Shown: positions 1-32,326 of the stretch, in pieces
Numbering within the stretch: the first letter of the stretch is position 1
How the letters are laid out: each line of letters opens with the position of its first letter
Origin: a virus
Taxonomy: Duplodnaviria > Caudoviricetes
Strand: one strand, 5' to 3'
DNA length: 32,326 bases
Virus record (IMG/VR): IMGVR_UViG_3300029318_000050
Span: 1-32,326 of that record
Made by a program: the position numbers and the translations under genes
The notes under the pieces: generated by a model
What the model saw: the letters and a program-made list of their open reading frames with translations, nothing else
Told to the model about the DNA's origin: nothing
Database searches by the model: none

Positions 1-12
1 CCTCGAAACACC
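1..12. repeat. Left terminal 12-bp direct repeat CCTCGAAACACC; probable filled-in cohesive end (cosN)
   Basis: Identical to 32314-32325. Lies just upstream of terS/terL on the circular map, and TerL is of the lambda GpA (cos) type. Confidence 0.8.
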
Positions 13-32
13 TACGTTGTATTTTGCTATAC

Positions 33-39
33 AGTACCT
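33..39 (-). promoter_or_regulatory. cosQ-like packaging termination motif AGGTACT
   Basis: Minus strand AGGTACT lies 20 nt before the 12-mer. Lambda cosQ is GGGTCCT at a similar position (5/7 match). Confidence 0.5.
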
Positions 40-50
40 TTGCATACTGC

Positions 51-659
51 TTATTTCTTCTTTGCTTTTCTGATTGCATCTCTGAGTTCTCTTTCATAAT
101 TTTTTATAAAGAATTTATTGACCGCCCTTCTGCCTAGTGCAAAGAATTTAAACTTGGGATTGTCATAACTTACGCTTCGTCTGTTTAAAGCTACCAATAA
201 CTTTGGCTTACTATTTTTCTTTAGTTCGTATAAACCTTTGACTCCATTGATGTCTAGTATCTTGTTGTTCTTATTATTTACCAAACTTCTAAACTTAGCT
301 TTAGTTAAATTACCCTGATTAGTCAGACCTACTCTATTTCTGAATGGTATAGGTATTGCGAAAGACTCTCTCCTGATGCCACCAAATACTTGCTTTTCTA
401 AATACTTTGCTTGTTCTTTAAGGATATAAACATTACCTTCTAAATTTGTTTTATGCGATGGTTTTACAAATACACCTTTCTTCGTAAATCCTGCCGCACC
501 TTTTCTAAAGGTATTGTCCATATCTTTTTGTAATTGCCTTCTAGTTTGAAATGCAGTTTTATTAATTGCTTTAGATGTTGCAAAAGGTATTTGTTTCTTT
601 TGAAAAGAAGTTAGACTTTTATTTATTTCTTTAGTATCTGCTTTTATATTTATTCTCAT
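51..659 (-). CDS. Tail completion protein, lambda gpZ-like
   Basis: 202 aa, basic. N-terminal KQIPFATSKAINKTA...MDNTF...FTKKG pattern of gpZ-like proteins. No Z equivalent is seen between the FII-like and U-like genes. Confidence 0.6.
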   Translation of the reverse strand: MRINIKADTKEINKSLTSFQKKQIPFATSKAINKTAFQTRRQLQKDMDNTFRKGAAGFTKKGVFVKPSHKTNLEGNVYILKEQAKYLEKQVFGGIRRESFAIPIPFRNRVGLTNQGNLTKAKFRSLVNNKNNKILDINGVKGLYELKKNSKPKLLVALNRRSVSYDNPKFKFFALGRRAVNKFFIKNYERELRDAIRKAKKK

Positions 660-663
660 AATA

Positions 664-719
664 CAGATGGTGCGATGATAGGAGAAAATATATCAGGGAG
701 AGAACCACCGCACCACATG
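664..719 (-). ncRNA. Candidate structured RNA hairpin displaying anti-Shine-Dalgarno tracts
   Basis: Outer stem 668-677/706-715 is fully paired on the minus strand with one G-U. Inner stem UGAUA/UAUCA, loop UAUUUUCUCC, bulge UUCUCUCCC. Confidence 0.45.
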
Positions 720-723
720 AGCA

Positions 724-1203
724 TTATATATTTCTTTCTTTATGTTCAACAATGTTTTTGCACCACCAATATAGTTGTGCATCGTTCAATGTTGATTTCA
801 TAAAATTAACAGTACGACATACCAATTGGATATTGCCAACCACATAACCTTTATCAGAATCTTTACGATCTATCGAACAAGCATAATCTGTACTACCACC
901 ACCACGATGCCATGTCATATTCACACCTGACAAATTGCATTTACCTTCTTGAATGTCCCATAATTTAAATATGTAATCCAACTCTATATCCCATTCGATA
1001 TCCGACTTTCTTCTGCTGGATTTAAGTTGTGTATATAAAAGATTTAGATAGGTATATGGTGTTTGATTTTTGGCTTTAACTCTTTTCTCTTGAGTACAGG
1101 TTCTACATTCTGTCCTAGAATAATCGCCCTTGGTATTGCTTCCTTGCTCGAACATATCTGCTGATAAGGTTCGTAAGCAATAACTACATTTCTTCTTGCC
1201 CAT
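724..1203 (-). CDS. Zinc-finger HNH-like endonuclease
   Basis: N-terminal CSYC...CRTC. C-terminal QEGKCNLSG...SIDRKDSDKGYVVGNIQLVCRTVNFMK, a His-Me finger nuclease pattern. Confidence 0.75.
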   Translation of the reverse strand: MGKKKCSYCLRTLSADMFEQGSNTKGDYSRTECRTCTQEKRVKAKNQTPYTYLNLLYTQLKSSRRKSDIEWDIELDYIFKLWDIQEGKCNLSGVNMTWHRGGGSTDYACSIDRKDSDKGYVVGNIQLVCRTVNFMKSTLNDAQLYWWCKNIVEHKERNI

Positions 1204-1690
1204 TCGTTTTAGCTTTATAGGAAAGTATTGTAGGTAATAAACCTTGCTTTGTCAGTTTTACAAATTCTAAAAAGATATCGTGATCTATCATGTTAAGTAA
1301 TTCATCTGCTGATAAGACAATTGCATATTTGCCAAACTGTTTTTGTACATTCTTTTTTCCAGCTTGATCCTTGCAAATAAAAACTTCTCTATCTGTTTCT
1401 TTGTGTTTCAGTTTCCAAGTATCAACAGGTAATGGCATGACACCTTCTTTAAGCAATTGATTTTGTAAAGACTTCCATGCTCTAAGCATCATACTTGCCA
1501 TTTTCTCTAAATCCCTTGATTTATCAGGGAATGAAAGCGATAGGTTGTATTTAGTTTGTGCTAGTTGAAACCTTTTTTGGAATTCTGTATTAACTAATCT
1601 GACAGGTTCATCAACTCCAAAGTCAGTAATTAATTGCCTTTGAATCGAATTAATGTCTTTTATTATTTCTATTACAGATTCAGAATACAT
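1184..1690 (-). CDS. Hypothetical protein (168 aa)
   Basis: Long ORF co-oriented in the replication operon, overlapping the next gene. No motif recognised. Confidence 0.75.
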   Translation of the reverse strand: MYSESVIEIIKDINSIQRQLITDFGVDEPVRLVNTEFQKRFQLAQTKYNLSLSFPDKSRDLEKMASMMLRAWKSLQNQLLKEGVMPLPVDTWKLKHKETDREVFICKDQAGKKNVQKQFGKYAIVLSADELLNMIDHDIFLEFVKLTKQGLLPTILSYKAKTNGQEEM

Positions 1691-1694
1691 ATTT

Positions 1695-1812
1695 TTATAA
1701 AGGTTTTGGTTTCATAGTTTTGGTTTTATTGTTCGGAAAAACAATAAAAACCAACCATATTTCGTTGAAAAGGTTTTGAATTTGATGAAATTTAAACCAA
1801 AAACAAACCATT
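1695..1812. other. Candidate replication origin (GGTTTT/AAAACC iterated repeats plus hairpin)
   Basis: Non-coding. Multiple GGTTT(T)/AAACC units in both orientations and a near-perfect inverted repeat at 1720-1754. Lies downstream of the primase-helicase. Confidence 0.5.
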
Positions 1813-2226
1813 TTAAGACCAATTTATATTTTCATCTAGTAATTCAGCAGTTCCATTTTCATTTATATATCTTGTTTTTATTTTGATTTCTTGTTTACCA
1901 AAATTGATTAAAACAATTTCATGACAATTTAAAACTTCTAAATATTTTAGAATTTGTTTTTCTTCTCTAGCATTTTCAGTAACTTTAAATTCGCAAACTA
2001 TTGGCTTGTCGTAGTCTAAATATAAAATTAAATCAGGTCTTATAGTTGTCAAAGTTTCATTTTTATAATAAACAACATAGCTTTTTTGTCTTTGAAAACT
2101 TATTTTTCTTAAATTACATTCCATACAAAAAGCAGTTTCAAATACACTTTCCGACATACCGAATGGTGTATGTGTAATTACTTCTTTTACAATATCAACA
2201 ATTATACTTTTACTTTCTTCATTCAT
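1813..2226 (-). CDS. GxxExxY-family PD-(D/E)XK nuclease-like protein
   Basis: GMSESVFE (variant GxxExxY), RQK...VYYK, RPDLIL, VCEFK, QILKYL, LINFG. Confidence 0.8.
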   Translation of the reverse strand: MNEESKSIIVDIVKEVITHTPFGMSESVFETAFCMECNLRKISFQRQKSYVVYYKNETLTTIRPDLILYLDYDKPIVCEFKVTENAREEKQILKYLEVLNCHEIVLINFGKQEIKIKTRYINENGTAELLDENINWS

Positions 2227-4052
2227 TAAAATATCTCCGAATTGTATTCATTAGTTTGATAACCTTTGCCTTTCTCATAAGTTAAAACTTCTTGATCTAC
2301 TAATTTTCTTAGCCAAGTTTTTACTGTTGAATCATTTAGTTTAGTCAATCTTGTTATCTCTGCTTGACCTAACCATACTGTTGCTGGTTCGTCTGCTTTA
2401 TCCTGAACAGTTCTAATTGCATCAATAATTGTTTGTCCTTTTTCAGATACTTTGGTTTTCTTAGGCATATCACCAGCATCAATAATCTCTAATGCACCTG
2501 ATGTCATGTCGTGGAATGGTAGTTTCTGTTCTATAAATTTGAAGTTTTTTGGCATTACAGGCTTACCATCTTTGACTAATGTTTGGCTAAACTCGACAAA
2601 CATATCGCTACCAAGATTAGTTCTTGCTACTCGATATTCCCAATCTACAGATGCTTGTATTACAGAACTTCCTCTTGCCCTAGATGATGTGCCATGCCCT
2701 GTGTGATGCACAATGCAAATGCAAGTAGAATACGAATCTCTAAGATCATCAATTCTTTCGATAAATGCTGACATATCTTCTGTAGAGTTTTCATTACCAG
2801 CACCAAAGTTTCTTTGCAAAGTATCAACGACAATCATTCTGACTTTGCCTGATTCATCTTGTGTTCTGTCAATTGTGTCTTTTAATAATTGATGGTCTTT
2901 ATCGTCTAATAATCTTGCACCCCTTGTAGATATTAATAATGGTGCATCTTTAACTCTTGTTGCATTTAACTGTTGCCATGCCAAGAATCGTCTTGAAATG
3001 GCTCTCATACCCTCACCAGCTAAATAAACAACCGCACCCTGTTCTGTTTCGTGTCCATGCCAATCACGACCTAAAACGATATTACAAGCTAAATCTACTG
3101 TTACAAATGATTTACCACTTTTAGCTTGTCCAAAAATAGCTACAACAGAATCTTCTTCACATATATCTTTGACCACCCATTTAGGCGGTGTGATGTTCTG
3201 CATGATGTCATTAACCTGAATTAGATCAAAAGAAACTCTTTTTTTGATTTGATTATTCAAACAATAATCCAAGAACTGTTGTGATGATGTAAAGAAGTCA
3301 TTTACCTTTGCATCATATAAATCATCTTTATCTTTAAACTCTCTTGGCGGCTTTACAATGATTACTTCTGTAGCTATCTGACTAAGTTTCTCTTTTAGTT
3401 CTTCAGAACATTTTTTACCAGCTTCATCATTATCAGGAAAAATAATAACCTTTCTATCTTTTAATGGTGTCCAATCTTGTTTGTCTAAATTATTAACACC
3501 ACCATGCCATGTACAAACATCGCCATCGTATATGCTTTTACAACCTAATAAGGCTTTTTCTCCTTCATTGATAACCACATAATCTTCAGGCTTTTGATTC
3601 TCACAATAAATAGGCAAGATGCCATCAGGTCTTTTCATTACCCATTGATCTTTGATCTTAGTAAATGGTGCGTATTTTTGTTTTATGTAATGTTCGTTAG
3701 GAAACCGCATTACACAAAAAGAATCAGAATAACGCAGATATACGACAGACTCAGTTTTAAGCTGGTACATATCTTTATCGTTAAATGTTCTTGTAGGCTT
3801 TGTTGGTGTTTGTGTATCTATAGGTTTGTATTCTTTTAAAAAATCATCAGGATTAAGACCACGATTCTTAATAAATTCTATGAGTCCATAACCTTGATTA
3901 TTTTCAAAGTCAAAGAAAGTTCCTTGTTCTAAATTTAAACAAAGACTCCCTTTGCTTCCCCACCGATAGTAAGAGCCATCCTTTTTAGATGGCTCTCCTA
4001 ATATTTGCACCGCTATCTCAGGTGCGATTTTCTCCCAATCTAATTCCATCAA
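2226..4052 (-). CDS. DNA primase-helicase (Toprim + RepA/AAA_25 helicase + C-terminal wHTH)
   Basis: Toprim motifs INEGEKA, FPDNDEAG, DDLYD. Walker A GQAKSGKS, Walker B IVVDT, then HHTG and ARGSS. Confidence 0.9.
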   Translation of the reverse strand: MMELDWEKIAPEIAVQILGEPSKKDGSYYRWGSKGSLCLNLEQGTFFDFENNQGYGLIEFIKNRGLNPDDFLKEYKPIDTQTPTKPTRTFNDKDMYQLKTESVVYLRYSDSFCVMRFPNEHYIKQKYAPFTKIKDQWVMKRPDGILPIYCENQKPEDYVVINEGEKALLGCKSIYDGDVCTWHGGVNNLDKQDWTPLKDRKVIIFPDNDEAGKKCSEELKEKLSQIATEVIIVKPPREFKDKDDLYDAKVNDFFTSSQQFLDYCLNNQIKKRVSFDLIQVNDIMQNITPPKWVVKDICEEDSVVAIFGQAKSGKSFVTVDLACNIVLGRDWHGHETEQGAVVYLAGEGMRAISRRFLAWQQLNATRVKDAPLLISTRGARLLDDKDHQLLKDTIDRTQDESGKVRMIVVDTLQRNFGAGNENSTEDMSAFIERIDDLRDSYSTCICIVHHTGHGTSSRARGSSVIQASVDWEYRVARTNLGSDMFVEFSQTLVKDGKPVMPKNFKFIEQKLPFHDMTSGALEIIDAGDMPKKTKVSEKGQTIIDAIRTVQDKADEPATVWLGQAEITRLTKLNDSTVKTWLRKLVDQEVLTYEKGKGYQTNEYNSEIF

Positions 4053-4055
4053 TCA

Positions 4056-4706
4056 TTAAAATGGAATATCACCTGAATCCAATGTATCCAATACAGGATG
4101 TGATTCTTTGGTGTCACCATCTGACGTAGGGAGAAAATTATCATGTTGGCTATTGCCATTTTGATTGTCAGATGGTGACTCGCTATACCAATCAGGTATA
4201 ACAAATTCTGCTGGTCTATCTTTCATCCCAACAAATTCAAAGTGTGGAATTGATGTAGCACCTTTTCCAATTGAAATACTTTCAGAACCTGTGTATTTGA
4301 CTACAGGCAATTTACCTTCATTCTCAGGCTTTTGTGTTTCTGCATAGAAACTAGCACCCATTTCTTGAAAACCTTTGTATTCACCGAATGAATGTCTTTG
4401 CCATAAAGAAACAGGATGTTCGATATTATTAGAACCTTCTACAAATTTAGGCAGTACCCAAACTGAAAAGGCTTTTTTATATTCTTCGTCAGGTCTTGCT
4501 ACATTATCAAATAAATCTTTACCCCAAATGTAGCTAAATCCTTCACCTGATGTATATTTACCCCAACCCATAAGCATAGTAGCTGGATCAATCATAAAAT
4601 AGTTTGCATCTATTCTTTCTTTGCCACGATACCAGCACTTCTCTTGAAAGTGATGTTTTAAATATGGCGTGTCTTCTGAATCAAAAACAAATGGATTATC
4701 TGTCAT
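4056..4706 (-). CDS. Probable single-stranded DNA-binding protein
   Basis: Acidic disordered tail ending DIPF (SSB C-terminal motif), aromatic beta-rich core, directly upstream of the primase-helicase, AAGGAG RBS. Confidence 0.7.
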   Translation of the reverse strand: MTDNPFVFDSEDTPYLKHHFQEKCWYRGKERIDANYFMIDPATMLMGWGKYTSGEGFSYIWGKDLFDNVARPDEEYKKAFSVWVLPKFVEGSNNIEHPVSLWQRHSFGEYKGFQEMGASFYAETQKPENEGKLPVVKYTGSESISIGKGATSIPHFEFVGMKDRPAEFVIPDWYSESPSDNQNGNSQHDNFLPTSDGDTKESHPVLDTLDSGDIPF

Positions 4707-4908
4707 GTGTAATATCTCCTTTAATTAATTTTAAATAACAATGTTTTAAAAACTCAATGTTCAGTTCAACAAAAGGTTCTAGGTCTAACGCTTCTTCTTC
4801 CTTAACAGATTTTTCTGTTAGATAACGAAGCCAAATGTTAGTACAGAAGTCCTGAAAGTGAACATCATCTTCTAAACGATAGTGTCCATTTTTTAGTTGT
4901 TCTGTCAT
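4696..4908 (-). CDS. Hypothetical protein (70 aa; start moved to ATG at 4908)
   Basis: GGAGAAAA RBS precedes MTEQLKNG. First gene of the replication operon. Confidence 0.7.
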   Translation of the reverse strand: MTEQLKNGHYRLEDDVHFQDFCTNIWLRYLTEKSVKEEEALDLEPFVELNIEFLKHCYLKLIKGDITHDR

Positions 4909-4930
4909 TGAGTTTTCTCCATGAAGTGAC

Positions 4931-4960
4931 ACCATAAACTATTAGTTATTTTTTTGTCAA
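4931..4960 (-). promoter_or_regulatory. Sigma70-type promoter of the replication operon
   Basis: Perfect TTGACA (4960-4955), 18-nt spacer, TATGGT. Sits just downstream of a terminator. Confidence 0.55.
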
Positions 4961-4970
4961 TAATAATTGT

Positions 4971-5001
4971 AAAAAAAAAGCCACCCTTTGAGGTGGCTTT
5001 T
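4971..5001 (-). terminator. Rho-independent terminator, cassette A
   Basis: Minus strand AAAAGCCACCT-caaa-GGGTGGC followed by a long T run. Confidence 0.9.
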
Positions 5002-5016
5002 AAAAAAATTTTTACT

Positions 5017-5346
5017 CTAACCAAATAATTTACTTTTTACAGGTGACCATGTTACTTTTTTACCACCAGCAATTTCATCAACAATCCTACTTATGTCAGA
5101 TATATCATTTTTAAGGATTTTAAAAGTCAATCTCCAACCTTTTCCTGCTGGTAATGCAAGTTCACGACTGACATAAGTTTGTGTCAAAAAAAACAATAAT
5201 GCTTTTTTTGTTGGCTCGTCATTGAAATAACCATCAACAAATTTATTATCTTCAACGTGCTTACCTTGTGCAATAATTTTACAAATACTTTTTTGAATAG
5301 TCTTGTACAGAACTTGCTGGTTTGGATGTCTTTTTTTGTTAGTCAT
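5017..5346 (-). CDS. Hypothetical protein (109 aa), cargo of cassette A
   Basis: Has its own repeated promoter/RBS and terminator. Confidence 0.85.
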   Translation of the reverse strand: MTNKKRHPNQQVLYKTIQKSICKIIAQGKHVEDNKFVDGYFNDEPTKKALLFFLTQTYVSRELALPAGKGWRLTFKILKNDISDISRIVDEIAGGKKVTWSPVKSKLFG

Positions 5347-5412
5347 AATTTTCTCCTTGTTAATTAAAATTATATTGTAAAGATAGCAAATTCACAGAAA
5401 ATTACAACTATT
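5343..5412 (-). promoter_or_regulatory. Repeated promoter + RBS element, copy A
   Basis: 66/70 identical to 10279-10348. TTGTAA...TGcTATCTT/TATAAT...AAGGAGAAAATTATG. Confidence 0.9.
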
Positions 5413-5483
5413 ATTTGCAAAATATATAAAAAAAAATTTTATAAAACTATTGCGATTTTTTTATTAATAGTTTTAAATGTCTT

Positions 5484-5514
5484 TTGTAATTATCAATAAA
5501 GGAGAAAATTATGA
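5484..5514 (+). repeat. 31-bp leader/RBS repeat identical to 10680-10710
   Basis: ttgtaattatcaataaaggagaaaattatga, exact duplicate. Confidence 0.9.
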
Positions 5515-5708
5515 AATTTACGACAGCAGAACTTCAAGTATTATCCAATCTTGTGGACATTAATCTTACAGGTATCGGTGATGAAGCATTAGCAGAAGAA
5601 ATCAAAAGTGATTTTGGTTATTTTAAATTAAAATCTGTTAAACAGGCTTGGAGTATATCCGACAAAATTAACGAGCAACTATCAAAACAACTAAGGAGAA
5701 AATTATGA
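5511..5708 (+). CDS. Hypothetical early protein (65 aa)
   Basis: Strong AAGGAG RBS. First gene of the rightward operon. Confidence 0.8.
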   Translation: MKFTTAELQVLSNLVDINLTGIGDEALAEEIKSDFGYFKLKSVKQAWSISDKINEQLSKQLRRKL

Positions 5709-5905
5709 AAGAAAATTTATTTAATATAAACGAAATACAAATAACAGGTATTAGGTATGACTTGCCTGATGGTAGGTATGGCAATATTCGTTTTGATGAA
5801 TTGCTTTGTATTCTTAACAAAGAAGAAAGGGCAAAAATTATGAGCATGGCAAGAACTTTAATAAATGATGATCTTTATCAAGATGTTGTTAAGGAGATAA
5901 AATGA
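5705..5905 (+). CDS. Hypothetical early protein (66 aa)
   Basis: AAGGAGAAAATTATG RBS, ATGA overlap. Confidence 0.8.
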   Translation: MKENLFNINEIQITGIRYDLPDGRYGNIRFDELLCILNKEERAKIMSMARTLINDDLYQDVVKEIK

Positions 5906-6063
5906 AAGCACTAATAGTTAAATGGCAAGACACCAATAAATATGTCTTACACGTCAAGTCCAACAATGATCTATTGCTGGAAAGAAAAAAACAACAACAC
6001 GAACATTTAAATCCTAAGATTGTATCTTGGGATGAATGGGAGTTAATCCAGCTATGTCAATGA
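5902..6063 (+). CDS. Hypothetical protein (53 aa, not in ORF track)
   Basis: MKALIVKWQDTNKYVLHV... AAGGAG RBS, ATGA coupling. Confidence 0.75.
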   Translation: MKALIVKWQDTNKYVLHVKSNNDLLLERKKQQHEHLNPKIVSWDEWELIQLCQ

Positions 6064-6197
6064 TCTACAAAGTACAAGACAACTGCATCGAAGGTTATGA
6101 AGGTAATGTATTGGTATCTTTGCTGTACATTACCGATCCTGTTGCAAGGGCAAAATATATTTTACAATTACACAATTCAGGAGAACTATCACAATGA
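6054..6197 (+). CDS. Hypothetical protein (47 aa, not in ORF track)
   Basis: MSMIYKVQDNCIEGY... Fills the gap, with an ATGA overlap onto the next gene. Confidence 0.65.
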   Translation: MSMIYKVQDNCIEGYEGNVLVSLLYITDPVARAKYILQLHNSGELSQ

Positions 6198-6439
6198 GCA
6201 ATACAGAAAGAGTAAATGATGAATGGATTTATTATGGTACTAACTATCATTTTAAATTTACTGACGAGAAGTATCATAGGTATGCAACTTTAATTGTTAA
6301 GCCGCAACACATTGAATTATTATCCAACAATACAGATTTGCCTGATGCAGAACTTAAAAAGGTTATTGTTGAAGAATGGTTTGGTTTGGAGAATGACATG
6401 ACAAGAGAAGCTAATAACAAAAAAAGGAGAAAACAATGA
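6194..6439 (+). CDS. Hypothetical protein (81 aa)
   Basis: AGGAGA RBS, translationally coupled. Confidence 0.8.
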   Translation: MSNTERVNDEWIYYGTNYHFKFTDEKYHRYATLIVKPQHIELLSNNTDLPDAELKKVIVEEWFGLENDMTREANNKKRRKQ

Positions 6440-6681
6440 TAAATCACTTAAGTCACTATGGTTCTTTTATTTATACTGTACCAGCCGAATTTACTAAAAA
6501 AGAACTAAAAGAATTGCATAAAAGCGTTTTGTTTCATTATGAAGCCGAACAAAGATATATTGGCAAACGCTATATGGGAAAATATTACAGTTCAAAAAAT
6601 GCTGATTTGCATATTAAAAAAAGTAAATTGCTTAAAACAATTTTAGAAAAAATAGAACGCATGCAAAAAGAAAAAAAATGA
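6436..6681 (+). CDS. Hypothetical protein (81 aa)
   Basis: AAGGAGAAAA RBS, ATGA overlap. Confidence 0.8.
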   Translation: MINHLSHYGSFIYTVPAEFTKKELKELHKSVLFHYEAEQRYIGKRYMGKYYSSKNADLHIKKSKLLKTILEKIERMQKEKK

Positions 6682-6764
6682 GAGAGCCTAAAGACCTAAT
6701 CATCTTATTATTGCTTGGCATCATTTTGACTTTTGTTTGGAACTTAGAGATTTATTTAGTATAG
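6678..6764 (+). CDS. Small single-TM membrane peptide (28 aa, not in ORF track)
   Basis: MREPKDLIILLLLGIILTFVWNLEIYLV. ATGA coupling, fills the gap exactly. Confidence 0.6.
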   Translation: MREPKDLIILLLLGIILTFVWNLEIYLV

Positions 6765-6773
6765 GAGAAGTAT

Positions 6774-7055
6774 ATGAGTTATAACAAAGAGAGAAAATCA
6801 AAAACGATTTCTTGTCGAGTTAAGCCAAGCACATACCAAAAGTTAGAAGAACTTATGGATAGTTTGTTTATAGAAAACACAGGTGATTTTATAGAGTTTA
6901 TTGTTGAACATTGTGAAATAAAAAACAAAGGACTTTTAAAAGAGTATCAAGAAATTATTAAGCAACTTGAAGAAAGGAAAAGTTTTTATAAAGCTAATTT
7001 AGAAGTCAGTTTGCAACTTAAAAATGGATTGGAAAAAGATGAGCCACCCTGTTAA
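6774..7055 (+). CDS. Ribbon-helix-helix-like DNA-binding protein with coiled coil
   Basis: KSKTISCRVKPSTYQKLEELM, an RHH beta-strand/helix pattern. AGGAGA RBS. Confidence 0.6.
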   Translation: MSYNKERKSKTISCRVKPSTYQKLEELMDSLFIENTGDFIEFIVEHCEIKNKGLLKEYQEIIKQLEERKSFYKANLEVSLQLKNGLEKDEPPC

Positions 7056-7170
7056 TGACGAGATACTAGACCGCCTAAGAGAAGAAGGTGAAGCATTGGG
7101 ATATACAGGAGAAGTATTAGAGAAATGGATTTGGATGAAGTTTCATCAATTACCTGAAGGAGAGCAATGA
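7039..7170 (+). CDS. Hypothetical protein (43 aa, not in ORF track)
   Basis: MSHPVNDEILDRLREEGEALGY... Fills the gap, with an ATGA overlap onto the next gene. Confidence 0.65.
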   Translation: MSHPVNDEILDRLREEGEALGYTGEVLEKWIWMKFHQLPEGEQ

Positions 7171-8033
7171 AAATTAACAAATTATTAGAAGAAGGATATA
7201 CAAAAACTTTGCCGAAAAAGTGGACAGATGAAGATGTTAAGTTGCTAAAAAAATATAAAAAAGAAAATTTTGGATTTTCTGAAATTAGTGGTTTGTTAAA
7301 CAGAAGTGAAGTTTCTGTTAGAGTTAAATGGAAAAGAATTAATAAAAAAAATAACACATATAATAAATCTCATATAAAAGAAAAATATGATAATAACCTT
7401 TATTTCATAAACTATATAAAACCAAGAACTATTTTAGATGTTTTTGCTGGAGAATATAGTTACTACGAAAAATTAGAAAAAAAACTTATAAAGATAAATG
7501 AAAACTTTTTTACTAAGATTGTTACTAATGATAAAAGCGTAAATAAAGATGATGGCAGTCAGCATGATTACAAAATGGACTCTTTGAAATTGTTATGCTA
7601 CTTATATTATAAAAATGAAAACTTTGATTTAATTGATCTTGATCCCTTTGGTAGTGCTTATGAAAGTTTTGACTTAGCAATAAAAATGGCAAAAAAGGGA
7701 ATTATTATTACCTATGGTGAAATAGGTCATAAAAGATTTAAAAGGTTAGATTTTGTAAAAAGATTTTACAATATAAAAAATTTAGAAGATTTCACGAAAG
7801 AAAATTTAATTTGCAAAACACAAGAAATAGGTTTGCAAAATAAAAAAAATTTAAAACCAAAAATAATTTTTGAAGCTAGAAATATTTTAAGAGTTTATTA
7901 TGAAATTTCAAAAAACAAAATTGATGTTAGAAAAAACAAAGAAACATTTACAAAAGAAAATTTTGAAAAAAATTCTAGTTCACAGGAAGATATTACAAAA
8001 GATTTTACAAATTTATTTACAGGAAAATTATGA
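7167..8033 (+). CDS. HTH-fused class I SAM-dependent methyltransferase
   Basis: N-terminal KWTDEDVKLL...SEISGLLNRSEVSV (Myb/GcrA-like HTH). Motif I ILDVFAG, and FDLIDLDPFGS. Confidence 0.75.
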   Translation: MKINKLLEEGYTKTLPKKWTDEDVKLLKKYKKENFGFSEISGLLNRSEVSVRVKWKRINKKNNTYNKSHIKEKYDNNLYFINYIKPRTILDVFAGEYSYYEKLEKKLIKINENFFTKIVTNDKSVNKDDGSQHDYKMDSLKLLCYLYYKNENFDLIDLDPFGSAYESFDLAIKMAKKGIIITYGEIGHKRFKRLDFVKRFYNIKNLEDFTKENLICKTQEIGLQNKKNLKPKIIFEARNILRVYYEISKNKIDVRKNKETFTKENFEKNSSSQEDITKDFTNLFTGKL

Positions 8034-8212
8034 AAAAAAATAATAAATTAGAAAAACAAGTTATGGCAGATGGCATTTTGTTATATCTTGAACAACTTAA
8101 CCAAAAAGAAATATTATCTGTTGCAGATAAAAAAAAATTTAATACTGCTCTTGATATTGCTTTGAAATACAACTTAAAAATTATGGATTGGGAAAATGAA
8201 AGAAAATCATAA
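8030..8212 (+). CDS. Hypothetical protein (60 aa)
   Basis: AGGAAAATTATG start context, ATGA overlap. Confidence 0.7.
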   Translation: MKKNNKLEKQVMADGILLYLEQLNQKEILSVADKKKFNTALDIALKYNLKIMDWENERKS

Positions 8213-8426
8213 AATGCAAAATTCATGGGAAGCCATGAGCAAGGCAAGGACAGAAAAATACCAAGCGTATAAAAAAGATGTCATGCCAATTATCAAAGAA
8301 ATACAAGCATCAGGTATAAAAACTTTACAAGGTATTGCTGATGCTTTATCAGACAAAGAAATCAAAACTAGGTATGGCAAAGATATTTGGCATCCATCAC
8401 AAGTTAAGAATTTATTGGAACGATGA
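8196..8426 (+). CDS. Stand-alone serine-recombinase-type DNA-binding (Recombinase) domain protein
   Basis: PIIKEIQASGIKTLQGIADAL...IKTRYG..WHPSQVKNLL. No catalytic resolvase domain. Confidence 0.7.
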   Translation: MKENHKMQNSWEAMSKARTEKYQAYKKDVMPIIKEIQASGIKTLQGIADALSDKEIKTRYGKDIWHPSQVKNLLER

Positions 8427-8617
8427 AAAAGAAATTAAAACTACTACTCAACAATTCACACGACAGCATCTATGTTGATTTTGCTGATTTCAGATGCGTG
8501 TTTAAAGAACATGGCATTACTTGTGTTTATTTGGTTAGTAGAGAAGAACCGATTGAATGCCGCGATTCTGTAGATGAAATATCAGACCAAGTTTATAAAT
8601 ATTATGGCCAAAGTTAA
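8423..8617 (+). CDS. Small protein with FlbD-like pattern (64 aa)
   Basis: IYVD...TCVYL...IECRDSVDEI resembles the FlbD-like small beta fold. Confidence 0.5.
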   Translation: MKKKLKLLLNNSHDSIYVDFADFRCVFKEHGITCVYLVSREEPIECRDSVDEISDQVYKYYGQS

Positions 8618-8885
8618 AAGAACCTTTAGCAATGCAGTCAGAATGCCATATCAGGATGCCATAGGTATAATATTGAAAGTTATTGATTATCACAATGAAC
8701 AAGCTAGGAAGGATTTTGGCAACCATCAATTCCATAGCAAACAAGCAACAGTTTTAAAACTCTGGCTCATTGATCTAAAAGAATTTATCATTAAGCATGA
8801 AAAAAAAGAATCCCTATCAGTACAAACAACCAAAGAAGAAACAGGGAGAGAAAAAGTTTTATCAAAGTTTGATGAAAATGTATAA
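8604..8885 (+). CDS. Hypothetical protein (~93 aa; start MAKVKR preferred)
   Basis: The shorter start gives a normal small overlap. Operon position. Confidence 0.7.
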   Translation: MAKVKRTFSNAVRMPYQDAIGIILKVIDYHNEQARKDFGNHQFHSKQATVLKLWLIDLKEFIIKHEKKESLSVQTTKEETGREKVLSKFDENV

Positions 8886-8908
8886 ACAAAATAAACAAGG
8901 AGAAGAAG

Positions 8909-9892
8909 ATGAAAACAAAAAAAATTGACCATACTGCTGAAGCTGTTGGAAAACTAACACCTGATTATGAAATCAGTTGTAGTTTGTTAGAGCCAATAAT
9001 TACAGGACAAAATCCCTATCAAACTAGGAATCAAGTATTAGAGAATTGTCATAAAGCCTTGAAAGGTGAAGATATAAGAATACCTACTAATAATTATATG
9101 GAAGTTGGAAATGTCTTAGAAAAACCTGTAGCTGAATTGGCAGCTAAAAGGATTGGCTTATTGGATATACAATTAGTAGTAGAAGAAGCTGTAAGACATA
9201 ATAAGGTCACACTAAATGGCTCAATAGATTGTATTGGTGTGGCAGACAATTTATTTATTACCAAAGATGTAGATAAAGGTTTTTATTGTCCTGAACTTGA
9301 AGATGGTGAAGGCATGAAAGTTAATGGTAAAGGAGTTGTGGAGATAAAAATTACCAATGCACCATTAAGCGAAAGCCTACCAACCTATCGTGGTGTTATA
9401 CAGGTAAAAGGTTTGATGGCTATTACCGAATATTCTTGGGCGGTAGTGTGTGTTTTGAATGGTTCTGATCTAAGAATGTATTTCTATCAACGTGATGAAC
9501 AATGGGAGAAAGAAGTGCTTGAACCTACAGTCATAGACTTTAACAACAGGATTGCACATTGTGATTGGTATGATCCTTTTGATACAAAGGAAGCCGGTTA
9601 TATCACACCGCAAGACAATGGCGAATCTACTGAACTAACCAAGCAGGACCAAGTACAGATAGACAACATTATGGCTTGGGAAGCACAGATAAAGAACCTA
9701 AAGGACAATATCGAAGAAGCTAAGAAAAGCATAATGATGTCTATGAAAGACGCTAAGGAAGGCTATTCTGAGAGCCATAAGGTCGTGTGGCAGACAATTA
9801 ATTACAAAGCACAACCTGAGAAGGTAGTGCCTGCAAAAGAAGCCTACACTTCAAGAAGATTTAGTATCAAAGAATTACCAAAAAAAGATTAA
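8909..9892 (+). CDS. YqaJ/lambda-exonuclease-family recombination nuclease
   Basis: GQNPYQT, GNVLEKPV, GSID, VEIK, IQVKGLM, and a C-terminal coiled coil. Confidence 0.85.
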   Translation: MKTKKIDHTAEAVGKLTPDYEISCSLLEPIITGQNPYQTRNQVLENCHKALKGEDIRIPTNNYMEVGNVLEKPVAELAAKRIGLLDIQLVVEEAVRHNKVTLNGSIDCIGVADNLFITKDVDKGFYCPELEDGEGMKVNGKGVVEIKITNAPLSESLPTYRGVIQVKGLMAITEYSWAVVCVLNGSDLRMYFYQRDEQWEKEVLEPTVIDFNNRIAHCDWYDPFDTKEAGYITPQDNGESTELTKQDQVQIDNIMAWEAQIKNLKDNIEEAKKSIMMSMKDAKEGYSESHKVVWQTINYKAQPEKVVPAKEAYTSRRFSIKELPKKD

Positions 9893-9899
9893 GTTTTTG

Positions 9900-9963
9900 T
9901 TGCAATAGTTGTAAATATTATTAATATAATAATCATAATTTACAAAAAAGGAGAAAATTATGA
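9900..9963 (+). promoter_or_regulatory. Second-family repeated promoter + RBS
   Basis: 9900-9931 is 28/32 identical to 10647-10678. Ends in AAGGAGAAAATTATG. Confidence 0.75.
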
Positions 9964-10187
9964 CTGAGAAATATAGAAAAGGTAATGATGCTAAAAAGCT
10001 AGGTGCTCTTAATGCAGTTAATTTACTTAAAGATAGCTTGAAAAATTACCAAGAAGCACAAAAAAGAAACTCAAGAGCAAAAGATGGTAATTATAAATCT
10101 CTTGACCTTAAGTATTTGGCTGATGCTCTTAGAGGAGTGGAACAACAAGTACAAAGTGACAATTACTATGATGAAGGAGGTGCTTAA
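9960..10187 (+). CDS. Hypothetical protein (75 aa)
   Basis: Has its own promoter/RBS and terminator. Confidence 0.8.
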   Translation: MTEKYRKGNDAKKLGALNAVNLLKDSLKNYQEAQKRNSRAKDGNYKSLDLKYLADALRGVEQQVQSDNYYDEGGA

Positions 10188-10224
10188 CGGCTAAAAAGAT
10201 TTAAAAAATAACTAATTCCCCCTT

Positions 10225-10262
10225 AAGAGAGTCAGATAGAAATATTTGGCTCTCTTTTTTTA
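10225..10262 (+). terminator. Rho-independent terminator
   Basis: AAGAGAGTCAGATA-gaaa-TATTTGGCTCTCTT followed by a T run. Confidence 0.85.
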
Positions 10263-10278
10263 TGTAAATAAATAAAAC

Positions 10279-10348
10279 AATAGTTGTAATTCTCTGTCAG
10301 TTTGCTATATTTACAATATAATTTTAATTAACAAGGAGAAAATTATGA
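10279..10348 (+). promoter_or_regulatory. Repeated promoter + RBS element, copy B
   Basis: Near-identical to 5343-5412 (minus strand) and 29536-29606. Confidence 0.9.
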
Positions 10349-10581
10349 AAATAACTAAATTAATAACAAAAACTTACTACGAGTACAAAGGATTTGGAAT
10401 TATAGAACACCATGCTAATCATCAATGGTTGGCAAACACTATAAAAGTAGTAGATGGCAAAGGTGCATCATTCACACCTTACTTTAGAGAAGTAAATACT
10501 CTTGAACAAGCCAAGTCATTTGTAGATAGAATGATAAAAGATAAAGACTTTTACTCTCTATGCAGAAAAAAGATAGATTGA
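10345..10581 (+). CDS. Hypothetical protein (78 aa), cargo of cassette B
   Basis: Flanked by the shared promoter and terminator. Similar to 29603-29815. Confidence 0.85.
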   Translation: MKITKLITKTYYEYKGFGIIEHHANHQWLANTIKVVDGKGASFTPYFREVNTLEQAKSFVDRMIKDKDFYSLCRKKID

Positions 10582-10595
10582 TTTTTTTCTTTAGG

Positions 10596-10624
10596 AAAGC
10601 CACCTAATCAGGTGGCTTTTTTTT
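10596..10624 (+). terminator. Rho-independent terminator, cassette B
   Basis: AAAGCCACCT-aatc-AGGTGGC followed by T8. Confidence 0.9.
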
Positions 10625-10646
10625 ATGTAGATCAATAAGATAATTG

Positions 10647-10710
10647 TTGCAATTGTTGTAAAAATCATTAACATAATAGTTGTAATTATCAATAAAGGAG
10701 AAAATTATGA
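10647..10710 (+). promoter_or_regulatory. Second-family repeated promoter + RBS
   Basis: The 5' part matches 9900-9931. The 3' 31 bp are identical to 5484-5514. Confidence 0.8.
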
Positions 10711-11636
10711 CTAAATTATTTGATGGTATAGCAGAAGCAGATTTTATTACAGGTGATAAATCTGATACTTCTTCTATTAGAGAAGTCAATTATCTTGAAC
10801 AGGCAAAGCCTTTTTCAAGTTCTAAAAAAACAGATAAGCCTTTTAAGTGTGAAGCTTGTAATGGTTCAGGTATCTGGAAAAAATCTTATCACTATGCTAC
10901 AGGTGAAGTTAAGACTTTTGAAAATACTTGTTATAAATGCAAAGGTTCAGGCGGTTTTATGACTTCTGCTGAAGATAGACAAAAAGCTAAAATCGACAGA
11001 AAGAAAAAAAGACGTGCTGAAGAAAACGCTAACTTTGATTCATTTGCCAAAGAACACAAAGAAGTTTGCATTTATATTTTAGAGAATACTTGTGACATGG
11101 CTCGTAAGTATGATGATTGGAATAAATTTATGACCGACCTTGCTGAGAAAATTCGCAAGTATGGTGAGTTATCTGATAAGCAAATTGCAGTTGTTGAGAA
11201 AGCTATACAAAGACAAAAGGATTGGGAAGCTAAAAAAAATCAACCTACTGCAAATATCAACATATCAGTTGTTAGAGATAAACTTCTGCTTGGCAAAGAA
11301 ACTTGGAAAAGACCTGTACTAAGAGCAGGTGATACTTTCAAATTTACTTTAGCACCTGAAACAAGTAAAAATGCTGGTTGTGTTTATGTCAAACACCATG
11401 ACACTTACATAGGCAAGATTGACCAAAAAAATGATTTCTTTGGCTATAAGACTACAAAAGAGCAAATAACTTACCTAAAAGAATTTGCTAAAGATCCTTT
11501 GAAAGAATTAAAGGCTTTTGGTTCTAATACAGGAAACTGTGGTTTTTGTGGTAGAGCCTTAACTAAAAAAGAATCATATACAGTTGGCTATGGTCCTGTG
11601 TGTGCTGAGAAATTTAACTTACCTTATGGAGAATAA
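10707..11636 (+). CDS. DnaJ-type zinc-finger + DUF6011-like protein
   Basis: CEACNGSG and CYKCKGSG repeats. C-terminal CGFCGRALT..ES...GYGPVCA. Confidence 0.75.
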   Translation: MTKLFDGIAEADFITGDKSDTSSIREVNYLEQAKPFSSSKKTDKPFKCEACNGSGIWKKSYHYATGEVKTFENTCYKCKGSGGFMTSAEDRQKAKIDRKKKRRAEENANFDSFAKEHKEVCIYILENTCDMARKYDDWNKFMTDLAEKIRKYGELSDKQIAVVEKAIQRQKDWEAKKNQPTANINISVVRDKLLLGKETWKRPVLRAGDTFKFTLAPETSKNAGCVYVKHHDTYIGKIDQKNDFFGYKTTKEQITYLKEFAKDPLKELKAFGSNTGNCGFCGRALTKKESYTVGYGPVCAEKFNLPYGE

Positions 11637-11637
11637 T

Positions 11638-11877
11638 ATGGATTATATTGAAATAGAAGTTGCGAAGGACGATACCGTCCTTCCGCAATTAGCAAAAAAT
11701 ATTTTGAATATATTGAATAATAATTATCAATATGTTCACAATAACAAGTTATCTGATTCTGATAGAAAAAAACTTATTGAAGTATCTAATAAGTTAATAG
11801 ACATCAACCAAGATTTGCTTGATTTTATATATCCTGACAGACCTAAAGTTGCTGTCAAATATATAGAAGATTGCTAA
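11638..11877 (+). CDS. Hypothetical protein (79 aa; start MDYIEI)
   Basis: GGAGA RBS before ATG at 11638, just after the previous stop. Confidence 0.7.
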   Translation: MDYIEIEVAKDDTVLPQLAKNILNILNNNYQYVHNNKLSDSDRKKLIEVSNKLIDINQDLLDFIYPDRPKVAVKYIEDC

Positions 11878-12311
11878 TTATCTCCCCCTGTGACGAGCAA
11901 GAAGTTTCTTTTTGCTCGTCCTTTTACTTGTACCGCATAAGTAGAGTCCAATAGTTCTTCACCAGCTAGTTCAAAATCTCTTTCTTCCATAGCCTCAAGC
12001 ATCTTGGTAAATCTACATAACTTTTTGATGCCCAAATTAAAACACATATCTGCCAAAACTAATCTGACGTTGTAGGGCATTGATTGCCAAAAAGGTATGT
12101 TTCTATCTAAATCTGCAAAGACACCATCCATGTCATTTGCTAACAATACTTCTGCTTCTTGGACAGTTATCCCATTGTCAGTCAGATTGCGACCAACACC
12201 AATTGTAGTTTTATCGCTAGTACATTGATAAGGTTTAAGTTCCATGCCTTCATTCTTGATAAGCATTTCTTTTAAATCATCAATCAGTTCTTTAGTGACA
12301 CCTGTTTCCAT
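11874..12311 (-). CDS. Endolysin, T4-like/GH24 lysozyme
   Basis: NEG.ELKPYQC.SDKTTIGVGRNL, DMCFNLG, FTKML.A, ELLDS.YAVQV..RA. Confidence 0.9.
   Translation of the reverse strand: METGVTKELIDDLKEMLIKNEGMELKPYQCTSDKTTIGVGRNLTDNGITVQEAEVLLANDMDGVFADLDRNIPFWQSMPYNVRLVLADMCFNLGIKKLCRFTKMLEAMEERDFELAGEELLDSTYAVQVKGRAKRNFLLVTGGDN
11892..11925 (+). terminator. Probable terminator of rightward transcription, embedded in the lysozyme gene
   Basis: GACGAGCAAGAAG-ttt-CTTTTTGCTCGTC followed by CTTTT, 15 nt after the last plus-strand stop. Confidence 0.6.
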
Positions 12312-12733
12312 TATGGTTTGTACGAATCTTTGACGTTTTCTTCACGCATATTGTTTCTAGCAACACCTCTGTATTTCTCGAAACTTCTCATGCCTGATAA
12401 TCCTAATAAAGATAATGTCAAAGTCATAAGACCTTCAGTATCAATTTCAGGTGGCACAATATCAATAGTAAATGTCCACACCACCCAATTAAGTATTGGT
12501 GCAAAGAAATATGCCCATGCTAATCCCAATGCACATATCCACATGATTGCAGGTCTAGCACCTGCGACAAAGATAGAACCATGTTTTGCTTGTGCAAGAT
12601 TTATTTCATTTTGTGATTTTTGCAAGTCTATCATTTGTGACTTAATACTTGCTTCTAATTCCATACGCTTAGTTTTATCAGGTATGGCTTTACCAATTAG
12701 ATCACTTATCGGTTTAAAAAATTTATCAATCAT
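12311..12733 (-). CDS. Holin (3TM / GTA-holin-like)
   Basis: INLAQAKHGSIFVAGARPAIMWIC...LLGLSGMRSFEK pattern, TM helices, adjacent to the lysozyme. Confidence 0.85.
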   Translation of the reverse strand: MIDKFFKPISDLIGKAIPDKTKRMELEASIKSQMIDLQKSQNEINLAQAKHGSIFVAGARPAIMWICALGLAWAYFFAPILNWVVWTFTIDIVPPEIDTEGLMTLTLSLLGLSGMRSFEKYRGVARNNMREENVKDSYKP

Positions 12734-13088
12734 CTTCTTTGCCCTCCAAAATGTTTTTTAGTTTTTGTCGCTTTTCATAAGCAGAATCTTGGTGTAAGTC
12801 TTTATCAACTATCTTTTCTAATTTAAGGGATTCAATCTTGGTATTGCTGATATACCGCCATGTGTAGCCATCGCGACCATAAACACCAAAGACAGTAGTA
12901 CCCATGCCTATTTTAATTATCATGGCTTGTTCGCCATCTAATAAGACCTTATCGCCTTCATTAAATTGTGAGTTAAGTTTAAATTTAAGACCTTTGATAA
13001 AAGATACAGAATAATCTTTTAGAGCAAGTCCGCCTAAGACACTTGCTATAAATATTGAGATTTCAACATAATATTCTTCAATGTTCAT
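12726..13088 (-). CDS. Minimal MscS-like membrane protein (TM3 + beta domain)
   Basis: One TM segment, then GLALKDYSVSFIKG...FNEGDKVLLDG..AMIIKIG...T...YISN, matching the MscS signature region. Confidence 0.6.
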   Translation of the reverse strand: MNIEEYYVEISIFIASVLGGLALKDYSVSFIKGLKFKLNSQFNEGDKVLLDGEQAMIIKIGMGTTVFGVYGRDGYTWRYISNTKIESLKLEKIVDKDLHQDSAYEKRQKLKNILEGKEDD

Positions 13089-13089
13089 T

Positions 13090-13329
13090 TCACATGAAGA
13101 AGGCATTTATCACTAGGGAAGATAATAGACCGATAACGATTCCAGCTATCTGCCATAATCTTTTATTGGTAGTATTTATATCCGATTCAATAGAATCTAA
13201 TCTGCGAAAGTTTTCCTTCCATTTTTGTTCGCAAACTCTTTCATGTCTATCTAAAGAGTTAGCTACTTGTTCAACAGTTGGCTTTTTAGTCGATTGTCTT
13301 GGTTTCGCTGTCGCTTTCTTTCTCGGCAT
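13090..13329 (-). CDS. Small coiled-coil + C-terminal TM protein (lysis-associated)
   Basis: LDRHERVCEQKW...RLDSIE followed by a hydrophobic C-terminus. Confidence 0.7.
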   Translation of the reverse strand: MPRKKATAKPRQSTKKPTVEQVANSLDRHERVCEQKWKENFRRLDSIESDINTTNKRLWQIAGIVIGLLSSLVINAFFM

Positions 13330-13543
13330 TTCCTATACCCCTAAGGCTTTCTAATAAAGATTTTGATTTAAGATCAACCAATTGTTTTTTATCAGCAAAT
13401 TCTCTAGCCATTGGTTCAATCTCAATACATCTTTGTTGCAAGGCTAAGACATCATCAAATAAACTTCTTTGTTCATCGGTCATATCTTCTTTGTTGTATT
13501 CTTCTACCTCACCATTATCGTTTCTAACTTGTATATCTGCCAT
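13286..13543 (-). CDS. Hypothetical protein (85 aa) following the tail fibre
   Basis: GAGGG RBS. EYNKEDMTDEQ followed by a coiled coil. Confidence 0.75.
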   Translation of the reverse strand: MADIQVRNDNGEVEEYNKEDMTDEQRSLFDDVLALQQRCIEIEPMAREFADKKQLVDLKSKSLLESLRGIGNAEKESDSETKTID

Positions 13544-13544
13544 A

Positions 13545-14942
13545 TTAACCCTCTAATGTTTGAACTCTTGCTTCTAATTCTTGAATAGCTTTAACTAAAA
13601 CAGGTATCATTTGTTCTTTGTTTAAACTTTTACAATCTTCAATATTTTCATCTTTATATGTACTTACTAATTGTTTTAAAGATGTTGTTTCCACCTCTTG
13701 AGCAATAAAACCAAGTTGGTCATTTCCTTTGTCATTTTTCCAATCAAAACTAACAGGTCTTAATTCTTTTACTGCATCTAGTCCAAAAGTTATATCTGCT
13801 ATGTTATCTTTTTTTCTTTCATCAGATAGTGAAACAAGTGAACGATAATGAACAGCACCAGCATAGCTTACAAAAAATTCAAATTCGCTATTTGCATTAT
13901 CATAAATATAATAAGTTTCAACAGAAGTAGAACCTGCACCAACACAAGTTATTTGAGCATGGTCTGAAGCATCCCGTTTTTTTAATACAAAACCTGCGTC
14001 TGTGAGATTATCTGCAGTTTTTCCTACAAGTAATGCACCTGCTGAATTTATTCTCATGGCTTCATCTAAAGTAGTGTCATTTTGTGAAATATAAAAAGCT
14101 AAAGCAGATTCTGCATTACTGTCATCACCATTTTCTTTTAATCCTGCAATGGCTGAAGCTGTTATTGGATTGGTTTCGTCATCAGGTATTTCAAATTCTA
14201 ATCTTGCACCACAACCAGCTTGACCATCTGAACCTGTAGAATTAAAAGTTGTGCTTAACTTCAATACAGTTTCAGGCGTAGTTTGTGTATCGCTAGTTAA
14301 AGGCGTTTGAAGATGCAAACGACATGAAGGTGTGATTGTACCTACACCCACATTACCGCCATTTTCAACAACTACTAGACCATTTGTGCCTACAGTCGAA
14401 CCTGTACCAATAACTAAATCATCAGCAGAATCATCTAAGCCAATATAAAAATCTTGTGCATTACCATTAAATATAAGTGCTGTATCTTCTTCACCACCAT
14501 CACCTATAGTAATTTTTGGTGTAGTGCCTTTAAGAACTAAATGACTATTTGTTAGAGTCATTACATCAACAGCACCAACTCTAAAATCTATTTGATCGTC
14601 TGTATCTGCTGTTATAGATGTATCAGCATCAGCATCTAAAATTAATTCTTGTCCATTTATATCTACTGTTCCTGTAGTTGCAAGATTCCCATTTACTGTC
14701 AAACCACCTGATGTTGCATTATCTGCGGTAATTGATAAAGGCAAAGTAATCCAAGCATTGTTTGCAGAATTTCTTAACTTTAATAAATTGTTAGAAGTAT
14801 CAACCCACCATTCATAAGCAAATTTTGTTGATGGTTCTGAAGAACCTGAGTTGTTAGATACAATAGCATCTAAAGCATTATTTAAGTCTGCTCTAAAGTT
14901 TGCACCTGATTGGTTAGCTATATCGTAATCGTGTTGAGCCAT
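13545..14942 (-). CDS. Tail fibre/spike with C-terminal intramolecular chaperone (peptidase S74)
   Basis: MAQHDYDIANQSGANFRADLN anchor, GNVGVGTITP, and SDERKKDNI...LRPVSFDWK...GFIAQEV...LVKAIQEL. Confidence 0.9.
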   Translation of the reverse strand: MAQHDYDIANQSGANFRADLNNALDAIVSNNSGSSEPSTKFAYEWWVDTSNNLLKLRNSANNAWITLPLSITADNATSGGLTVNGNLATTGTVDINGQELILDADADTSITADTDDQIDFRVGAVDVMTLTNSHLVLKGTTPKITIGDGGEEDTALIFNGNAQDFYIGLDDSADDLVIGTGSTVGTNGLVVVENGGNVGVGTITPSCRLHLQTPLTSDTQTTPETVLKLSTTFNSTGSDGQAGCGARLEFEIPDDETNPITASAIAGLKENGDDSNAESALAFYISQNDTTLDEAMRINSAGALLVGKTADNLTDAGFVLKKRDASDHAQITCVGAGSTSVETYYIYDNANSEFEFFVSYAGAVHYRSLVSLSDERKKDNIADITFGLDAVKELRPVSFDWKNDKGNDQLGFIAQEVETTSLKQLVSTYKDENIEDCKSLNKEQMIPVLVKAIQELEARVQTLEG

Positions 14943-17900
14943 TAAAAACCTCTTGCTATATAGTCAAATGTTCTAGCGACAATTGTACCACTACTGTTCT
15001 TGAAAGTAATTGTAAAACCTGTGCTTGAAACACTTGTTATCTCATAAAAATCTCCACTTGCCATATTCTGTGCGGTGACAGCAATTTTAGGAGTAATTAA
15101 AAATCCTTGACCAAAAGTCACACCTAGTGAACTTGTTGAAGATGTAAGTTGTTGCGTATCTATTTTTTGAAACGCTTCTAAAGTTGCAGATAATGATGTG
15201 ATATAAACTTGGTGTGTGACATCACCCGATGTTACCAATAGCTTGAATTTAAAAGCACGACCATAGTAATTACCGATTCTAAAGTTTTGAAAATCAGACC
15301 AAGATGGTGAGCCACTAGGATCATCATTGGTTGTTGCTATTTGCAACTGTACTTCTACATCATCATAAGTGTTAGCATCTATAGAATCCCAAGTATCTAT
15401 GTTACCTGAACGAGTATCAAAAAAATCTGATGTAGAGTTTGTCGTAAAGGCAAAGGCAGAACTTAGTCTGTAAGATTGTGCGGATATTCCTGTATCAATG
15501 TAATTATTAAATTCATAACTACCTGATAAATCTACACCACCAGCAGAGTCAATCAAACCAACTTCATCAATTAATCCCAATGAATCAAATAAAGTATCTG
15601 CTTCTAATTTTAATTGGTCATCAATTGCAACCATATTAACTTTAGTTCCAGCAAACGATGGATTCTCTGTTCTTGTTAAAAATACTTGCGATTGGAATAA
15701 ATCAGGTGTAACTGTATTTACAACAGATGTTGCATTGGTAGATTTTATGCCTATGGAATCAACAGCTTTGATTAAATAGGTACCAACTAACAATGGCACT
15801 TCTACAGTATTTGATATTCCTGATACTGCTTCTCCTACTTGTGTAGATTGTGACCATACCGCACCTGATGTTAAAGATGAATGTCTAATCTCAAAACTAC
15901 CACCAACTTTTACATCTAAATCAGTTGTAGGTGTCCAACTTAAAGTAGCGGTATTTGAATCTGCCCTTAAATAAAAATTAGAAACATCTGATGGTACTGC
16001 GGTTAAGCCATAGATTCTTTGTGTGGTAGATGTGAACGCTGATGCCACACCAACAGTATTTACTGCTCTTACTCTAAATTCATACAAAGCAGGTTCAATA
16101 TCAAAAAATTCAAAATTAGTGCCTTGTGATGTTCCTGCACCTTGAAAAGATGCTTCAGTTGATTTTTTAAATTCAACATCATAATGATCTATGGTGACAC
16201 CTAAATCTTCCCATTCTGTATTAGTTGATGCACCAAAAGTTAATATGGCTTTTGCTTTTACACCTGAACCTTGTGTGGTAGTAAACAATTCTTCTGTGAC
16301 AGAATTTATTGCTGGTGTATTGACATCAGGCAAAGTTCCAAAGTTTTCTACCTCAAATATTTCTGTAGCAAAATCAGAATAAACACCTAATCTGTTTTTT
16401 GCCCTAATTGCCACAAAGTACCTTCCAGCTTCTAATTTATCTATGGTAAAACTTTCTGTGACACTTCTGCCTTCAAAATCATAACTAGCTTTATTTTCAA
16501 AGCGTACTGCATTTAATCTGTTGATGCCTATTTCATAAGATTCAACAGAAGATTTATTTGGCTGAGTCCAATTTATAGTGACCCTGTTAAATAATGTTGG
16601 CGGTATAGTTATTAATTGTTCTGAAGGAGTAGATATTGTTGGTTTATCTACAGATGAAAAATTAGGTAGATTTGTATTTGGTGAAGTATCTTCTGCTTGT
16701 ATTAAACCAAAATCATAAACATCATCATCGTATTCTCTTGCTGTTATATCTACCTCATCATTATTTTTTATAGCAAGTTTCATTATCTTGAACTTCTTGC
16801 CCTGATTGGAATTTAGTGTATTCCATCCTAAAGATTCCAATGAAATGAAAACTACATCTCCTATTTCTGCCCTTAGTCCTTCTATAGTTGATGTGAAATT
16901 AAAGACCAAAGATTGCCTTGATTGTTTCATGTTAATTGTAGAAATCATCAATGCCCTTTCCATTTGATCTGTAAATGGAAGTTCTATTGCTCTTTCAAGA
17001 CTCAAACCATTATCTTCTGTTTTGAATGTTGTGCTTTCTACAATAGCAAAATCACCTTGCATATCACGATTCTTATTGAAAAAAGTTGCTCTTACTTTAT
17101 TGGCTTTATATTCTTTACCACCCAAAGCTAATTCAAAAGCACCAACAATGTTATCTTCATTGAAAGTTTGTACTGCTGTACCTGTATCATCAATTAATAA
17201 TTTATATTTACCACCTGAAAATATAATAGAACCTCTACAAGATGTAAGAAGTTTTTCAATATTATCTAAGGCTTTATTATTGGTATTTAATATGCCATTA
17301 CAAGTATATTTCTTTTGTGTCTTATCTCCTACTGTCACTTCAGTATCACAAATATTTCTTGCGGTAGTGAATGATGTCGAATCTATTTGCGAACTTGGTA
17401 CAGACCTACCATAAATAGTGTTGGTCAAATAATCTTCAATACAATCTGCTGGATTGTCACTAAAAACTTTATAATCAGTACCGCCTGATGTTGAAGTTCT
17501 AGTTTTCTTGCCAATGACATCAAAATTTACTTGCGGTATTCCTGTATTACCAAATACTTCAGGTTCAAATTTAAATCTTACTATTGCATAAGCAACACCC
17601 AATAATCTATCTGATGCTGTCCAAGTGCCATTGGTTTCAGATATTAAATCTTGATCTGCTGTTTGTGTTGTTGTTCCATTGTATATTTCATATTTGACCA
17701 AACCCTCATATTTTGGCTTGTGTATATTATCTTCACCTGACCATGTATTAAATTCATTTACAGCAATATCAAAATATAAATCATTAGAAACATTAACAGG
17801 ATCGTTGTTTAAATATACTTGGCTTACACCTTGTATCTCACCTTCTGCGATTGCATAAACGACATGAAGAAATTCGTTATCTTCACCTGATACATGATAA

Positions 17901-18238
17901 AAAATTGGTGTACCGCCTACCCTTCTTTTGCCATAAATAACAGGCAAAGGATTGGTTGAGCCTTGTTGATTTGCTAAAGCTGAACGTGCTTGTGCAGACA
18001 TATTGTCAGGAAAGTCTTCATTTAAAGCACCTAACAATTGACTTCCAGCATAAGCACCGACTACAACAGTTGCAACACCTATAGCTATTAATGCACCTAC
18101 AGATATTGTTCCAGCAAGAGTTGAGCCTACTACCAAGGAACCAACAAAAGCAAAAGCAGGTGCTAAAGCAGGTAAGGCAAAAACACTATTTGTAAAAAAT
18201 AAAGCTGTTATAAATAATATTATGTTTCTAATTTTCAT
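14942..18238 (-). CDS. Tail tip / central tail fibre protein (lambda J-like, FNIII repeats)
   Basis: PLPVIYG.RRVGG, AEGEI, DNPADCIEDYL, YTCNG, AREYDDDVY, FNIII motifs YEFRVRAVN. Start probably MKIRN at 18238. Confidence 0.9.
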   Translation of the reverse strand: MKIRNIILFITALFFTNSVFALPALAPAFAFVGSLVVGSTLAGTISVGALIAIGVATVVVGAYAGSQLLGALNEDFPDNMSAQARSALANQQGSTNPLPVIYGKRRVGGTPIFYHVSGEDNEFLHVVYAIAEGEIQGVSQVYLNNDPVNVSNDLYFDIAVNEFNTWSGEDNIHKPKYEGLVKYEIYNGTTTQTADQDLISETNGTWTASDRLLGVAYAIVRFKFEPEVFGNTGIPQVNFDVIGKKTRTSTSGGTDYKVFSDNPADCIEDYLTNTIYGRSVPSSQIDSTSFTTARNICDTEVTVGDKTQKKYTCNGILNTNNKALDNIEKLLTSCRGSIIFSGGKYKLLIDDTGTAVQTFNEDNIVGAFELALGGKEYKANKVRATFFNKNRDMQGDFAIVESTTFKTEDNGLSLERAIELPFTDQMERALMISTINMKQSRQSLVFNFTSTIEGLRAEIGDVVFISLESLGWNTLNSNQGKKFKIMKLAIKNNDEVDITAREYDDDVYDFGLIQAEDTSPNTNLPNFSSVDKPTISTPSEQLITIPPTLFNRVTINWTQPNKSSVESYEIGINRLNAVRFENKASYDFEGRSVTESFTIDKLEAGRYFVAIRAKNRLGVYSDFATEIFEVENFGTLPDVNTPAINSVTEELFTTTQGSGVKAKAILTFGASTNTEWEDLGVTIDHYDVEFKKSTEASFQGAGTSQGTNFEFFDIEPALYEFRVRAVNTVGVASAFTSTTQRIYGLTAVPSDVSNFYLRADSNTATLSWTPTTDLDVKVGGSFEIRHSSLTSGAVWSQSTQVGEAVSGISNTVEVPLLVGTYLIKAVDSIGIKSTNATSVVNTVTPDLFQSQVFLTRTENPSFAGTKVNMVAIDDQLKLEADTLFDSLGLIDEVGLIDSAGGVDLSGSYEFNNYIDTGISAQSYRLSSAFAFTTNSTSDFFDTRSGNIDTWDSIDANTYDDVEVQLQIATTNDDPSGSPSWSDFQNFRIGNYYGRAFKFKLLVTSGDVTHQVYITSLSATLEAFQKIDTQQLTSSTSSLGVTFGQGFLITPKIAVTAQNMASGDFYEITSVSSTGFTITFKNSSGTIVARTFDYIARGF

Positions 18239-18644
18239 TGCTAAATCTATATGCAGAATCAAAATCGTTAAAATCAGATATTGGCAAAATTGCTGTACCT
18301 ATTTGTTCATCTACAGATGCCATTTTACTACCAATACAAATATGACATGAATCCCAATTTTCATTATGTTTAACTAATATGTCACCAAATATAGCTTTAC
18401 TAGGATGATATTCCTTCATTCCTAATTCCAAACATCTTCCTGATATTCTTTGAGCAAATTCTTTTTGAAATTTGATTGCACCTTTTTTTGTAGAATATTT
18501 TTGATAAATTATTTTCAATAAATCTGTACCTAATACCTTATCAAAATATTCAACAATAAATGTATTGCAATCATTAGTACCCCATGCAAAAGGCTCATTT
18601 AATTTTGATTCAATATAATTATTTGCTTTTAATTTATCTATCAT
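18228..18644 (-). CDS. NlpC/P60-like tail assembly protein
   Basis: PFAWGTNDC..F, GDILV, H.CIG. Position between the hub and J genes. Confidence 0.8.
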   Translation of the reverse strand: MIDKLKANNYIESKLNEPFAWGTNDCNTFIVEYFDKVLGTDLLKIIYQKYSTKKGAIKFQKEFAQRISGRCLELGMKEYHPSKAIFGDILVKHNENWDSCHICIGSKMASVDEQIGTAILPISDFNDFDSAYRFSNEN

Positions 18645-20410
18645 CGTATTTCTGTTGGTAGATTTATTCTGCTTCCTGATGAACCATAATTAACTGATGA
18701 TGTAGCTTTTACAGGTCTTTCCAAAACACCATCTGAACCACCACCAAATTCTGAAGCTGTAGCACTTTCAGATAAGGTGATTGTAAAATAATCTGCATTA
18801 GAAGCATCAACTACAGTATGTGATTTATTTAATAAACTTCTATCTAAACCACCAACATCATCCAAACCTTCTAAAGTTATTGTGTCGCTATTTGCTAAAC
18901 CATGACTTGCATAATGAACTTTTACAGTTGCGGATGAAGATGTTGTTTCTATTGGATTAGTTCTAATAGTAAAGCCATCTAAAAGAACAGCATCGCCACC
19001 GCCTCTTGCGGTACTTGTTGCTGTTGTAGATACGACAACTGTGACTGTGTTTGCTGTTATAGCTGTGACAGTATGTGCTTTGTTTATATCAGAAGCTGGT
19101 ACACCACCAACTGCTGTAGCACCTGATATAGTTATTGAATCGCTTACAGCAACATTGTGCTGTGCAAAATCAATGACTAATGAAGTAGAACCTGAAGTTG
19201 TTTTTAAAGGATCAGCTAAAATAATATTTTTTTGTGTGACAGCTACAGTTAGTGTATCTGTAGTTCTTGCAGTTATTTTTTGATCTAAAGAAAGAATTCT
19301 ACTCGCTATGCCACCAACAGATGTTGTTTCTAAATTGAAAGAAACCGCTTCTCCAACTTTAGAAAAGTTATCTGCATTGACTGTAATTGAGTTAGAGCCT
19401 GACGTAGTTTGTATCAACACAGGTGCAATCAATTCATCATCAATTGTTATTTCGCTACCGCCAAACTTGCCTGATTTTACAGATGTGACTGTGTTTGGAA
19501 CTGCAATAGTAAAACCAAAGCCATCTGAATCTATTGAAGTGATTGCATGAGTTCCCGCACCTTCTGAAAAATTTATAGCAGAACTTAAGATAAATTCACC
19601 ATCATCAAATGTTTTTGATTCAAAACCATTTATCTTTACTTGTTGTCCTACAGAAAAGTTTGACGTACTTCTGTTTGCATAATTGATGTGTATTCTTACC
19701 GATCCTGATTGCAAACTAAAAGATGGATTTGTTGGTTTTATTTCTTTAAAAATGCTTTTTTGTGCAGGTGAAGTGTTATTTATTGGTGATGTTGTTGTGC
19801 CTTGTGTTGATACACTAGAACTGCCACCACCTTGTGCAGTAGCACCTGTAGTCATTCCCCAATTTAATTCTCTGACTACGACAGAACTAAATCTGAATCC
19901 TGTATCACCACTAAAAAAACTTTGTTGAGATTCATTATTTGTAAATCTTGTATTGATTCTATCAAAATCCACAAATAATGAACTTGCTTGTACTGCTACT
20001 GTGCTAGTTCCTGCTTCTACATCTTCTTTGATTACAGGATTATTTAATCTACCACTAAAAATTAATAAAGGATCAGATACCAAAGCATCACTGCTATCTA
20101 AAAATGCTTTATAAATTTCAACTGTCCTGTCTAAATAACCACCTACTAAAAATAAATCTACATAGGTTGTATCTACTCCTGATAAAGAAATACTTATGGT
20201 TTCGATATTAGATTCATTGGTTTCAACAATATCTGAAAAAGCTAAAAAACTTCCTGTTGGTGTATAGGTATTTGAATCGTAAGTTACAGGAATATAAGCA
20301 TCAGATAAAAAATAACTGACATCATCAAAGGATAATTTAACTAAATGAAAAGGTTTGTTTGCAGATTTAACAATCTCTGTTTGAAATGCACCTGTGCTTC
20401 CTCTATCCAT
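18641..20410 (-). CDS. Baseplate hub/gpL-position protein (DUF2163-like N-terminus) with repeated beta-domain extension
   Basis: The N-terminal ~185 aa end RFTNNESQQ..F.GDTGF....V..ELNWG. About four TTSGS...H....D.IT..G...VGG...N..HTV...GGG repeats follow. Confidence 0.75.
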   Translation of the reverse strand: MDRGSTGAFQTEIVKSANKPFHLVKLSFDDVSYFLSDAYIPVTYDSNTYTPTGSFLAFSDIVETNESNIETISISLSGVDTTYVDLFLVGGYLDRTVEIYKAFLDSSDALVSDPLLIFSGRLNNPVIKEDVEAGTSTVAVQASSLFVDFDRINTRFTNNESQQSFFSGDTGFRFSSVVVRELNWGMTTGATAQGGGSSSVSTQGTTTSPINNTSPAQKSIFKEIKPTNPSFSLQSGSVRIHINYANRSTSNFSVGQQVKINGFESKTFDDGEFILSSAINFSEGAGTHAITSIDSDGFGFTIAVPNTVTSVKSGKFGGSEITIDDELIAPVLIQTTSGSNSITVNADNFSKVGEAVSFNLETTSVGGIASRILSLDQKITARTTDTLTVAVTQKNIILADPLKTTSGSTSLVIDFAQHNVAVSDSITISGATAVGGVPASDINKAHTVTAITANTVTVVVSTTATSTARGGGDAVLLDGFTIRTNPIETTSSSATVKVHYASHGLANSDTITLEGLDDVGGLDRSLLNKSHTVVDASNADYFTITLSESATASEFGGGSDGVLERPVKATSSVNYGSSGSRINLPTEIR

Positions 20411-20414
20411 CTCA

Positions 20415-21017
20415 TTAAAATATTTCTACCAATGACATACTAAAACCATACAAGGCGCTTGTGTCAGTATTAAATTGTGTAATATCTTCTGTAAAAGAAA
20501 CAGTAAAAGGCACTGATGCAAAAGTTATGGTTTCATCATTTGCAACTGCATTTAAAAGATTAGGTGCAAAATTTAAGGTTGCATGACTTGTGCCATCTGC
20601 ATCCATGTCAGCAGTAGCCATATACACTTTAGAATGACCACTAAACTTAAAGAAATCACCAGCTTTAATAATGCCTGATTCTGAAGCTGTAAGACCATCT
20701 ATAGTCGCTGAATTTGCACCAACCGACACCGCACCATCAACTACAGGAGATTCGGTTGTATCACCTTGTGATGTGCTTATAACAGGCGGTACATAAGTAA
20801 AAGTTTCAAACTGACCTTGTTGCTTCATAGCAAAAGCGTAGATAGGTGCAAACTCTGATCTGGTCATTGGTGGAAATTGAACTTCCAACGACCATCTTTG
20901 ACCACCTCTCCTTCTTACTTGTCTTTTTAAATTTTGTGTGACAGATACTAAAGTAGGCTCAATAGATTTTATATTTACGCTACTTGCAGATGGTGATGTT
21001 GGGAAACTGCCACTCAT
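20415..21017 (-). CDS. Distal tail protein (Dit-like)
   Basis: Follows the tape measure. GQRWSLEVQFPPMTR, KAGDFFKF..H.KVYM, ends LVEIF. Confidence 0.75.
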   Translation of the reverse strand: MSGSFPTSPSASSVNIKSIEPTLVSVTQNLKRQVRRRGGQRWSLEVQFPPMTRSEFAPIYAFAMKQQGQFETFTYVPPVISTSQGDTTESPVVDGAVSVGANSATIDGLTASESGIIKAGDFFKFSGHSKVYMATADMDADGTSHATLNFAPNLLNAVANDETITFASVPFTVSFTEDITQFNTDTSALYGFSMSLVEIF

Positions 21018-22663
21018 GTTACAAAACCTCGCCTTCCTCTTTTATTAAATTCACTTTCTATTATGGCAGATATAGTTGGTGCATTTTCTGTAATTGCTTG
21101 AAGTGTATCTCTTGAATCAAAAGATTGAATATTGTATGTAATATTTACAGGCATACCGCCTGAACCCATGCCACCACCTAATCTATTGTTTGGTACGATT
21201 GTACCTGTTTTGTTTGGTACAAATAATTCTGCACCAGCTTCACCAACTAAATAAGGTCTATTAGCTGTTACAGTACCACCTCTTTCTTTTTTCTTTGGAG
21301 AAAAAACGTCTAAGAAAGATGTAAAACCACCTGTAATTTTATCTATAATTAATTTTCTAATTGCTATTCTTAATAATTCTTTAATCACAAAATTTGCAAA
21401 ATCTTTGAAAGCAAATTTACCTGACATAAGACCATCAACTAAAGTATCTTCAAATTTTTTCATGGCTTGAACAGTTGTATTTTCAATTGCCTTACCTGTA
21501 TCTTCTAACTCTTGCTTAAACTTAGCTAATGGACTCAAAGCATCTGTAAATGATTGAGTTCCTCTATTTGCAAATTCATCTGTGCCATTGGTTAAAGTAT
21601 TCATGGCTTCAACAGAACTGCCAATCATATTCCTATATTCGCCTACTTTGGTCATGACTCCTGTGAAGCCTTCTATAGTTCTTTGTTCAAATTCATTTTG
21701 CCTATCTAGTAAAGAATTTATAGCTTCTTCATTTCTGCCAAAAAAGTTAGTTATTTGCAATAAACTTTCTTGTAAAGATGTAACCATTCTTGAGCCACCA
21801 AGAACCAATTCTTGCATAGCTAATAAAGCTGTTTGTACTCCATCAATTATGTTTGTTGCCAATGCTTGACTGTATTTTTCAATACTGCCTTCTCCTTCAG
21901 CAAAGGTTTTAAACATTGTAGTAAATTCATTTACAAAAGTTTGAAGTATAGGGAGAAATGCCGCAAAGACATTATCTTTCAAACTGTTTAATTGTCTGCT
22001 TAAAATATTTGAAGTATCGTTAAATCTTTCAACAGCATCTACAGCTTCACTTGATATACCAATACCAAGTTCAAGCATTTTATCTTTTAATCCAGCAACC
22101 GCATCACCGCCTTGATTAAGAATTGCAAATAGTTGCTGTCCTGAACGACCAAATAAATTAGTTAGTGCAGAATTTTTTTCTGCGGAAGAACCTAAAGCCG
22201 CTATGCCATCTGCTGTTTCAAGTAATAATTGTTCTGTACCTTTAAGGTTTCCTGAACTATCTCTAATGGAAACACCTAAATCTTTAAATAAATCTGCTTG
22301 TGTTTTAAGACCTCGACCAGCTTCACCAATATTTTTACTAAATTTAAGTAATGCTTTATTAGCACCTTCTGACGAACTACCAGCTTCTTCTGCGGCAATT
22401 TGAAAGGCTTGTAAGAATTCTACAGATACACCTAATTGATCTGACGTTTTTCCAAGCGTATCTATATAAGCAAATGATTGTTTTCCTAAAGCGGCTAATG
22501 CAAAGCCAACACCACCAATGGCGGCAGTCATGCCACCAAAAACTTTTAGTGCTTTGCCAACACCACTTTTAATGGTTTTTAAACCTTTTGTGACAGTGCT
22601 AAATGCTTTTTGAGTCTTATTGACAGCAGTAATGACAATATTTAATTTACCTAGATTACCCAT
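21014..22663 (-). CDS. Tape measure protein (549 aa)
   Basis: Ala/Gly-rich helical sequence following the chaperones. C-terminal GGTV....YLVGEAGAELFVP..TGTIVPN. Confidence 0.92.
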   Translation of the reverse strand: MGNLGKLNIVITAVNKTQKAFSTVTKGLKTIKSGVGKALKVFGGMTAAIGGVGFALAALGKQSFAYIDTLGKTSDQLGVSVEFLQAFQIAAEEAGSSSEGANKALLKFSKNIGEAGRGLKTQADLFKDLGVSIRDSSGNLKGTEQLLLETADGIAALGSSAEKNSALTNLFGRSGQQLFAILNQGGDAVAGLKDKMLELGIGISSEAVDAVERFNDTSNILSRQLNSLKDNVFAAFLPILQTFVNEFTTMFKTFAEGEGSIEKYSQALATNIIDGVQTALLAMQELVLGGSRMVTSLQESLLQITNFFGRNEEAINSLLDRQNEFEQRTIEGFTGVMTKVGEYRNMIGSSVEAMNTLTNGTDEFANRGTQSFTDALSPLAKFKQELEDTGKAIENTTVQAMKKFEDTLVDGLMSGKFAFKDFANFVIKELLRIAIRKLIIDKITGGFTSFLDVFSPKKKERGGTVTANRPYLVGEAGAELFVPNKTGTIVPNNRLGGGMGSGGMPVNITYNIQSFDSRDTLQAITENAPTISAIIESEFNKRGRRGFVT

Positions 22664-22817
22664 TGTTTTCCATTTTACTATTCATTTCTTCTAAATATGC
22701 CAACCAATAAATAAACTCATCTACTGTCATGCTCTTTTGCAATTGTTCAACTGTCATGCCGAGCCTGTCCGCAAGAGCAAACATAGCAAATAGATCAGAA
22801 TCGGCTTTTACTTTTCC
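22656..22817 (-). CDS. gpT-like extension of the tail assembly chaperone via -1 frameshift
   Basis: G GAA AAG TAA slippery site at 22817-22811. The -1 frame reads KVKADSDLFAMFALADRLGMTVEQLQKSMTVDEFIYWLAYL... Confidence 0.8.
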   Translation of the reverse strand, partial: GKVKADSDLFAMFALADRLGMTVEQLQKSMTVDEFIYWLAYLEEMNSKMENNG

Positions 22818-23146
22818 TGTGCTTCTTCAGATGTGACACTACCTAAAATTTCAGATGCAACATTAGACAAAACTTCTACATCAGCTTTTGTCATAAGTGT
22901 TTCCTTATCAGCTAATGTAAAAAGTTTGTTGCCATCTGCATCAAGACTTTTGGTAATGATAGCGTAAACCATAACCTCGAGATCGCCACCATTCGCCATT
23001 TTGTAAAGCTTCTTGCTTTCTTGTAATGTTAATGGTTTTGTAAAAATTTCTAAAGGTTGATCTTCTGTTCCCCATTCTTTGACTTCAATTTTTTTAATTT
23101 CTTGACTGTCAAAGTGAGCAACGACATTATCTATCGCTTTAGTCAT
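22808..23146 (-). CDS. Tail assembly chaperone (gpG-like)
   Basis: Between the major tail protein and the tape measure. IEVKEWG, DADGNKLF. Confidence 0.85.
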   Translation of the reverse strand: MTKAIDNVVAHFDSQEIKKIEVKEWGTEDQPLEIFTKPLTLQESKKLYKMANGGDLEVMVYAIITKSLDADGNKLFTLADKETLMTKADVEVLSNVASEILGSVTSEEAQEK

Positions 23147-23148
23147 AA

Positions 23149-23538
23149 TTAGTAAGTACCAATCGTCAATGCACCTGTTCCTTGAAATGCAATAGTCATT
23201 TCAACAAGTCCATCATGAGCCGCAGTTCTAGTAATATCTGTTACGATAGCACTACCTGACAATTTGTATGCACCACTTGTTGTTCCTTCAGGTGCTAAAT
23301 TCAAAGTGAATGAAGAACCTATAGTTAAAGAAACCTGACCTGAACTATCAGTATCGTCAAAAAATACATCAACTGATCCTGAAAATTCAGTAAGAGTAGC
23401 TTCAAAAGTCTTTGCTGAATCGCCCATAGAAGTAGATTCTGTAGTATCTCCTGTTTGAGTGATACTGTAAGACCTAACTTCTGCTAAAGCATTACTGCCT
23501 GTCTGTACTACACCAGCTTTACCTGTAAATACCGCCAT
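23149..23538 (-). CDS. Major tail tube protein
   Basis: FTGKAG.V, EVRSYSI, ESTSMGD, YKLSGSAIVT, FQGTGAL. Confidence 0.88.
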   Translation of the reverse strand: MAVFTGKAGVVQTGSNALAEVRSYSITQTGDTTESTSMGDSAKTFEATLTEFSGSVDVFFDDTDSSGQVSLTIGSSFTLNLAPEGTTSGAYKLSGSAIVTDITRTAAHDGLVEMTIAFQGTGALTIGTY

Positions 23539-23540
23539 TA

Positions 23541-23678
23541 TTAATCCTCTTTAGATTTTGTTTTAATTTTAGACTCTCCTTCAAGAGTCCACCCATTTGC
23601 TTTCAGATTTTCAACTTCTGAGTCAAAAACAGTTACTTTGCTTTTGCCATCAGGAGAAATCATTACATTTTTATCCAT
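23541..23678 (-). CDS. Small hypothetical protein (45 aa, not in ORF track)
   Basis: MDKNVMISPDGKSKVTVFDSEVENLKANGWTLEG... GAGG RBS, fills the gap. Confidence 0.75.
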   Translation of the reverse strand: MDKNVMISPDGKSKVTVFDSEVENLKANGWTLEGESKIKTKSKED

Positions 23679-23689
23679 AATAAAAAACC

Positions 23690-24136
23690 TCACAATGCAA
23701 CATCTGCTGTTGTTTCTGTTGTTAAATAAATTATATTATAAACCATAGTCATAACAGCAATTGGTTGTTCGCCTTCGCCATTATAATTGATTTCTGTCGA
23801 GTCTAGGAAAGAATCTCTTGCTAAATCGTTATGAGTTACGTCAGCACCCATAGCCGCTTCAACTTCTTTAGCAATCGTATCAATAGTATCGTCATAATTG
23901 CTATTTGCTTTCACATACGCTTCAACCACTAGAGATAGATTCCTTTGTAATGTTCTTGTTGAACCCATTTCTAGTAGTTCTGAATCTTCAGATTTTGTAT
24001 AAATAATTATTGCTGGTAACTTAGAATCTTCCAAATTATAGACTCTACTTTGAAAAACATTTGATCCTGTAGTAGTCAAACCTGTCAAGGTTGTGCCTAC
24101 TCTTTCTCTTATTTGTTGTCTGATGTGATTAGCCAT
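23690..24136 (-). CDS. Tail terminator (gpU-like)
   Basis: HIRQQIRE, VFQSRVY, LPAIIIYT..E, IDTIAKEVEAAM. Synteny. Confidence 0.8.
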   Translation of the reverse strand: MANHIRQQIRERVGTTLTGLTTTGSNVFQSRVYNLEDSKLPAIIIYTKSEDSELLEMGSTRTLQRNLSLVVEAYVKANSNYDDTIDTIAKEVEAAMGADVTHNDLARDSFLDSTEINYNGEGEQPIAVMTMVYNIIYLTTETTADVAL

Positions 24137-24483
24137 TATTGTTCTTGTAATATCAAAGCTGTTATGCCTGTATTGTCAGGTTGCACATTTACAACAGAAT
24201 AAGTTTTTGCACCTTTTAGAGTATTACCATCTAAATCAGTTTGTGCTGAAAAAGCCAAAGTATCTCCATGACCTGCTGATGATACATCTTTGGTTTTGCA
24301 ATATGCGACAGGTGTACTGCCCTCAACTCCTACAGTTAGACCATCGACTGACAAATATTCATCCTCAAGAATAACTTTAATAGTTGTGGCAGAACCACCA
24401 CTTACAGTATAAGTAGCAGATACACCATGCCCATAAGAATCATCAAAGTAGCCATCAAAATCAGCATCAAATTCTAAAGCCAT
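24136..24483 (-). CDS. Head closure / head-tail joining protein (gpFII-like)
   Basis: HGDTL, YSVVNVQPDNTGIT.LIL. Synteny. Confidence 0.8.
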   Translation of the reverse strand: MALEFDADFDGYFDDSYGHGVSATYTVSGGSATTIKVILEDEYLSVDGLTVGVEGSTPVAYCKTKDVSSAGHGDTLAFSAQTDLDGNTLKGAKTYSVVNVQPDNTGITALILQEQ

Positions 24484-24690
24484 TTACTTACCCTTTCTCC
24501 TTTTGACTTTAACTTCTGATTTTTCCAAGCCTACACTTCTATCTTTTTTTTCAGATACTTTGCTATCAGATGCTTCTGCTTTGCCATAACTGATTAAGAC
24601 ATTAGCTGTGTCATTATCTAACTCAACAACATCACCAGCAGAAACTTTTTTACCATCTGCAACTGTATCTCTAAGAATTAAAACTTTCAT
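24484..24690 (-). CDS. Small post-capsid protein (gpFI-position, 68 aa)
   Basis: AAGGA RBS before MKVLILRDTVADG...AGDVVEL...A..LI..GKA. Confidence 0.7.
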   Translation of the reverse strand: MKVLILRDTVADGKKVSAGDVVELDNDTANVLISYGKAEASDSKVSEKKDRSVGLEKSEVKVKRRKGK

Positions 24691-24708
24691 TTTGCTTTCC
24701 TTGTTTTT

Positions 24709-24745
24709 TGAAAGGGCAGTAGAGAATATCCCTACTGCCTTTTCA
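24709..24745 (-). other. Strong stem-loop after the capsid gene (mRNA stabiliser or partial terminator)
   Basis: GAAAAGGCAGTAGGGA-tat-TCTCTACTGCCCTTTC, with no long U tail. Confidence 0.65.
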
Positions 24746-24762
24746 GTTGTTAATACCATCTA

Positions 24763-27351
24763 TTAACTTGCATTACAGAAAGAAACCGCATGACGTACTG
24801 CTACGTCAAGGCTTTGGAGAGCCACAATTCTGATTGTTCCTGAACTCGAATGAGTAAAAGGATCAACAGTTATATCAAGACCGCCAAAGAACCCAATTAA
24901 TAGGTCATTGAAGTTTCCGAACACATAGTTGTTAGCAGTTAATTGGTTAGAAATAACTACAGGATAGCCATTTACTTGTCCATTTTCTGCTACGAACAGA
25001 CCACTACCTGAATCTTTGGCAGTAGTTTTTAGAGTTCCATAGTTAGTAGGATTAATGATGTAAGCTAAATCGCCCACCAAAGCATTATCTACAGCAACAC
25101 TTGTTTCAATTGAAACCATTTCTGCAAAAGTTGGTGCAGCCGCACTACTTAAAGAAACAGTATTGATACCTGATTGGTTAGTGATACCTCTTGGATTTCC
25201 ACTTGAGCCACTACCTTCTAAAGCACCATCATCAATTGCAATTGCCATTGATTTAGCTAAGTCATCACGAATTAAGTTCTCTACATCCAAAGATGATTGA
25301 AGCATAAGCTGACGAGTAACGTCAGTGTGAACTCCAACAGTTTTAGGAGACATAGTTACAGAACCTATAACCATTTCAGACTCACCTGATGCACCACCTT
25401 CCGCACTAATAAAAGCGGCAGAAGCGGCAGATGTTTTCTTAGGAATTTTAACATCGCCTTGTAGTCCATTTAGGTTTGTAGCCAATGGCATTACAGCAGA
25501 TGCGTTTCTGAGTACATCAATGAAACTTTCAGGTCTAAAATCTTGTCCTACAAGACCAGCATCGTCAGACGCATTTAAATCCCTAGTGTTCCAATTAGAC
25601 ATAACTTCAGGTGGTAGCATAATACCTTGTGCAGTTCTGCCATAGTGTTTTGATGCTTCTTCTGAACATTCAAATTCAAATTCTGCATCCCTTTGTGCTT
25701 TTCTGTCAGAAGGATTAGCTAAAGCATTGATTGCTTTCATAATCGAAAACTGACGTACTTCTTTTTTGTTCATGCCAATTTCAGCAGTATCTAAAGGCTT
25801 ATCAGTTGCTATGTTGTCTAGCAAAATACCTCTAAATTCTTCTACTGAGTTGCCATCTTGAATAGCCTTGTCAGCTAAATCCCTTCTGTTGTGTCTTACG
25901 GCTAAGTCCATAATTTCTTTAGAATTTCTAACGAATTCTGCTTTAGCTTCAGCAACAGATTGTTCTCTAACTTCATCAAGGTTTATTTCATTTTTAACTT
26001 CTTCAGTCATTGTTTTTACCTTTATGGTTGTTTGTTTTTGTTTATCTTCAGAACGTCCTACTCCGACAGCTTGTGATTGATCAGCTGGTACAGAAACAAC
26101 CGACACCTCTAAAGGTGTAGTTGATACTCTGAACATAGGCTTATCATCTTTGTTGCCACGCATACGTTCCATGCCGTTTATCTTATAGCCAACACTGATA
26201 TTTTGACGAATACCATCTCTGACATCTTGATAAATTTCTTCTGCAAGTTCACTTCGACCAAAACGAACTATTGCCTTCGCACTTTTTTCAGCAGAATCAA
26301 TTTCGTATCTTTCGACCACACCAATCTGTTTAGTCATGTCATGGTCTAAGAGTAAAGGAGACCTACCACTACCAATAAAGCTAGTGTCAATATCCTCAAT
26401 AGAATGTGAGATAACTTCCATGCCAAAATCTCTTTCAACAGGTTCTTCGGAACTAACTCCGATTCTCACTCTTCTTTTTTCTTCATCGATATAAGACGCT
26501 CTTGAAAGGTCTAGAGTTCGATAGACAATATCGGACTTATCTAATCTTTCTTCTTCATCTTTATCTTCTTCATCATAATGAAATGGTCGAGATTCCATAT
26601 CTTTTTCATCATCTTCCATTTCTTCCATCATATCCTCATGTTTAGCAAATGATATTACATAAGTATCATCTGTTTCCTCAACATTGAGAATATGTCTATC
26701 TTCTTTATATTCCATAGATTTATCCTCTTTGTTTTTGGTTGATAAAGGATGCCCTTCAGGAAGTAAGTCTGTGTCATGCTTTCCTGAACGAAAGCGACCA
26801 TTACGCAAGGCATACAAAAATGAATTAATTCTTGCTGCTGCCCACATTTCAGGACTATTTACCGAAGGTCTTACAGAAGCTGGATTAGTTTTGTAAGCAC
26901 CAATCCCTCTTTCATAAACTTTTGATAAAACTCCGACAGTAGTTCTTTTAGATTTTACATCGCCTACTTCTTCATTATGTTCTTTTACTTTGTTTTGTAT
27001 CATTTTAAGTGCCTTGCCTGATACTGCTCTAGTTTCTTCTTCTTTTTTCATTTTTTCTACCAATCTTCTTGACCAAGTAAAACCAGCATCTCCGCCCCAC
27101 AATGCCCAAGCTATTCTACTAGCAGAAGGATAACCTTCTTCTCCTGCGTAGAAACCTTCAGCTTTTTTATTTACTTCATGTCTGCTAAAAAAGCTAAACA
27201 TTCTTTTGATAGTATCATCAGATAAATTCTCGCCTGCTACTATCTGTCTTGCTCTTACTGCACCTACTCTAGTTCCACCACGACCAAATTCTTCTCGCCA
27301 ATCTAAGCCTTTTTGTGCTTCGACTTTCATGCTTTCATTTGGTCTAGCCAT
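24763..27351 (-). CDS. Fused head polyprotein: two N-terminal accessory domains + HK97-type prohead protease + scaffold/major capsid protein
   Basis: Protease motifs SSEEPVER, PLLLDH, NISVGY, EVSVVSVPAD. Capsid motifs FSIMKAI, FIDVLRN, GSGSSGNPRGI, FGNFNDL, DVAVRHAVSF. Start MARPNE at 27351. Confidence 0.9.
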   Translation of the reverse strand: MARPNESMKVEAQKGLDWREEFGRGGTRVGAVRARQIVAGENLSDDTIKRMFSFFSRHEVNKKAEGFYAGEEGYPSASRIAWALWGGDAGFTWSRRLVEKMKKEEETRAVSGKALKMIQNKVKEHNEEVGDVKSKRTTVGVLSKVYERGIGAYKTNPASVRPSVNSPEMWAAARINSFLYALRNGRFRSGKHDTDLLPEGHPLSTKNKEDKSMEYKEDRHILNVEETDDTYVISFAKHEDMMEEMEDDEKDMESRPFHYDEEDKDEEERLDKSDIVYRTLDLSRASYIDEEKRRVRIGVSSEEPVERDFGMEVISHSIEDIDTSFIGSGRSPLLLDHDMTKQIGVVERYEIDSAEKSAKAIVRFGRSELAEEIYQDVRDGIRQNISVGYKINGMERMRGNKDDKPMFRVSTTPLEVSVVSVPADQSQAVGVGRSEDKQKQTTIKVKTMTEEVKNEINLDEVREQSVAEAKAEFVRNSKEIMDLAVRHNRRDLADKAIQDGNSVEEFRGILLDNIATDKPLDTAEIGMNKKEVRQFSIMKAINALANPSDRKAQRDAEFEFECSEEASKHYGRTAQGIMLPPEVMSNWNTRDLNASDDAGLVGQDFRPESFIDVLRNASAVMPLATNLNGLQGDVKIPKKTSAASAAFISAEGGASGESEMVIGSVTMSPKTVGVHTDVTRQLMLQSSLDVENLIRDDLAKSMAIAIDDGALEGSGSSGNPRGITNQSGINTVSLSSAAAPTFAEMVSIETSVAVDNALVGDLAYIINPTNYGTLKTTAKDSGSGLFVAENGQVNGYPVVISNQLTANNYVFGNFNDLLIGFFGGLDITVDPFTHSSSGTIRIVALQSLDVAVRHAVSFCNAS

Positions 27352-28852
27352 CTTCGCCACCCTCGCCACCCTGTATGTCAGCTTCAACAGGCATCTTCAT
27401 ACCAAAAGGTTGGAAAGCTGTTTTCACACCATATTGTTCTGCTAACTTCTGTTCTCTTTCGTGTTGCTCAAACAACTCCTCAACATCTCTACCATAGTTT
27501 GCTTGAACATCTTGAAATGTCACAAGACCTGACTGCATACCACTTATAGAAGCCATCATCTCTTTTTGTGGATCAACCCACGAAAAACTTCTTGGTATAA
27601 AGTTTGCTGAATTTGCAAACTTATCGTATCTGCTCATAGGCAAAGGTTGGTTGGTACTTGGAGATGTTGAGATAGCACCACTTGATATTGACATCTCTAA
27701 CCATTTTTCAAATACAGGTCTTACGAAATGGTCAATGGTAAATCTTTGGTACAGTCTATACATCTCACGATCTTCTAATGCACCCGCTCTTAATGAACTG
27801 TAATTAACAGAACTAAGGTCATTGGTTAAAGCGTGGTAAGAAATATTTAAACCTGATGCAATACTTCTTAAAACTTGTGTACTGAATGATTCAAAAGCTG
27901 ATGTTGGATGGTCAGGATCAAAAGATTTAAAATCCATTCCAGCAGGTAGTTGTTCAAATGTTCCAGCTTCAGCGTTCATTATCGGTACATATTCTTCATC
28001 TTCTCCATCTCCCACGTACGAATCTCCATCGGGACTTGTAAAGAAGCCCATCTTACTTGCTGATACTCTTGCAGAAACTATTTCTGCTTCAAGATAACCG
28101 CCAAGCATTTTTATATTTGCCATAGCAGATGCAGTAAATGGCACACCTCTATTCTGTTCAGGTCTATTTGGTATATAGGCATGAATTAATTCGTCTGCAC
28201 TGACTCTAATATGTTTCTGTGTTGCATAGTATTGGTTATCAAATGGATGATTTTTAAACAGATAATAAGCAATAGGTTTATTACTTGCATTTAACTCAAC
28301 ACCCATTTTTACTTTATTCCCATCCTTTTCAGGATTATCGTTTTTAGTTTCATCCAAATGATCTGCTTCTAAAAACTCTATCTGATAACCAAACTCTGAA
28401 TCTCTTGATTTGACATGACGAACTAATACTTCGCCATCTCTTGCTAAAGATTCTATAAATAATTTTTGACAATCTATAAATGTTAATCTGCCATTAGTTG
28501 TGCAGTTTCCCAAACGACACCATTGATTCCATTTCTCTTCAATAATTCTATTAGCTACTAAATCCAAACTGCCATCATCGTTTCTTGCTTTCATTGATAA
28601 ACGAATACCATTGTTGCCAACAACATTGGATTGCATTAGGTTCAAATACCTTTGCACATAGCTATCGTTTCTTGCTAAATCTCTTGATCTATCTCTGAGT
28701 AATCGTAAATTGGTTTTTATCTCTTCATCAGCAGATGTAGATGTTTGTAAGAAATCAGAAAATAATCTGCTGGTACTTGCACCATTGTATTTTCTTAAAT
28801 TAAGAGTTTTTCTTCTTTTCGGTTTTCTTGTAAATCTGTCGTACCAAGCCAT
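27344..28852 (-). CDS. Portal protein, lambda family
   Basis: LRDRSRDLARND, DGEVLVR, LEADHLD, RPEQNRGVP, DLSSVNYSSLRAG, WVDPQKE. Confidence 0.95.
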   Translation of the reverse strand: MAWYDRFTRKPKRRKTLNLRKYNGASTSRLFSDFLQTSTSADEEIKTNLRLLRDRSRDLARNDSYVQRYLNLMQSNVVGNNGIRLSMKARNDDGSLDLVANRIIEEKWNQWCRLGNCTTNGRLTFIDCQKLFIESLARDGEVLVRHVKSRDSEFGYQIEFLEADHLDETKNDNPEKDGNKVKMGVELNASNKPIAYYLFKNHPFDNQYYATQKHIRVSADELIHAYIPNRPEQNRGVPFTASAMANIKMLGGYLEAEIVSARVSASKMGFFTSPDGDSYVGDGEDEEYVPIMNAEAGTFEQLPAGMDFKSFDPDHPTSAFESFSTQVLRSIASGLNISYHALTNDLSSVNYSSLRAGALEDREMYRLYQRFTIDHFVRPVFEKWLEMSISSGAISTSPSTNQPLPMSRYDKFANSANFIPRSFSWVDPQKEMMASISGMQSGLVTFQDVQANYGRDVEELFEQHEREQKLAEQYGVKTAFQPFGMKMPVEADIQGGEGGEDG

Positions 28853-29442
28853 TAGAACTTAACCTCTATTGTATTACCTGACCTTTGTTTATTTTTAATT
28901 CTAGCCTTTTTTACTTCTTCTAAGTATTCAGCATGGTATCTATCTCTGAAAGTTAATAATTCATCTATCGACATTCTTGATAAAGAACGACCAGCTATAG
29001 AAAAAGAAGATTGATCTATTGATGCCCTGTTTTCTAAAACAGCTTCTATGTTATCTAAAACCTTTTTTGCATGACTTCTTAAATCAGCATTGGTATTAGC
29101 TAGATTTTTAACTACTGTGCTTCTGCCTGTATCAATTCTAATTCTTTGTGAATCCGATGTCCTAGTAATAAAAGCGTTCCAAATATAATCGCCATCAGAA
29201 TAACTTGCTGTAGTTGAAGATGCTACTTCAACAAAATAAGTATCATCAGCTTCGGTTGCTGTGATATCGAATTTGTGGCTACCGCCACCACCTGAATCTT
29301 CGTGAAATTCATAAGTAAGTGCATAAGCAGATGTAGGATATTCATTAGCTAAATCATCCCTTCGCCACAATAACCTATCGCCCACTACGATAGTGTCAGG
29401 TTCTTGTGTTGGATAATTGGTTCTGTCAAATGCGTTGGACAT
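28852..29442 (-). CDS. Head-tail adaptor (gpW-like C-terminus)
   Basis: C-terminal DQSSFSIAGRSLSRMSIDELL. Located between terL and the portal. Confidence 0.75.
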   Translation of the reverse strand: MSNAFDRTNYPTQEPDTIVVGDRLLWRRDDLANEYPTSAYALTYEFHEDSGGGGSHKFDITATEADDTYFVEVASSTTASYSDGDYIWNAFITRTSDSQRIRIDTGRSTVVKNLANTNADLRSHAKKVLDNIEAVLENRASIDQSSFSIAGRSLSRMSIDELLTFRDRYHAEYLEEVKKARIKNKQRSGNTIEVKF

Positions 29443-29535
29443 ACTTTAAATACAAAAATTTCTTCTAAAAAGATAGAATTAAAAAGCATTTTATCATTAA
29501 AAGATAAATAAAATTAATTTAATTTATTTGCAAAT

Positions 29536-29606
29536 AATAGTTGTAAATCTCTGTGGATTTGCTATATTTACAATATAATTTTAATTAAACAAGGAGAAAA
29601 TTATGA
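29536..29606 (+). promoter_or_regulatory. Repeated promoter + RBS element, copy C
   Basis: 4 substitutions and 1 insertion relative to copy B. Confidence 0.9.
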
Positions 29607-29815
29607 AAAAATCAAGATTAGACAATGAAACAGTAATGTTTGAATCAGAAGAAATGAACATTATATTTTACAAGGGCATAGAGATTTGGAAGCAAAAAGC
29701 TATGGAAAATCACATAGTAGTATGTAGCTTTCAAAAGGATGGTGTTTCTTTCAACAATCCTAGAACTAATTCTTTGCAAGATGCAAAAGACTTTATTAAT
29801 GATTATTTGATATAG
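29603..29815 (+). CDS. Hypothetical protein (70 aa), moron cargo of cassette C
   Basis: Antisense insertion in the head operon with its own promoter and terminator. Confidence 0.85.
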   Translation: MKKSRLDNETVMFESEEMNIIFYKGIEIWKQKAMENHIVVCSFQKDGVSFNNPRTNSLQDAKDFINDYLI

Positions 29816-29825
29816 AAAAAATCTG

Positions 29826-29859
29826 AAAAAGAAGCCACCTAATTAGGTGGCTTTTTTTT
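29826..29859. terminator. Bidirectional rho-independent terminator, cassette C / terL
   Basis: AAAAAGAAGCCACCT-aatt-AGGTGGC-T8, with U-rich tails on both strands. Confidence 0.88.
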
Positions 29860-31684
29860 ACCAATCATTTACCCAAGTATTTCTTCTTCTGCGATTGATT
29901 AGATTCTTTCTTTTCTCTTGTTTTGGTTGTGCTTGTTCAGATTCGCTTTTGGTTTTTATTTTATTAAGATTTGGAGAAAGAATATAAAATCCAGCTAAAG
30001 CATAAACAAAATTATCAAGACTTTCATTCCTTTCACGTGTCTGTTTCCAAACCAATTTCTTTTGTCCGCGATGAAACTTAATGATTCTTTTTTCTGCTGT
30101 AAGTTGTTTAAAATATTCTTCATCAACTGTACTTGGGAAATGTATATATCCAGCTTGATCTTCTTCTGCTACATTCAACCAACTAAACAAAGTGTCTTTA
30201 GCAGTATCAGTTCCGATTGGATAAAGACTAACTCTTTGTCTGCCTGATTGTGTTGGTCTATTAGCAATTGGTTTTCCACTTATGCTTTGACCTTTGACAG
30301 CAAATACCCTTCTGCCTTGTCTTTGTTTTACAAAGCCATAAACACTTTGAGTTGCATAACCTGAATCAATACAGGTAATTGCTATTTTTAATTTCTGATT
30401 ATTTTCTTTAGTGAAGGATGATAATAAATATTCATCTAATTCTTTCCACACTTCTAATTGGTTAGGATCCCCCCAAAAGATTTTGTATTCAATTACATAT
30501 ACTTGATTATCTGCTGACCATCCAACAACTTGTGCTTCTAATCGGTCTGATTGGCAGTCAATTCCGCAACTGAGAACTAAAACATTTTCAGGAATGGTTT
30601 CATGGTCATAGTTTTCTCTACGACTCAGCAAACTATCGGATTCTATTTCTTCGCCTTTTTCTGCAAAACATTCGCCTAATGATGTATTAACCCAAACTCT
30701 TAATTGTTCAGGATTATTTTTAGCAACTAAAAATGATTCGACTACTTCTTTCCATGTTCGCCATGATGAATACAATTCATTTAGATGGAAACCAGCAACA
30801 TTACTTTTATTGCCTTCTTGAATCCATTTACCATTTTGCATCATGTAAGGTTTATCGGATTCATCAATAAGAACTCCACAACTTTTACAAACATAATTTA
30901 CATTTTTTAAATCTTCATCCCATTTGATGTTTGACCATTCTAAATGTTGGTAAGTATTACAATGCGGACAAGGCACATGATACTTTCTTTGGTCTGATGT
31001 ATTCCAAGCATCTTGAATTCTACTCATGCCATCTATGGTTGGTGTTGATGTCATTATGATTTTACGATTCCAAAAAGTAGAAGTTCTTTTTCTTGCTAAA
31101 TCTACAGGATCGCCTTCAGGAGTTGGTTGGTATCTATCAACCTCGTCTAACAAAACAATCCTACATGGTCTTGATGATAATGATGCTGGAGAATTACTTC
31201 CTGAAATAACTACAAAACCACCACCAAATGATTTAGATAATATCGTGTTGCCACTATCTCTGCTTTTGGAATCTTTAACTTTACCTCTTAAAGCATCAGA
31301 GGCAGTAATCATTTTAGATAATCTTTGTGTAGAAAAGGCTCTTGCCATTTCTAGTGTTGGCATAACTACCAACATTGGTGCTGGATCGTGGGCTATATGA
31401 TAGCCAAGTATGTTTAGAAGTATTTCTGTCTTGCCAACTTGAGCAGATGACATGATAACAATGCTTTCAATATCTCTGTCATTTAGTGTGTCCATGATGC
31501 CACGCTGATATTCAGCACGACTTGTTTTCCATTGACCAGCTTCCGCACTAGATTCAGATGTTAAGACTCTATGATTATCTGCCCATTCAGAAACTTTAAG
31601 TTTCTTTGGTGGCTTGAACGTCTGTATCGACTGATTCCAAATTATTCTCAGAGTTTTTTGGAAGTCCTGTGTTTGCGAGTTCAT
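29858..31684 (-). CDS. terL: Terminase large subunit, lambda GpA family
   Basis: SEWAD, SAQVGKTE, LLDEVDRY, STPT, CPHC/CKSC, GIDCQSDRLE, IDSG, RNESLD. Confidence 0.97.
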   Translation of the reverse strand: MNSQTQDFQKTLRIIWNQSIQTFKPPKKLKVSEWADNHRVLTSESSAEAGQWKTSRAEYQRGIMDTLNDRDIESIVIMSSAQVGKTEILLNILGYHIAHDPAPMLVVMPTLEMARAFSTQRLSKMITASDALRGKVKDSKSRDSGNTILSKSFGGGFVVISGSNSPASLSSRPCRIVLLDEVDRYQPTPEGDPVDLARKRTSTFWNRKIIMTSTPTIDGMSRIQDAWNTSDQRKYHVPCPHCNTYQHLEWSNIKWDEDLKNVNYVCKSCGVLIDESDKPYMMQNGKWIQEGNKSNVAGFHLNELYSSWRTWKEVVESFLVAKNNPEQLRVWVNTSLGECFAEKGEEIESDSLLSRRENYDHETIPENVLVLSCGIDCQSDRLEAQVVGWSADNQVYVIEYKIFWGDPNQLEVWKELDEYLLSSFTKENNQKLKIAITCIDSGYATQSVYGFVKQRQGRRVFAVKGQSISGKPIANRPTQSGRQRVSLYPIGTDTAKDTLFSWLNVAEEDQAGYIHFPSTVDEEYFKQLTAEKRIIKFHRGQKKLVWKQTRERNESLDNFVYALAGFYILSPNLNKIKTKSESEQAQPKQEKRKNLINRRRRNTWVNDW

Positions 31685-32114
31685 TTAATGCTTCATGTAC
31701 TTCGGTTGTAATTAAATCTTCTACTTCAGCATAGGATTTAAGACCTAAGACCTGATGTGTTACCTTTGCAGGTATATTTAATAGCTTTGAACGACAATTT
31801 GCAATTAAGTTCTGCCAAGTATCTATAACATCATCAGAATGTACTAATTTACTTGATAAAACCGCTACTTCTATTTCTTTGTGATCTGCCTGATGTTTTG
31901 TAAGTCGCAACTTCTCTTCGTTTATGTCATTTGGTACATCTTTTAAATGCAATCTTGCTCTTTGTCTAAGATATTCTATATATGCTTTGCGACAGGCATC
32001 CATATCCATACCGCCACGTCCAATGCCTTTAGGTAGTATGCCTTGTGATACTAAATTAGAAATATACTGTTTTGTTAAGCCTAAATGTTCGCCAACTTCC
32101 TTTTGATTTGCCAT
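31596..32114 (-). CDS. terS: Terminase small subunit, Nu1-like
   Basis: N-terminal wHTH (NQKEVGEHLGLTKQYISNLVSQGILP), EEKLRLTKHQAD, RSKLLNIP. Overlaps terL. Confidence 0.9.
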   Translation of the reverse strand: MANQKEVGEHLGLTKQYISNLVSQGILPKGIGRGGMDMDACRKAYIEYLRQRARLHLKDVPNDINEEKLRLTKHQADHKEIEVAVLSSKLVHSDDVIDTWQNLIANCRSKLLNIPAKVTHQVLGLKSYAEVEDLITTEVHEALNELANTGLPKNSENNLESVDTDVQATKET

Positions 32115-32117
32115 GTC

Positions 32118-32261
32118 TTACTTTTTGACTAATTTTTTGCCTAATCTACGTCTTTTGTCCTTATTCATGCTAGAAGTCTTGAGTTTTCGCCTGCCAATGC
32201 TGGTTTTTTTGTATTTATGCTTTACTTCGTTATATTTTGTTTCTTTTTTTACTTTTGCCAT
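32118..32261 (-). CDS. Very basic small protein (47 aa, not in ORF track)
   Basis: MAKVKKETKYNEVKHKYKKTSIGRRKLKTSSMNKDKRRRLGKKLVKK. Confidence 0.7.
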   Translation of the reverse strand: MAKVKKETKYNEVKHKYKKTSIGRRKLKTSSMNKDKRRRLGKKLVKK

Positions 32262-32313
32262 TTTATCTTAAATAAACTCAATACTTGTAAGCTGTGCCTA
32301 AAAAAATATCGAG

Positions 32314-32325
32314 CCTCGAAACACC
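32314..32325. repeat. Right terminal copy of the 12-bp repeat (cosN)
   Basis: Identical to 1-12, followed by one non-matching A. Confidence 0.8.
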
Positions 32326-32326
32326 A

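Follow-up and report, generated by a model that had tools for sequence, protein, structure and literature searches.

Genome organization and the E1 hairpin

The DNA analysed here (the window) covers a complete 32,326-base virus record with 33% G+C, from an uncultured marine phage whose PHROG matches point to a lambda-like siphophage. The terminase, portal, capsid, tail and lysis genes occupy the minus strand from 32261 to 11874, and small genes of no assigned function, mostly on the plus strand, lie between 5511 and 11636. The minus-strand segment from 4935 to 51 carries an SSB-like gene of 216 aa (4056–4706), a Toprim + AAA_25 primase-helicase (2226–4049), a PD-(D/E)XK nuclease, an endonuclease VII/HNH-like gene (724–1203) and a gpZ-like minor tail gene (51–659; phrog_1924, E 8.7e-30). 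The SSB-like protein has no family match; its designation rests on a DIPF tail and on ssDNA-binding genes annotated at the same place in Roseobacter phages. Downstream from the genes of the primase operon, an AT-rich gap (1690–1813) with opposed TTTGGTT and AACCAAA repeats is a candidate replication origin. No tRNA or tmRNA was found in the window. The closest cultured phages infect Roseobacter (portal 46–47% identical, same layout), and a host search of genome contigs gave one match, a 32-kb contig in a Flavobacteriaceae MAG that is possibly a binned virus. Throughout, early, middle and late denote classes assigned from gene layout.

Contigs of many relatives (L001–L005 among them) stop about 50 nt past the gpZ stop codon, at a place equivalent to positions 1–50 of the window. 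This suggests a fixed, cos-like genome end and, because of it, gpZ is likely to be the first gene of the late transcript after circularisation.

The E1 hairpin (667–716, minus strand) sits in the 64-bp gap, 660–723, that separates the endonuclease VII/HNH-like gene from gpZ, with the sequence and coordinates given in the original prediction. It consists of a 13-pair stem (716–704 with 679–667) closing an open 24-nt loop (703–680). Minimum free energy and centroid structures agree on this single stem and leave both pyrimidine tracts of the loop about 0.9 unpaired, much as first described. The two-tier hairpin originally drawn, with an inner UGAUA/UAUCA helix, did not hold: folding does not predict the helix, and L163, L184 and L165, among other relatives, do not retain it. 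When positions 640–740 were folded, the minus strand gave −23.7 kcal/mol (z −3.39) and the plus strand −16.8 (z −0.82), in keeping with the strand initially proposed; folded alone, positions 664–719 beat shuffled sequences on both strands (z −4.52 and −3.99).

The E1 loop is complementary to the leaders of early genes

The 15-mer AAGGAGAAAATTATG occurs seven times in the window, in each case at one of the starts that had been listed as sharing an identical leader: start 5346 on the minus strand (leader 5344–5358) and, on the plus strand, starts 5511 (5499–5513), 5705 (5693–5707), 9960 (9948–9962), 10345 (10333–10347), 10707 (10695–10709) and 29603 (29591–29605). The leader at 5705 is operon-internal and lies outside the promoter repeats, while that at 29603 belongs to a cassette inserted antisense in the head operon. 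Since six of the leaders are part of repeated promoter cassettes, their sameness alone proves little. The 3′ tract of the E1 loop (680–689, minus strand) is the exact 10-nt complement of AGGAGAAAAU in the early leader; as stated at the outset, AGGAGAAAAT is found at exactly those seven leaders plus 680–689. Eight exact 10-nt complements of the E1 loop exist in the genome, seven of them being the early leaders. By way of background, a 10-nt leader complement is present in 21 of 21,172 windows of the same length elsewhere in the genome, and in 849 of 200,000 shuffled versions of the loop. The 5′ pyrimidine tract (694–703, minus strand) is without a conserved exact partner, having one 10-nt match at 8842 on the plus strand that is also found in L014.

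The early cassettes themselves are repeated at 5343–5436, 9897–9965, 10255–10348, 10644–10712 and 29505–29588, are 83–91% alike and share the motif AATAGTTGTAA, a possible operator or −35 region. The last is part of an early-type unit (29505–29860: promoter repeat, 70-aa gene and terminator) lying antisense between terL and a head-tail gene.

Usage of Shine-Dalgarno (SD) sequences differs between the layout-based classes: GGAG is present at 13 of the 19 early starts, at 3 of the 6 middle ones and at 2 of the 24 late ones, and GAGG at none of the early or middle starts (0/19 and 0/6) and at 7 of the 24 late ones. Duplexes with E1 were more stable at early starts (median −12.2 versus −5.8 kcal/mol at late starts, p 0.0002, two late starts being placed a few bases off). 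A generic 16S tail likewise pairs better with early starts (p 0.002), so that part of the early/late gap reflects SD strength. One late start, 24483, scores like the early ones (−14.0 and −16.2 kcal/mol).

A second hairpin within the SSB-like gene

When the genome was scanned for long stems that close CUCC loops, the window gave two matches, E1 and a hairpin that the original prediction had missed. This hairpin, E2 (4113–4179, minus strand), has a perfect 13-pair stem and a 41-nt loop, and lies in the stretch coding for the acidic tail of the SSB-like protein. Its tract (4130–4141, minus strand) is the exact 12-nt complement of GGAGAAAAUUAU, which spans the SD, the spacer and the first two bases of the AUG; it uses the rare leucine codon CTC (19/810). 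With both strands of the genome considered, the E2 loop has exact 12-nt complements at the seven leaders and nowhere else, and none of 21,048 background windows holds such a match. The complementarity of both hairpins reaches beyond the SD core into the spacer and, for E2, into the start codon. Six of the seven leaders being on the opposite strand, any pairing of these with the hairpins must be in trans; the seventh, on the minus strand, lies upstream of E1 behind its own terminator. Another 13-pair stem, with a short purine-rich loop, is found at 24708 on the plus strand, close to where the capsid genes end.

Conservation of the hairpins in related phages

E1 was surveyed in 186 sequences (185 loci plus the window, some contigs having been fetched twice), 184 of which have a gpZ homologue. 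A TATAAT hexamer, a stem and a UCUCC tract are found just before gpZ in 44 of the 184, amounting to 33 unique sequences. The tract is absent from this position in the 140 others, in many of which the upstream gene abuts gpZ. A broader pattern scan of viral contigs found the stem in 21 of 105 new loci, all belonging to clade A or L165 and adding no new clade; a pattern for clade B gave five loci, including one new true copy (L203) and two chance matches. A tie between E1 and the HNH gene, of the HEARO/OMEGA type, was ruled out: clade B lacks the endonuclease gene at this place and has E1 after an unrelated upstream gene.

The stems are wholly different between lineages L004, L005, L031, L032, L121, L165 and L183, and the loop is kept. 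To measure covariation, 16 of the 33 unique sequences, picked outside clade B to span different stems, were aligned with plain MAFFT. In this alignment 91% of cells pair and both sides change in 9 of 11 pairs. No shuffle out of 500 scored as high, a test that relatedness inflates, and slid controls gave at most 3 pairs. The stem covariation anticipated in the original prediction was thus borne out. In L004, an extra small 5′ hairpin precedes E1, and the 3′ CUCCU tract is drawn into the stem opposite the element's own AGGAG.

Read on the gene strand, 17 unique E1 stems, chosen without regard to their stems and scored in a way that treats both mismatch types alike, contain 192 Watson-Crick pairs, 10 G-U and no A-C. 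This bias agrees with the initial claim that the transcribed strand carries the structure. It also bears on the notion that the hairpins act as DNA or from the plus strand, be it as a protein site, a single-stranded signal for replication or packaging, a CsrA-type GGA hairpin or the decayed ribosome binding site (RBS) of a lost cassette gene. Origins often lie at the SSB/primase locus, where E2 is located, and in the window the plus-strand fold of E2 is no weaker than the minus-strand one (−36.1 versus −30.6); the E2 family shows 36 G-U and 4 A-C pairs, a count not used as strand evidence since the finder allowed G-U only. Moreover, G-T wobble in DNA would likewise favour one strand, and the plus strand of 664–719 also folds above shuffles. 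Against this, no ATG follows the plus-strand AGGAGAAAAT at 680–689, compensatory stems would have been lost from a decayed RBS, the 1690–1813 gap is a better origin candidate, and bases complementary to an AUG at the right spacing serve nothing in DNA. Together with the absence of A-C pairs and the position of the TATAAT box (see below), these points make a DNA-level or plus-strand role very unlikely, including the decayed RBS and the CsrA-type hairpin that the original prediction had held in reserve. We regard E1 as a genuine and conserved RNA element, apparently not yet catalogued, with a specific and in part co-evolving complement in the early leaders.

For E2-type hairpins, loci with enough flank, out of 130 with a primase match, yielded 51 unique top stems and 2 blanks, and 47 of the 51 stems have CUCC or CCCC in the loop. 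They lie either 55–135 nt before the primase start or, in distant relatives, inside the primase gene, 229–262 nt from its start in a variable linker, so that relatives devoid of E1 still have a hairpin of this build. In clade B the E2 loop is mostly without the tract. Four cultured Roseobacter phages showed no clear copy of E1 or E2, and have ordinary terminators between SSB and primase. In one cultured Roseobacter phage, CRP-406, two minus-strand hairpins are possible distant counterparts. One, before 29037, is a weak stem with a UCCUCCCU loop that precedes the minor tail gene; the other, at 6535, lies between genes and closes a UUUUCUCCCAG loop with an 11-pair stem. No matching leader class was found in that phage.

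Probable expression of E1 as a leader of the late transcript

The TATAAT sequence (723–728, minus strand), a likely −10 box with a predicted start at 716, overlaps the stop codon of the upstream gene. It is kept in all 44 loci having the tract, behind a last sense codon that is ATA, TTA or GTA (Ile, Leu or Val) in two unrelated upstream genes. The first base of the E1 stem is the seventh after the hexamer in the window, L031, L032 and L004, and the sixth in L165. The promoter scan of the window does not list the site. With a weak −35 region and a predicted start base that varies over the 33 unique sequences (G 12, T 12, A 9), a promoter before E1 is considered only likely.

The absence of a U-tract on its 3′ side, and of E1 from the terminator list, ruled out an intrinsic terminator. 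Lacking this tract, E1 is probably a 57-nt 5′ leader at the head of the late (gpZ) transcript rather than an independent small RNA. For the same reason, and because E2 lies in a translated frame, release of either hairpin would need a processing step. Contigs of two RNA runs cover 95–649 and 637–1292, the latter from a relative; as transcript ends and strand are not readable from contigs, they count neither for nor against expression of E1.

Correlated changes in loops and leaders

If the loops were directed at early leaders, the two should change together. In clade A, the loop has an A after the U-run and the corresponding next base of the leader is U in 27 cases versus C in 8 (11 genomes or loci), whereas in clade B the loop has a G and the leader base is U in 6 and C in 15 (5 genomes or loci). 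The contrast has a Fisher p of 0.0006, overstated since it represents a single evolutionary event; the two clades make up a naturally occurring compensatory pair. GGAG is also found at two late genes of clade B. Loops of the distant clade carry the tract UAAUUACUCC, and in 5 of the 9 loci looked at, the first early gene begins with GGAGUAAUUA opposite to it; block means in this clade are 5.07 versus 4.87 nt. G006 combines a CCCCC sub-loop with AGGGGGA starts.

Matches of each loop to leaders of its own genome were compared with those to other genomes in 22 genomes or loci at three lineage cut-offs. The own-genome excess was 0.81, 0.86 and 0.46 nt with 6, 9 and 13 lineages, respectively (permutation p 0.013, 0.005 and 0.053). 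The own loop came out best in just 2 of the 9 lineages; in three, namely L037, G008/L064/L078 and G007/L030/L033, leaders of the own genome were matched no better than those of others. The early-leader comparison covered lineages other than L031, L032, L165/G001, L004 and L015; from the loops of L031, L032 and L165, one would expect leader spacers resembling GGAGAGAAGG or GGAGAAAAUC. Hence the expectation that the loop tracks the early RBS of each genome held for clades A and B and failed in several distant lineages that are without a match. Judged on these comparisons, the co-change of loop and leader is a real but uneven signal.

The lineages without a genome-specific match, and the generic CUCC and CCCC tracts in the E2-type family, are what one would expect of broad anti-SD decoys aimed mainly at host mRNAs, causing host shut-off and affecting early phage genes as a by-product. 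Bacterial small RNAs whose anti-SD loops have many targets are described in PMC4615179. Yet the spacer-specific matches of 10–12 nt and the clade A/B change indicate phage leaders, and we give host decoys only a slim chance.

A site near the primase start and possible regulation in cis

A sequence near the primase start, GGGAGAAAAU (4027–4036, minus strand), could pair with E2 over 10 nt in cis, and is also a possible 9-nt target of E1. It is found at primase position +16 in 15 of 17 clade-A variants of E2. This raises the possibility of cis switches acting on their own transcripts: by folding over the region where the primase gene starts, E2 would couple primase translation to that of SSB, and E1 would gate the translation, stability or read-through of gpZ and the late transcript, its loop possibly sensing early mRNAs. 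In several members of clade A, duplex energies at the primase site equal or exceed those at the early leader (−19.1 versus −15.3 in L169; −13.0 versus −7.4 in L004), and the third C of the E2 tract suits GGG better than AGG. In the distant L153 and L154, the loop matches a site upstream of the primase gene itself. As for E1, its stem ends 7 nt before the SD-less gpZ start, and late transcription has to cross a two-way terminator-like hairpin near 29832–29855; the terminator of the 29505–29860 cassette being U-rich on the late strand too, this passage may need read-through. However, L184/G002 has lost the primase site and its early leader pairs better (−17.5 versus −9.3), and this site is absent from clade B and the distant clade. 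Furthermore, E1 has no conserved downstream cis partner in the variants compared (a set without the E1 row of L004), and a purely cis mechanism leaves unexplained why the A/B change follows leaders on the opposite strand, unless the loop senses them. We regard the cis account, taken for both hairpins jointly, as unlikely, less so than host decoys or a DNA-level role; trans and cis uses may coexist.

A model for the repression of early translation

The reading that we favour, with a probability of roughly 0.57, is that, from the onset of middle and late transcription, the loops of E1 and E2 would base-pair in trans with early mRNAs and prevent their translation. E2 would be produced along with the SSB and primase mRNA, and E1 would open the late transcript as its 5′ leader. 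In each case the stem would keep the tract open and protect the RNA, and the 10–12 pairs formed across SD, spacer and AUG would exclude the 30S subunit. Most late genes, having a GAGG-type SD or none, would escape. The hairpins might be cut out of the mRNAs, and we propose that pairing serves repression rather than sensing. Of the anti-RBS RNA originally envisaged, the covariation, the strand and the A/B tracking stand; the drawn fold does not, and a free small RNA has become less probable than a 5′ leader.

A broader formulation is more tentative, with odds that we place just short of even. It holds that this family of marine siphophages has an RNA-only early-to-late switch, in which early genes would carry a private tag in their RBS-spacer region and two anti-tag hairpins, co-evolving with the tag, would shut them down in two steps. 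One hairpin would be concealed where a replication gene codes for a linker, and the other would head the late transcript.

Relationship to known systems

The C4 RNA of P1/P7 and the CI RNA of P4 are structured phage RNAs that act on phage mRNA through short exposed tracts, and E1 and E2 share this predicted design. C4 is a cloverleaf of several stems, processed by RNase P, with targets downstream in its own immunity operon. E1, in contrast, is a single stem with a large loop, and its candidate targets form an RBS class in other transcription units, six of seven on the opposite strand. The Rfam search by which the original prediction might have been linked to a family matched none in the window and gave no gathering-level match in 10 related loci. 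Of the 13 matches that the window gave at E values up to 5, none is to the C4 family (RF01695, listed in PMC2864571).

Closer in build are the Cuckoo, CcsR and ar14 (NfeR1) small RNAs of Alphaproteobacteria, in which a conserved anti-SD loop is likewise borne on variable stems. Cuckoo RNAs are stand-alone bacterial sRNAs with two to four adjacent hairpins carrying CCUCCUCCC (PMC4615179). The phage elements fall outside this definition, with one hairpin per site and UUUUCUCC or UUACUCC tracts; they have single long stems and spacer-specific tracts, and lie inside a phage leader and coding linkers. By their sequences, E1 and E2 would thus be base-pairing anti-SD RNAs of a known kind, in an unusual role and place.

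On the target side, the closest known feature is the start-associated sequence of Cluster K mycobacteriophages (PMC3203893, accessible text), an extended conserved RBS confined to non-structural genes and exceeding what 16S pairing requires. That text leaves open whether the partner is RNA or protein and identifies no partner RNA. The leader studied here is a different 15-mer that does not match the 13-bp consensus, from a different host group, and a candidate partner RNA is present in the same genome. If the model is correct, it offers a candidate answer to the question left by PMC3203893, namely why some phages standardise non-structural RBSs beyond the needs of 16S pairing.

In T4, the endoribonuclease RegB picks early mRNAs by a GGAG SD with an A-rich stretch, and its cutting has been proposed to free ribosomes for the transition from early to later expression (PMC3014915). 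A GGAG SD with an A-rich tail is similarly enriched in the early genes of this phage (13/19 versus 2/24 late, classes by layout). RegB acts as a protein nuclease and depends on ribosomal protein S1 (PMC3014915), whereas the reader proposed here is an RNA loop, which, if real, would be a nuclease-free counterpart of RegB. No RegB family member was found among the PHROG matches of the 50 proteins, many small early proteins having no match at all.

Other phage RNAs that act by base-pairing include sar, OOP, aQ, PreS and VpdS. In the accessible text of the 2025 review PMC12197685, each of them either opposes a single gene as an antisense RNA or has its targets in the host, and none reads the shared RBS of a whole temporal class; nor does that text name an RNA of the present kind. 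No description of such a phage RNA was found in the titles and abstract openings screened, a coverage that mostly excludes subscription papers. The motif gave no match in four supplement files of PMC10690425, although it may still be among the candidates there. Should the model hold, regulatory RNAs can be hidden in linker-coding parts of replication genes, where intergenic screens miss them.

L108 (near 293–304) and L113 (near 1125–1136) have a further copy of the anti-leader tract. It is in the sense orientation, roughly 140 nt ahead of the first early gene and at the end of the late operon, and could mask the start of that gene in read-through transcripts.
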